54,161 nucleotides of DNA from Gemmatimonadota bacterium (GCA_003223415.1 QHUY01000007.1:1-54161), one strand, 5' to 3'; numbered from the stretch's first letter, positions 1 through 54,161 are shown. Made by a program: numbers and translations. The notes: generated by a model not told the origin, from the sequence alone.

Positions 1-216
1 GATGCCATTCAGATAGGTGCCGTTGCGGCTGCCGAGGTCGATCAGACGCCAGCCGTCCGCGTCATGGCGTAACTGGGCGTGCTGAGCCGAAACGACTCTG
101 CCCTCGTCACCGGCGAACGTGATGGTGCTTGTCGGGTCGCGCCCGAGCCGCACCACCGATTCGCGCACCTCGCACACGCGCTGGGTGGCGGTGACGATCA
201 GTTTGAGGTAGGACAC
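1..216 (-). CDS. FHA-domain protein, 5' part (runs off the window edge; absent from the ORF track)
   Basis: Manual translation from GTG at 216: VSYLKLIVTATQRVCEVRESVVRLGRDPTSTITFAGDEGRVVSAQHAQLRHDADGWRLIDLGSRNGTYLNGI. It carries the FHA motifs GR, SxxH and DLGSxNGTxLNG. Confidence 0.88.
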   Translation of the reverse strand, partial: MSYLKLIVTATQRVCEVRESVVRLGRDPTSTITFAGDEGRVVSAQHAQLRHDADGWRLIDLGSRNGTYLNGI

Positions 217-691
217 GGGCCGCTAGTAGGAGCCGCCGGAGGCCGTCAACGACCCGGAGCAACTCACATCGGGGGTTGGCCTCGCGGCTTGCGGAAGCGG
301 CGGTCGGGCAAGACGCGGCGATCCTCCCGTCCCCGTCGCGGCGCCACGCGACGCTCCGCACCGGCCCGACGGTCGGAGCCACTGTCGGTGCTTGGCGCTC
401 GGCGGGCTCGGCCGCTGCGTGCCGGATTACGGACTGGAGGTTGATGCTGACTTGCGCCAGTGTCGTTACATCTACCGTACGCTTGGCGCCGGGATTCATC
501 CAATGCGAGAGGGCCGCGTGAGCCACGTCCAGGGTGTGAAGGCTGGGCTGGACGTCGACAACAGTGGCGGTGGCTTGCAGGGTGCCACGAGACTGGGCTT
601 CTGCGAGTGACGGCAGGGCCAATGCGACCCCGGAGTAGGCCAAGACGGTTGCGGCTACCCTGAGAATCGTCCTGCGATCGGCTACAGCCAC
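107..691 (-). CDS. Secreted hypothetical protein with a pilin-like N-terminal strand; 3' end uncertain
   Basis: GGGAG lies upstream of GTG 691. Signal peptide ...ALALPSLAEA|Q is followed by SRGTLQATATVV. The C-terminal part overlaps the FHA gene by 110 nt and looks non-native. Confidence 0.5.
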   Translation of the reverse strand: MAVADRRTILRVAATVLAYSGVALALPSLAEAQSRGTLQATATVVDVQPSLHTLDVAHAALSHWMNPGAKRTVDVTTLAQVSINLQSVIRHAAAEPAERQAPTVAPTVGPVRSVAWRRDGDGRIAASCPTAASASREANPRCELLRVVDGLRRLLLAARVLPQTDRHRHPARVRGARIGGAARARPDKHHHVRR

Positions 692-828
692 CTTGGGCTC
701 CCGGCTTGGGTGAGAGGTCACTTCCGCCCAGAGACAAGGCACGCCTCATTCCACTGGTGTCTGTCATATATGTTAAATCACATCATATAGTTATGATCGT
801 TACCCTGGTCTCAACTCATGGGAAATTC

Positions 829-922
829 GTCGTCTTTTTTGACAGCGCTCTGTATTGTATTCGCTAAGCGCTGGTACTATCTTCGCCAGCTGTTCGGAGG
901 CCATTTCGTCAAAAATATCGAC
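829..922. promoter_or_regulatory. Pair of GTC-N9-GAC boxes, candidate enhancer-binding-protein sites
   Basis: GTCGTCTTTTTTGAC at 829-843 (reverse complement GTCAAAAAAGACGAC) and GTCAAAAATATCGAC at 908-922 are related inverted copies in an AT-rich intergenic region upstream of a sigma-54 motif. Confidence 0.45.
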
Positions 923-945
923 AGTGACTAGGTGTTGCACGCATG

Positions 946-961
946 CGGCACAGGTCTTGCC
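946..961 (+). promoter_or_regulatory. Sigma-54 (-24/-12) promoter of the pilus operon
   Basis: CGGCACAGGTCTTGCC matches the TGGCAC-N5-TTGC consensus with exact GG-N10-GC spacing, about 100 nt upstream of the first pilin ATG. Confidence 0.7.
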
Positions 962-1057
962 CTAACGGTGTTGCGGCAGGCGGCGGAAGCGCAAGCAACC
1001 CCGCTAGTTGCTAGAGGTTACCAGCAGACACGATATAACCCGGAGAGGGAAGACCAG

Positions 1058-1558
1058 ATGAACACTGCTTCGAAGCTCACGCTCGCCGCGCTCGCGCTGG
1101 TAGTTGCTGGGGCCACCACGGCCCAGGCCCAGGGCGTCAACGGGAGCATCACGGCGACTGCCAGCGTGCAGGCGCCGATCACGGTCAGCGGCACGCGGGG
1201 CCTGGATTTCGGCAACGTATTCCCTGGCATCAGCAAGACTATCGCTGTGGGCGACCCCGGCGCCGGCCTCTTTAGCGTCACTGGTCAGGCGAGCACCCAG
1301 ATCACCTACGCCTTCACGCTGCCGGGCAACCTGACGTTCGGCCTTAACAACCTGCCGATCAGCCCGTGGACTGGTTACGTGAACACCACGAACTCCACCT
1401 CGGGTGGTTCGACCTTCCCTCCCTCGGCGGTGGCGGCCAACGCCACGCTGAGCGGCAGCGGCGCCCTCTTCTTCTTCGTCGGTGCCACAGTATCGCCGCC
1501 GAATAACCTGCCGGCAGGGTCGTATACCGGTACGGTGACGTTGACGGTGTCCTACTAA
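1058..1558 (+). CDS. Putative major pilin, DUF4402-like
   Basis: RBS GGAGAGGGA before ATG 1058. Signal peptide AQA|Q, LDFGxV motif, Gly/Thr/Ser-rich beta content, C-terminal GSYTGTVTLTVSY strand. Confidence 0.8.
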   Translation: MNTASKLTLAALALVVAGATTAQAQGVNGSITATASVQAPITVSGTRGLDFGNVFPGISKTIAVGDPGAGLFSVTGQASTQITYAFTLPGNLTFGLNNLPISPWTGYVNTTNSTSGGSTFPPSAVAANATLSGSGALFFFVGATVSPPNNLPAGSYTGTVTLTVSY

Positions 1559-1586
1559 TCGGACAACGATTAGGCGGTCTGCTGGC

Positions 1587-1627
1587 CTGCGCCGGCAGGG
1601 GTAGCTCGACCCCCCCTGCCGGCGCAG
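1587..1627 (+). terminator. Strong GC hairpin after the major pilin (attenuator or mRNA stabiliser)
   Basis: CTGCGCCGGCAGGGG...CCCCTGCCGGCGCAG forms a 15-bp perfect stem with no long U tail. Confidence 0.65.
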
Positions 1628-1651
1628 TCGCAAATAGGCCACTCATTGATC

Positions 1652-2119
1652 ATGCGCTTCCGTCCGCTCTCGCTCGCGCTCGTCCTGTTGGGCCCGGCAT
1701 CGCTCGCGGCCCAGGGCAAGCCCATCACGGTCCAGGGGGTGCGATCCCTGACGTTCGGAGCGGTGCTGCCGGGAGTGCCGCGCGTGATCTCGCGGACCGA
1801 TCCCGTGAACAGCGGGCAGTACGATATTACCGGCGCGAACAACAACCAGGTGCAGCTCAGCTTCACCCTTCCGAACGTCATGAACGGGCCGGCGGGCGCG
1901 ACGATGCCTATCGTCTTCGGCGGTAACGACGCTGGCTACTCTCAGTCTCAGGCGATCGGGAGCCAGGTGGCGTTCGATCCGAAGCAGTCGTTCCTGGCGA
2001 CCCTGAACAAGAATGGCCGGGGATCCGTCTTCGTGGGCGCGACGGCGCGGCCAACTCCCACGCAGCGGGCCGGCAGCTACACGGCGACGCTCACACTCAC
2101 GGTGGCCTACTTCCCATGA
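1652..2119 (+). CDS. Pilin-like subunit 2 (DUF4402-like), lacking an N-terminal extension
   Basis: Signal LAA|Q; LTFGAV, FTLP and GSYTATLTLTVAY motifs shared with 1058..1558. Confidence 0.8.
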   Translation: MRFRPLSLALVLLGPASLAAQGKPITVQGVRSLTFGAVLPGVPRVISRTDPVNSGQYDITGANNNQVQLSFTLPNVMNGPAGATMPIVFGGNDAGYSQSQAIGSQVAFDPKQSFLATLNKNGRGSVFVGATARPTPTQRAGSYTATLTLTVAYFP

Positions 2120-2949
2120 GCCGCGGGCTGCTGGTGCCCCTGGTGCTGCTCACCGTGGCAGCCGCCACGCTTGCGGCCCAAGGTGTGGTGATCGCTCCCC
2201 ACGCGGTTTACATCGACGCGCGGGTCCGTAGCGCCTCGGTCCTGCTCTACAATCCCAACCCGGAGCCGGCGGAAGTCACGATCTCGACCTTTTTCGGCTA
2301 CCCGGTGACCGATTCGCTGGGGCGTATCGTGCTGCGCACGGTGGACCGCCCCGACTCGACGGCACCGTCGGCCGCCGGGTGGATCCAGGCATTTCCCCGG
2401 CGGCTCACGGTCGTGCCGCTCGAGCGTCAGACCATCCGCCTGCTCGCCACACCGCCGCCAAGCCTGCCCGACGGCGAGTACTGGGCGCGCCTCGTGATCG
2501 CGGCCAAAGGCGGCCAAGTGCCCATCACGGGCGTGACCGACACGGCCAAAGTCAAGGTCGGCCTCACCCTCGAGGTGCGGACGATCATCGGGATGGCGTA
2601 CCGCAAGGGCGCGGTGCATACCGGGGTCGCGATCTCCCGCCTACGTGGTGCGGTGGTCGGTGATTCGCTCGAAGTCTGGAGCCGGATCGAGCGCCAGGGG
2701 AACGCCGCCTACGTCGGTACGATTCACGGCTCGCTGGTGGACTCCGCGGGTCGGGTGCGGGCCGAATTCCGCGCGCCGATCGGCGTCTACTACATGCTGG
2801 AACCTCGCTACGCGGCCGCCGTGGGCGCTCTGGCACCGGGCCGCTACTGGCTGAAGCTCGAGCTGACGACGGAGCGCGAGGACCTCGCGCCCGAGGTGAT
2901 CCTGCCGAGCGCGGCCGTCCGCGACTCGGTCGAACTGCGGATCCCGTGA
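2116..2949 (+). CDS. Putative periplasmic pilus chaperone (PapD-like)
   Basis: Signal peptide; VVIAPxxVYI...SVLLYN, FPRRLTVVPLERQTIRL, LPDGEYW and GNA motifs typical of fimbrial chaperones; ATGA-coupled to the pilin. Confidence 0.75.
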   Translation: MSRGLLVPLVLLTVAAATLAAQGVVIAPHAVYIDARVRSASVLLYNPNPEPAEVTISTFFGYPVTDSLGRIVLRTVDRPDSTAPSAAGWIQAFPRRLTVVPLERQTIRLLATPPPSLPDGEYWARLVIAAKGGQVPITGVTDTAKVKVGLTLEVRTIIGMAYRKGAVHTGVAISRLRGAVVGDSLEVWSRIERQGNAAYVGTIHGSLVDSAGRVRAEFRAPIGVYYMLEPRYAAAVGALAPGRYWLKLELTTEREDLAPEVILPSAAVRDSVELRIP

Positions 2950-3302
2950 TGCGCCGCGCGCTCGGTGTGGTCCTCTGGGCCGCGCTCGTCGCCATGCCCC
3001 GCCCGGCTCATGGGCAGAACAGCGGCGGGATCAGCGTCGACGCCGAGGTGATCGCTGTCGGGATGACCGTTACGAAACTGAGCGATCTCAACTTCGGACA
3101 GGTCACGAAGGGGATCGCGACTTCGGTGCTGCCGACCGACGCCGGCGCCGGCGAGTGGCAGGCGCTGGGGAACAAGAATGCGAACGTACAGATCACGTTC
3201 ACGCTGCCAACGCAGCTGACTAACATTCAGGCGTTGCCGGGCAGCACGATGCCGATCACCTTCAGCGCGACGTCAGCGCGCTGGCGCCGGGATGTCAACT
3301 AG
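2946..3302 (+). CDS. Pilin-like subunit 3, C-terminally truncated
   Basis: Signal AHG|Q, LNFGQV and FTLP motifs present, but the ORF stops after 118 aa without the GxYxxTxTLTVxY strand. Confidence 0.7.
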   Translation: MMRRALGVVLWAALVAMPRPAHGQNSGGISVDAEVIAVGMTVTKLSDLNFGQVTKGIATSVLPTDAGAGEWQALGNKNANVQITFTLPTQLTNIQALPGSTMPITFSATSARWRRDVN

Positions 3303-3307
3303 CCCCC

Positions 3308-5896
3308 ATGCTGCCCGGTCGGGGGGGGAGGGGGGGCACGCTCCTGTCGCTGCTCCCGCTCCAACTGTTGGCCGGCGCTCTGTCTGCCACGGTTCCGCGC
3401 CCTCCCGCCGACACCGAGCCCGAGCCGGTGATCCTCGAGCTGCAGCTCGGGCGGCTCGCCAGTCGCACCGTGCCGGCGTTCCGGGTCCGCAGCGAGGCGC
3501 TGGTACCGATGTCCGAGTTCCTGCAGCTCGCCGAGGTCGGCTACGTGCTCAGTCCGGAAGGGCGGATCGAGGCGTCGATCGATCCGGGCGGCCGCAAGCT
3601 CGTCATCGACGCGCGCCGTGACACGATGAGCTACGGGGACCACCGGGTGCGACTCGAACCGGAGTTCCGGCTGTTCCGCAACGGCGAGCTCTTCGTCGGC
3701 GCCGAGCGTCTAGGTGACCTGCTCGGCGTGCGGATCGTGGTGAGCTGGGCCGACCTCACCGTCGTCGTCACCGATGCGAGCGGCCTGCCGGTGGGCCGGC
3801 GGGCGCAGCGCGAGGCGGCGCGCGCGGCGTTTCGGCGCCGCTTCGCCGGGCCCCCGCCGGAGCTGGCCTTGGCCTTGGAGCGGCCGCGCTGGGATGGGAT
3901 GGTGGTCGATTACTCGTTTCTCGCGCCCAGCAGCGGCGTGGGCGCGGGCGGCGCGTACAGCGTCGCGGTCGGCGCCGACGCGTTCGGGGGCTCGCTCGAG
4001 CTAGGCGCGTCGAGCGTCGGCCGCCTCGACGCGGGCGTGGCGCGCATCGATGGCTCGTGGACCGGCGTCTGGCGGGACAGCCGTTGGCTCAGGCAGGTGC
4101 GCCTCGGTGACGGGCCGGTGTCGGGGCCGAACCCATGGATCCAGCGCGGGGTCTTGGCCACCAATGCCCCGTTCGTCCGCCCTTCCTTCGTCGGGACGAC
4201 GCGATACGACGGGCGTCTCGAGCCGGGGTGGGCGCTCGAGGCCTACCGCGGCTCGGAGCTCGTCGCCTTCGACTCCACCGACGCCCAGGGGCGCTTCGCC
4301 GTGGACCTGCCGGTGCGCTACGGGGAGAACCCCGTGGACTTCGTGGCGTACGGGCCGTTTGGACAGATCCGGCAGTTCAACCGCACCTACCGCGTGCTGA
4401 GCGAGCTGCTGCCGGCGCGGACGTTCGAGTACGGCGTGTCCGGCGGCGTCTGCCGGACGCCCCAGTGCGCAGCGACGACGAACCTCGACCTGCGCTACGG
4501 GATCTCCCCGCGCGCCACCGTGCAGGCGGGCTTCGACCGGTTCTGGCGGGACACCCTCCCCGACCTGTTTCATCCTTACGGCGCGGTGACCGTCGCGCCG
4601 ACGACGACGTGGGGTATCGAGCTCGACGGTGTCGGCGGCGCGCTCGCACGGGGCACCCTGCGCTACGAGCCGTCTCTCGACTTACGCCTGATGGCGTCGT
4701 ACACGGCGTTCGACCGCGGCACCGTCGCACCGATTCTCTCGCCGGCGGGACAGCGCTCCGACTGGCAGGTGCTCGGGTTCCTGCGCCCGATCCCGGGGCA
4801 GGGGTTCTTCTACCTCGAGAGCAGCCTGGAGCAGGCCGCGAGCGACGCGGGGACCATTACACGGGCCCGCCTCGGCGCGTCGCTGCAGGCGAACGAAGTG
4901 CGGGTGCTCCCCTACGTCCGTCTCGAGCGGGACGTGACGACGCGAGGGTTCATGGGCGTCAGCACGTCAGTGCTGCCGCGACCACAGTGGGGGCCGGTCT
5001 TCGGCAATGTGCTGCTGCGCTCCTCGATCGAGTGGCAGCAGGCGGGGCCCGCACTGGTCCGGCTCAATTCGTACGCACTCTCGGCCGCCCGGCCGATCGG
5101 GCCGGCAACGCGCCTGGAGGCGGGCGTGAGCTGGACCAGAGGAGGCCAGGGGGCGACGCTACAGCTGGCTTTGTCGAGCTACCTGCCGATGCTGCGCTCG
5201 TACACGACGGTGACCGCGCCTGCCGCGGCCCCCGCGTTCGCCACCCAGTACGTGCAGGGCTCGCTGCTGTGGGACCGGCGGGACGGCCGGCTCACCGGCG
5301 CGCCGGGGCCATCGCTGGAGCGGTCGGGGCTGACGGGACGGGTGTTCCTCGACGAGAACGGCAACGGTCGCTACGACCCGGGTGAGCCGACGCTGCCGCG
5401 CGTGCGCGTGCTGGTGGGCTCGAGCAGCGCGACCACCGACTCGAGCGGGGTGTTCCGCGTCTGGGACATCGTGCCGTTCGAGCCGATCCTGGTGACCGTG
5501 GATTCGCTCACCCTGGAGTCGCCGCTCCTCGTGCCGGTGTACGCCGCCGCGAGCATCGTGCCGGGCCCGAACCGGTTCCGCACGCTTGACATCCCGATCG
5601 TGCAGGCAGGCGTAGTCGAGGGACAGGTAGTGCGGGCCGAACAGGGAGGCGGGGTTGGCGGCGTCACGCTGCTGCTGACCGAGCGCAACAGCGCCGCGCA
5701 GCGCACGGTCACCACATTCAGCGACGGGGGCTTCTATACGCTCGGAGTGAAGCCTGGTGACTACCAGTTGACGGTGGCGCCGCAGGTGTTGGAGGCGCTG
5801 GGCGTGCGGGCTGTGCCGCTGCGCTTCACGCTGGCGCCCGGCGCGCAAGGCGTCGGCCGTTCCGGAATCGAGATCCGGCTCACCCCGACGCGGTAG
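3308..5896 (+). CDS. Usher-like outer-membrane assembly protein with C-terminal SdrD-B/carboxypeptidase-regulatory-like domains
   Basis: 862 aa; alternating beta-barrel strands; plug-like LEAYRGxELV...GRFxVDLPxxYGEN segment; GRVFLDENGNGRYDPGE; last gene of a pilin-chaperone operon. Confidence 0.7.
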   Translation: MLPGRGGRGGTLLSLLPLQLLAGALSATVPRPPADTEPEPVILELQLGRLASRTVPAFRVRSEALVPMSEFLQLAEVGYVLSPEGRIEASIDPGGRKLVIDARRDTMSYGDHRVRLEPEFRLFRNGELFVGAERLGDLLGVRIVVSWADLTVVVTDASGLPVGRRAQREAARAAFRRRFAGPPPELALALERPRWDGMVVDYSFLAPSSGVGAGGAYSVAVGADAFGGSLELGASSVGRLDAGVARIDGSWTGVWRDSRWLRQVRLGDGPVSGPNPWIQRGVLATNAPFVRPSFVGTTRYDGRLEPGWALEAYRGSELVAFDSTDAQGRFAVDLPVRYGENPVDFVAYGPFGQIRQFNRTYRVLSELLPARTFEYGVSGGVCRTPQCAATTNLDLRYGISPRATVQAGFDRFWRDTLPDLFHPYGAVTVAPTTTWGIELDGVGGALARGTLRYEPSLDLRLMASYTAFDRGTVAPILSPAGQRSDWQVLGFLRPIPGQGFFYLESSLEQAASDAGTITRARLGASLQANEVRVLPYVRLERDVTTRGFMGVSTSVLPRPQWGPVFGNVLLRSSIEWQQAGPALVRLNSYALSAARPIGPATRLEAGVSWTRGGQGATLQLALSSYLPMLRSYTTVTAPAAAPAFATQYVQGSLLWDRRDGRLTGAPGPSLERSGLTGRVFLDENGNGRYDPGEPTLPRVRVLVGSSSATTDSSGVFRVWDIVPFEPILVTVDSLTLESPLLVPVYAAASIVPGPNRFRTLDIPIVQAGVVEGQVVRAEQGGGVGGVTLLLTERNSAAQRTVTTFSDGGFYTLGVKPGDYQLTVAPQVLEALGVRAVPLRFTLAPGAQGVGRSGIEIRLTPTR

Positions 5897-5940
5897 GCGG
5901 GACGGCAGGCGCGGCCGGCGCCGGTTATGTTTGCGGCCGC

Positions 5941-7263
5941 ATGAATCGCCTCGGCTGGATTGACGCTCCAGGGCGGTCGCTCGCCCAATTCGCACGGCTC
6001 GCGGCGTTCGCCGAGGCCGCGCGCGCCGGCGGACTCACCCATACGCTCGTCTGCGGGATGGGTGGGTCGAGCCTCGCGCCGCGGGTCCTGGCCGCCACGT
6101 TCGAGCGCTCCAGCCTCGAGGTGCTCGACAGCACCGACCCCGCCGCGGTGCTCGCCGCCGAGCGTTGGCACGATCCCCACGAGACGTTGTATCTCATCGC
6201 CAGCAAATCCGGCACCACCGTGGAAACGATCGCGGCCTATCGCTACTTCGCGGCCCGCGCCCGGCCGGACCAGTTCGTCGCCGTCACGGATCCCGGCACG
6301 CCTCTCGAAACGCTCGCTCGCGAAGCCGGCTTCCGCGCCGTGTTCGAGCATCCCGCCGACGTCGGCGGCCGGTACGCGGCGTTGACGGTGGTCGGCATGC
6401 TGCCGGCGGCGCTCCTCGGGGTCGACGGCGCCACGTTGCTCGAGCGGGCGCTGGCATTGGACGTGGCGGCTGCCAAGGCGCTCGGCATCCGGCTCGCCGA
6501 GGCCGCTGTCGCGGGTCGGGACAAGCTGGCGCTCCGACCGCCGCCCCCCACGGCAAGCCTGGCGGGCTGGATCGAGCAGCTGGTAGCCGAGAGTACGGGA
6601 AAAGAAGGGCGGGGAGTGGTTCCCGTCGTCGGCTGCCCGGACACCGGCGGGCCCGACGTCCAGGCGATCAGCGAGTTCTCGGCGGATCCGCTGGACCTTG
6701 GCGCCGAGTTCCTGCGGTGGGAGTATGCGACGTGGGCGCTATGCGAGCGGCTGGGCGTGAACGCATTCGACCAGCCGGACGTCGAGGCCGCCAAGACGTT
6801 CGCCCGTGCGGCGCTGGAGCGGGCCCCGCGGGCCAGACCGGAGCGGCTGCCGACGCTCAGCCCCGAAGCGCTGCGTCGCGCCGCCAAGGCGCGCGACTAC
6901 TTCGCGATCCTCGCGTACCTGCCGCCCACGCCGGAGACTGAAGCGCGACTCGAGGCCGTGCGCGCGGCCTGGGGTCGGTCGCTGGCAGAGGGAGTGGGCC
7001 CTGTCACCACGCTAGGGTTCGGGCCGCGCTACCTGCACTCGACCGGTCAGCTCCACAAGGGCGGGCCGAACACCGGGCTGTTTCTGGTGATCACCGCCGC
7101 CGACGCCGTGGACGTCGACATCCCGGGGATGGGGCGAACGTTCGGGCAGCTCAAGCGGGCGCAGGCACTCGGCGACATCAAGGCGCTGCTCGCCAAGGGG
7201 CGGCGCGTCGCGCACGTGCACCTGGCACGCCCGGAAGACGTGACGGCGCTGGCCGCAGTCTAA
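5941..7263 (+). CDS. pgi: Glucose-6-phosphate isomerase (Tal/Pgi-type Pgi domain)
   Basis: GMGGSSL, SKSGTT, DVGGRY, EQLVAESTGK, FDQPDVE and LHSTGQLHKGG motifs. Confidence 0.85.
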   Translation: MNRLGWIDAPGRSLAQFARLAAFAEAARAGGLTHTLVCGMGGSSLAPRVLAATFERSSLEVLDSTDPAAVLAAERWHDPHETLYLIASKSGTTVETIAAYRYFAARARPDQFVAVTDPGTPLETLAREAGFRAVFEHPADVGGRYAALTVVGMLPAALLGVDGATLLERALALDVAAAKALGIRLAEAAVAGRDKLALRPPPPTASLAGWIEQLVAESTGKEGRGVVPVVGCPDTGGPDVQAISEFSADPLDLGAEFLRWEYATWALCERLGVNAFDQPDVEAAKTFARAALERAPRARPERLPTLSPEALRRAAKARDYFAILAYLPPTPETEARLEAVRAAWGRSLAEGVGPVTTLGFGPRYLHSTGQLHKGGPNTGLFLVITAADAVDVDIPGMGRTFGQLKRAQALGDIKALLAKGRRVAHVHLARPEDVTALAAV

Positions 7264-7319
7264 TGCCGTTCCACCCTGTTTCCCCCGCCTAACGTCTAGG
7301 CGAGAAGGTTGGAACGGCA
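7264..7319. mobile_element. MITE-like element, copy 1 (56 bp)
   Basis: Ends TGCCGTTCCACC...GTTGGAACGGCA, flanked by direct CTAA (7260-7263 and 7320-7323). Confidence 0.75.
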
Positions 7320-9662
7320 CTAATCGGGGTCGTGCACCAGCAGGGAGCGGCGCGGCGCGGGCATCCGCTCGCGCGGTCGCACGCTGGTCCAGATCTCCTC
7401 GTTCAACAACCGCTCATCGGCCCGGTCCGGTCCCGCGAGGTCGCGGTCCGGGATGCGCGAGCGGAACGCCACAGGGTTCCGCTCGTCGAGCGACCATGTG
7501 CTGGGGAGGGCACGGAACGGGGGGGAGGCCGTGTCCGGCCGCGTCGCGAACGCATTCCAGAGCGGGGTTGCGCCCGCGTCGTACTGCGATAGTGGCGGGA
7601 GACCGAGCAGCAGCCCGATGGTGCGCACCACCGCGCTGGTCGTGTAGAAGGTGCTGTCCACGGCGCCGCGGCGCGCCCAGGGCGAGGCCAGCAGCAGCAC
7701 GGAGCGGTGCGCGTCGATGTGGTCGGGTCCGTTCTGGGCGTCGTCCTCGAGCGCGAACAAGGCCAGAGCACCCCAGGCCGGCGAGCGCGACAGCCGCTCG
7801 ATCACGCGGCCGAGGCCGAGATCGTTGTCGGCCACCATGGCGCGCGGCGTCGGTTGGCCGGGGCGCCGCCCGAGGGTGTGGTCGCGCGGCAGGTACAGGA
7901 TGACGAGGTCGGGGAAGCGGCCCTGCCGGTCCCAGCTGTCCACCGAGTCGGCGAACATCCCGGCGCGCACGGTGTCGGGGATCGCGAGCACGAAGCTCGG
8001 ATACTGCAGGTCGGTGATTCCGCGCAGGCCAGGGAGATTGGTGTGGTAGACGGTCGCGGTCGATTCGCCCTCCACCATCTCGCCGAAGTTCACCACCCAC
8101 AGCCCCTTCTTGCGGGCCGCATCCCAGAGATAGGCGTCGCGAGGATTGGCGAGGTCTTCGCCGCTCGACACGTCCCATGTCCGCCGGTTGGAGTAGATGG
8201 CGGGCCAGGTCTTCTCGTTGTACTCCCCGGCGAAAGCGCGATCACTCCACTCATGGCCATCGGCGCTGACTTCCCCGTCCACGTAAAAGTTGTCGAACAG
8301 CACCCAGCGCCCAGCGATGGCGTGCGCGTTCGGCGTGACCGAGTCGTTGAAGAGGGCGAGTGAGCGATCACCGTTGCCTTTGGCCACGTCTCCGAACACC
8401 TGGTCGTACGTGCGGTTCTCGCGAATCACGTACACAACGTGTCGGACGGGCGGACGGGCGGACGGTCGGACCGAGGCCCGCAAGGCCGGATTCGTGTAGG
8501 GACTCAGTGCATACACTTCCCGTGTGTAACGGGCTAGGCGAACGTCATCGGGGACAGGGATGATCGAGATCGATCCCGTGATGACGTCCCCGATGTATTT
8601 GTGGTCGGCGTTGGGAGCCGAGCCGTTGCCTTTTCCGTTGGCGACGTAGAGGGTCTTGCCGTCGGCGCTCACCGCTACGGCCGTCGGATACCACCCAGCG
8701 GGGATCAGACCCGCCACGCGCATCGGGCCCGGGGCAGGGGCGAGGGAGACCACGGCCACGGCATTGTTGCCTGCCATAGCGACGTATAGCGTCCGGCCGT
8801 CGGGAGCGAGGGCGAGCCCGTTCGGGTCGCTGCCGACCGGCGCGCGGGAGGGGGGGCCCAGCGCTACCGTGAGCTGCTCGATCACCTTGCCGGTGGCGAG
8901 GTCAAGCCGCGCGACGCCGTTGGCGCCGGCGAGCGCCGCCCACAGCTCGCGGCCGCGCACCGCCAGCGCGGAAGGGTGGGGGCCGACGAACAGGGCGGTC
9001 GGGCGGTCAGGCGGTCGGGCGGTCAGGTCGATGACCGACACCGTCGAGTCGCCCCAATTGCTGACGTAGAGGTGCGAGGAATCCGCCACGACGGTGTACG
9101 GATGCTCGCCCACGGGGAACGCGCCGCGGCGCGCGAGCGTTGCCGCGTCGATCAGGTAGACGGAATCGCTGAGGTTGCCCACCGCGGCTACGAGGCCGCG
9201 CCCTGGCACCACGGCGATACCGCCCACGAAGAGCCTCACGGCGGAGTCCGCGAGCTGCATGGAATCGCGCGTCCAGCTCGAGTCGGCCCGCACGAAGCGG
9301 TGGACCGTGTTCATCTTCCCGCCGCTCACCCACAGCGTGTCGTGTCCGGCGGAACCCGAGCGCGCGAGGCCGACCCAGGCGGCGTGCTGCGGCAACGTCC
9401 ACACCACCCGACCGGCGGCAGGGTCGACGCCGCGCACACCGTTCGCCCCGTATCCGTTCGCCGGTACGGCCAGCTGCCCGTCGGAGAGAACGACCAGATT
9501 GAGCGGCAACGTGCCGACGGTGACCTGCCGGCCGGCGGGGTGAATGCGCCAACCCGACGGCAGGACGACCGTGCCGTCGGGGCGGGGGCCGGGGACGAGG
9601 CGGGTGGCGAGCAGGCCGATGCCGGCCGCGGCGGGAAGGGCGAGCCAGGAGTATTTGCGCAT
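7320..9662 (-). CDS. YVTN/YncE beta-propeller fused to a phosphoesterase (alkaline phosphatase superfamily)
   Basis: Propeller repeats (VGxHP, LYVxNxG) followed by VVYVIRENRTYDQVFGD, SADGHEW and EDDAQNGPDHIDAHRS. ATG 9662 is preferred over the ORF-track start. Confidence 0.85.
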   Translation of the reverse strand: MRKYSWLALPAAAGIGLLATRLVPGPRPDGTVVLPSGWRIHPAGRQVTVGTLPLNLVVLSDGQLAVPANGYGANGVRGVDPAAGRVVWTLPQHAAWVGLARSGSAGHDTLWVSGGKMNTVHRFVRADSSWTRDSMQLADSAVRLFVGGIAVVPGRGLVAAVGNLSDSVYLIDAATLARRGAFPVGEHPYTVVADSSHLYVSNWGDSTVSVIDLTARPPDRPTALFVGPHPSALAVRGRELWAALAGANGVARLDLATGKVIEQLTVALGPPSRAPVGSDPNGLALAPDGRTLYVAMAGNNAVAVVSLAPAPGPMRVAGLIPAGWYPTAVAVSADGKTLYVANGKGNGSAPNADHKYIGDVITGSISIIPVPDDVRLARYTREVYALSPYTNPALRASVRPSARPPVRHVVYVIRENRTYDQVFGDVAKGNGDRSLALFNDSVTPNAHAIAGRWVLFDNFYVDGEVSADGHEWSDRAFAGEYNEKTWPAIYSNRRTWDVSSGEDLANPRDAYLWDAARKKGLWVVNFGEMVEGESTATVYHTNLPGLRGITDLQYPSFVLAIPDTVRAGMFADSVDSWDRQGRFPDLVILYLPRDHTLGRRPGQPTPRAMVADNDLGLGRVIERLSRSPAWGALALFALEDDAQNGPDHIDAHRSVLLLASPWARRGAVDSTFYTTSAVVRTIGLLLGLPPLSQYDAGATPLWNAFATRPDTASPPFRALPSTWSLDERNPVAFRSRIPDRDLAGPDRADERLLNEEIWTSVRPRERMPAPRRSLLVHDPD
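8443..8471. repeat. In-frame octamer tandem repeat (CGGACGGG)n
   Basis: About 3.6 units encoding VRPSARPPVR at the linker between the propeller and phosphoesterase domains. Confidence 0.75.
8993..9024. repeat. In-frame octamer tandem repeat (RGGCGGTC)4
   Basis: Four units encoding TARPPDRPTA inside a propeller loop. Confidence 0.75.
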
Positions 9663-9693
9663 GCCCTCGAATATAGGCAGCCTTAGGCCCGGC

Positions 9694-12426
9694 ATGGGTG
9701 GATTCATCTTTCACCTCATCGCGCACACCCACTGGGACCGCGAATGGTACCTGCCGCGCGCTTCATTCCACGCGCGGCTCGTGCCGGTGCTCGACGATTT
9801 GATCGCGCGACTCCACGCCGATCCCGGGTACCGCAGCTTCCTGCTCGACGGCCAGACCATCCTCCTCGAGGACTACCTGCAGGCGCGCCCCGACCGCGAC
9901 GCGGAGGTCAAAGCTCTCGTCAAGACGGGGCGACTCCAGGTCGGGCCGTGGTACGTGCTCGCGGACGAGCTCATCCCCTCGGGGGAGTCGTTGATCCGCA
10001 ACCTCCTCCTCGGTGCCGCCGACGCCGAGCGGCTGGGCGGGCGGCTGGACGTGCTGTACTCGCCCGACGCGTTCGGCCACCCGGCGGCCTGGCCTGAACT
10101 CGCGCGTGAGTTCGGAATCCGGTATGGGGTGCTGTGGCGGGGCCGGGGTGGTGAGCCCGGCGAGGAGCGCGATCTGTTCCGCTGGGCTGGCGCGGCCGGC
10201 CGGGAGGTGCTCGTCTGGCACCTGCCGCCGCAGGGGTACGAGATCGGCGCGGCGCTCCCAGCCGCGCGCGAGCGTCTGAGCGAAGCGTGGCCGCGCGTGC
10301 GCGACGCGCTGCTGGGACGCGCGCAGGGCAAGCATGTCCCGGTGTTCATCGGGGCCGACCACCATGCCGCGCATCCCGATCTGTCCCATCTGCGTGACCA
10401 GCTGGCGGCGCTCGAACCCGAGAACGCAGTGCGCATCTCGCGGCTCGATGAATTCTTCCAGGCGGCGGCCGCTGAGCCCGGGGGCGCCGGGGGAGGGGGG
10501 GGGGGAACGGGGCGGAAGGGGGCCACGGTCCCGGTCCACGCGGGTGAGCTCCGGTGGTCCTACCGCTACACCTGGACGCTGCAAGGCGTGCACGGCACGC
10601 GGCTGCCGCTCAAGCGGCGGCACGCCCTGCTGGAGCTGTGGCTCGAGCGATACGCGGAGCCGCTCGCCACCCTGGCGCGTCGGCACGGCGTCAGCGGGCG
10701 CGACCGACGGCCTTTGCTCGAGCTCGCCTGGCGGACGCTGGTCCGATGCCAATTCCATGATGCGATCGCCGGCTGCACGAGCGACGAGGTGGCCGCGGCG
10801 GTCGAGGCTCGGTTCATCGACGTCGAGGCGTACGCGCGCGAGATCGTGCGAGGCGCGCTGCAGGAGCTCGTGGGGTACGATCCCGACGTGGCGCGGGAAC
10901 GCCCCGCGGCAGCGGGGGGTGGGGGCAGGGGGGGGAGGGAAGGAGGAGGCAGGCTCGCGCTGTGGAACCCCGCGGCACGGCCGCGGGGCGGCGTGGTGAT
11001 CGCCGACGTGTCGTTTTTTCGGCGCGACATCCTCGTGGGTCCGCCTGGCGATCGCAGGCCCCGAGTCGGAGCAGGATACCAGCCGTTCGCCCTGCGGACC
11101 CCGGACGGCCGAGCGGTGCCGGTGCAGCTGCTCGACCGCCGGATGGGGCTGGAGCGGCGCGACGCCGCGCGGCACTATCCGGATCAGGACGAGGTAGACC
11201 AGGTCCGGATCGCGTTCCGGGCGCCGAGCGTAGTGGGTCTAGGGTTCGGGATGCTGGACGTGGGGGAGGTGGTCCCCGGGACCCCTGCATCGACCGGAGG
11301 CGCCGGGGTGCGCGGGCGGACGCTGGTGAATCGGTTCGTCGAAGTGACGCTCGAGCCGGCGGGTGCGCTCGCGTTGCACGACCGCCGCACCGGTGAGCGC
11401 TTCTTCGACCTGCTGCGGCTCGAGGACGGCGGGGATGCCGGGGACACGTACACCTACTGCCCGCCGGCGCGCGACCGAGTCGTGCGCAGGACAGGGCAGG
11501 GGCGGATTCACGTCCGGCGCCTCGCGCCGGGGCCGCTGGTCGCCGCGCTCGAGGCGCGCTGGAGCATGAAGACCGTCGCCGCGCGGCTCGTGGTGATGCT
11601 GTACGCCGACCACCCCGTGGTGCGGTGCCTGCTCGAGGTCGACAATCGCGCGCCCGACCACCGCCTCCGGGCCCGGCTCCCGACGGCGCTCGGCGGAGGG
11701 AGCCCGGCGCTAGCGGGCGCGGCCTTCGGGACGGTGCGCCGCCCGCCGGTGAGCGTCGATCCGGCCGACTTCCCCCTCGAGACGCCGGTCGCGACGGCGC
11801 CGGCGCATCGGTTCGTGGCGGTCGCCCAGGGGCGACGCGGACTGGCGTTGCTCGCGCCGGGGTTCTTCGAGTATGAGTGGACGTCAGGCGGCGACCTGGT
11901 CGTCACACTGCTGCGGGCGGTAGGCGAGCTCTCGCGCGGGGACTTGCCGACGCGGCCAGGCCACGCAGGCTGGCCTACCTCGACGCCGCAGGCGCAATGC
12001 CTTGGCGGCCACCGCATCGAGCTCGGGCTGGTGACGGTTCAGGAAGAGGAGCTCGTGCACGGGCATGTCGTGCTGGCGCACTGGGAGGACGCGTTCGTCC
12101 CGGTGAGCGGCCACTGGATCCGGGACGCCGGGCCGCTGACGCCGGCGCCGGTGGACATCGCGCTCGAAGGCGCGGGACTCATGCTGTCGGCGGTGAAGCC
12201 GGCGCACGCAGGGGGCTCGGGAGCGGGGGGGGGGCTCGTGCTGCGGTGCTACAACGCGACGGACGGAAAGGCGGCGGGCGCCTGGCGCTTCGGCGAGGGT
12301 GTGAAGAGCGCCCATCGCGTGCGCGCGGACGAGCGCGACTCGGTCGCCCTGGTGCTGGAGAACCGCGGCCGCACGGTGCGGTTCGTGGCGGAGCCAAGAG
12401 AAATCGTGACGATTCTGGTGACGTGA
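9694..12426 (+). CDS. GH38 alpha-mannosidase family protein
   Basis: HTHWDREWY, FLLDGQ, GPWYVLADE, DAFGH and QFHDAIAGC motifs. ATG 9694 (MGGFIFHL) is the likely start. Confidence 0.9.
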   Translation: MGGFIFHLIAHTHWDREWYLPRASFHARLVPVLDDLIARLHADPGYRSFLLDGQTILLEDYLQARPDRDAEVKALVKTGRLQVGPWYVLADELIPSGESLIRNLLLGAADAERLGGRLDVLYSPDAFGHPAAWPELAREFGIRYGVLWRGRGGEPGEERDLFRWAGAAGREVLVWHLPPQGYEIGAALPAARERLSEAWPRVRDALLGRAQGKHVPVFIGADHHAAHPDLSHLRDQLAALEPENAVRISRLDEFFQAAAAEPGGAGGGGGGTGRKGATVPVHAGELRWSYRYTWTLQGVHGTRLPLKRRHALLELWLERYAEPLATLARRHGVSGRDRRPLLELAWRTLVRCQFHDAIAGCTSDEVAAAVEARFIDVEAYAREIVRGALQELVGYDPDVARERPAAAGGGGRGGREGGGRLALWNPAARPRGGVVIADVSFFRRDILVGPPGDRRPRVGAGYQPFALRTPDGRAVPVQLLDRRMGLERRDAARHYPDQDEVDQVRIAFRAPSVVGLGFGMLDVGEVVPGTPASTGGAGVRGRTLVNRFVEVTLEPAGALALHDRRTGERFFDLLRLEDGGDAGDTYTYCPPARDRVVRRTGQGRIHVRRLAPGPLVAALEARWSMKTVAARLVVMLYADHPVVRCLLEVDNRAPDHRLRARLPTALGGGSPALAGAAFGTVRRPPVSVDPADFPLETPVATAPAHRFVAVAQGRRGLALLAPGFFEYEWTSGGDLVVTLLRAVGELSRGDLPTRPGHAGWPTSTPQAQCLGGHRIELGLVTVQEEELVHGHVVLAHWEDAFVPVSGHWIRDAGPLTPAPVDIALEGAGLMLSAVKPAHAGGSGAGGGLVLRCYNATDGKAAGAWRFGEGVKSAHRVRADERDSVALVLENRGRTVRFVAEPREIVTILVT

Positions 12427-12493
12427 TGCGCGGACGGGAGTACCCGGCCGGGCAGGCGCCGTGATTGACCCAATCGGCGGCTCGCCGGTCGTG

Positions 12494-12516
12494 CGCGGCT
12501 GTAGCCGCGGCTCGGC
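12494..12516. repeat. REP-like palindrome (left)
   Basis: CGCGGCTGTAGCCGCG hairpin; the 23-nt unit is a 21/23 inverted match to 12870-12892. Confidence 0.7.
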
Positions 12517-12521
12517 ACCTG

Positions 12522-12795
12522 TCAGTAAACTGACTTGGGGAACTGCATGTCGTCCTGGCCCGCGGGCTCGAACTCAGGGGTGTCCCCTGTCCAACCGGGG
12601 ATTGCTTCGTTGGGATGATTGACTAGCTGCTCGCGCAGATACTGCCGGACACGAATCAGGCTACGCTGGCTGACGCTTTCAATGAAGTAGCCCTTGCTCC
12701 ACTGAGCCGCTGAAGCAGTCTCGGTAGTCGGGTGGTGGAGGGGGCTGACGGTCTCGGGTCGTCCAAACGACGTGGCAATAGATCCGATCGTGCAT
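12522..12795 (-). pseudogene. tnpA: IS200-like/RAYT Y1 tyrosine transposase remnant
   Basis: N-terminal MHDRIYCHVVWTTRDRQP and, in another frame, C-terminal WSKGYFIESVS...VRQYLREQ. The central HUH region is missing and the frame switches near 12730-12745. Confidence 0.75.
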
Positions 12796-12851
12796 GCCTG
12801 GAAGGTTGCACCGACGACGCCGGCATGCGGTATCATTTCCCCGCAACAGGA

Positions 12852-12892
12852 GCCACTTTAGTGGCAGAGGCCGACCCGCGGCTTCAGCCGCG
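12852..12892. repeat. REP-like palindromes (right)
   Basis: GCCACTTTAGTGGC (12852-12865) and GCCGACCCGCGGCTTCAGCCGCG (12870-12892). Confidence 0.7.
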
Positions 12893-12928
12893 TCGTAACA
12901 GGGGGCCGGCCTTACTCCCACGAATCAA

Positions 12929-13582
12929 ATGCGCGAACATCACCTCATAGTCCCCCGTTCCGCCCGCTACTTCACCCTGGGCGAGCTCGGTCCCGGCACA
13001 CGCGATGTCTGGTTCGTGTGTCACGGGTACGGGCAGCTCGCCGGCCGGTTCCTGCGACAGTTCGAGCCGCTGATGGACGGAACGCGGTTCGTCGTCGCCC
13101 CCGAGGGTCTGTCGCGCTTCTACCTCGAATCGGGACGAGGGCGCAACGAGAAGGTCGGTGCGAGCTGGATGACGCGGGAGGACCGCCTCAGCGAGATCGC
13201 TGATTACGTCCGATATCTCGACGCGTTGCAGGCGGAGATCCTCCGGGACGTGGACCCCGGCACGGTGGGGGTGCACCTGCTCGGTTTCTCACAGGGCACC
13301 GCCACGGTGAGTCGCTGGACGGCGCTGGGCGCCGTGCGACCCGAACGGATGATCTTGTGGGGCGGGGAAGTGCCCCCTGACCTGGATCTGGCCGCCGGGG
13401 CGCAGGCCCTGCGTCGCGGCCGACTCATCCTCGTGGCCGGGGACCAGGATGAATTCATGACCGGCAAAGTCCTGGCCCGTGACGAAGGGCGGCTGCGCGA
13501 GCAGGGCATCCCGTTCGAGACGCGGCGGTTCCCCGGTGGCCACGAGCTCGACGCCGGCGTGCTGCGGGAGTTGGCGTCATGA
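12929..13582 (+). CDS. Alpha/beta hydrolase (phospholipase/carboxylesterase family)
   Basis: HGYG oxyanion motif, GFSQG nucleophile elbow, GDQD acid and GGH His. Confidence 0.88.
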   Translation: MREHHLIVPRSARYFTLGELGPGTRDVWFVCHGYGQLAGRFLRQFEPLMDGTRFVVAPEGLSRFYLESGRGRNEKVGASWMTREDRLSEIADYVRYLDALQAEILRDVDPGTVGVHLLGFSQGTATVSRWTALGAVRPERMILWGGEVPPDLDLAAGAQALRRGRLILVAGDQDEFMTGKVLARDEGRLREQGIPFETRRFPGGHELDAGVLRELAS

Positions 13583-13583
13583 C

Positions 13584-13658
13584 GGGGACTGGGGAAGGGG
13601 GAATGGGGAATGGCGCGGCACTGCCTTACCTTTCCCCATTCCCCTTTCCCGATTCCCC
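13584..13658. repeat. Inverted heptamer array (GGGGAAT)4...(ATTCCCC)4 between convergent genes
   Basis: Directly visible. It overlaps the Rieske gene 3' end and can fold into a long hairpin. Confidence 0.85.
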
Positions 13659-14783
13659 GTCGTGCCCCAGCGCCGCGAGAAACGCCCGGTCCCACGCCGC
13701 CGGCATGCTCTCGCGCGGTGAGTAGGGGCCCGGCACGTAGGCGCGCGAGGAGATCCCCGCAAAGCTCTGCTCGCAGATGTGCCAGTCTTGCCTGTTGGTG
13801 AGGTCCCAGAACTGTACGGCGTCCTCTGGGTTGAAGTCGGCGCGGCCGGGCGCGTCGGCGCGGAACAGCCACTCGCATTCGATGTGGGTCCGTCCCGGTC
13901 CCTGCGGCCACAGCATGTAGGAGACCGCATAATCGGGGTGGATGCTGAGCATCAGATTGGGGAAGATCGTGTAGTAGTATGCCCGGCGGCGCTCCTCGGC
14001 CGGCACGCCGTCCCCCCCCAACGGCAGGGCGCAGGCCCGGCCGCTCAGCGTCAGGCTGGCGTTGGGCTCGGTGATCAGCATGTAGCCGCCCAGGAACGGC
14101 CCCTCAGTGAGGTCGTTCGCCCCGCTGGTGTAGGGCATCAGGCTGGAGAGCTCAGGGTGGATCACCGGGCAGTGCAGGCATTCGGAGTAATTCTGGAAGA
14201 TCAGCTTCCAATTCGCCGCCACGTCATAGTCGATGCGCTTCACGGCCACCAGGCGAGGCAGCTCGAAGCGCGCCAAGCGGCCGATCAGCGGAGCGAAGGC
14301 CTGCGCGAACGGCTCCGGATCCTGCGCGAGCGAGAGGAACAGGAATCCCTCCCACTCCTCCAGCGCGACGGCGTGGAGGGGATAGTTCCGCTTGTCGAAG
14401 CCTGCGACCTCGTTCATATGAGGCGCGCCGATCAGCTGCCCCTCGGTGGTGTAGGTCCACGCGTGGTAGGGGCACTGGATGGTCTCGGCGAGCCGCCCGC
14501 GCGGCGCTTCGCGCAACCGCGTGCCGCGATGGCGACACACGTTGTAGAACGCGCGTGCCGTACCACGCCCGTCCCGCAGGACGATGATGCTCTCGCCCGC
14601 GATGTCCCGCAGGAAGTAGTCCCCCGGCTGCGCGATCTGCTCGGCGCGGCCGGCGCAGAACCAGCGCGTCCGGAGCAGCCGCTCGATCTCCTCGGCGTAG
14701 ACCTCGGGCGACGTGTAGTACCGCCCCGGCAGGGTGCGGGCGCCCTGGCGGTAGCTCTCGACGGTCTTGAGGAAGGCAGGCAT
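13626..14783 (-). CDS. Rieske non-heme iron oxygenase alpha subunit (choline monooxygenase/GbcA-like)
   Basis: NVCRHRG...CPYHAW Rieske motif, ECLHCPVIH mononuclear iron motif and NRQD. Start ATG 14783 (MPAFLK). Confidence 0.9.
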   Translation of the reverse strand: MPAFLKTVESYRQGARTLPGRYYTSPEVYAEEIERLLRTRWFCAGRAEQIAQPGDYFLRDIAGESIIVLRDGRGTARAFYNVCRHRGTRLREAPRGRLAETIQCPYHAWTYTTEGQLIGAPHMNEVAGFDKRNYPLHAVALEEWEGFLFLSLAQDPEPFAQAFAPLIGRLARFELPRLVAVKRIDYDVAANWKLIFQNYSECLHCPVIHPELSSLMPYTSGANDLTEGPFLGGYMLITEPNASLTLSGRACALPLGGDGVPAEERRRAYYYTIFPNLMLSIHPDYAVSYMLWPQGPGRTHIECEWLFRADAPGRADFNPEDAVQFWDLTNRQDWHICEQSFAGISSRAYVPGPYSPRESMPAAWDRAFLAALGHDGESGKGNGER

Positions 14784-14787
14784 CGGC

Positions 14788-16344
14788 TCAGCTCCGCGTC
14801 GTTTCCTTGAGGATGGTGCGCGCGGCGTTGCGGCCTGCCAGCCCGGCGAGGCCGCCGCCCGGATGCGTGCCCGGCCCGCAGAGATAGAGGCCGTCCACCG
14901 GCGTGCGATACCGGCTCCACCCCGGCACCGGGCGCATGAACAGAATCTGGTCGAGCGACAGCTCCCCGTGGTAGAGGCTCCCCTCGGTGAGGCCCCAGCC
15001 GTCCTCCAGGTCCTTCGGCGTGAGCACCTGCCGAGACACGATCGCGGTCTCGAGATTCGGGGCGTACTCGGCCAGCGTCGCCACGACGACGTCTCCCAGG
15101 GCCTCCCGTTGCGCCGCCGTCCAGCCGCCCCGCAAGTGGTACGGCGCGTATTGTACGAGCACCGACATGACGTGCCGCCCCTGCGGAGCGAGGCTCGGGT
15201 CGAGGAGGCTGGGCAAGCGAACCTCACAGTACGGTTTCCGGGAGATGGCGCCGTGCTTGGCGTCGTCGGAGGCGCGCTCCAGATAGTTGAGGCTCGGGCT
15301 GATCGAGACGGCGCCGTGACCGGTGAGGCCCGCGAACCGCGGCAGCTCGCCGAGGGCGAGGTTCACCTTGGCGACCGCGCCGCGACATTTGATGTGTCGC
15401 ACCGCCAGGGCGACGTCGGGGTCCAAGTGGATCGGCTCGACGAGGCCAAGCAGAGTGCGCCGTGGGTCGGCGGCCGAGACGATCGTCCGCGCCGTCAGTT
15501 CCTCGTCGGACGCGAGGACCACGCCGGTCGCGCGGCCGTCCTTGACGGTGATCCGCCGGACGGCGGTGCCGATGCGGATCTCGGCGCCGTGGCGCTGGGC
15601 CGTCGCGGCGAACGCGCGTGCCAGCGCGCCGACCCCGCCGCGCACCACCATCCGAGAGCGAAACGCTCCCTGGCCCACCAGGTGATGCAGCAGCCCGAAC
15701 GCGGTGCCGCCCGAGCCTGGCCCCTGGTGGAGCCCCGTCACGGCTCCCGCGGCGAGGGTGCCCTTCAGCCCGTCCGCCTGGAACCACTCGTCGAGCAGCT
15801 CGGCGACCGACATCGGCAGGACGCGGAGCAGGTCGATCATCCCGCTCTTGCCGAGTCCGCGGAATCGCCGGCCCAAGCCGAAGAGCGCGAGCAAGTCGCG
15901 CGGCGCGGTGCGCAGCGGCTGGGGCGGCGGCTCCAGGTACAGCGCCTCGAGAAACCCCGCGAGCCGCGTCATCCGCTCGCTGAACTCCGCCCACCTGGCG
16001 GCGTCGGCCGGGGAGAGCGCCCGAATGGATGCGGCGCTCTTCCCGCGGTCGCGAGAGAGCTGGAGTGAGCGGCCGCCGTCGAGCGGTGTCACGACGGCCG
16101 GATCGCTGCGGACCAGTTCCACGCCGTTCACGCCGAGCTCGGAGGCGATGCGCTGCGGCAGCCAGCCGATGTCGTGCTGCACGGTGTCGCAGCGGAAGCC
16201 CGGCGCGATCTCTTCCGTGACGGCCGTGCCGCCGACGCAGGGGCGCTGCTCCAGCACCAAGACGCGCCGTCCGGCCTGCGCCAGATAGGCCGCGGTGACG
16301 AGGCCGTTGAGGCCGGCCCCCACGACGATGACGTCCCCCCCCAT
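14788..16344 (-). CDS. Phytoene-dehydrogenase-like FAD oxidoreductase (paralogue 2)
   Basis: GAGLNGL...LE dinucleotide-binding motif and C-terminal GPGTHPGGG. TGATG-coupled start at 16344. Confidence 0.88.
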   Translation of the reverse strand: MGGDVIVVGAGLNGLVTAAYLAQAGRRVLVLEQRPCVGGTAVTEEIAPGFRCDTVQHDIGWLPQRIASELGVNGVELVRSDPAVVTPLDGGRSLQLSRDRGKSAASIRALSPADAARWAEFSERMTRLAGFLEALYLEPPPQPLRTAPRDLLALFGLGRRFRGLGKSGMIDLLRVLPMSVAELLDEWFQADGLKGTLAAGAVTGLHQGPGSGGTAFGLLHHLVGQGAFRSRMVVRGGVGALARAFAATAQRHGAEIRIGTAVRRITVKDGRATGVVLASDEELTARTIVSAADPRRTLLGLVEPIHLDPDVALAVRHIKCRGAVAKVNLALGELPRFAGLTGHGAVSISPSLNYLERASDDAKHGAISRKPYCEVRLPSLLDPSLAPQGRHVMSVLVQYAPYHLRGGWTAAQREALGDVVVATLAEYAPNLETAIVSRQVLTPKDLEDGWGLTEGSLYHGELSLDQILFMRPVPGWSRYRTPVDGLYLCGPGTHPGGGLAGLAGRNAARTILKETTRS

Positions 16345-17924
16345 CAGCGCCAGTCCTTCAGGACCTGGAGGGCGGCCAGCCGACCGGAGGCGCCCATGAT
16401 GCCGCCGCCCGGATGCGTGCCCGCGCCGCACTGGTAGAGCCCCCGCACGGGAGTGCGGTACTTGGCCCACGCCGGCGCGGGGCGAAGGAAGAACAGTTGG
16501 TGCAGGGACAGCTCGCCCTGAAAGATGTTGCCTTCGGAGAGGCCGAGGATGCGCTCGATGTCGGCCGGCGTCAGCACCTGCCGACCGAGGATCGCCGACC
16601 GGATGTTGGGCGCGTACTGGGCCACCGTATCCACCACGGCGTCGCCGAACGCTTCGCGCTTCGCGTCGTCCCAGCCGCCGTTCACGTAGTAGGGGGCGTA
16701 CTGCACGAAGATGGACATCACGTGCTTGCCGGGCGGGGCCATCGCGGGGTCGATCATCGAGGGGATGACGATGTCCAGGTACGGTCGGCGCGAGAACTCC
16801 CCGTACTTGGCGTCGTCGTAGGCGCGCTCGACGTACTCGAGGCTGGGGCTGATCGAGATCGCGCCCCGCAGGTGCGGGCCGACGCCCGGGAGGCAGGTGA
16901 AGTCCGGCAGCTCGGCGAGCGCCAGGTTCACCTTGCCGGAGGAGCCACGGAACTTGTAGCGGCGGATGTCGCCCACGAAGTCGGCGGGGAGCTCCGGTTC
17001 CTCGACCAGCTGAAGGAACGTGCGTCGCGGATCGAGCCCCGAGACCACGACGGACGCGGCGACCTCCTCGCCGCTCTCGAGTGCGACGCCGGTGGCGCGG
17101 CCGCCCTTCACGAGCACGCGCGCCACCGGGGCGTCGGTGCGGATCTCGGTGCCGCGGGCGCGGGCCGCCGCGGCGATGGCCTCGCTGATCGCGCCGGTGC
17201 CCCCCTTGGCGAACCCCCAGGCGCGGAACGCGCCGTCGATCTCGCCCATGTAATGGTGCAGCAGCACGTAGGCGGTGCCGGGGGAGCGGGGGCCGAGGAA
17301 CGTCCCGATGATGCCACTCGCCGCCTTCGTCGCCTTGAGCCCGTCGAACTCGAACCATTCGTCGAGGAAGTCGGCGGAGCTCATCGTCATGAGCTTGCAC
17401 AGCGCGTGGAAGTGCCGCTCGCCCAGTCTCCGGAAGTGCTTCGCGAGCCGCGCGAGGCCCAGCAGGTCGCCGGGGCTGAGCGACGTGGGATCGGGCGGCA
17501 CCATGCCGAGGATCGGCTTCACAGCCATGGCCATGTGGTGCATCAGCTGCCCGAACTCATCGTAGGCCTCGGCATCGCGCGCCGAGTGGCGGCACAGCTC
17601 GCGGCGGGTCTGATCGTGATCGCTCCACATCGCGAGGTAATCGCCGTTCGGCAACGGGGTGAGCGTGCTCTCGAGCGGCAGGATCTCGAGACCGTGACGC
17701 GGCAGCTCAAGGTCGCGGATGATCTCCGGCCGGAGCAGGCTCACGACGTAGGAAAACACCGAGAACTTGAACCCGGGGAAGATCTCCTCGGTGACCGCCG
17801 CGCCTCCCACCCGCGGGCGGCGCTCCAGGACGAGCACCCGCTTGCCCGCGCGGGCGAGATAGGCCGCGTGGACGAGCCCGTTGTGCCCGCCGCCGATCAC
17901 GATCGCATCGTAGCGCTGCGGCAT
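16344..17924 (-). CDS. Phytoene-dehydrogenase-like FAD oxidoreductase (paralogue 1)
   Basis: GGGHNGL, GGAAVTEE and GAGTHPGGGIMG motifs. Start 17924 (MPQRYD). Confidence 0.9.
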   Translation of the reverse strand: MPQRYDAIVIGGGHNGLVHAAYLARAGKRVLVLERRPRVGGAAVTEEIFPGFKFSVFSYVVSLLRPEIIRDLELPRHGLEILPLESTLTPLPNGDYLAMWSDHDQTRRELCRHSARDAEAYDEFGQLMHHMAMAVKPILGMVPPDPTSLSPGDLLGLARLAKHFRRLGERHFHALCKLMTMSSADFLDEWFEFDGLKATKAASGIIGTFLGPRSPGTAYVLLHHYMGEIDGAFRAWGFAKGGTGAISEAIAAAARARGTEIRTDAPVARVLVKGGRATGVALESGEEVAASVVVSGLDPRRTFLQLVEEPELPADFVGDIRRYKFRGSSGKVNLALAELPDFTCLPGVGPHLRGAISISPSLEYVERAYDDAKYGEFSRRPYLDIVIPSMIDPAMAPPGKHVMSIFVQYAPYYVNGGWDDAKREAFGDAVVDTVAQYAPNIRSAILGRQVLTPADIERILGLSEGNIFQGELSLHQLFFLRPAPAWAKYRTPVRGLYQCGAGTHPGGGIMGASGRLAALQVLKDWR

Positions 17925-19129
17925 CAGGCCCCTCCCCCTCCGCCCCCCCGCTTCCGTTCGGGATTGAAGAACGGCGTCTTGGCGACGCGGGCGGCGGCCT
18001 GCTTGCGGCGGTGCTCGACGGTGATCTCCATGCGCACCGGCGTGCCCGGCCGGGCGAATGCCGATTCGAGGTGCGCGAGCGCGATGTACTGCTTGAGCAG
18101 CGGGGACCAGCCGCCGCTCGTCGCGTAGCCGACCTGCCCGCCGTCCGCGTAGATCGGGACGCTGGCGCGCCAGGCGACCGTCGGGAGCCGCGGCGGCAGC
18201 CTGACCTCCGCATACAGCCGCTCGAGCGAGTCCCAGTCCACTTCTATCCCCATGAACTGCCAGGCGGCGCCGCGCCGCTGCTCCCCGAGGAGGGCTCCCT
18301 TGCCGTTGAACTGCTCCTTGTCGAGCGCCACGGTCCAACCGAGGCCCAGCTCGAAGGGCGAGGACTTCTGGGCTTCGATGAAGGCACGGTGTGAGGAGAT
18401 GTAGTCCACCTCGATGAGCAGCAGTCCCGCCTCGATGCGCGCCACGTCGAGCGCCAGCATGCCCGCTGGCGTCAGCCCGTACGGCGTGCCGGCGGCGATC
18501 AAGGCGTCCCACAACGGGACCGCCTGGGCCGCGTCCACCCAGATCTCGTAGCCGAGGTCGCCGGTGTACCCGGTGCGGGAGATCGTGACGGGGATGCTGC
18601 GGATCCGCGCGCTGGTGAGATGGAAGTACTTGAGGCCGGTGAGGTCGAAGTCGGCCGCCACCTGGAGGATCGTGCGGGCATTGGGTCCCTGGAGGGACAG
18701 CGCCGCGGTGCGCTCGGAGACATCCTCGATCGTCACGTCGAGCCCCGCGGCATTCCGGTGCAGCCAGCGCAGGTTTGGGTCGGCCGCGGTCATCCGAAAC
18801 GTTCCCTCGGTGAGTCGGGAGATCGTGCCGTCGTCAATCTGCTTGCCGTCGGCGTCGCACCAGGGCGTGTACAGCACCTGGCCGACCCTGCACTTCGCGA
18901 CGTTGCGGGTCACGACCCGGTCGAGCAGCCGCACGGCGTCCCGCCCGCCGATCACGTACTTGTAGAGGGGCGAGACGTCGAACAGCGCCGCGGCGCCGCG
19001 GATGGCGTGGTACTCACGGTCGTGCAGCAGCTCGTAGGAGCTCGCGACCACGTAGCCGGCCCAGCGGCGCCACGCCTGGCCCTGGGCGAGGGGTGCGGTC
19101 CGCGGGTGGAATGGCGTGACCTTCAGCAT
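17924..19129 (-). CDS. GcvT-family aminomethyltransferase (folate-binding)
   Basis: TPFH, LFDVS, DDGT, SRTGYTGDLGYEI and ARIEAG motifs. No gcvH or gcvP in the window. Confidence 0.88.
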   Translation of the reverse strand: MLKVTPFHPRTAPLAQGQAWRRWAGYVVASSYELLHDREYHAIRGAAALFDVSPLYKYVIGGRDAVRLLDRVVTRNVAKCRVGQVLYTPWCDADGKQIDDGTISRLTEGTFRMTAADPNLRWLHRNAAGLDVTIEDVSERTAALSLQGPNARTILQVAADFDLTGLKYFHLTSARIRSIPVTISRTGYTGDLGYEIWVDAAQAVPLWDALIAAGTPYGLTPAGMLALDVARIEAGLLLIEVDYISSHRAFIEAQKSSPFELGLGWTVALDKEQFNGKGALLGEQRRGAAWQFMGIEVDWDSLERLYAEVRLPPRLPTVAWRASVPIYADGGQVGYATSGGWSPLLKQYIALAHLESAFARPGTPVRMEITVEHRRKQAAARVAKTPFFNPERKRGGGGGGA

Positions 19130-19133
19130 GAGC

Positions 19134-19985
19134 TCAGCGTTCCCGTCCGGCGCGGGCCGGGTCGAGGGCGTCGCGCAGCGCGTCCCCGAGCAGGGTACAG
19201 GCCACTACGACGAGCGCGAGCGCGAGTCCCGGCGCTGTCGCGACCCAGGGCGCGTTGACCAGCGTGTCGCGACCGGAGGCGATCATGGTGCCCCAGGAGG
19301 GCGTCGGCGGCTGGACGCCGAGGCCCAGGTAGGACAGGCCGGCTTCGAGCAGGATCGCGTTGCCGACGCCGAGCGCCGCCGCCACGATCACCGGTGTGAG
19401 CGCATTGGGCAGGAGGTGCCGCCAGAGCACGCGGCCGCGCCCGGCCCCGAGCGCCACGGCGCCCTCGGCGAACGGCCGGGCGGCGAGCGCGCGGACCTCC
19501 CCGTGCACCAGGCGGGCCACCGACATCCATCCGGTGACGCCGAGCACGATGATGACGAGCGCGGCGCTGGGACGCCACAGCGCGGCGAGCAGCAGCAGCA
19601 GGACGACGCGGGGCAGGGCGAGAGCGAAGTCGGTGACGGCCAGCAGCAGCGCGCCGACGGCCCCGCGCCAGTAGGCCGCGACGGCGCCGACCGCCGTGCC
19701 GATGGTGATCGAGAGCAGGACGGCAAGGAACCCGACGCCGAGCGAGACGCGGGCGCCGTACACCAGCCGGGTCCAGACGTCGCGGCCGAAGCGGTCCGTG
19801 CCCAGCGGGTGGAAGACGCCGTGCCGGTCGCCGGCGAGCGGTGGCAAGAACCGCGTGGCGACGATGTCGCGCTGGGTGTCGGGGTCGCCCGAGGACACGA
19901 GAGGGGCGGCGAGCGCGGCGAGCACGATCGCGGCGAGGACCAGGAGGCCGAACAGCCCGCGGCGGTCACGGAGCAATCGTTTCAC
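19134..19985 (-). CDS. ABC transporter permease, DppC/OppC-type
   Basis: HPLGTDRFGRD, EGAVALGA (EAA loop), HLLPN and PSWG motifs. GTG start at 19985. Confidence 0.9.
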   Translation of the reverse strand: MKRLLRDRRGLFGLLVLAAIVLAALAAPLVSSGDPDTQRDIVATRFLPPLAGDRHGVFHPLGTDRFGRDVWTRLVYGARVSLGVGFLAVLLSITIGTAVGAVAAYWRGAVGALLLAVTDFALALPRVVLLLLLAALWRPSAALVIIVLGVTGWMSVARLVHGEVRALAARPFAEGAVALGAGRGRVLWRHLLPNALTPVIVAAALGVGNAILLEAGLSYLGLGVQPPTPSWGTMIASGRDTLVNAPWVATAPGLALALVVVACTLLGDALRDALDPARAGRER

Positions 19986-20953
19986 GGTTGCCGTGTCCCG
20001 ATTCTGGGGTCGACGACTCCCTGGAGCAGGTCCGCCAACAGATTGCCGAGCACGACGAGCACGGCGCTGATCGTCGTCGCGGCCATCACGACCGGGTAAT
20101 CGCGTGCCTGCACGGCCTCGACCAGCACCCGCCCCACGCCCGGCCAGGCGAACACCGCTTCGACGAACACCGCGCCGGAGAACAGTGCCGGGAGGGAGAG
20201 CCCGAGCAGCGTGACGACGGGGATCAGGGCATTGCGTAACACGTGGCGCCGGATGACGTGCGACGGCTTCAGTCCTTTGGCGCGCGCCGTCGTGACAAAG
20301 GGCGCGGCGAGCACGTCCAGCATCGCCCCCCGCACGAAGCGCGCGGTGCCGCCCACCCCGATCAGCGTCAGCGTGAGCAGCGGCAGCGCGAGGTGGCGCA
20401 GCCGATCGGCGACGCGGGGCCAGCCGGTGAGGAAGTCGCTGTCGAATCCGGCCGAGCCGAATGCCGGCAGCACGCGCAGCCAGTACGTGAACACCATCAC
20501 CAGCATCAGGCCGAGCCAGTACCCGGGCAGGGCGAAGAGGGCGACGCTCGTGATCGAGAGCGCGGTGTCGAGCCGCGAGCCGTCGTGCGTCGCCTGCACG
20601 GCGCCGACGGCGAGGCCCAACCCATAAGCGAGGAAGAGGGACAGCAGCACGAGCCGCACCGTGGCCGGCCAGGCGCCCGCGAACATCGCGACCACGGGAC
20701 GCCCGGTCGCGATGCTGATGCCCCAGTCGCCACGCGCGGCGCGGGCCAGCCAGGTCGCGTACTGGGTCGGCAGGGAACGCTCGAGCCCCAGCGCGCGGCG
20801 CTGGGCGGCGAGCTGCTCGGTCGTCGCCGTGGGGCCGAGCAGGCGCTCGGCGGGATCGCCCGGCGCGGCGTGGAGCAGGAGGAACGTCAGCGTTACTACG
20901 CCCCCGACCACCGCGATCCCGGCGATGGCGCGTTGCGTCACGTGCCTGAGCAT
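19982..20953 (-). CDS. ABC transporter permease, DppB/OppB-type
   Basis: PGDPA, TARAKGL, HVLRNALIP, FAWPG and RDYP motifs. Confidence 0.92.
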   Translation of the reverse strand: MLRHVTQRAIAGIAVVGGVVTLTFLLLHAAPGDPAERLLGPTATTEQLAAQRRALGLERSLPTQYATWLARAARGDWGISIATGRPVVAMFAGAWPATVRLVLLSLFLAYGLGLAVGAVQATHDGSRLDTALSITSVALFALPGYWLGLMLVMVFTYWLRVLPAFGSAGFDSDFLTGWPRVADRLRHLALPLLTLTLIGVGGTARFVRGAMLDVLAAPFVTTARAKGLKPSHVIRRHVLRNALIPVVTLLGLSLPALFSGAVFVEAVFAWPGVGRVLVEAVQARDYPVVMAATTISAVLVVLGNLLADLLQGVVDPRIGTRQP

Positions 20954-20986
20954 CGTCCGAATCTCGCGCGCTCCTCACGCCCCCGC

Positions 20987-20992
20987 TAGAAT
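20987..20992 (+). promoter_or_regulatory. -10 box of a probable leaderless transcript
   Basis: TAGAAT lies 6 nt before the GTG at 20999, with no Shine-Dalgarno sequence. Confidence 0.55.
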
Positions 20993-20998
20993 CCACGC

Positions 20999-22441
20999 GT
21001 GACCAGGCGGCTCGTGGCCGGAAGGGGGGGGGCGCTGCTCGCCGCGACCGCGCTCGCGGTGGCGGGGTGTGGTGCCGTGGGCGGGGCGGAGCGCCGTGGC
21101 CGCACGGTGTTGTTCGCGTCGGGGGCGGACCTGCAGAGCGTGAACCCGCTGCTCACCCTCCACCCCCTCGCGAAACAGGTGCAGCGTTACGTCTTACTCA
21201 CTACGCTCTCCCGTTACGATTCTGCGTTGGTGCCGCAGCCCTACCTGGCGCGCCGCTGGCGATGGTCGGCTGATCGCCGCACCCTCACCTTCGCCCTGCA
21301 GCCGGGCGTCCGCTGGCACGACGGCGCGCCGACGACGGCGCGTGACGTCGCCTGGACCCTGGATGCGGCACGCGATCCCGCGACGGGCTACCCGCGACTC
21401 GCCGACCTGGACGACGTCGCATCCGTGGCGGCGCCTGACGATTCGACCGTGGTCGACGCGCTTCCCGACGTCTTCACCGACCTCGCGATCCTGCCGGCCC
21501 ACCTGCTCGACACGGTGCCGCACGCGCTCCTCCGGCAGGCCGGGTGGAACGAGCGGCCGGTAGGGAATGGCCCGTTCCGCTTCGTGGCCCACGAGCCGCA
21601 CCGCCGCTGGGTGTTCGCTGCCAACCCCGACTTCCCAGCGGCGCTCGGCGGCCCGCCGCGTCTGGAACGGTTCATCGTGGTCGTGGTGGATGAGCCGACC
21701 GCTAAGCTCGCCGCGCTCACCGCCGGCGAGCTCGACTTCGCGGGCATCAGCGCCCCGCATGCGACCTTCGTGCGCCGCGATCCACGGCTCGCGGTGCTGG
21801 ACTATCCCTTGATCTTCCCGTACGGCATCGTCTTCAACACTCGGCACGCCCCGTTTGACGACCATCGCGTGCGGCTCGCCGCGGCGCTCGCGCTGGACCG
21901 CCAGGAGATCGTGGACGGCTACACGTTCGGCTTCTCCACCGTCGCCGATGGGCCCGTCCCGCCCATCCTGCCGCAGTATCTTCCCGTACCGCGACTCCCG
22001 GTTGCGCCCGACTCGGCCCGCGCGCTCCTCGTCGGGCGGCGGATCCCATTCGAGCTGCTCACCGTCGGCAGTGGAGAAGCGCCGCTGGAACAGATGATCC
22101 AGGCGCGCCTCGCGGCGGTGGGATTCGATGTCGCGATCCGTCAGCTCGAGCTGTCGGCGCTCCTGGACCGCGTGTACGGCCCCCGGCATGCATTCACCGC
22201 CGCCGTGCTGGGCATCGCGGGCGACCCTGGCCTCGGCTACCTGCGGCCGCTGGGCGATCTCGCCGGGATGCCGGTGCCGCGCGATCCGGCGGCGGCGCAG
22301 CGCCTGTTCGCCGACTCGCTGCCCGTCGCTTGGCTGTACCACGCCCGGGGGGTGAACGGCATGAACCGGAGGGTGCGGGGCGTGACGATGGACGTGCGCG
22401 GCGAGCTGCCGACCGTGACCCGCTGGTGGACCGCGCCATGA
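20999..22441 (+). CDS. Family 5 ABC substrate-binding lipoprotein
   Basis: Lipobox VAGC; VRWHDGxPxTARDV, PVGNGPF and FDDxRVR motifs. Confidence 0.88.
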   Translation: MTRRLVAGRGGALLAATALAVAGCGAVGGAERRGRTVLFASGADLQSVNPLLTLHPLAKQVQRYVLLTTLSRYDSALVPQPYLARRWRWSADRRTLTFALQPGVRWHDGAPTTARDVAWTLDAARDPATGYPRLADLDDVASVAAPDDSTVVDALPDVFTDLAILPAHLLDTVPHALLRQAGWNERPVGNGPFRFVAHEPHRRWVFAANPDFPAALGGPPRLERFIVVVVDEPTAKLAALTAGELDFAGISAPHATFVRRDPRLAVLDYPLIFPYGIVFNTRHAPFDDHRVRLAAALALDRQEIVDGYTFGFSTVADGPVPPILPQYLPVPRLPVAPDSARALLVGRRIPFELLTVGSGEAPLEQMIQARLAAVGFDVAIRQLELSALLDRVYGPRHAFTAAVLGIAGDPGLGYLRPLGDLAGMPVPRDPAAAQRLFADSLPVAWLYHARGVNGMNRRVRGVTMDVRGELPTVTRWWTAP

Positions 22442-23451
22442 GGCTCCGCGACCTGCCGACGCGGTTTCGCGCCACAGCGCCGGTGCGGCTCGATTTCGCC
22501 GGCGCCTGGACCGACGTGCCGCCGTTCTCGGCGCGGGAGGGCGGCGTCGTGGTCAACGCCGCCATCAGCTTGCACGTCACCGCGGAGCTGGAGTTCGGCG
22601 GCCCGCGGATTCGCCTCGTCTCCGAGGACTTGGGCCAGCAGGTCGAGTGTGTGAACTCGGGCGGCCTAGTGCTGGACGGTCGGTTGAACATCCACAAGGC
22701 CGCGCTGCGGATGTTCCCGATCCTGGGCAATTTCACGCTCACCACGCGCTCGGCGGCGCCGCCGGGGGCGGGCCTCGGCGGCTCCGGGGCGCTCGACGTG
22801 GCGCTGGTGTCGCTCCTCACGCAGGCTCGGCAGGAGCGGCTCGACCCGCGCGACATCGCCGAGCACGCCTGGCGCCTCGAAGCCGTGGAAGCCGCGATCC
22901 CCGGTGGCCGGCAGGATCAGCTCGCGGCGGCGCTGGGGGGCTTCCACCGGCTCACGTTCCGAGATCCCGATGTCGGGATCGAGCCCCTCACCCTCGACCC
23001 CGCCTTTGCCGCGGCGTTGGAGCGCAACCTGGTGGTCTGCTACACCGGCCGCTCGCGTGTGTCGGGCGAGACGATCGCGCGGGTGATGGGCGCCTACGAG
23101 CGCGGGGATCCGCGCGTGACCGGCGCGCTGCGGGCGCTGAGGGACCTCGCCGAGCGGATGACCGAGGCGTTGCGAGCGGCGGACCTCGCGAAAGTCGGTG
23201 CGGTGCTCGCCGAGAACTGGCGTCACCAGCAGGTGCTCGATGCCGGGATGCGGACGGAGGAGATGGCCCGACTCGAGGCGGAGATGGGAAAGGTGCAGGT
23301 ATTGGGCGGCAAGGCGGCGGGCGCGGGCGCAGGGGGCGCCATGTTTTTCTTGACGTCGGACGACCGGGAGCAGGCGGTGCGGCGGGCCAAAGCCGCCGGC
23401 GCCACCGTGCTGTCCGTCGGCTTCGTGGGAGAAGGCGTGCGCGCATGGTGA
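22438..23451 (+). CDS. GHMP kinase (HddA/fucokinase-like sugar kinase)
   Basis: APVRLDFAGAWTD, PPGAGLGGSG, GGRQDQ and GKAAGAGAGG motifs. ATGA-coupled start at 22438. Confidence 0.88.
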   Translation: MRLRDLPTRFRATAPVRLDFAGAWTDVPPFSAREGGVVVNAAISLHVTAELEFGGPRIRLVSEDLGQQVECVNSGGLVLDGRLNIHKAALRMFPILGNFTLTTRSAAPPGAGLGGSGALDVALVSLLTQARQERLDPRDIAEHAWRLEAVEAAIPGGRQDQLAAALGGFHRLTFRDPDVGIEPLTLDPAFAAALERNLVVCYTGRSRVSGETIARVMGAYERGDPRVTGALRALRDLAERMTEALRAADLAKVGAVLAENWRHQQVLDAGMRTEEMARLEAEMGKVQVLGGKAAGAGAGGAMFFLTSDDREQAVRRAKAAGATVLSVGFVGEGVRAW

Positions 23452-26210
23452 CGGCAGAGCAGCTCGCGGCGCGGCGGCGGGGGATCGCGGCGTCGCCGGA
23501 CCTGCAGCGGCTGCGCGACCATCTCACGGCACGCGCCGCGCCGTTGCTCGAGCGGATGCCGGTCGTGCCGGCGGCCAAGGCGCTGCTGTCGGTGGACGGC
23601 GGCGTCTGCCCGCAGGACCGCTCGGCGCTCACGTTCGATCCCTGGAGCCCGACGGAGCACCGCTGCCCGCACTGCGGCGTCACGGTCCGCGGGGAGCGAC
23701 ACGACCGCGCCTGGGCCAAGTACCAGCACCTATGGCTCGCCGAGCGGGCCGCCCATCTGGCCGCGCTGCGAGCACTGGACGGGAACGAAGCGGCGGGGCG
23801 GCGGGCCCGGGAGATTCTGGCAGCATACGCTCAGCGCTATTGGTCCTACCCCAACCGCGACAACGTGCTCGGGCCGAGCCGCCTGTTCTTCTCGACCTAC
23901 CTGGAGTCGATCTGGATCCTGAACTATCTCGCGGCGGCGGTATTGCTCCGCGAGGCGGGGGGGGGAGTGCTCGAAGAGCCCGTCCGCGCCGGCGTCAGCC
24001 GGGTCGCGGACGAAGCGGCCAATCTGATCGGCGAATACCACGAGCAGTTCTCCAACCGCCAGACCTGGAACAACGCGGCGCTCGCGGCGATCGCCGTGTG
24101 GTTCGAGGACGAGGATCTCGCCAAAGGGGCGATCGAGGGGCCGGGCGGCCTGATCGCCCACCTGCGCGGCTACCGCGGGGACGGGATGTGGTACGAGGGG
24201 GAGAACTACCATCTGTTCGCGCTGCGCGGGCTGCTCACCGGCGCGGCGTGGGCGCTCCACGCGGGGGTCGATTTCTTCGGGGATTCCGAGCTCGCGCCGC
24301 GCGTCGCCGCGGCGCTGCGGGCACCGGCGGTGAGCGCGCTGCCCGACCTCACGTTTCCCGCGCGCAAGGACGCGCGGTTCGGCGTCTCGCTCGCCCAGCC
24401 GATGTATCTCGAGCTGTGGGAGGTGGGGCTGGGAAGGCTCCAAGGCCGGGAGTGGGGAGTGGGGAGTGGGACCACCGAGCTGGCGTCGTGGCTCGGCGCC
24501 CTGTACCGAGTGCCACCCGTCAAGCCCGAGCTTTTCGAGTCGTATCTGCATGACGCCCCGGTCGAACCACTCCCCACTCCCCACTCCCGCTCGGGGTTGT
24601 CATGGTGGGCGTTGCTGGAAATGCCCCCCGAGCTTCCCGGGGACGCCGCGCCCTGGGAGCCGCGCAGCGAGTTGCTGACAAGTCAGGGCCTGGCGATTCT
24701 GCGCGCCGGGGATCGCTACGCGAGCCTCGAGTGCGGTAGCACGGGGGGAGGGCACGGCCACCCTGATCGCTTGAACCTCACGCTGCACGCCGATGGGGGA
24801 TACTGGCTGCCGGATTTCGGCACGGGCTCCTACGTGGCGCGCGATCTCTTCTGGTATCGTTCCACCCTGGCGCACAACGCGCCGCGGCTCGATGGCGTGT
24901 CGCAGCCGCTGCGCGATGCGAGGTGCGTGGCGTTCGACGTGCAAAAAGGCTGGGCGTGGACGCGCGGCACGTGGGGCGACGTCACGCGCACGCTCGCCGC
25001 GGGGCCGCAGTATCTCCTCGACGTCGTGGACCTCACTGGAAGCGAGGACCACGTCCTCGAGCTGTCGTGGCACCTGGGTGGACGTGGCGACGTCACCACA
25101 GCAGGTCGGTGGGAGGACGGAGACCTGGAGGATGAATTCGTAACGTGCGTCCAGCGGTTCGTCCCCGAAAGACCCGGTCCCATCGTGATCGAGCACGCGG
25201 CCGAGCGTCGACGGCTCACGGTGCATTTGCTTTTCGAGGGAGAGCTGCTGCGCGCGGAAGCGCCGGGACGACCGGGAGCCGGGAGCCGGGAGCCGTTTTA
25301 CGTGGTGCGGGTGCGAGGACGCAATTCCCGGCTCGTCACCGTGCTCGAGCCCTGGCGCGAGAATCCCGTGATTCGCGGCGTGCGCGTGGCGGGGGACGTT
25401 GTGGACATCGAGACCACGGGCGGCGTAGAACGGCACCGCGACCACGTCGCCATGTGGGAAGTCGAGGCGGATTCCGGAGGCGCGAAGCTCGCCGGCACGC
25501 GCGAGCCGGTGGAGCCGTTCGTGCCGATCCTGGAGCTCGACCGCCCTCTGGCCGCGACGGCCACCGCGCTGCGTGTGGACGCCCCGCCGGTGCTCGACGG
25601 CTCGCTCGACGGGTTCGACACCGGCGAGCCGCTGCGGCTCGAGGTCGAGGACCAGTACCGCCGCAGTGAAGAGCCGTACTCCCCGGAGGACTTGTCCGCG
25701 GTGGCCTACGTCAACTGGGACGACGAGGCGTGCTACCTGGCCGTGGAGGTCGTCAAGCCGGACCTGTGCTTCCGTCCCGCCGCCGAGCCGCCACGGCGGC
25801 TCGACAACGAGCCCGACGACATCCATTCCGATGGGCTGCAGGTATACCTCAGCGGGGAAAGGGGAAAGGGGAGTGGGGAAGGGTCCGTCGCGTATCTGAT
25901 CGTTCCAGAGGAGAGCAAGCGGCTGCGAGTTCAGACGGTGAGCGAAGCGTCGGGCGATCCCGCAGCAGTGCGGGGCGCCTGGCGCCGCACGGACAACGGG
26001 TATCGAGTCACGTTGGCCGTGTCCTGGCCGGAAGGGATCCGCACCCACGTCGGCGGCCGGCTCGGGTTCGACCTGCTGGTCAACGAGATGCTGCCGGGCC
26101 GCGAGCGGCGCGCGGGCCAGCTGGTGTGGAGCGGCGGCGACGGCTGGGTGTGGTTGCGGGGGGACCGGCAGGATCGGGAGCGGCTGGGTATTCTGGAGTT
26201 GGTGGGATGA
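23445..26210 (+). CDS. Heparinase II/III-like polysaccharide lyase with a C-terminal CBM9/DOMON-like domain
   Basis: N-terminal Cys cluster (CPQD...CPHC), WYEGENYH, GHGHPD and HN motifs; C-terminal LDGSLD...WDDxxxYLAVEV...GFDLLVNE. Confidence 0.75.
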   Translation: MVTAEQLAARRRGIAASPDLQRLRDHLTARAAPLLERMPVVPAAKALLSVDGGVCPQDRSALTFDPWSPTEHRCPHCGVTVRGERHDRAWAKYQHLWLAERAAHLAALRALDGNEAAGRRAREILAAYAQRYWSYPNRDNVLGPSRLFFSTYLESIWILNYLAAAVLLREAGGGVLEEPVRAGVSRVADEAANLIGEYHEQFSNRQTWNNAALAAIAVWFEDEDLAKGAIEGPGGLIAHLRGYRGDGMWYEGENYHLFALRGLLTGAAWALHAGVDFFGDSELAPRVAAALRAPAVSALPDLTFPARKDARFGVSLAQPMYLELWEVGLGRLQGREWGVGSGTTELASWLGALYRVPPVKPELFESYLHDAPVEPLPTPHSRSGLSWWALLEMPPELPGDAAPWEPRSELLTSQGLAILRAGDRYASLECGSTGGGHGHPDRLNLTLHADGGYWLPDFGTGSYVARDLFWYRSTLAHNAPRLDGVSQPLRDARCVAFDVQKGWAWTRGTWGDVTRTLAAGPQYLLDVVDLTGSEDHVLELSWHLGGRGDVTTAGRWEDGDLEDEFVTCVQRFVPERPGPIVIEHAAERRRLTVHLLFEGELLRAEAPGRPGAGSREPFYVVRVRGRNSRLVTVLEPWRENPVIRGVRVAGDVVDIETTGGVERHRDHVAMWEVEADSGGAKLAGTREPVEPFVPILELDRPLAATATALRVDAPPVLDGSLDGFDTGEPLRLEVEDQYRRSEEPYSPEDLSAVAYVNWDDEACYLAVEVVKPDLCFRPAAEPPRRLDNEPDDIHSDGLQVYLSGERGKGSGEGSVAYLIVPEESKRLRVQTVSEASGDPAAVRGAWRRTDNGYRVTLAVSWPEGIRTHVGGRLGFDLLVNEMLPGRERRAGQLVWSGGDGWVWLRGDRQDRERLGILELVG
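24448..24588. repeat. In-frame inverted heptamer pair (GGGAGTG)3 ... (CACTCCC)3
   Basis: 24448-24468 and 24568-24588 are exact reverse complements, 21 nt each, encoding REWGVGSG and PLPTPHS. Confidence 0.85.
25273..25295. repeat. In-frame heptamer repeat (CGGGAGC)3
   Basis: Encodes PGAGSREP. Confidence 0.7.
25854..25883. repeat. In-frame heptamer repeat (GGGGAAA-type)4
   Basis: Encodes GERGKGSGEG. Confidence 0.75.
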
Positions 26211-26219
26211 ACCTCTCAG

Positions 26220-26302
26220 TGCGGAATTCGGAATGCGGAATGCGGAATGACAAGGGAAGCTCGCCTATCCATTCCGCATTCCGCACTCCGCATTCCGCAT
26301 TC
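26220..26302. repeat. Inverted heptamer array (TGCGGAA)4...(CATTCCG)4-5
   Basis: Fills most of the lyase-TrmJ intergenic gap. Confidence 0.88.
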
Positions 26303-26307
26303 GAAAC

Positions 26308-27057
26308 ATGATCATCGTCGTCTTGCACGAGCCACAAGATCTCGTCAACATCGCCCACGTGGTGCGGGCGATGAAGAACTTCGGCTTCCGGGATCTCCGG
26401 CTGGTGCGGCCGCGGGAGTACGACGCCTACCGGGTCGAGGGGATCGCCCACCAGACGCAGGACGTACTGGCGCGCGTCAAGGAGCTCGCGGACTTGGACG
26501 CTGCGCTTGCGGACTGCGTCCACGTCGTCGGGTTCACCGCGCGCGAGCGCAGCGCCAAGCGGAATCGGCAACGGCCCAGGGCCGCCGCGGCGGAGATGCT
26601 GGAGCACGCCGGGGCGGGCCCCGTGGCGCTGCTCTTCGGCCGTGAGGACAAAGGGCTGCCCAACGAGGCACTGGACCGCTGCCACCGCATCGTGACCATT
26701 CCGACGACGCCGGCCTACGCCTCGCTCAACCTCGGCCACGCGGTGGCGCTCATGCTCTACGAGCTGGCGCTGGCGCGCGGCGACGAGGAGCGGCCGTTCA
26801 AAGGGCCGCGCCGCGAAGCGCCCCCCGCGACCGTGGAGGAGCTGGAGCGGCTGTTCGCCGACGTGGAGCGGGCGCTCGAACGAGTGGCGTTCTTCAAGAC
26901 GCGGGACCGGGAGACCATCATGCGGACGGTGCGCGAGGTGGTCCACCGCACTCCGCTCGACCAGCGGGAGGCGAAGCTGCTGCGCGCGATGGCCATCGAG
27001 ATCGGGAAGTACGGTGAACGACTGGCGCATTCCGGGCTTCACGTCCACCGCCAGTAA
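26308..27057 (+). CDS. SPOUT RNA methyltransferase, TrmJ/LasT-like
   Basis: VVLHEPQxxxNIxxVVRAMKNFG, LLFGREDKGL and SLNLGHAV motifs. Confidence 0.88.
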   Translation: MIIVVLHEPQDLVNIAHVVRAMKNFGFRDLRLVRPREYDAYRVEGIAHQTQDVLARVKELADLDAALADCVHVVGFTARERSAKRNRQRPRAAAAEMLEHAGAGPVALLFGREDKGLPNEALDRCHRIVTIPTTPAYASLNLGHAVALMLYELALARGDEERPFKGPRREAPPATVEELERLFADVERALERVAFFKTRDRETIMRTVREVVHRTPLDQREAKLLRAMAIEIGKYGERLAHSGLHVHRQ

Positions 27058-28189
27058 GCGCCCCGAGGCGTTGTTCGGCGAGGGGGGGGAGGGGGGCGAC
27101 TCCGCGCTCCCCCGCCGCCTGGTGCGGGCGCAGGGCGCGCGCGTGTGGGACGCGGACGGCCGCGAGTACGTGGACTACATCATGGCGCTCGGCGCGGTCG
27201 CCCTCGGCTACGGCCACGCGGCGGTGAACCGCGCCGCCGAGCAGGCGATCACCGCGGGGGTCGTCGGCCCGCTGCCGCCGGTCCTCGAGGAGGAGCTCGC
27301 CGAAGCGCTGGCGCAGCGGATCCCCTGGCTCGAGCGCGTGCGGTTCTTGAAGACCGGTGCCGAAGCGGTGGCTGCCGCCGTCCGGCTGGCCCGCCTCGCC
27401 ACCGGGCGCGGGCAGGTGCTCGGCTGCGGCTACCACGGCTGGCTCGACTGGTGTCAGGGGAATGCCGAGGGGGTGCCGGCCGCCGTGCGGGCGTTGTACG
27501 CCGAGCTGCCGTTCAACGACGTGCCGCGCACGCGAGCGATGATCCGTGAGGCGGGGACGCAGCTGGCGGCGGTCGTGGTGGAGCCGCTGGTCGTGACGGA
27601 GCCGTCGCGCGAATGGCTCGACGTCGTGAGGGCCGAGGCGACGCGCGCCGGAGCGGTGTTGGTCTTCGACGAGATCAAGACGGCGTTCCGCCTCGCGCTC
27701 GGCGGAGCGGCGGAGCGCTGGGGGGTGCGACCCGACCTCGTCGTGCTGGGAAAGGCGTTGGCGAACGGCTTCCCGCTCGCCGCCGTCGGCGGGCGGGCCG
27801 ACCTGATGCAGGGGGCGACCCGCACCTGGATCTCCTCGACCTTGGCCACGGAGAGCGTGGCGCTCGCCGCGGCGCGTGCGACGCTCCAGGTGTTCGAGCA
27901 GGAGTCGGTGTGCGCGCACCTGCATCGGGTGGGCACGCGGTTGCTGCACGGCCTCCATCGCCTGCAGCGTCTGCGGCCCGACGTCGTGACGGGGGTGAGC
28001 GGCGTGGCGGAGATGTGCTTCTTGCAGTTCGGGAGCGAGGAGCGGTCCCGCGCCCTCGCGGTGGGCTGCGCCCGCCGCGGGCTGCTGTTCAAGCGGACGG
28101 CCTACAACTTCGTATCACTTGCCCACGACGAGGCGACGATCGACCGGTCGCTCGCGATCCTCGAAGAAGTCCTTAGTAGCCTGGAGTGA
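27014..28189 (+). CDS. Class III PLP aminotransferase (glutamate-1-semialdehyde aminomutase-like)
   Basis: WDADGREYVDY, KTGAEA, YHGW, FDEIKT and GKALANG motifs. Confidence 0.85.
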   Translation: MNDWRIPGFTSTASKRPEALFGEGGEGGDSALPRRLVRAQGARVWDADGREYVDYIMALGAVALGYGHAAVNRAAEQAITAGVVGPLPPVLEEELAEALAQRIPWLERVRFLKTGAEAVAAAVRLARLATGRGQVLGCGYHGWLDWCQGNAEGVPAAVRALYAELPFNDVPRTRAMIREAGTQLAAVVVEPLVVTEPSREWLDVVRAEATRAGAVLVFDEIKTAFRLALGGAAERWGVRPDLVVLGKALANGFPLAAVGGRADLMQGATRTWISSTLATESVALAAARATLQVFEQESVCAHLHRVGTRLLHGLHRLQRLRPDVVTGVSGVAEMCFLQFGSEERSRALAVGCARRGLLFKRTAYNFVSLAHDEATIDRSLAILEEVLSSLE

Positions 28190-28193
28190 TTCC

Positions 28194-28811
28194 TCACATC
28201 CGGAACCCTCCCAGGCCGGCCATGCTGGGGAGGAATGCCATCCGCACAGCGCCGAGCAGGACGAACAGCACGATCCCGACCAGGATGACCACGATCGCGT
28301 ACGGCACCGCCTTGTCCTTGGGAGACTTCATCAAGGGCGACAGCCCGGCATACAGGAGGTACAAGCTGTACAGGGAGCACAGCAGTGCGATGATCGACAA
28401 CGCGGGGACCAGCGTGAAGACCCCGCCCACCCACGAAGCGGTGAATGAATAGGCTGCGACCTTTAGCGCCTGCACCTGGTTCCTCTGCCCGCTGAAGCTC
28501 GGAGCCAGAGCGTCGATGATCAGCGCGAACACGAACACGCCGACGAGTGCGAGCGCATACCCGATCGCGGCGTTGGTCAGTGCCGTCGTCAGCGGCAGCC
28601 TGATGGTGCCGGTGAAGGGCAGGGAGACCCCGAACACCGTCCACCCGATGGCGCCGCACACCGGCGCGATCGCCGCGAGCGGGATGATGTAGGTCTTGTA
28701 GAGGGTCGCCGTGTTCATGAGTTCGGTGTCGATCACCGCCCACTCGTCGTTCGGCTGCAGCAGGATCCTTTTCACGCGGCTAACGAGCGCCACGCGGTTG
28801 ACGAGCGCCAT
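28194..28811 (-). CDS. Yip1-family membrane protein
   Basis: GGAGG RBS; RVKRILLQPxxEW, multiple hydrophobic helices, ALKVAAYS. Confidence 0.8.
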   Translation of the reverse strand: MALVNRVALVSRVKRILLQPNDEWAVIDTELMNTATLYKTYIIPLAAIAPVCGAIGWTVFGVSLPFTGTIRLPLTTALTNAAIGYALALVGVFVFALIIDALAPSFSGQRNQVQALKVAAYSFTASWVGGVFTLVPALSIIALLCSLYSLYLLYAGLSPLMKSPKDKAVPYAIVVILVGIVLFVLLGAVRMAFLPSMAGLGGFRM

Positions 28812-28901
28812 GACATTCCTCCGGCTGAGGGCCTCTCCCCGGCCCGAAGATAGGGGCCGTCGCGCCGTTGCGCGAGGGCGGCCCCGCCCCAGATTCCCTG
28901 C

Positions 28902-29671
28902 ATGCTGATCGACGTCCACGCGCACTTCTTCCCGGAGAAAGGGCCGCGCGCCGACTGGCGGGAGTACAACGCCAGCCGCCTGCACGCCGGCGAAACGATC
29001 GGGATCACCATCCATCTCACGTCGATCCTGGGCACCTTCGGGCGCACGTCGCCGACCTACTTCCCGTCGTCCTCGCGCTGCAGCAGCAGCACCCCGACCG
29101 CATTCGCGGCTATGTGACCGTCAACCCGAACCACACCGGCCACGCCCTGGCCGAGATCGAGCGCGGTCGCACGGCCGGGATGATCGGCGTCAAGTTGGCC
29201 GCCAGCCGGCGAGCGAACGATCCTCTGCTCGATCCGATCTGCGAGGCGGCAGGCCGGCACGGGCTCCCCATCCTCCATCACATCTGGCAGCACCGCCGCC
29301 GCGACTGGCCCGGCCAGGAGGCCTCCGACGCGGCCGAGCTGTGTGCCCTGGCCGCGCGACACCCCGCGGTCACCTTCATCCTGGCGCACATCGGCGGGGG
29401 CGGGGACTGGCTGCACTCGCTCCCCGTCCTTACGGCGCGCTCCAACGTCTACGTCGATCTCTCGGGGAGCGGCGTGGACGGCGGCATGCTCGAGGCCTGT
29501 ATCGATGCAGTCGGCGTCGATCGCCTGCTGTGGGGAACCGACATGACGATGGAGACCGGCTGGGCCAAGCTGCGCTACCTGACGCACCTGCTCTCGGCCG
29601 AGGCGCTCGGGCGCGTGATGTGGAAGAACGCCGCCCGCATCTTCCCGCCGCACAGCTTTCCCACCGACTGA
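28902..29671 (+). pseudogene. Amidohydrolase_2-family protein, frameshifted near 29069
   Basis: IDVHAH lies in one frame; GVKL, ILHH, LAHIGG and LLWGTD lie in another. Confidence 0.75.
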
Positions 29672-30465
29672 TGCGCATCGACGTCAACGCCTTCCTCGGC
29701 GCCTACCCGTGGCGGCGGGTACCCGGCACCTCCCCCGAAGCGCTGCTGGCCGCCATGGATCGCGTGGGCATCGACGAGGCATGGGTGTCGCACCTACCTG
29801 GCCTCTTTTGGCGTGATCCGACCGAGGGGAACCCCTGGCTGTACGAGACCACGGCCAAGCACCGGCGGCTACGGCCGGTGCCGGCGGTGCATCCGGGATT
29901 CGCCCACTGGGAGCGCGTGCTCAGCGAGGCGGCGAGCGCGGCCGTGCCGGCGGTCCGTTGTGACCCGCACTACCTGGGCCTCGCGCCCACAGGGGACGAA
30001 ATGCGGGTCCTCGCCGCGGCCTGCGGCACGGCGCGGGTCCCGCTGCTGCTCGCGGTGCGGATCGAGGACGGCCGGCAGCGACACCCCAACGACGTCGCCC
30101 CCGAGCTTGCCGCCGCGAGCGTGCGCGCCCTGATCCGCGGCGACGAGGACCTGCTGCTCATCGTCACGCACGCCGACCGCGGCTTCATCGAAGAGGTGCA
30201 CTGGGGGGCGACGCCCCCCGAGCAGCGGCGGATCTGGTGGGACATCAGCTGGCTGTGGGGGCCTCCGGAGGACCATCTGGCGACCGTGCTGGGCACTATC
30301 GGACCGGACCGGTTCGTGTTCGGGACGGGGCAGCCGCTGCGGCTGCCGGAAAACGCGGTGGCCAAGCTGGACCTGCTGGACCTCTCCAAGGAGGCCCGCT
30401 CCGCCATCGAGTCGCGGAACGTCCAGAATGGACTCACAAGTGCGACCGGCAGGCAAGGTGGTTGA
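29671..30465 (+). CDS. Amidohydrolase-fold protein with degenerate metal ligands
   Basis: IDVNAFLG replaces HxH; RFVFGTG; TGATG-coupled start. Confidence 0.75.
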   Translation: MRIDVNAFLGAYPWRRVPGTSPEALLAAMDRVGIDEAWVSHLPGLFWRDPTEGNPWLYETTAKHRRLRPVPAVHPGFAHWERVLSEAASAAVPAVRCDPHYLGLAPTGDEMRVLAAACGTARVPLLLAVRIEDGRQRHPNDVAPELAAASVRALIRGDEDLLLIVTHADRGFIEEVHWGATPPEQRRIWWDISWLWGPPEDHLATVLGTIGPDRFVFGTGQPLRLPENAVAKLDLLDLSKEARSAIESRNVQNGLTSATGRQGG

Positions 30466-31339
30466 GCTCTCCTCCCGCCTCGAGTGGGGGCTGATTCCCG
30501 CCGTCCCCGTTCCATTCCGCGGGACCGAGCTCGCAGAGGATGCCCAGCGCGCGCTCGCCGCCTGGATGGCCGGCCAGCAGGTCGCCGGCGTCGCGGTGTG
30601 GGCGCATAGCGGGCGTGGGCCGCACCTCTCGCTCCCACAACGGCACGCGGTGCTCGCCACGTGGCGCGCGGCGCTGCCGGAGAGCGTCATCATCGCCGGT
30701 GCGAATTCGGTGGGGATGGCCCGCGAGGCCAAGCGTGGCGGCGCCGATGTGCTGCTCGCATTTCCGCGCGCCGACGATCCAGTAGGGTACCATGAGGCCC
30801 TCGCGGAAGAACTCCCCGTCATCGCGTTCTATCTCTACGAGCCCGCGGGTGGCGTCTCCTACGACAATCCGACGCTGCACGCCATCCTCGAGATCCCCGG
30901 CGTGATCGGCCTCAAGGTGGCGACGCTGGACTCGGTCTGGACGTTTCAGCGCCTCGCAGGACTGGTGCGGCAGCACCCCGGCTCGCTCCTGATCACGGGC
31001 GAGGACCGCTTTCTCGGATACTCGTTCACGATGGGCGCCCGCGCCGCGCTGATCGGCATGGGAGCCGCCCTCACCGACCTCCATGCCAAGCTGCTGGACA
31101 CGTACCGCACCGAGGCGCTGGCGCGGTTCGTCCGGCTGTCGAGTCTCCTGGACCAGTTCGCCCTCGCCACCTTCGGGCCCCCGGTGGAAGGCTACGTGCG
31201 GCGGATGCTGTGGGCGCTCGCCGCCGACGGGGTCATTCCTGAGGACGCGTGCGACGACCCGTGGGGGCCGGCGCTCGACCCCGCCGAGCGCGACACCGTG
31301 CGCCAGGCGGTCCGCGATGCGCGCGCCGCTCGCGCGTGA
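30458..31339 (+). CDS. DHDPS/NAL-family class I aldolase/lyase
   Basis: LIPAVPVPF, AVWAHSGRG, FYLY, GLK (Schiff-base Lys) and TGED motifs. Confidence 0.8.
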   Translation: MVELSSRLEWGLIPAVPVPFRGTELAEDAQRALAAWMAGQQVAGVAVWAHSGRGPHLSLPQRHAVLATWRAALPESVIIAGANSVGMAREAKRGGADVLLAFPRADDPVGYHEALAEELPVIAFYLYEPAGGVSYDNPTLHAILEIPGVIGLKVATLDSVWTFQRLAGLVRQHPGSLLITGEDRFLGYSFTMGARAALIGMGAALTDLHAKLLDTYRTEALARFVRLSSLLDQFALATFGPPVEGYVRRMLWALAADGVIPEDACDDPWGPALDPAERDTVRQAVRDARAARA

Positions 31340-32483
31340 CTTCGAGCGCTTCGCTCGTGAGCTGCCCCGCGACTTCCCGCACCACGTGCGCGAGACCTAT
31401 CGCATCGACCTCCGCGCCCGTTACCTCGGCGAAGCGATTCCGCACCCCATCGGCAAGGGGTCGGGCCAGCTCTCGCTGAACCAGAGGCAGCTGGAAGAAG
31501 ACGCGGCGGCCGGGTTGGCGTTCGCGATCCTGAAGACCGTCATCGCGCAGGATGGGTTGGGCGCACAGTCCATGGCCGCCTGGGCGATCCACGAGACGTG
31601 GATGCGGGTCGAGCGCCGCCGCTCGAGCGACGACCGCGAGGGGTGGACGGTCACGTGGAAGGGCCGGGGGTGGGACCGGTCGTTCGAGGAGTACCTCGCG
31701 CTGGTGCGGGCGGGCCGCGATCTCGCGCGCGGCGGAGCGCTGCTGTGCGTCCCCTCGGTGAAGTACCATCTCCCGCGGCTCGACGAGCCCTTCCGTGAGC
31801 AGGAATACGGATACACCACCCGGGCCCTGACGGAGGCGTGGGGGAGCGGAGAGTCACCGCTGCTGCTGGAGAAGGACTTTTCGCCCACGCTCGCCGGCGA
31901 CGCGCTCGCGGCGGACAAGGCCCAGATCCTGCGCTGGCTGCGCGAGGTGCCGCAGTACATTCGTGCCGCCGCCCCCACCTCTCTCCCGGTGCGCCTCGCG
32001 CTCAAGCTGATGAATGCCCGTTTCGACGACCAGTTCCAGCTCGAGATGCTGAACACGGCCGCGACCGGCGCGGATGCCCTGGTCGTGTTCAACCGGCTGT
32101 TCGACGACAAGCTCGGCGTGGCCTACGGGGGCTGGGACCTGAGCGAGCGGAATCTACGCGTTCTGGGGCGGCTGACCCCGGGCGCAAGCCCGGGGATCCC
32201 GGAGCTCTGCGGCACGGGGAACATCGGCTCCGGCCGGATGATCTTGGAGTACGCCCGCCGGGGTTGCTCCTCCGTCCAGGTCCACACGTTCTTCCAACTC
32301 CCCCTCTCGGAGTACGCCGCGACCACCGGGTCGCGCACTCAGCGAGCCCTGCACGCGCTGGTGTTTCATCCGGACGACGGGCTGATCGCGGGGCTGCTCG
32401 AGCTCGAGGCGCAGGGCCGACTGGAGCGGCGCGGTGGCGAGCTTCACTTTCTGGATCTCGTGGATGCGCATCGTCAGCGCTGA
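31317..32483 (+). CDS. Dihydroorotate/dihydropyrimidine dehydrogenase-like FMN protein
   Basis: YLGxxIPHPIGKGSG, KTV, LKL, FN and GTGNIGSG...VQV motifs fit an FMN TIM barrel, but the sequence is divergent. Confidence 0.6.
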   Translation: MRAPLARDFERFARELPRDFPHHVRETYRIDLRARYLGEAIPHPIGKGSGQLSLNQRQLEEDAAAGLAFAILKTVIAQDGLGAQSMAAWAIHETWMRVERRRSSDDREGWTVTWKGRGWDRSFEEYLALVRAGRDLARGGALLCVPSVKYHLPRLDEPFREQEYGYTTRALTEAWGSGESPLLLEKDFSPTLAGDALAADKAQILRWLREVPQYIRAAAPTSLPVRLALKLMNARFDDQFQLEMLNTAATGADALVVFNRLFDDKLGVAYGGWDLSERNLRVLGRLTPGASPGIPELCGTGNIGSGRMILEYARRGCSSVQVHTFFQLPLSEYAATTGSRTQRALHALVFHPDDGLIAGLLELEAQGRLERRGGELHFLDLVDAHRQR

Positions 32484-33597
32484 GCTCTTCGAGCTCACCC
32501 TGCCGCTGGTCGAGCCCTTCCTCATCTCGGGGGGCGCGATCACCGAGCGGCGCTCCCTCGTCATCGCGCTGCACGACGCGGAGGGCCACCTCGGCTACGG
32601 CGAGTCGCCCCCGTTCGAGCTGCCGTTCTATTCGGAGGAGACGCTCGCCAGCGCCACCGACCTGGTGCGGCGGGTACTGCTGCCGCGCGTCGTCGGCAGA
32701 GAGTTCGAGACGCCGGAAACGCTCGACGCGGTGCTGCGGGACGGCGTCCGTGGGAACCCGTTCGCCCGTGCGGGCGTGGAGACCGCCGCCTGGGACCTCG
32801 AGGCGCACCGCCGCGCGGTCGGGGTCGCCACGCTGCTGGGGGAGCGGCTCGGCGCCCGGCCCGCCACGGCGATTCCCTGCGGCGTCGCCCTCGGCATCCC
32901 GCAGGACGGCAAGCTCGACACCCTCAGCCGGTGGGTGTACGACGCGCTGCAGCTCGGCTATCGCCGGGTAAAGATCAAGGTGAGGCCCGGCTGGGACGAC
33001 GCCGCGGTGCGCGCCGCGCGCGAGGCCATGGCCGGGGTCGATGTGCCGCTCACCGTGGACGCCAACGGTGCCTACGAGTGGCCCGCGCACGAGCGCAACC
33101 TCCGCGCGCTGGACGAAGCGGGTCTGCTCTACATCGAGCAGCCGCTCGCGCCCGACGAGCTGGTGGGCCACGCGCGGCTCGCCCGGGTGCTGCAGACGCC
33201 TGTGTGCCTCGACGAGACGCTGAAGAGCGCCGCCCACGCGCGCCAGGTCGTCGAGCTGGAGGGGCCGCGCGTGTGGAACATCAAAGTGCACCGCGTGGGC
33301 GGACTCACCGAAGTGTGCCGCATCTACCGGATCGCCGAGCCATACGCCGCCGAATTGTGGGCCGGCACGATGCCCGAGTCGGGGATCGGCTCGCAGGCGT
33401 CGCTTGCGGTGGCCGCGCTGCCCCTGTGCGCCTATCCCTCGGATCTCGAGCCCAGCGCGCGCTGGTACGGCCGGAGCGCGGACGTCATCAAGCTCACGAT
33501 GGGCAAAGACGGCCGCATGGCTGTCCCTGACCAGGCGTGCGCGCGGCTGCTGGACCAGGGCCGGTTCCGAGCGGCGACACGGCGAGTGGATGCTTGA
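32464..33597 (+). CDS. Enolase-superfamily OSBS/N-acylamino acid racemase-like protein
   Basis: PFYSEET, KIK, DAN, EQP, DE, NIK and GxMxESGIG motifs. Confidence 0.85.
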   Translation: MRIVSAELFELTLPLVEPFLISGGAITERRSLVIALHDAEGHLGYGESPPFELPFYSEETLASATDLVRRVLLPRVVGREFETPETLDAVLRDGVRGNPFARAGVETAAWDLEAHRRAVGVATLLGERLGARPATAIPCGVALGIPQDGKLDTLSRWVYDALQLGYRRVKIKVRPGWDDAAVRAAREAMAGVDVPLTVDANGAYEWPAHERNLRALDEAGLLYIEQPLAPDELVGHARLARVLQTPVCLDETLKSAAHARQVVELEGPRVWNIKVHRVGGLTEVCRIYRIAEPYAAELWAGTMPESGIGSQASLAVAALPLCAYPSDLEPSARWYGRSADVIKLTMGKDGRMAVPDQACARLLDQGRFRAATRRVDA

Positions 33598-33656
33598 CGT
33601 CCTGCCCCGGGAGTGCAGAATCAGCGACGCGATCCTCCACTTCTCAGGAGCACCCG

Positions 33657-36553
33657 GTGACACTCCCTCACTGCCGCACCGCTTGCGGGCTCGCGATTCT
33701 CACAGTGACCGCCCTGCCGCCCGCCCGCGCCCAGCAGGTGGATCCCGCGTTGTTCACCGGCCTGCATTGGCGCATGATCGGCCCGTTCCGCGGCGGTCGC
33801 ACCGTCGGCGCGGTCGGCGTCCCGGGCCAGCCCAGCGTCTTCTACATCGGCGTCAACAACGGCGGCGTCTGGAAGACCACCGATTACGGCCGCACCTGGA
33901 CCCCGATCTTCGACGACCAGCCGACCGGTTCGATCGGCGCCATCGCGGTCGCCGGGGCGGACCCGAACACGATCTATGTGGGGAGCGGGGAAGGGCTGCA
34001 GCGCCCCGACCTCTCCGTCGGCGACGGGATCTACAAGACGACCGACGGGGGCAAGACCTGGCAGCACCTGGGGCTCCGAGACGGCCAGCAGATCGCCCAG
34101 ATTCTCGTGGACCCCCGCGATGCCAATCGGGTCTTCGTGGCGGTGCTGGGCCACCCCTACGGTCCCAACGCCGAGCGCGGCGTGTACCGCTCCACCGACG
34201 GCGGCGCGACGTGGCAGCCGCTGCTCACGAAGGATGAAAACACCGGCGCAGTGGATCTGGCGTTCGATCCCGCCAATTCCCTGACGGTGTTCGCGGTGCT
34301 GTGGGCCGCTCGGCAGGCGCCGTGGGAGGTCGGCAGCTCCTGGACGATCTCGGCCAACAACGGGCTCTACAAGTCCAGCGACGGCGGCACCACATGGCGC
34401 CAGATCACGGCGGGACTCCCCACGGCCGCCGACGGGCTCGGGCGGATCGGTCTCGCCTTCGCTCCGAGCGCGCCCCAGCGGCTATATGCGGTCCTGGGGG
34501 CCACGAAGAGCGGCGGGGTCTACCGCTCCGACGACGGCGGCGAAAACTGGCGCCGCGTGAACGGCGACCCTCGCCTGTGGGGTCGAGACGGGGATTTCAA
34601 CGAAGTGAGGGTGGACCCGAAGAACGCCGACGTGGTCTACGTGGCCAACGTGGTCACGTGGAAGTCCACCGACGGGGGACAGACGTTCGCCGCGTTCCGC
34701 GGCGCGCCGGGCGGGGACGACTACCACCGCCTGTGGATCAACCCCGACGATCCGAAGATCATCCTCCTCGCCGGCGATCAGGGCGCGGTGATCACCGTGA
34801 ACGGCGGCGAAACCTGGAGCTCGTGGTACAACCAGCCCACGGCACAGTTCTACCACGTCAGCACCGACAATGCGTTCCCCTACCGCGTGTACGGTGGCCA
34901 GCAGGAGAGCGGCTCGGCGGGCGTGGCCAGCCGCGGCGGCGACGGCGAGATCACGTTCCGCGAGTGGCACCCGGTCGGCGCCGAGGAGTACGGCTACGTC
35001 GCGCCCGACCCGCTGCGCCCCAACGTCATCTTCGGCGGCAAGCTGTCGCGGTTCGATTGGACGACAGGAGACGCGCAGGACGTGACGCCGGAGCCGGTGC
35101 GCGCGGGCCAGTACCGCTTCGTGCGCACGATGCCGCTGCTGTTCTCGCCGCTGGACCCGCGGATCCTCTACTTCGCGGGCAACGTGGTCTTCAGGACGCT
35201 GAACGGCGGACACAGCTGGCAGGTGATCAGCCCCGACCTGACGCGCGCTTCGTACGACGTGCCGGCGACCTTGGGCGCGTTCACCGGACTCGATCCCGAG
35301 CACGGCCAGCACCGCGGGGTGGTCTACACCATTGCCCCCTCGTTCACGCGCATCAACCTGCTGTGGGCGGGGACCGACGACGGACTGATCCACGTGACGC
35401 ACGACGGTGGGCGGACCTGGAAAAACGTCACCCCCCCCCCCCCCACATCCTTCGGACCAAGGATGGTGGGAAGACCTGGGCGGAAGTCGTGGCGGGAATC
35501 CCGGCGAATGAGGTCGTGAACGCGGTGCGTGAGGACCCCGTGCGACGCGGCCTGCTGTTCGCGGGCTCCGAGCGCGCCGTCTACGTCTCCTTCGATGACG
35601 GCGACCATTGGCAGTCGCTGCGGCTCGACATGCCCGCCACGGCGATCCGCGACCTCGTGATCCACGACAGCGACCTCGTGGTCGGCACCCACGGCCGGTC
35701 CTTCTGGATCCTCGACGATATCACGCCGCTGCGGCAGCTCGACGCGCGCACGCGTGACGCCGCGGCCGTGCTGTTCCGCCCGGCCGGTGCGGTCCGAGTG
35801 CGCTGGAACCGGAACCCCGACACCCCGCTGCCGCCCGACGAGCCGGCGGGGAAGAACCCGCCCGACGGCGCGATCCTCGATTACTACCTGCTGTCTGCCG
35901 CGACCGGGCCCGTCACGCTCACGGTACTCGACCGCCGTGGGACGGTGGTGCGCCAGTACTCCAGCGCCGATGTGCTGGCGCCGCCCGAGACCACGCTCAA
36001 CATCCCGAACTGGTGGATCCGACCACCGCAGGTTCTCTCCGCCGACGCCGGGATGCATCGGTTCGTCTGGGACCTGCACTATCCGCCGCCGGCGGCACTG
36101 TCGCACGAGTACCCGATTTCGGCCACCTATCGCGACACGCCGCGCGAGCCGCGCGGTCCCTGGGTGCTCCCCGGGATCTACACGGTGAAGCTGTCGGTGG
36201 ACGGGAAGACTTACACGCAGCCGCTCACGGTGCGGATGGACCCGCGCGTGCGCACGCCGGCCGCCGGTCTCGCGCTGCAGTTCACGCTGGCGCAGCGGCT
36301 CGTCACCGCGCTGCGGCAGGATTCTGCCGCGCTCGGTGAGGTGCGGCAGCGGAAATCGGCGGGGCAGGGCGCGCCCGTCGCGGCGCTCGATTCCCTCGAC
36401 ACCGCTCTCGCCCGGCTCAACGGGCAGCTCGCCCGCGCCTACGGCGTGATCGAGGGCGCCGACGCGACACCCACCACCCAGGCGGCGGCTGCAGTCGGGA
36501 AGCTGGAGCGGGAACTCGCCGCCTTGCTGGCGCGCTGGCGCCGGGCACGCTGA
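33657..36553 (+). pseudogene. Secreted BNR/VPS10-like beta-propeller (glycosyl hydrolase-like), frameshifted at a poly-C run
   Basis: AGGAG RBS before GTG 33657; WRMIGPFRGGR and many SxDGGxTW Asp-boxes. The frame changes at the C14 run at 35431-35444. Confidence 0.8.
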
Positions 36554-36632
36554 TCCTCCGGCAACCCCTTGCCTGGCTTATGGATACCGCTCGGCTTCCA
36601 CTTCTGGAGCCGGCACTTACTTTTTCGGGGCG

Positions 36633-37094
36633 ATGTCCAAGCTCCCGGCCAATTACTGGGCCACGAATCTCTACAAGGATCCCCGGCAGCGTCCTAAGGC
36701 GGATGCGCCGGCCCGCGACCTTGCCACGCGCGCGGCCGCGCGTTTCAGGAAGGCGCGCGAGGGCATCCGCGCCCTCAAGCACGTCACCGAGCAGGTGGTG
36801 TTCCTCGGCACTGCCTGGAAGTGGGTGTGGATGTACGAGGTGGGCGGCCGCAAGCTCGGCTATCTGCATCCCATGGATTCCGGCGTCAGCGGGACCTTCG
36901 TCCTGACCGAAGCCGAACAGCAGGAGCTCGTGCTGGCCGACGGATTGCCGCGCGTCATCAAGCAGGCGGTGAAGGACGGCGCGGTCGACGCCGGTGTGCG
37001 TTGGTGCTGGCTCGAGTTCCCCGATCTCGACACCGTCGCCGCGTTCGTGGACGTGATCCGACTCAAACACCACTTCCTGGCACGGCCCGAATAA
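36633..37094 (+). CDS. Hypothetical protein (possibly DUF3788-like)
   Basis: Plausible codon style and globular composition; WKWVWMY...LGYLHP. Confidence 0.65.
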   Translation: MSKLPANYWATNLYKDPRQRPKADAPARDLATRAAARFRKAREGIRALKHVTEQVVFLGTAWKWVWMYEVGGRKLGYLHPMDSGVSGTFVLTEAEQQELVLADGLPRVIKQAVKDGAVDAGVRWCWLEFPDLDTVAAFVDVIRLKHHFLARPE

Positions 37095-37201
37095 CCCTTG
37101 TGCCGGGTTCGGCGGCGGCGCTACATTGCGTCGCCCGCAGCCGGTGTCGTACCGACATTAACAACCGATTTCACCGATTCGCCATCGAGGCCACCGCATT
37201 G

Positions 37202-37795
37202 ATGACGAACAGTGGGTGGCAGGCCGCCCTCGGGGTCGTGTGCGCAGGGGTTCTGGCTTCCTCCATTCCCGCGGCCGCGCAGAGCGGACAACCCGGGGGC
37301 GGAGGGGGCGGGGTCGGGGCGCCGTTCAAAGCCCCCGTCATCAGCGATACGGCGTCGCTCGGGGGCCCTCGCCAGCCGATCTTCTTCCGACACGACGTTC
37401 ACGCCGGGCAGGACAGAATCCCCTGCCTGTACTGCCACTACACCGTGGCGGTGTCGAGCGAGCCGGGGATCCCGGCGCTGCAGACCTGCATCGGCTGCCA
37501 TCAGATCATCGGTGGCTCCGCCCCGTCGCACCAGGTCGAGATCCAGAAAGTGCGCAAGGCCTGGAGCGACCGGCAGCCCCCCCAATGGATCCGCATCCAC
37601 GCGCTGCCCGGGTTTGTGCGCTTCCCGCACCAGCGACACATCAAGGTCCTCGGGACGAATGCGTGCGCGATGTGCCACGGGCAGGTGGACACGATGGCCC
37701 AGGTCTCTCAGGTCTCCACGCTCCGCATGGGGTGGTGCGTCAGCTGCCACGCGGAGCGCAAGGTGACCCAGGACTGCACGGTCTGTCACTACTAG
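37202..37795 (+). CDS. actA: Alternative complex III pentaheme cytochrome c
   Basis: Five CxxCH motifs (CLYCH, CIGCH, CAMCH, CVSCH, CTVCH), QPIFFxH, LRMGWC and terminal CHY. Confidence 0.88.
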   Translation: MTNSGWQAALGVVCAGVLASSIPAAAQSGQPGGGGGGVGAPFKAPVISDTASLGGPRQPIFFRHDVHAGQDRIPCLYCHYTVAVSSEPGIPALQTCIGCHQIIGGSAPSHQVEIQKVRKAWSDRQPPQWIRIHALPGFVRFPHQRHIKVLGTNACAMCHGQVDTMAQVSQVSTLRMGWCVSCHAERKVTQDCTVCHY

Positions 37796-37899
37796 TGCCG
37801 TTCCACCGTGTCTCGCCCAGCGAGCCAGAGCGCTCTCGCGAGACGTTGACCAGTGGGGGGGGGGAGCGAATCGACGTGGCGCAAAAAGTTGGAACGGCA
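37796..37899. mobile_element. MITE-like element, copy 2 (104 bp)
   Basis: TGCCGTTCCACC...GTTGGAACGGCA flanked by CTAG (37792-37795 and 37900-37903). Confidence 0.75.
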
Positions 37900-37916
37900 C
37901 TAGCGCGGAACGAGCC

Positions 37917-40913
37917 ATGAGCCACGGGATGAACCGGCGACGGTTCCTGAAAGTGCTCAGCGTGACGGGCGGGGGTGCGGCCGTCCTGTCGGGCTGCGGC
38001 ATCGGCCCCGAGCCGACCGAGAAGCTGATCCCGTACCTCATCGCGCCCGAGGACCAGATCCCCGGGACGCCCACCTGGTACAGCACCACCTGCCGCGAAT
38101 GCGCGGCGGGCTGCGGCCTGCACGCCAAGGTGCGCGAGGGCCGCGTGATCAAGCTCGAGGGCAACCCCGATTCGCCGATCAACCACGGGCGGTTGTGCGC
38201 CCGCGGCCAGGCCGGGCTGCAGGGGCTCTATAACCCCGACCGCATCGCGGGCCCGCTGGTCCGCAAGGCCCCAGGGCGCCTCGAGGAGACCACCTGGGAC
38301 TCGGGCGTCGCCCTGCTGGCCCAGAAGGTGGCCGAGGCGAAACGGAAGGGGATCGTCTTCGTCACCGGGCACGAGACCGGCGCGTTCGGCGAGCTCGTGG
38401 ACGACTGGCTGAAGGCGGTGGGCGGCCGGCACGTCACCTACGAGCCGTTCGCCTTCGAGGCCCTGCGCGAGGGCAACCGCCTCGCCTTCGGAACAAGCGC
38501 CGTTCCGTTCTACGATTTCGCGAGCGCGAGGTACATCCTCTCGTTCGGCGCCGACTTCATGGAGACCTGGCTCTCCCCGGTCGGCTTCCAGAACGGCTTC
38601 TCCCGCGCCCACGGGTTCGAGGCGGGGCGCGATGCGGCGATGGCGAAATTCGTCTCCGTGGCCCCGCGGATGTCGCTCACCGGCATGAGCGCCGATGAGT
38701 GGATCGCGGTGGCCCCGGGCACGGAAGGAGTGCTGGCGCTCGCCATGGCCCACGTGATCGTGAGCGGCAGGCTCGCTCGCGTGCCGGGCGAGATGGGGCT
38801 GGCAGCCCGGCTGGCGAACAACCTTGCCGCCTACGCACCGGAGAATGTGGCCCGGACGACCGGGGTCGGAGCCCACGTAGTGGAGCGCCTGGCCCGCGAA
38901 TTCGCGGCGTCCGGCGCCGGGCTCGCCGTCGCGGGTGGCATGGCGACGCACTATCCGAACGGCGCGGAGATCGTCGCCGCGGTGAACGTCCTCAATTTCG
39001 TCGCCGGCGCCGTCGGCAAGACCGTGAAGTTCGGTCCCGACCTCGCGGTGGACGCCGGGTCGTTCCGCGACGCGGCGGCGCTGCAGGCCGACTTGGCCGC
39101 CGGCACGGTGGCGCTGCTGCTCGTCCATGGCGCCAATCCGGTCTACTCCCTGGGAGGGTTCGCTCAGGCGTTGGGCAAGGTCGCCTTCACGGTGTCCTTC
39201 TCCTCCTACCTGGACGAAACGGCGAGCGCGGCCGACTTGGTGCTCCCCGACTTGCACCCGCTCGAGCAGTGGAACGACGCCCGGCCTCGCACGGGGGTCT
39301 ACGCGCTGCAGCAGCCGGTGATGCAGCCCGTCTTCCCCAACACGATGCACACAGGCGACGTGCTGCTGCGCGCGTCGGGCAAACCCGGCACGTTCCGAGA
39401 TTACCTGCAGGGGAAGTGGCGCGTGCTGCACCAACGCCACGGCAGAGGGAAGAGCTTCGAGCAATGGTGGATGGAAGCGGTGCAGCACGGCGGGATCTAC
39501 GACGAGGTTCCGACCCGCACGGTCCGTCTGAGCCCGAGCGCGATCCCTCCGGGACTCGCGGCGACCCGGCGTGGCGATGATCGCTATCCACTGACCGTCT
39601 TCCCGCACCCCGCGCTGCACGACGGCCGCGGCGCCAACAAGCCGTGGCTGCAGGAGCTCCCCGACCCGGTCTCGAAGATCAGCTGGCACGGCTGGGTGGA
39701 AGTCAACCCCGAGACGGCGGGGAAGTGGCAGGTGGCGAGCGGCGACATCGTCCTGCTGACGTCGCCGTACGGGGCGATGCGGGCGCCCGTGTGGATCACG
39801 CCCTCCGTCATGCCGGGCGTCCTCGCCGTCCCGACCGGCCAGGGGCACACCGCCTACGGCCGTTACGCTCGCGACCGCTCCTTCAACGCGTTTCAACTGC
39901 TCGGCGACTCGCCCGCCGCGTATGGCGGCCGGGAATTCCTGGTCAGCGTGACGGTCGCCAAGACCGGCGACCACCGCCGGCTCGCGACCGCCGAGGGCAA
40001 CGCGCGCGAGCAGGGTGAGGGGATCATCGAAGCCCTGCCGCTCGCGAAGGCGCGGCAGCTCCGGGCCGGGCAGCATCCGTTCGAAGAGAAGCAGATCCCC
40101 GACTACGCCGAGGCGGCCCGGGAGGGCTGGGCCGAGGCGCAGCACGAGAAGGCGTCGCTCGGCAATTACGCGGGGGCTCACCCGCGCTGGGCGATGGCCA
40201 TCGACCTCGCCAAGTGCACCGGCTGCTCGGCGTGCGTGACGGCCTGCTACGCCGAAAACAACCTCGCCACGGTGGGCGAAGAGTTGATAACGCGGCACCG
40301 CGAGATGAGTTGGATGCGGATCGAGCGCTACTTCACGGGCGGAGAGCGCGGCGTGCCGGTCGGCGCCGTCGTCACACCGATGCTGTGCCAGCAGTGCGGC
40401 AACGCGCCGTGCGAGCCGGTCTGCCCGGTGTACGCCGCCTACCACACGCCTGACGGGCTCAACGGGCAGGTCTACAACCGCTGCATCGGCACGCGCTACT
40501 GCTCCAACAACTGTCCGTACAAAGTCCGCTACTTCAACTGGTTCAACTACGCGGAGCCGGGCGGGGAGTGGGAGAGCTGGCCCGAGCCGCTCCAGCTGCT
40601 GCTCAACCCCGACGTGACGGTGCGCGAGAAGGGTGTGATGGAGAAGTGCACCTTCTGTGTGCAGCGCATCCGCGCGGCGCAGAACCAGGCCCGGCTCGAG
40701 GACCGGGCGGTGCACGACGGCGACATCGTCCCCGCCTGTGCCCAGTCCTGCCCGTCCGAGGCGATCGTCTTCGGCGACCTGAACGACCCGCGCTCCCGCG
40801 TCCACGCGCTGGCCGAAGACCCGCGCGGCTACCACGTGCTGGCCGGGCTCAACACCAAGCCGGGGATCACCTACCTGGCCAAGGTGACGGCCGGTCCCGG
40901 GGCGGAGGCCTGA
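37917..40913 (+). CDS. actB: Alternative complex III molybdopterin-oxidoreductase-like/Fe-S fusion subunit
   Basis: Tat motif NRRRFLK followed by LSGC; C-terminal CTGCSACVTAC, CQQCGNAPC, CIGTRYCSNNCPY and CTFC...CAQSCP. Confidence 0.9.
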   Translation: MSHGMNRRRFLKVLSVTGGGAAVLSGCGIGPEPTEKLIPYLIAPEDQIPGTPTWYSTTCRECAAGCGLHAKVREGRVIKLEGNPDSPINHGRLCARGQAGLQGLYNPDRIAGPLVRKAPGRLEETTWDSGVALLAQKVAEAKRKGIVFVTGHETGAFGELVDDWLKAVGGRHVTYEPFAFEALREGNRLAFGTSAVPFYDFASARYILSFGADFMETWLSPVGFQNGFSRAHGFEAGRDAAMAKFVSVAPRMSLTGMSADEWIAVAPGTEGVLALAMAHVIVSGRLARVPGEMGLAARLANNLAAYAPENVARTTGVGAHVVERLAREFAASGAGLAVAGGMATHYPNGAEIVAAVNVLNFVAGAVGKTVKFGPDLAVDAGSFRDAAALQADLAAGTVALLLVHGANPVYSLGGFAQALGKVAFTVSFSSYLDETASAADLVLPDLHPLEQWNDARPRTGVYALQQPVMQPVFPNTMHTGDVLLRASGKPGTFRDYLQGKWRVLHQRHGRGKSFEQWWMEAVQHGGIYDEVPTRTVRLSPSAIPPGLAATRRGDDRYPLTVFPHPALHDGRGANKPWLQELPDPVSKISWHGWVEVNPETAGKWQVASGDIVLLTSPYGAMRAPVWITPSVMPGVLAVPTGQGHTAYGRYARDRSFNAFQLLGDSPAAYGGREFLVSVTVAKTGDHRRLATAEGNAREQGEGIIEALPLAKARQLRAGQHPFEEKQIPDYAEAAREGWAEAQHEKASLGNYAGAHPRWAMAIDLAKCTGCSACVTACYAENNLATVGEELITRHREMSWMRIERYFTGGERGVPVGAVVTPMLCQQCGNAPCEPVCPVYAAYHTPDGLNGQVYNRCIGTRYCSNNCPYKVRYFNWFNYAEPGGEWESWPEPLQLLLNPDVTVREKGVMEKCTFCVQRIRAAQNQARLEDRAVHDGDIVPACAQSCPSEAIVFGDLNDPRSRVHALAEDPRGYHVLAGLNTKPGITYLAKVTAGPGAEA

Positions 40914-42298
40914 TGGCGCAAACGACCGCGCCCCCTCCCCCCCCCTCCCCCACCCAGGCCCCTGCGACCCGGCTCACTTACGACTTCGTCACGCGCGCCA
41001 TCGCGCAGACGCTCGGCCACCCCGGGAAGGGCTACTTCGCGCTCCTCGGCAGCGCGGTGACGCTGCTGGCGATCGGGATCATCTGCCTCCTCTTTCTGCT
41101 GCGCTACGGTCTGGGCCTCGCGGGCTACTCGCACCCCGTTTACTGGGCCGTCTACATCACCTGCTTCGTGTTCTGGGTGGGCATCGCCCATTCGGGCACG
41201 CTGATCTCCGCGATCCTGTTCCTGTTCCGCTCGGGGTGGCGCACCGCGATCTACCGCACCGCCGAGGCGATGACGGTGTTCGCGGTGATGACGGCGGCGT
41301 TGTTCCCGCTCATCCACATCGGCCGTCAGTGGTACTTCTACTGGACTCTGCCGTACCCCAACGAGCGCGGCCTGTGGCCCAACTTCAAGTCGCCGCTCAT
41401 CTGGGACGAGTTCGCGATCGGGACGTACTTCACCGTCTCGACCGTGTTCCTCATCATGGGACTGATTCCGGACATCGCCGCGGTGCGGGATGTCGTCACC
41501 GGGTGGCGCCGCAGGCTCTACAGCCTCACCGCCCTCGGCTGGCGGGGCACGAACGAGCAGTGGCGCCACTACACGCGCGGCTATCTCTACCTCGCCGCCC
41601 TCGCCACCCCCCTCGTCCTCTCGGTGCACAGCGTGGTGTCCTGGGACTTCGCGATGGCGATCGTGCCGGGGTGGCACGCCACGCTGTTCGCGCCCTATTT
41701 CGTGGCCGGGGCCATCTACTCCGGCGTGGCGATGGTGATCACGCTGCTGGTGCCGATCCGCAAGCTGTTCCACCTGGAAGACATCATCACCGTCCACCAC
41801 TTCGAGAACCTGGCCAAGCTGTGCCTGCTCACGGGCATGATCGTGAGCTACTCGTACGTCACGGAGAACTTCGTCGCCTGGTTCAGCGGCAATCCGCACG
41901 AGCGCGCGGCGTTCTGGTATCGCGCGTTCGGCCCGTTCTGGTGGGCGAGCTGGACCATGAACATCTGCAACGGGATCCTCCCCTGGCTGTTGTGGGTCAA
42001 GAGGGTGCGCACCAACATCGTGGCGCTGTTCGTGATCTCGATCTTCGTGAACATCGGCATGTGGTTCGAGCGCTTCGTCATCATCGCCGTGTCGCTGGCG
42101 GGCGAGCCGTTCGAGCGCTGGTCCAACGCGGGCTACAACCCGACTTGGGCCGACTGGGGCATCATGGCCGGCAGCTTCGGCTGGTTCTTCATGTGGTTTC
42201 TGCTGTTCGCCAAGAATTTCCCGGCCGTCTCGATCTCTGAGGTGAAGGAAGTGCTGGCGCCGCCGCGGCGGGGACGGGGGAGGGGGGGGGCCGCGTGA
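40913..42298 (+). CDS. actC: Alternative complex III NrfD/PsrC-family quinol-binding subunit
   Basis: FVFWVGIAHSGTLISA, AEAMT, HIGR, SPLIWD, LSVHSVVSWDF and GMWFERF motifs. Confidence 0.92.
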   Translation: MAQTTAPPPPPSPTQAPATRLTYDFVTRAIAQTLGHPGKGYFALLGSAVTLLAIGIICLLFLLRYGLGLAGYSHPVYWAVYITCFVFWVGIAHSGTLISAILFLFRSGWRTAIYRTAEAMTVFAVMTAALFPLIHIGRQWYFYWTLPYPNERGLWPNFKSPLIWDEFAIGTYFTVSTVFLIMGLIPDIAAVRDVVTGWRRRLYSLTALGWRGTNEQWRHYTRGYLYLAALATPLVLSVHSVVSWDFAMAIVPGWHATLFAPYFVAGAIYSGVAMVITLLVPIRKLFHLEDIITVHHFENLAKLCLLTGMIVSYSYVTENFVAWFSGNPHERAAFWYRAFGPFWWASWTMNICNGILPWLLWVKRVRTNIVALFVISIFVNIGMWFERFVIIAVSLAGEPFERWSNAGYNPTWADWGIMAGSFGWFFMWFLLFAKNFPAVSISEVKEVLAPPRRGRGRGGAA

Positions 42299-42849
42299 CC
42301 GCCCTGAACCCCGTCGCCGTCCTCAAGGGCATTTTCCACCCCCCGCCGACGCCCGGGGTGCTGGGCGTGTTCGCGCACCTCGACGCCACGGTGGAGGCCA
42401 TCGGCCGGCTCAAGGCGGGTGGCTACCAGGACTGCACCGTCTACTCGCCGATCCCCCGTCACGAGCTCGAGGACGCGCTGGCTCAGCGGGTGAGTCCCGT
42501 GCGGATGATCACCCTCATCGGCGGCATCGCCGGGTGCGCGATCGGGGCCTGGCTCACGCTCTACATGTCGTACGACTGGCCCATCGTCGTGGGCGGGAAA
42601 CCGGTCGGCTCGGTCCCGCCCTACGTGGTGATCATGTTCGAGATGACCATCCTGTTCGGCGCGCTCACGACGATTCTCGGGATCCTGTTCAATGCCCTCT
42701 TCGCGGCGCGCCGCCTCGGCACGGTGGCCTGGGACCCCCGCTTCACGAACGACAAGTTCGGGATCTTCGTGCCGTGCGAGCCGAAGGCCGCCGCCGCGGT
42801 AGAGCAGCTGCTCCGCGCCAGCGGGGCCGAGGAGGTGCGCCGTGCGTAG
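42295..42849 (+). CDS. actD: Alternative complex III DUF3341 subunit
   Basis: YSPIP, DWPIVVGGKP, FEMTILF and DPRFTNDKF motifs. Confidence 0.88.
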   Translation: MTALNPVAVLKGIFHPPPTPGVLGVFAHLDATVEAIGRLKAGGYQDCTVYSPIPRHELEDALAQRVSPVRMITLIGGIAGCAIGAWLTLYMSYDWPIVVGGKPVGSVPPYVVIMFEMTILFGALTTILGILFNALFAARRLGTVAWDPRFTNDKFGIFVPCEPKAAAAVEQLLRASGAEEVRRA

Positions 42850-43369
42850 CCTCCTGCTCTGCGGCCTCGGCGTCCTGGCGCTCGCCGCGTGCAACCCGGA
42901 CGACGTGGTGCACAAGGTCGGATGGTTCTCCACCATGCGCCACCAGCGCAGCGTGAAGCCGTACGCCCGGCCCATGGCGCCGGTCGACGGCACGGTGCCC
43001 GTGACCGGCGCCGAGCCGCCGGTGGACCTGAACACCGCCGACCGGCTGGTCAACGCCCGCACTCGCACGTCGGAGTCCCTGAATCACGGCCAGTTCCTGT
43101 ACGAGACCTACTGTCAGGTCTGCCACGGCGAGGGCGGCAAGGGTGACGGCCCAGTCTCCGCGCTCGCCGGCGGGGCGTTCCCCGCCGTCCGCAACCTCAC
43201 CGACGACGCCGCGCGCAAGCGCAGCGACGGCTACCTCTACGGGGTGATCGTGAACGCCCAGGCGATGGGCCGCGGGCTGATGCCGCACTACGGCGACAAG
43301 GTCCGCGGCTTGGACCGCTGGGACGTGGTGAACTACGTGCGGTCGCTGCAGCAGAAGGGGCGGCCGTGA
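42842..43369 (+). CDS. actE: Alternative complex III monoheme cytochrome c lipoprotein
   Basis: Lipobox LAAC, CQVCH, MP axial Met, DRWxVVNYVRSLQ. Confidence 0.88.
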   Translation: MRSLLLCGLGVLALAACNPDDVVHKVGWFSTMRHQRSVKPYARPMAPVDGTVPVTGAEPPVDLNTADRLVNARTRTSESLNHGQFLYETYCQVCHGEGGKGDGPVSALAGGAFPAVRNLTDDAARKRSDGYLYGVIVNAQAMGRGLMPHYGDKVRGLDRWDVVNYVRSLQQKGRP

Positions 43370-44577
43370 GCGCCGCGACCGCGGCGGTCCGCGGGCAGCT
43401 GGCCCAGAAGGCGCGCGCCTTCCCGGTTGGTGTCTACCGCGCCGGGGGCGGGGCGGCGCTGCTGCTCGGCGCGCTCGTGCTGCTGTGGGGCTTCGCGGGC
43501 GGGCACGAGGCGCGGGTGTGGCAAGCGTGGCACTTCAACCTGCTGTTCTGGATGGGGCTCGCGCAGGCGAGCGTGATCTTCGCGGCGACGCAGAAGCTTG
43601 CCAAGGGTCATTGGTCCGGGCTCGTCATCCGGTTCGCCGAGGCGGCGGTGGCGTTCACGCCCGTCGCCCTGGTGCTGTTCCTCGCCGAGTACCTGGGGCG
43701 CGGCCATATCTACTCCTGGATCCACGAGCCGCGGCCCGACGTGGGCGGGTGGCTCGCGCCCCGGTGGTTCTTCGTCCGCGACGGTGCGATCATCGCGCTG
43801 CAGTCGTGGCTCGCCTGGCGGTTCGTGCGGCGCGACCTCGCTCCCGACGTCGCGGAGCTGGCGAGCGGCACGCCGGCCGAGCGCACCGAGGACAAGGATC
43901 GCATCAGCCGCGACGCCGCGATCTTCCTCGTCGTCTGGGCCTTCGGCGCGTCGCTGCTTGGCTTCGACCTCGTGATGTCCCTCGCCCACAAATGGGTGAG
44001 CAACCTGTACGGCGCGTTCTACTTCATGGGCAGCTTCCTCGCCGCCCTGATGGCCCTCGCCGTGACGGCCATCGCGCTGCGCCGACCCATGGGGCTGGGC
44101 GATCTCTATTCCTCGAAACAGCAGCACGACCTCGGCAAGCTGTGCTTCGGGTTCACGGTGTTCTGGGCCTACCTGATGTGGGCGCAGTTCCTGGTGATCT
44201 GGTACGGCAACCTGCCGGAGGAGACGTACTTCATCTTCTACCGGTTGTGGGGTCCGTGGAGGCCGGTCGGGGTGGCGGTCTTCTTCCTGGTGTTCCTGAT
44301 CCCCTTCATCGGGCTGCTCGGCGTGAAGCCGAAGACGTTCAACCCCACCATGCTGGCCTTCGCGCTGACGAGCCTGGTGGGCGTCTGGCTGGAGCGCTAC
44401 CTCGAGGTCGTGCCGTCCATCAACGGCGGGGCGGGGCCGGCGATCGGCATCCCCGAGGTCGGCGTCACCTGCTTCTTCGGCGGGCTGTATCTGCTGGCGA
44501 TCGCGTGGTTCGCCGGCCGGTATCCGATGCTCTCGCCGCGCCTCGCGGCTGACACCCTGGAGCGCGAGCACCATTAG
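43366..44577 (+). CDS. actF: Alternative complex III second NrfD-like membrane subunit
   Basis: DLVMSL, HDLGK and QFLVIWYGNLPEE motifs. Confidence 0.88.
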   Translation: MSAATAAVRGQLAQKARAFPVGVYRAGGGAALLLGALVLLWGFAGGHEARVWQAWHFNLLFWMGLAQASVIFAATQKLAKGHWSGLVIRFAEAAVAFTPVALVLFLAEYLGRGHIYSWIHEPRPDVGGWLAPRWFFVRDGAIIALQSWLAWRFVRRDLAPDVAELASGTPAERTEDKDRISRDAAIFLVVWAFGASLLGFDLVMSLAHKWVSNLYGAFYFMGSFLAALMALAVTAIALRRPMGLGDLYSSKQQHDLGKLCFGFTVFWAYLMWAQFLVIWYGNLPEETYFIFYRLWGPWRPVGVAVFFLVFLIPFIGLLGVKPKTFNPTMLAFALTSLVGVWLERYLEVVPSINGGAGPAIGIPEVGVTCFFGGLYLLAIAWFAGRYPMLSPRLAADTLEREHH

Positions 44578-44634
44578 CCGCTCCCGGTGTTCGCGGTATA
44601 GATTCGCACCAGGCCTTCTTCCCGCGGGGGTGAC

Positions 44635-45021
44635 ATGCGACTGATCTGTCTGCTGCTGGGAGCGGCGCTGATGGTGGGGCTGGCCTGCAAGAGCACGCCG
44701 AGCGGGAACGGCAGCGGCTGCAAGTCCACCGCGGCCTCGCAGACGATCGAGGCCGGCGATAACCTCACGTTCACTCCTGCCAGTGCGACCATTTCGCGAG
44801 GGCAGAAGGTGTGTTGGGAGAATCTTGGCAATACCTTCCACACCGTGACAGCCCTCATCACAGTCACGAAGGGGACAACGGTCGATACACTCTGGAACAT
44901 TGACGCGCAGCTGAATCCTGACTTGGTGGTGCTCGCCGTGTTCGACACAACGGGGGACTTTCCCTATCATTGTCGCTTCCATTCGGGGAGCGGCATGACC
45001 GGCATCATCCACGTGCGCTGA
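44635..45021 (+). CDS. Blue-copper (cupredoxin) lipoprotein 1
   Basis: Lipobox GLAC; HTV plus YHCRFHSGSGM give the type-1 Cu ligands His/Cys/His/Met. Confidence 0.82.
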   Translation: MRLICLLLGAALMVGLACKSTPSGNGSGCKSTAASQTIEAGDNLTFTPASATISRGQKVCWENLGNTFHTVTALITVTKGTTVDTLWNIDAQLNPDLVVLAVFDTTGDFPYHCRFHSGSGMTGIIHVR

Positions 45022-45056
45022 TTCGTCCCGACACCACATGAGTCGGTACAATGAGG

Positions 45057-45089
45057 AGAGGCCCCGGCAATCCGGCCGGGGCCCTCTTT
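45057..45089 (+). terminator. Intrinsic terminator-like hairpin
   Basis: GGCCCCGGC-AATCCG-GCCGGGGCC followed by CTCTTT. Confidence 0.55.
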
Positions 45090-45158
45090 GCGTCTATAGG
45101 GGTAAGACCGACACGCGGCTAATTCAGTCTCCCCCCTTTATACACGCCGGAGGTTTCT

Positions 45159-45521
45159 ATGCGGTTGACGCACCTGTGCGTAGCGGGAACGGTGACCCTG
45201 GTGGTTGCGGCAGTCACGGCCTGCAGCAATTCGACCTACGGCGGGGGCAGTGGCGGCTGCACCCCGACCGCGACGCAGGTCTGCATGATCAACACCGCAT
45301 ACTCTCCGACTCCGCTCACGGTGACCCATGGGACGACCGTGACGTGGATGAACGGGGATGGATTCGCCCACACCGTCACGAACGACGCCGGCTCCGGCGA
45401 GACATTCAACACCCAGGTCGGCGCCGGCGGGACCTTCACGCACCCGTTCAACACCGCGGGTACGTTCAACTACCACTGCAACATCCACAGTACCATGCAT
45501 GGGGCAATCGTCGTCAACTGA
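45159..45521 (+). CDS. Blue-copper (cupredoxin) lipoprotein 2
   Basis: GGAGG RBS; lipobox VTAC; AHTV plus YHCNIHSTM ligands. Confidence 0.85.
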   Translation: MRLTHLCVAGTVTLVVAAVTACSNSTYGGGSGGCTPTATQVCMINTAYSPTPLTVTHGTTVTWMNGDGFAHTVTNDAGSGETFNTQVGAGGTFTHPFNTAGTFNYHCNIHSTMHGAIVVN

Positions 45522-45602
45522 CGGGTGCGGGGAGCACGGGGCTCCCGGGGCGGATTGCGCTCCGGGAGTTTAGGTTTCCGGCATGAACGACCCCCTGGCC
45601 CG

Positions 45603-46595
45603 ATGAACCTGTGGCGTGCGGCGGCCGAGCTGGTGCGCGCCGGCGCCACCGGCGCGCTCGCCACGGTGGCGCGGACGGCGGGCTCCACGCCTGTCCCTGC
45701 CGGCACCAAGATGCTGGTCGGCGGTGAGGGCCGGCTGCACGGCACCGTGGGCGGCGGCTGCGTGGAGGCCGACGTCATCCAGGCGGCGCTCGACGCCCAG
45801 GCCGCGGGGGCGCCCGTCCTCGTCACCCATCATCTCAACGCCGACCTCGCCGGCGACCTCGGCCTCTCCTGCGGCGGCACGGTCGAGATCTTCGTCGAGC
45901 CGCTGGTCGCCGACCCACGCTACACGGGTGCTCTGGAGCAGGCTGGCGCGGCGGAGGAAGAGGCGGGTGGGATCGTCACGACGGCGGTCTCGTGGGCGGA
46001 CGGGCCCTTCAAGCGCTTCGAGCCCCTGGCGCCTGGCGCTTCCTCGGCGGGCGCGCCGGCCGCGCTCTCGCCGGACCGCCAGTTCGTGATCGAGCGCCTG
46101 ACGCTCGCGCCGCGGGTGGTGGTGTTCGGGGCGGGGCACGTCGGGACGGCGATCGCGCGCGCCGCGGACGCGGCGGGGTTCCGCGTCGTGGTCGTCGACG
46201 ACCGGCCGGAGTTCGCCGATCCAGGGCGGTTCCCGGACCGGATGGCGGTGTGGACGGCGACAGTCCAGGAAGCGGTGGCGCGGGCCGCGATCACCGCCGC
46301 CGATGCGATCGTGATCGCCACCCGGGGCCACCGCCACGATGCCGTCATCCTGGAGCGGGTCGCGGCGTCCCCGGCGGGCTACGTGGGACTGCTGGGCAGC
46401 CGGCGCAAACGGGCGGTCATCACCAAAGCCCTCAGCGCCGCGGGCGTCCCCGCCCAGTCACTCGCGCGGGTCCGCGTGCCGGTGGGGCTGGCGATCGGCG
46501 CCGTCACGCCGGAGGAAATCGCGGTGAGTGTCGTGGCGGAGTTGATCGCCTGGAGGCGGAACGGGGAAAGGGGAATGGGGAAGGGGGAAAGGTAA
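45603..46595 (+). CDS. xdhC: XdhC/CoxI-family molybdoenzyme maturation factor
   Basis: GSTP, GTVGGGCVE, CGGTVEIFVE, FGAGH, ATRGHxHD, GSRRK and TPEEIAVS motifs. Confidence 0.88.
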   Translation: MNLWRAAAELVRAGATGALATVARTAGSTPVPAGTKMLVGGEGRLHGTVGGGCVEADVIQAALDAQAAGAPVLVTHHLNADLAGDLGLSCGGTVEIFVEPLVADPRYTGALEQAGAAEEEAGGIVTTAVSWADGPFKRFEPLAPGASSAGAPAALSPDRQFVIERLTLAPRVVVFGAGHVGTAIARAADAAGFRVVVVDDRPEFADPGRFPDRMAVWTATVQEAVARAAITAADAIVIATRGHRHDAVILERVAASPAGYVGLLGSRRKRAVITKALSAAGVPAQSLARVRVPVGLAIGAVTPEEIAVSVVAELIAWRRNGERGMGKGER

Positions 46596-46634
46596 GGCCA
46601 AGGAGCCAAGACCATTCCCCATTCCCCATTCCCC
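46563..46634. repeat. Inverted heptamer array (GGGGAAT-type)4...(ATTCCCC)3 between convergent genes
   Basis: Overlaps the xdhC stop codon and has the same GGGGAAAGGTAAGGC end as the 13584 array. Confidence 0.85.
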
Positions 46635-46637
46635 GTC

Positions 46638-47738
46638 CTACTTCACGAGTTCGAGCAATTTCGAGAGGGAGTCTGTAGGCAGCGGCCCCGCGATCTCCAC
46701 CCGCAGGCCGCCCACGTACCGCGCCAGCCGCTCGACGCCTTGGGACTGGGCCGCCGCTGCAGCGTAGTCTCGGGCCGCGAGTGAGTCCGCCCGCGCGCGG
46801 CTCCGCAGGCTCACTTCCGGCCGATCCGCCCGCCGCTGGAAGAGCTGGACCACCGTCGCCTGATCCACCGCCTGCTCGACCAGGATCACGCCGTCGCCCA
46901 AGGGGCTGCGACGCACGTCTCGCACCGGCAGACCGGGGATGGTGACGGGGTTGACGCCGAGGGTCGGGCGTGCGGCGTCGAGGCCGATGATCGTCCAGCT
47001 CGATGTGAGCACCACCAGGCTCCGGCCGCGGACCGGCCGCGCCTGCCCGGTCACTACGCCTCCGTCCACCTCAGCGGGTACATTTGCCGCGGTCGTCGGG
47101 GGGGGTGTCGCCTTCAGCTCGGCGCGCGGCTGCGCCTGCGCGATCGCGGGCGCGACCTGGAGGGGAGCGGCCGCTGCGCTCGCACCCGCGGAGGGCCGTG
47201 GCTCGGATTCGGCCGCGACCCGATCGGCGGCCCGCTCGTCGGCCCGGCCGCCGGTCGGAATCGTGCCTGGCGTGACGACCCGTTGCTGCCGCTCCTCGCG
47301 CGCCGGCTCCATTGACCGGAGCGCCAATGCGTTCGTGGCTCCGGTATCGGCGCGCGTGGCCTTCGCGACGCTGCCCCCGGGAAGGGAGGGGGGGGGCGCG
47401 CGCATCGCCCGAGCGCCACCCAAGTACCAGCCGAGCCCCAGCGCCAGGAGAACCGTGGCCGCCCAGACTGCGGGCAACCGGAACTGCCACAACGGCCGCG
47501 GCTGGGGAGGGGGGGGGGAGGGGGAGGGGCGCAGCTGGTGGAAGGGGGGGATGGCGCGTTCGGGCGGCGTCGCCAGCGCGAGCAGGGCGTCGGCTCGCTC
47601 GATCAGCCCCCGCTCCTCGTCCAGCCGCGCGCGGCAAGCAGGGCAGGAGGCCAGGTGGGCCTCGAGCTGCGCCCGCTCTACGGGTGAAAGCTGCCCGTCG
47701 AGATAGGCGTGCAGTGTACCGTCATCCGCGTGCGACAT
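46638..47738 (-). CDS. Zinc-binding (zf-HC2) anti-sigma factor
   Basis: LHAYLDGQL...HLASCPAC, one TM helix and an extracytoplasmic tail. Confidence 0.85.
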   Translation of the reverse strand: MSHADDGTLHAYLDGQLSPVERAQLEAHLASCPACRARLDEERGLIERADALLALATPPERAIPPFHQLRPSPSPPPPQPRPLWQFRLPAVWAATVLLALGLGWYLGGARAMRAPPPSLPGGSVAKATRADTGATNALALRSMEPAREERQQRVVTPGTIPTGGRADERAADRVAAESEPRPSAGASAAAAPLQVAPAIAQAQPRAELKATPPPTTAANVPAEVDGGVVTGQARPVRGRSLVVLTSSWTIIGLDAARPTLGVNPVTIPGLPVRDVRRSPLGDGVILVEQAVDQATVVQLFQRRADRPEVSLRSRARADSLAARDYAAAAAQSQGVERLARYVGGLRVEIAGPLPTDSLSKLLELVK

Positions 47739-48225
47739 GTTTTCCCTCACTTCCGTCTTCGTAAGCCTCTAGCAGCCGCCGCCGGGCCCGGGCCAGCGTG
47801 GTGCCCACGGCGCCGTGCGCCAGGCCCGTCTGGGCGGCGATCTCGTCGTACGACATGCCGGCGTCCCACAGCAGCAGCGCCTCGCGGTCCCGTGGCGTCA
47901 GCCGCGCCAGCGCTGCGCGCACCCGCGCGCGCCGGGTCTCCGCGTCAATCTCCTCTTCCGGCGCACCGCTCACCGCAGCCGGCTCACCCTTGAGGAGCGT
48001 CAGGTGCCGGCGCTCGCGCGCCGCGCGGCGTGCTTCGTCCCGCGCCAGGTTCGCCGCCACCACGAACAGCCAGCCTCGCGCATTCTCGGGTTGGTGCACC
48101 AGCGCCCGGGCGAACGCCTCCTGGGCAAGGTCCTCCGCGCGATCGGCGTCCCACACCTTGCGATACAGGAACCGCACGAGCGCGCGGAAGGTGGTCTTGT
48201 AAACCTCGGCCAAGTCCTCGGGCAT
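47722..48225 (-). CDS. ECF sigma factor
   Basis: AEDLAQEAF, WLFVVAANLARD and LTPRDRE...SYDEIA...VGTTLARAR motifs. Start 48225. Confidence 0.92.
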   Translation of the reverse strand: MPEDLAEVYKTTFRALVRFLYRKVWDADRAEDLAQEAFARALVHQPENARGWLFVVAANLARDEARRAARERRHLTLLKGEPAAVSGAPEEEIDAETRRARVRAALARLTPRDREALLLWDAGMSYDEIAAQTGLAHGAVGTTLARARRRLLEAYEDGSEGKHVARG

Positions 48226-48230
48226 GGTCA

Positions 48231-48328
48231 AATGCGGAATGGGGAATGCGGAATGCGGAATGTAACGGCCGCGCTCCTCTTCGAACTCGCCCTTCCATTC
48301 CGCATTCCGCGCTCCGCATTCCACATTC
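48231..48328. repeat. Inverted heptamer array (TGCGGAA)4...(CATTCCG)4-5
   Basis: Same architecture as 26220-26302; fills the VWA-sigma intergenic gap. Confidence 0.88.
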
Positions 48329-48331
48329 GTC

Positions 48332-50503
48332 TCACTGGCGGAACTGTTTCGCTAGCTCCGCGAGCTCCCCTTCGCGCCAGGATTCCAGGCCACCCTCCTG
48401 AATCTTCACGCTCACACGCCGCCCGGCCACCAGCACGGCCGGTTGCAACGCCGCGGGCTGCACGAGCTCCGGCAGGGCGCGCAACAGGGCGAAGTAAGCC
48501 GGGCTGAAGGGCGCGACCGTGACGACCCGCAACGAGTCGCCGTGGTGGGTGTCCGTCCAGACGTTGTCCTTGTGGAGGAACAGCCGCGCGCCAATCCGCT
48601 CGACACGCTGACCGCGCGTCAGGCTCCTGTTGACGGCCGCCGAATCCGCCTTCGCGGCCGTTCCGGTCACGACGATCGCGTCCAGGCTCATGCTGCTGCG
48701 GAGCCTCGCCTGCTCCTGCGCTTGCGCCACAGCGCCGGCCCCCGCCTGATCGCGCGGAGCCGACATCGGCACGGGGGGCCCTGGAAAGGCGACGATGCCG
48801 GGTTCCTGCACGAGGTACGACGTGTACTCGGTCAGGATCCCGTAGCGCAACGCCAGCTCTCGCAATTCTCGCATGATCTCGGGATTTTGGCCGTGCAGCC
48901 GGATCTCTTGAGACAGGCTGCCCGCTTTGCGCGCCGCCCAGAGCTGCTCGATGTAGCGCGCATCGGCGCTCTCCCTGTCACTGGCCGTTGTGTTGAATCG
49001 CTCTTCGTGGCCGCCCCGCTGTCCGCGCACGGCGATGGACCACTCCCCACTCCCCACGCCTCTGTATCTCCCGAACACCACCATCTCATCGCCTGCGAAC
49101 AGGTCCGGCAAGTGCTCGGGCTCCACGTCGTACACCTCGAGCCCCGAACCGGCCGAGAGGGCGAGGTCGGTGAGCACGGGGCTGGCGATCTTGCTCGCCA
49201 GGTCGCCCACCGTCGCCTCGAGGTCGGCGCCGGGGCGGACGTACTCGGTGACGCCGCGGGCCCGTTCCGTCAGCCGGTCGAGCAGATAGGTGTTGACGTC
49301 GTACCCGATGCCGAAGGCGAACACTCGGAACGCGCCCCGATTGTGCTCGGCCCCGTCGGCGATGTGCTCGGGGTCCGAGTCGCCTACCGTCGGCAGCCCG
49401 TCGGTGAGGAAGACGACCACTCCCAGCGTCCCGGCCGCCGGCGCCGCCGAGAACGCTTCCGTCAGCGCCCCCGCGATGTTGGTACCGCCTTCGGCCTCGA
49501 GGGACCGGATCCACTGTTCCGCGTCGCGGCGAGCGTCGGTGGAGACCGGCGTCCACTCGGAGCGGTACCGGCGCACACTGCTCGAGAACGCGACGAGCCG
49601 AAACCGATCGCCCTCGCGCAGCGTGGCGAGCAGTTGCACCAGCGCGCCCTTCGCCTGCTCGATCTTCTCCCCGGACATCGAGCCCGAGATGTCGAGCACG
49701 GCGACGAGGTCGCGGTGCACCGCGGCCGCGTCACGGGCGGCGCCCGGCGCGAGCAGCAGCATGAAGTAGCCGTCTTCGCCGCCGGGGTGGTGCGTGAGGA
49801 GCGACATTCCCACGAGTCCGCGCGCGAGCGGCAGCAGGAGCTCCAGGTCGCCGCGTGCACCGGAGTCGGCCAGCGTGATCTCGAGCTGGTCGCTGCGGCG
49901 CGTCGTGCGCACCTGGTGCGTCGGGGAATACGGGTCGCCGAACCGCGCCCCGCTGTCCACCACGACGCGAATGCTGCGCGGCGCGGCGTCCGGACCCGCG
50001 GAGTAGCGCAGCCGCCACGCGTCGCCCACCCGGTCGAGCACCTGCGTATAGCGCAGTGTGATCTTGCGCGTCTCCCCGGGGTTGATGGGGAAGACCCGGG
50101 CGCGCACCAGGCCGTGGCCGGCCAGCTCGATCAGCGCCGGGTCGCGCTTCCTCCGCACGATGCCCTCGTAGATGGCGCGCGCCTGGGCCGCGTCCATCGT
50201 CTCGCCACGCAGCTCCTGGTCGCCCTGCCACAGCGAGAAGCTGCTGAAAACGGCCTCGCCGGGGAGGGGATAGAGATACGTGCCCTCACCCAGACCGGGC
50301 CCGCGGTTTTGAAACCATTCCTCGACCGTCACCCGGGCTACCCGACCCGTGACCGCGGCTTGAACGGCGCTGCGGACCCGGACGATGCCGGCGCCGGGCA
50401 GCGGGTGCATGGGCTCGATCCAGCCCTGCGCTGTCAGCGCGAGGGAGGGAGCCGCGACGAGGGCCAGGATCAGCGTGGACAGGCGGAATGTGAGGCTGCG
50501 CAT
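48332..50503 (-). CDS. Secreted VIT + von Willebrand A domain protein
   Basis: Signal LTA|Q; EGTYLYPLP (VIT); DISGSMS MIDAS; GGTNI; FLTDG; TEYTSYLV. Confidence 0.9.
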   Translation of the reverse strand: MRSLTFRLSTLILALVAAPSLALTAQGWIEPMHPLPGAGIVRVRSAVQAAVTGRVARVTVEEWFQNRGPGLGEGTYLYPLPGEAVFSSFSLWQGDQELRGETMDAAQARAIYEGIVRRKRDPALIELAGHGLVRARVFPINPGETRKITLRYTQVLDRVGDAWRLRYSAGPDAAPRSIRVVVDSGARFGDPYSPTHQVRTTRRSDQLEITLADSGARGDLELLLPLARGLVGMSLLTHHPGGEDGYFMLLLAPGAARDAAAVHRDLVAVLDISGSMSGEKIEQAKGALVQLLATLREGDRFRLVAFSSSVRRYRSEWTPVSTDARRDAEQWIRSLEAEGGTNIAGALTEAFSAAPAAGTLGVVVFLTDGLPTVGDSDPEHIADGAEHNRGAFRVFAFGIGYDVNTYLLDRLTERARGVTEYVRPGADLEATVGDLASKIASPVLTDLALSAGSGLEVYDVEPEHLPDLFAGDEMVVFGRYRGVGSGEWSIAVRGQRGGHEERFNTTASDRESADARYIEQLWAARKAGSLSQEIRLHGQNPEIMRELRELALRYGILTEYTSYLVQEPGIVAFPGPPVPMSAPRDQAGAGAVAQAQEQARLRSSMSLDAIVVTGTAAKADSAAVNRSLTRGQRVERIGARLFLHKDNVWTDTHHGDSLRVVTVAPFSPAYFALLRALPELVQPAALQPAVLVAGRRVSVKIQEGGLESWREGELAELAKQFRQ

Positions 50504-50535
50504 GATGGCTCTTCCGGGGCTTGGGATGCCCAGAG

Positions 50536-50563
50536 AGACGCGCGGCGGCCGGCGCCATGCACA
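50536..50563 (-). promoter_or_regulatory. Candidate ECF-type promoter for the VWA-sigma-anti-sigma operon
   Basis: TGTGCA-N17-CGTCT about 30 nt upstream of the ATG. Confidence 0.35.
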
Positions 50564-50602
50564 GGGTTGCGGGAATGCCTGAGGGGGCCGCAATCTTTGG
50601 CC

Positions 50603-50965
50603 GTGGCTCGGTTCACGTTCAGCCGGCTCAACCGCCTCCCCACGCAGGAAGAGGGACTGCGTCGCTACACGGTGCTCAACGCGCCGGGGATGCTGGCAGA
50701 GGGGGGGGGAGGACTCGAGGTGGGGCATGCGGTGCTGAAGCCGGGCGCCGACGTGTCGATCGCGGCCGATGCCCAACGCACGCTGGTCTTCACGATCGCA
50801 GGGCGAGGGGCCATCCTGCTCGACGACAACCGCATCGAAGTGGCGGCCGACGACCTCGTGTACATCGAGCCCGGCTGCTCCTACGCTCTCAAGACCGTCG
50901 GGATCTCGGACTGGGTGTACGTGGTGGTGCGGGGCGGTGAGGGGAGACCTGGCGGTCTGGGCTAG
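50603..50965 (+). CDS. Cupin-fold protein
   Basis: 3' part of ORF 48443..50965: LKPGA...FTIAGRG...DDLVYIEPG. The GTG is preceded by CAATCT at 6 nt. Confidence 0.7.
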   Translation: MARFTFSRLNRLPTQEEGLRRYTVLNAPGMLAEGGGGLEVGHAVLKPGADVSIAADAQRTLVFTIAGRGAILLDDNRIEVAADDLVYIEPGCSYALKTVGISDWVYVVVRGGEGRPGGLG

Positions 50966-51068
50966 TACCGTTCCAACTTGTTCCGCCGAATGGCCCGGCG
51001 ACGTGCCCCCCGCGTGGATGCGTGGTCGTTTCCGTCCTCTATGCTAGGCACGAATAGTTGGAACGGCA
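50966..51068. mobile_element. MITE-like element, copy 3 (103 bp)
   Basis: TACCGTTCCAAC...GTTGGAACGGCA flanked by CTAG (50962-50965 and 51069-51072). Confidence 0.75.
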
Positions 51069-52235
51069 CTAGGCGGCGCCTGGGACGGCGCACTGGTTCG
51101 GGCCGAACTCCACGATCTCGGCGTCCGCCTCGGACAGCGACATGAGTCCCAGATTCGCCAGCTTGATGGTCCGGTAGGCTTCCGGGGGCGTGACGGTCTG
51201 CCCCGTCACCCAGGCGAGGAACACCTGCTCGTCCTGGATCGCGACGGCCTCGTTGGTAGCGGCGATCACGTCGAACCGCGCGGCCACGCCGCGATCGGCC
51301 CGGCGCTCTCGCTCGCTGGCGTAGTGGGCCGGCAGCACCAGCAGCTCGCCCGGCCAGGAGCGACGCACGCGCTCCAGGCTGCGCCACAGCAGCTTCCCCC
51401 AGGCTGCTCCTTGGCCGCCGAGGTCCGGACGGCCGACCGACTGCACGAACAGGAAGTCGCCAGTGAGCGCGAGTCCCGCACCGTCGTCCGCGATCAGACA
51501 GACGCTGCCGAGGGTGTGGCCGGGGAGGTGCTCGACCTGTAGCGTCGCTCGCCCGAAGGCGATCTGGTCGCCGTCGGCGAGCGGCCGATACTCGAGTCGG
51601 CCCGGCGCGCCGTCGTAGGGCGAGCGGGCGTCGTCGGGATGCAGGCGGTAGGGCACGCCCCACCGCGCGGCCACGGCGCCTGCCCCGCTCAGATAATCGG
51701 CGTGCATGTGGGTGTCGAGCACGGCCACCGGCCGTGCACGGAGCTCGGCGAGGAGCGCGTCGTAGCGCTCCACGTGCCGGCCCGGATCCACCACCACCGC
51801 TTCCCCTTGGCTGGCGAGCACGTAGCTCAACGCCCCCTTGCCGACGCGGTCCACCTGCACCACGTGCTCGAGCGAGGGCGTGGAGGCGAGACGGCGCGGG
51901 ACGTATACCGCCTCCCAGGCCGCCATGCCGCCTGTCACCGAATAGGCCTCGACGCCGCGCTGGCGCAGGAAGGCGGTCGCCTGCTTGCTGCTGTTGCCGT
52001 GCCCACAGATCACCGCCACGGGGCGCGCGGCGTCGAGCGCCAGCGGCTCGAGACTCGGCAGCCGGTAGATCTCCGAGGCCGGCATGGCGCGAAAGTCGAG
52101 GGCGCGACCAAACTGCACGCGGCTGCGCGCGACCTTCTCCGGAGCGCGGATGTCGAGGACCTGGACCGGCTCCCCGCCGTCGAGCCGGCGGGCGAGTTCC
52201 TCGACCGACAGCTGCGGCAACGCGGGATCGCTCAT
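51069..52235 (-). CDS. Rhodanese + MBL-fold (persulfide dioxygenase-like) fusion
   Basis: LDIR, ICGHGNSS and GGMAAW (rhodanese); THMHADY, PGHT, TGDxLF, GRPD and PAH (MBL). Confidence 0.88.
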   Translation of the reverse strand: MSDPALPQLSVEELARRLDGGEPVQVLDIRAPEKVARSRVQFGRALDFRAMPASEIYRLPSLEPLALDAARPVAVICGHGNSSKQATAFLRQRGVEAYSVTGGMAAWEAVYVPRRLASTPSLEHVVQVDRVGKGALSYVLASQGEAVVVDPGRHVERYDALLAELRARPVAVLDTHMHADYLSGAGAVAARWGVPYRLHPDDARSPYDGAPGRLEYRPLADGDQIAFGRATLQVEHLPGHTLGSVCLIADDGAGLALTGDFLFVQSVGRPDLGGQGAAWGKLLWRSLERVRRSWPGELLVLPAHYASERERRADRGVAARFDVIAATNEAVAIQDEQVFLAWVTGQTVTPPEAYRTIKLANLGLMSLSEADAEIVEFGPNQCAVPGAA

Positions 52236-52268
52236 GGGCTCTTAGTGTCGCAAGTGCCTCCCGGAAAT

Positions 52269-52298
52269 GCAACGGCCTCCAAGTGCGGAGGCCGTTGC
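52269..52298 (-). terminator. Intrinsic terminator
   Basis: GCAACGGCCTCC-N6-GGAGGCCGTTGC, a 12-bp perfect stem downstream of the barrel gene. Confidence 0.7.
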
Positions 52299-52324
52299 TG
52301 ATGGCTGACGGCTGACGGCTGAAG

Positions 52325-53422
52325 CTACTGCAGCGGCACCGTCAGGCCCAACGAGATGCCGGTGACGTTAGCGGCCGGGAATCTCGGGTTGGTCCGCCGC
52401 GCCGGGAACATGGTGTGGCTCAGCTCAATGCGCCCACCGAGCTCGTCGGACAGACCGAACCGGTAGCCTGCGGCCACGACGCCGCCCGGGCGCGCGTAGG
52501 CTGGCGTACCCGTGATCTTGACGTACTGGGCGTCGCCGCCAGCCGCGGCGTACCAACCGCCGTGGATGGCGTAGTCGAGGCGCGCGGCGATGTTGGACGT
52601 AGCGGAAGTGAGGCTCCCCGGTCCTGCCTGCTGCAGGCGGTGCAGGTCGAACCCGGGCTCGACTGCGAGCCGCTTCCCAATCGGGAAGATGGCGAACAGC
52701 GTCGGCGGCATTAAGCTGCGACTGCCTTGACCGAGGAAGGAGAGCATCGTGAAGTTGTTCGCGGCAGCGTTGTTCCGGATGCCGTGGATCTGGCTGTATC
52801 CGGCCGACACGCCGATCACCTGCCTCCACAGGCTGCGTGCAGGTCCTGCGGCCGCGCGTCGCGAAGTACCGCCACCAGAGGTGGCCGACAGCCCGAACAG
52901 CAGGGCGTAAACGTCCCGCGGGCCGTAGCGGTCCGTCTTACTCATGAGGTTGATCCGGGCTTCGACGCGCCCCCGCAGCGAGCCGGTGAGGTGCATACGA
53001 TACCCCCCGGCGATGAGTGCGCCGAGCTGAGTCTCCTCGAGGGCGGTGCCGCTTTGGTGGCCCAGGGTCAGGCCGGCCGCCCCGTACAACTTTGGGCTCA
53101 GCGCGTAATCCAAGCGCAGCCCCACGTCGGCCAACGTCGTATTGAGCGTTTGCTGGGTTTGTGACACGGAGAACGACGGCTCGATGGCGAGCTTCGGACT
53201 CCAGGGGATGACCGCGAACACCGCGGTGTAACTGGGTCGTGCGGGCGCAATGTCCAGTCCCGGGAGGTCGAACAGATCGATGCGATCGTTCAGGCCGGTG
53301 CCAGCCGGCTTGACTCGCGCAAAGCCTCCCTGAATGCCGATCTCCGAGCGCCACAGCTGCTGCGCGCGCAGTGCCGGAGCGGCCAGTAGACCGAACAGGG
53401 CAAAGACGAAGAGCTTCTTCAT
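52325..53422 (-). CDS. Outer-membrane beta-barrel protein with an internal duplication
   Basis: GGAGG RBS; signal LRA|Q; two related halves (W..xIG..GG/AGY, FAxxP...KLAxEP, RLDYA, GY R); alternating strands. Confidence 0.75.
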   Translation of the reverse strand: MKKLFVFALFGLLAAPALRAQQLWRSEIGIQGGFARVKPAGTGLNDRIDLFDLPGLDIAPARPSYTAVFAVIPWSPKLAIEPSFSVSQTQQTLNTTLADVGLRLDYALSPKLYGAAGLTLGHQSGTALEETQLGALIAGGYRMHLTGSLRGRVEARINLMSKTDRYGPRDVYALLFGLSATSGGGTSRRAAAGPARSLWRQVIGVSAGYSQIHGIRNNAAANNFTMLSFLGQGSRSLMPPTLFAIFPIGKRLAVEPGFDLHRLQQAGPGSLTSATSNIAARLDYAIHGGWYAAAGGDAQYVKITGTPAYARPGGVVAAGYRFGLSDELGGRIELSHTMFPARRTNPRFPAANVTGISLGLTVPLQ

Positions 53423-53482
53423 CAGTCCCTCCAGTCATGGGTCCGTCTGCGCTCCCAACCTTCACTTAACTTCAGGCGGCTC

Positions 53483-53498
53483 AGTGACATAAGTCACA
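53483..53498. promoter_or_regulatory. CRP/FNR-family binding site
   Basis: Minus strand TGTGA-CTTATG-TCACT is a 9/10 match to TGTGA-N6-TCACA, about 60 nt upstream of ATG 53422. Confidence 0.55.
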
Positions 53499-53526
53499 CC
53501 ATTCTGGGCCAGACCCCAAAACGCAA

Positions 53527-53551
53527 CGGCCCTCGAGGTTTGCGAGGGCCG
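53527..53551 (-). terminator. Intrinsic terminator
   Basis: CGGCCCTCG-N7-CGAGGGCCG followed on the minus strand by TTGCGTTTT. Confidence 0.65.
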
Positions 53552-53590
53552 CCATTGGAGGCTGACCGGTGATGGCTGATGGCCGACGGC

Positions 53591-54160
53591 TTACTTCAGC
53601 GGCATCGCGGCCCCGACCATCAGCCCGACGGTGTTGGTCGCCCGGCTCAGGTCCGTGTTCTGCTTGAACATCGTGTAGTTGATCTCGACGCGGCCGGCCA
53701 GGTCGCCGCTCAGATGAAAACGGTACCCCCACCCGAGATTCACGCCCGGCACGCTCACGGCCGTCGTGCTGGTGTCGGCGAACGTGCCTTTCGTGGCCTT
53801 GATGATGTGGAGGTTCAGACCGCCGGCGGCGTACCAGCCACCGCTCACTGCCCAGTCCAACCGGCCGGCGAGGTTGCCGGAAAAGACGGTGACTCGATTG
53901 AACTGCGTGCGGTGGACGTCCACGCCCGGCTCGACTGCCAACCTGGTGCTCACCGGGACGATGGCGTACAGCGCCGGGGCGCTGGGCGCGACGGCCCCAC
54001 CCAGGGGCGAGGTCGTGAGGCCGGAGCCCCAACTGGGGAACGACAGGATCGTGATGTCTCCCGCGCCACCGACTAGATGAGTCCGCTGATAGCCTCCCTG
54101 GAGGCCGATCGCCGGCTGCCAGGCGCTCCGGGGGGGGCGCGCCGAGTCCGCCGCCAGAGA
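53591..54160 (-). CDS. Outer-membrane beta-barrel paralogue, 3' part (5' end beyond the window)
   Basis: Frame is open to the window edge: ...WQPAIGLQGGYQR...LYAIVPVSTRLAVEPG...RLDWAVSGGWYAAGG...; clearly paralogous to 52325..53422. Confidence 0.8.
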   Translation of the reverse strand, partial: SLAADSARPPRSAWQPAIGLQGGYQRTHLVGGAGDITILSFPSWGSGLTTSPLGGAVAPSAPALYAIVPVSTRLAVEPGVDVHRTQFNRVTVFSGNLAGRLDWAVSGGWYAAGGLNLHIIKATKGTFADTSTTAVSVPGVNLGWGYRFHLSGDLAGRVEINYTMFKQNTDLSRATNTVGLMVGAAMPLK

Positions 54161-54161
54161 G

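Follow-up and report, generated by a model that had tools for sequence, protein, structure and literature searches.

A deeply divergent chaperone-usher variant with cysteine-free DUF4402 pilins in a soil Gemmatimonadota bacterium

A five-gene operon of a soil Gemmatimonadota bacterium very probably codes for a machine of the chaperone-usher type, by which DUF4402 pilins are assembled into a surface fibre. It was found in a stretch of 54,161 nucleotides that was analysed as a whole and is referred to as the window, where it extends from position 946 to 5896 on the plus strand and consists of pil1, a hairpin, pil2, a chaperone gene, pil3 and the gene of an 862-aa outer-membrane protein (Table 1). 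The operon is a genuine chaperone-usher variant that has diverged deeply, and fibre formation and donor-strand exchange in it remain putative. All five products carry signal peptides as judged by inspection, and 4-nt overlaps are present at the pil2/chaperone and the chaperone/pil3 junctions. Pil1, pil2, pil3 and the chaperone contain no Cys and the 862-aa protein contains two. Searches of Pfam, NCBIfam and PDB sequences gave no usher, chaperone or pilin match to the window proteins or their profiles, which counts against the main explanation; of the three kinds of component (pilin, chaperone and pore protein), two escape the standard family models, so divergent are their sequences. A preliminary description of this DNA had proposed Cys-free DUF4402 pilins encoded together with a PapD-like chaperone and an 862-aa barrel protein of the usher type. 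The pilins agree with this proposal in their sequences and the other two proteins do so by fold, though they have no PapD_N or Usher match.

Table 1. Features of the operon and their positions in the window.
Feature	Position	Strand	Evidence
Sigma-54 type -24/-12 element CGGCAC-N5-TTGCC	946..961	+	Motif match, conserved in orthologous loci
pil1, likely major pilin, 166 aa	1058..1558	+	Pfam DUF4402, alignment A3, predicted complex
GC-rich stem-loop, about 17 bp, no U-tract, pil1/pil2 spacer	1585..1631 (about)	+	Folding energy, conservation
pil2, DUF4402 pilin, 157 aa	1646..2119	+	Pfam, alignment, orthologue N-termini
Two-domain Ig-like periplasmic chaperone, 277 aa	2116..2949	+	AF2 model, Foldseek, VIA, predicted complex
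pil3, deletion allele of 173-aa DUF4402 pilin, 118 aa	2946..3302	+	Alignment, L053 comparison, run contigs
Usher-type outer-membrane protein, 862 aa	3308..5896	+	AF2 model, Foldseek, VIA, Pfam, profile vs PDB

Judged from the fold of its AF2 model (pLDDT 93.7, pTM 0.83), the 862-aa protein is an usher-type barrel, namely a large plugged barrel followed by C-terminal β-sandwich domains. An N-terminal domain (about 39-155) and a helix (161-178) precede the barrel with its internal insert (about 196-656), and an SdrD-B-like domain (about 661-760) and a CarboxypepD_reg-like domain (about 762-860) form the C-terminus. Both C-terminal signatures had been proposed before; in Pfam, CarboxypepD_reg at 770-829 lies above its cut-off (36 vs 32.3 bits) and SdrD_B below (27.5 vs 29.7 bits). 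The two Cys, C382 and C387, are both conserved. FimD and PapC matches to the usher model spanned E 1e-27 to 1e-10 in Foldseek, with 1e-27 for FimD (3rfz_B) and 2.3e-21 for PapC. The 15 best matches in VIA were all FimD or PapC (Z 18.3-21.8), and the FimD pore 3ohn_A was aligned over 354 residues with Z 21.4 and an rmsd of 4.2. Barrels other than ushers reached Z values of at most 16.9. The VIA alignments start at residues 184-198 and cover 184-861 of the model. In chaperone-usher systems, chaperone-subunit complexes are recruited by an N-terminal domain of the usher; the folded N-terminal domain predicted here at 39-155 lies outside the alignments, which counts against the main explanation. 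PF00577 usher clusters were also found among the Atlas structural neighbours (TM 0.52-0.59). On the sequence level, Usher PF00577 gave no match to the 862-aa protein at E ≤ 1 and none anywhere in the genome, and one usher orthologue (G125) showed a weak, sub-threshold match of 19.1 bits.

The 277-aa protein is by its modelled fold a PapD-like periplasmic chaperone. The AF2 model (pLDDT 83.4) comprises domain 1 (about 24-165) and domain 2 (about 169-277) with a long F1-G1 hairpin formed by strands 120-135 and 150-164. This hairpin, with its contact zone at 143-159, presumably recalls the long-loop (FGL) chaperones. The best Foldseek matches were chaperone-usher (CU) chaperones with E 5e-8 to 3e-6; CfaA, CupB2, CsuC, SafB, YadV, EcpB, FimC, PapD and Caf1M were matched. 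It is noteworthy that the TM-scores to CU chaperones were only 0.35-0.57, which counts against the main explanation. In VIA, CU chaperones were aligned over both domains (residues 27-274) with Z 11.4-12.6, for example CupB2 with Z 12.6 (186 aligned, rmsd 4.9, both domains) and CsuC with Z 12.3 (167 aligned, rmsd 3.7, both domains). Single Ig domains of GH2 glycosidases tie with them at Z 12.5, in an alignment confined to about 98 residues of domain 2, and the Gram-positive WxLIP ties as well. These ties likewise count against the main explanation. PapD_N and PapD_C (Pfam) gave no match to the window chaperone at E ≤ 1. A Polaromonas homologue that aligns to it with a BLASTP E of 2e-4 passes PapD_N with 25.3 bits (cut-off 23).

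The complex of the chaperone with pil1 was predicted with scores of 0.71, 0.69 and 0.71 compared to 0.00 for the best control, the score being the model's own confidence, which may reflect likeness to solved chaperone-subunit complexes. Of 80 solved complexes, 58 attain the mark set for this score, as do 2 of 110 mismatched pairs, a calibration that holds only roughly because our own alignments were the input. The runs agreed in at least 85 % of the contacts with a partner pLDDT of at least 84. The contact pairs 151/159, 153/161, 155/163 and 157/165 rise together and therefore the two strands are parallel. The last strand of chaperone domain 1 (about 143-159) is predicted to run parallel to the C-terminal strand of the pilin (151-166), with the first chaperone strand (22-30) alongside the first pilin strand. 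This in silico geometry is as in donor-strand complementation, where G1 of the chaperone is parallel to the C-terminal F strand of the subunit. The pilin-chaperone complex prediction, recommended in the preliminary description, was in favour of its reading.

The LxFGxV and FTLP motifs are common to all three pilins and the C-terminal motif (GSYTGTVTLTVSY and GSYTATLTLTVAY, respectively) is found in pil1 and pil2, as had been noticed at the outset and was seen again in the alignment. The C-terminal motif is missing from pil3 because a 168-nt deletion truncates the gene in this genome, removing the last 56 codons with the C-terminal strand. Three intact pilins, as originally assumed, are therefore not present. 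DUF4402 (PF14352) was detected with 29.0 bits in pil1 and 30.0 bits in pil2 (Pfam gathering cut-off 25.2 bits), and no match was obtained in pil3 as found in the window; the full-length pil3 allele P0390 carries PF14352 according to precomputed annotation. A contig (L053) that is 99.6-99.9 % identical has the 168 extra nucleotides and a full pil3 of 173 aa. The deletion joint was present in contigs of two of the four runs and the full form in three of the four, namely X3, X4 and, in a single short contig, X1. The truncation of pil3 counts against the main explanation, a fibre-assembling machine. A pil3 orthologue was found in only six of the 20 related loci and pil3 therefore looks dispensable. 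Cys is absent from 13 of 16 pil1-type genes, with two each in L038, L040 and L043. Pil1 has an N-terminal extension with alternating small or hydrophobic residues (I31, A33, A35, V37), and T34, A35 and V37 are invariant in its orthologues ahead of the first core strand (alignment A3). The alternating extension is present at the N-termini of pil1 and pil3, and the mature N-terminus of pil2 is without these roughly 13 residues, as seen in the alignment and in the orthologue N-termini. Pil1 is likely the major pilin, and the sequence of pil2 makes it a candidate for the first-in (tip) subunit.

The start codon of pil1 is preceded, at a distance of about 97-112 nt, by the -24/-12 motif CGGCACAGGTCTTGCC, which has two mismatches to TGGCAC-N5-TTGCW. 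Taken alone it is not above chance, as eight two-mismatch matches were counted in the window versus 17.2 expected, though it is conserved: 14 of 17 loci have a motif scoring at least 9/11 in the stretch 73-131 nt ahead of pil1, at a background density of 0.085 per kb per strand. The GG/GC doublets 10 nt apart, the TGGCAC-N5-TTGC-like motif and the presence of rpoN in the genome point to a sigma-54-dependent promoter. The genome has 22 Sigma54_activat matches, none of which adjoins the operon. An upstream FHA gene was considered as sigma-54 activator and rejected; its version in relatives is an FHA-FHA-trypsin protease. For the 87-nt spacer between pil1 and pil2 a folding energy of -47.8 kcal/mol (z -4.1) was calculated, and equivalent hairpins occur in 14 of 16 pil1/pil2 spacers with stem sequences that differ between lineages. 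The hairpin is likely a partial terminator or an mRNA stabiliser raising the pil1 dose. Both the promoter motif and the hairpin had been part of the preliminary description and were retained.

In the proposed mechanism, transcription would start at the sigma-54 promoter, the stem-loop would keep pil1 in excess and the downstream genes would be translationally coupled. Within the periplasm, the two-domain chaperone is predicted in silico to cap each pilin by donor-strand complementation. The 862-aa protein with its plugged barrel and two C-terminal β-sandwich domains would, by its fold, be the outer-membrane usher. For polymerisation, the residue pattern suggests that the N-terminal extension of an incoming pil1 replaces the chaperone strand; pil2 is without this extension and would therefore be the first and distal subunit. 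Pil3, which carries the deletion in this genome and is missing from most of the related loci, may be an optional minor subunit.

The operon type is widespread. In 20 loci chosen from search matches, the survey of synteny supported the gene set: pilin genes are located upstream of the usher in all 20 and a chaperone is present in 19, and the gene order with pilins and chaperone persists as usher identity falls from 60 % to about 30 %. The same operon type was found on Polaromonas sp. JS666 plasmid 2 (NC_007950.1) and Sphingopyxis indica pMC4 (NZ_CP076395.1), and the initial view of a system special to a non-proteobacterial host had to be given up. In these plasmid loci, one to two DUF4402 genes are accompanied by a gene for a 274-287-aa chaperone and one for a protein of roughly 895 aa, which like the window usher has SdrD_B/CarboxypepD_reg at the C-terminus. 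Homology of the plasmid usher to the window usher covers the N-terminal part and the C-terminus (BLASTP 4e-19 and 1e-23). Their proteins differ from those of the window in being only 22-30 % identical to them. They carry automatic annotation only: RefSeq lists the chaperones as 'fimbria/pilus periplasmic chaperone' or 'molecular chaperone'; the usher carries no usher name. SCPU, and PF00577 above its cut-off, occurred in only one (G248) of 301 sampled genomes of the phylum. Neither DUF4402 nor PF14352 is mentioned in any paper found in the library searched, nor did the literature searched contain a description of this operon type or experimental work on the Polaromonas and Sphingopyxis loci, in agreement with the suggestion that the system is undescribed.

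The exported DUF4402 proteins could instead stay monomeric on the surface, or make up a loose coat or a capsule-like layer, with no donor-strand-exchanged filament. The modelling support covers the chaperone-pilin pair only and the pilin genes all encode at most 176 aa; a gene for a two-domain tip adhesin is absent from the operon, which counts against the main explanation. The Caf1 chaperone-usher pair moreover builds a capsule of thin fibrils, according to the review PMC13721041. However, that capsule itself consists of donor-strand-linked fibres. Export without a filament is improbable given that pil1 orthologues keep the N-terminal stretch (T34, A35, V37) as a donor strand would need, and that it is specifically pil2 that is without such a stretch.

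It is very improbable that the 862-aa protein is a transporter or porin with carboxypeptidase-regulatory-like domains, functionally unrelated to its small neighbours, and the 277-aa protein a generic Ig-domain periplasmic protein. TonB-dependent receptors and porins do align to the barrel with Z 14-17, but ushers rank above all other barrels (18-22 vs ≤16.9) and their alignment does not end with the barrel but extends across the C-terminal domains as far as residue about 858. The database name of the protein type, 'carboxypeptidase regulatory-like domain-containing protein', and the tie of the GH2 Ig domains would suit unrelated proteins; against this, the chaperone-pilin interface passes its controls and the usher gene occurs in the same order with pilin and chaperone genes over the range of usher identity given above and on two proteobacterial plasmids. 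A decaying remnant, in which the pil3 deletion marks the functional loss of the whole system, is extremely improbable. The lost 56 codons, the recurrence of the deletion allele in two of the four runs and a genome of the same genus (G068) with no full-length usher match (best E 1.9e-5) are in line with decay, whereas the open frames of pil1, pil2, chaperone and usher are unbroken and show conserved residues, and the scarcity of pil3 orthologues makes this gene look dispensable. The fibre-assembling machine is the preferred reading. Neither a closed pilin Ig fold nor a non-usher 862-aa protein nor an already characterised operon was found, the three outcomes that the preliminary description had named as speaking against it.

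Like the archaic (sigma-clade) systems Csu of Acinetobacter baumannii and CupE of Pseudomonas aeruginosa, the operon is small with one chaperone, one usher, and a major pilin joined by several minor ones, all of a single domain; in its fold the chaperone agrees with CsuC, and both types occur outside enterobacteria. According to PMC4654587, reports of the archaic class come from proteobacteria, Cyanobacteria and Deinococcus-Thermus, and its pilins are SCPU domains in which an invariant Cys pair forms a disulphide. In contrast to these, the pilins here are DUF4402 proteins with no Cys, the two-domain tip adhesin is absent, and the usher has no PF00577 match and bears SdrD-B and CarboxypepD_reg signatures in its C-terminal domains. 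SCPU (PF05229, Pfam) gave no match to the window proteins at E ≤ 1, and when A3 was compared with three SCPU pilins by hhalign, the alignment was confined to the last 16 columns, with a probability of 1.9 %. The two-domain chaperone, the plugged usher barrel with C-terminal domains and the predicted G1-parallel-to-F donor-strand geometry are shared with the classical FimC/FimD and PapD/PapC and the FGL Caf1M/Caf1A systems. The operon differs from these in a structure-based identity of about 10-15 %, in having no Pfam chaperone or usher matches, and in its sigma-54 promoter and soil Gemmatimonadota host. We are slightly inclined to regard it as part of a separate deep-branching chaperone-usher class outside the six clades defined from PF00577 ushers. 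This class would be characterised by disulphide-free DUF4402 subunits, a long-donor-hairpin chaperone, SdrD-B-like (possibly Ca-binding) and transthyretin-like usher domains replacing the usual C-terminal ones and, in Gemmatimonadota, sigma-54 control; soil bacteria from several phyla would commonly carry it, and it would have been overlooked because family models do not see its usher.

WxLIP from Gram-positive WxL systems has a two-domain Ig-like fold that is as good a match to the chaperone model as the CU chaperones are (9i25_C, Foldseek E 9e-8, VIA Z 12.4). The title of a 2026 preprint states that a chaperone-guided donor-strand exchange pathway assembles a Gram-positive pilus (10.64898/2026.10.17.759780). 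The WxL system differs from the operon described here by having no outer-membrane usher, by its WxL-protein subunits and by its monoderm hosts.

The preliminary description had proposed a Cys-free, chaperone-usher-like pilus operon under a sigma-54 promoter. Its five genes are closely packed, with 4-nt overlaps at the pil2/chaperone and chaperone/pil3 junctions, and the operon occurs once in its 3.5-Mb genome (97.5% complete), contig C210 of which begins with the window. An alignment confirmed that the three small secreted paralogues have the LxFGxV and FTLP motifs in common. The described GxYxxTxTLTVxY-type end was found in pil1 (GSYTGTVTLTVSY) and pil2 (GSYTATLTLTVAY), while the pil3 of the window is a deletion allele without its last part. 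All three pilins are Cys-free as stated, and so is the chaperone. The start codon and signal peptide of the usher were assigned by inspection; the gene begins in a G-run (window 3308-3345, MLPGRGGRGGT...) and the residues GRGGT are missing from an 83%-identical homologue (P0002). Downstream lie genes for a PGI-like protein (5941-7263, +) and a 795-aa protein (7320-9707, -) with beta-propeller (Lactonase) and phosphoesterase-family matches; no link of these two neighbours to the pilus operon was evident.

Features of the pilus operon in window coordinates
Feature	Position	Strand	Product or sequence
sigma-54-type site	946-961		CGGCACAGGTCTTGCC
pil1	1058-1558	+	166 aa
pil2	1646-2119	+	157 aa
chaperone	2116-2949	+	277 aa
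pil3	2946-3302	+	118 aa
large protein (usher-type)	3308-5896	+	862 aa

On the level of sequence families, the earlier assignments held in part. DUF4402 was recognised by Pfam in pil1 (29.0 bits) and pil2 (30.0 bits; cut-off 25.2), and the C-terminus of the 862-aa protein gave a CarboxypepD_reg match, with SdrD_B only below threshold. Pfam returned no match for the chaperone and pil3, neither the PapD_N nor the Usher model matched at E ≤ 1, and a search of NCBIfam gave no meaningful match. PDB sequence searches with the single proteins and with profiles of usher, chaperone and pil1 retrieved no usher, chaperone or pilin; the matches were limited to the usher C-terminus and comprised SdrD, NOMO and Uro-adherence factor A domains.

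For the 862-aa protein, a HMMER search against 1.84 billion representatives retrieved 3892 relatives at E ≤ 1e-3, of which 625 reached E ≤ 1e-30, and a model built with 74 relatives (28-84% identity) reached a pLDDT of 93.7 and a pTM of 0.83. FimD (3rfz_B, E 1e-27) and PapC (7lhg_C, E 2.3e-21) took the top ranks in Foldseek. With VIA-align, the best 15 rows were FimD or PapC throughout (Z 18.3-21.8); among them the isolated FimD pore 3ohn_A aligned over model residues 197-653 (Z 21.4, rmsd 4.2 Å, 354 residues). TonB-dependent receptors and porins ranked below the ushers with Z ≤ 16.9, and the model thus agrees with the large usher-type barrel of the preliminary description. The alignments to full-length ushers leave out the N-terminal domain (39-155) but reach residue ~858, so that the C-terminal pair of beta-sandwiches occupies the places of the usher domains CTD1 and CTD2. 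By sequence, residues 675-718 resemble SdrD B domains (E 1.4e-7) and residues 762-843 NOMO/CarboxypepD_reg domains (E 4.1e-10).

The sole cysteines of the operon, C382 and C387 of the usher (window 4451-4468), lie in a CxxxxC turn joining two barrel strands. Across the 74 aligned relatives, C382 is invariant and C387 almost so; the two may form a loop disulphide. In genome G126 (locus L044, 2506-5379, -), the usher frame runs into a DUF4402-like domain (residues ~809-956 of the open frame) that replaces the last C-terminal domain, and the gene may be an usher-pilin fusion; a phmmer search of this locus did not find a chaperone. The orthologue at G025:C41:26734-29283 (-) has a single in-frame TAG and may be a pseudogene or contain a sequencing error.

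The AlphaFold2 model of the chaperone, based on an alignment of 57 relatives, shows two all-beta domains (pLDDT 83.4). Its best Foldseek matches in the PDB were CfaA, CupB2, CsuC, SafB, YadV, EcpB, FimC, PapD and Caf1M, with E-values of 5e-8 to 3e-6 and TM-scores of only 0.35-0.57. VIA-align gave Z 12.6 for CupB2 (186 residues, rmsd 4.9) and Z 12.3 for CsuC (167 residues, rmsd 3.7). Single Ig domains of GH2 glycosidases reached an equal Z of 12.5 over ~98 residues, and the Gram-positive WxLIP was also level with the chaperone-usher chaperones. Due to these ties the Z value on its own is indecisive, and the telling point is coverage: the glycosidase domains match chaperone domain 2 only, whereas the CupB2 and CsuC alignments extend across residues 27-274, thus over both domains. 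By fold the protein is PapD-like, as had been proposed. An indirect sequence bridge to PapD_N is offered by the chaperone of a related operon in Polaromonas, which passed the Pfam model (25.3 vs 23 bits) and aligned with the window protein at E 2e-4. Some close homologues are named 'P pilus assembly chaperone PapD' in IMG.

The complex of chaperone (22-277) and pil1 (26-166) was predicted with alignments of our own making and scored 0.71, 0.69 and 0.71 compared to 0.00 for the best control. This score expresses how confident the model itself is and may reflect likeness to solved complexes; 58 of the 80 solved complexes and 2 of the 110 mismatched pairs attained its mark. The runs shared at least 85% of their contacts, with a partner pLDDT of at least 84. 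The clearest contacts paired chaperone residues 151, 153, 155 and 157 with pilin residues 159, 161, 163 and 165, which places the final strand of domain 1 of the chaperone parallel to the C-terminal strand of the pilin. Pilin residues 42-43 were contacted by chaperone residues 25, in the first strand, and 156. The predicted arrangement corresponds to the one that defines donor-strand complementation in PMC13721041. The prediction supports binding of pil1 by the chaperone.

The pilins differ in the stretch ahead of the first core strand. In pil1, the first gene behind the promoter and directly followed by the hairpin, this stretch contains I31, A33, A35 and V37 and is kept in the orthologues, among which T34, A35 and V37 are invariant. 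That of pil3 is similar, and pil2 and its orthologues begin straight at the core strand. Without a strand to donate, pil2 would only be possible as the first-in subunit, which makes it a candidate for the distal position; pil1 would be the polymer-forming subunit, judged from the sequences.

Chaperone-usher pili are known chiefly from proteobacterial pathogens. The window system resembles this pathway in the predicted folds and probably works like a chaperone-usher pilus, but its proteins fail the PapD_N and PF00577 sequence models. It also differs from the archaic (sigma-clade) class, for which PMC4654587 gives an SCPU domain and an invariant disulphide; both features are missing here. An hhalign comparison of the pil1-type DUF4402 alignment with three SCPU pilins aligned the last 16 columns alone, at a probability of 1.9%. 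LDFG and GxY..T.T motifs are common to DUF4402 and SCPU pilins and may indicate a distant kinship.

Among 301 sampled Gemmatimonadota genomes, the 862-aa protein had a match in 101 at E ≤ 1e-3 and, by our count, in 72 at E ≤ 1e-40; the weaker matches were confined to its C-terminal domains. PF00577 was detected in two genomes and above cut-off in one of them, G248, which is likewise the only one with SCPU. Three SCPU matches surround the PF00577 usher there (G248:C1:3706771-3711270; L050, L052, L133-L135). G248 is hence the sole genome of the sample with a conventional archaic-type system, and both types occur in the phylum. In 20 loci picked by us across the identity range, pilin genes always preceded the usher and a chaperone was found in 19. 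The distribution outside the phylum rests on Atlas, two plasmid records and one Krumholzibacteria record. Clusters of the same architecture (Atlas) were commonest in Pseudomonadota, Fusobacteriota, Bacteroidota and Cyanobacteriota, and one member came from Candidatus Krumholzibacteria. Plasmids of Polaromonas sp. JS666 and Sphingopyxis indica contain DUF4402 genes, a chaperone and a ~895-aa protein of the usher-like family.

In the searchable literature, which excludes subscription journals and supplements, DUF4402 or PF14352 was unmentioned, chaperone-usher together with Gemmatimonadota gave passing mentions at most, and searches for chaperone-usher with sigma-54 and broader ones gave nothing on this operon type. 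The fibre system predicted from the genes is real, widespread and undescribed in the literature searched, yet not categorically new. Many fibre systems of soil bacteria that now lack annotation would be gained by naming the usher-like family as usher. The family has 625 representative clusters (E ≤ 1e-30) and is present at E ≤ 1e-40 in 72 of 301 genomes, compared to one for PF00577 above cut-off. The system is also a natural test case that would show donor-strand assembly without a pilin disulphide, and the cultivable Polaromonas sp. JS666 with its plasmid-borne operon is an experimental entry point.

The -24/-12 motif of the preliminary description was not above chance inside the window alone (8 matches vs 17.2 expected), but stood in the comparison of 17 upstream regions, namely the window and 16 loci with a pil1-type gene. 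It scored at least 9 of 11 in 14 regions, 73-131 nt before the start codon, and 8 in two, and was absent from one. The background of such motifs was 0.085 per kb per strand (206,522 bases, 20 loci), and all four motifs scoring 10 in these loci lie upstream of pil1. As the genomes are related, this conservation is footprinting rather than a statistical test. The genome contains rpoN and 22 Sigma54_activat matches, none next to the operon. The strong hairpin described after the first pilin was also recovered: 14 of the 16 pil1-pil2 spacers fold into a long GC stem, and the sequence of the stem differs among lineages. A divergent FHA-domain gene cut by the contig end (window 1-216, -) was considered as sigma-54 activator and rejected, since its relatives are FHA-FHA-trypsin-like proteases. 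Only 3 of the 20 loci have such a gene beside the operon, upstream of it and in the same direction, an orientation differing from that in the window.

The pil3 of the window ends with a stop codon directly after the N118 codon, while its six orthologues in related genomes are all 170-175 aa long and have the usual C-terminal motif. The protein P0390 (173 aa), 99% identical to the window pil3, is encoded on contig L053; save 168 extra bases, this contig matches the window at 99.6-99.9% identity over 4475 bases. The window thus contains a deletion allele, with an in-frame loss of 168 nt whose end coincides with the stop codon (window 3299-3302; L053 2784-2951). In Logan contigs from four soil runs of four studies (X1-X4), compared with L053, X1 and X2 showed the 168-nt joint, the short side measuring 29 and 33 letters, and the full form was present in X3, X4 and one short contig of X1. 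X1 or X2 may be the sample behind the window assembly. The 20 runs listed for the locus included no RNA run. A pil3 orthologue is present in no more than 6 of the 20 related loci, so that the gene seems dispensable. A second joint that skips 291 within pil3 (L053 2458-2750) occurred with a side of 29 in contigs of low depth, at 2.8 in X2 and 3.97 in X3, and may be a further variant with an in-frame deletion or an effect of the assembly.
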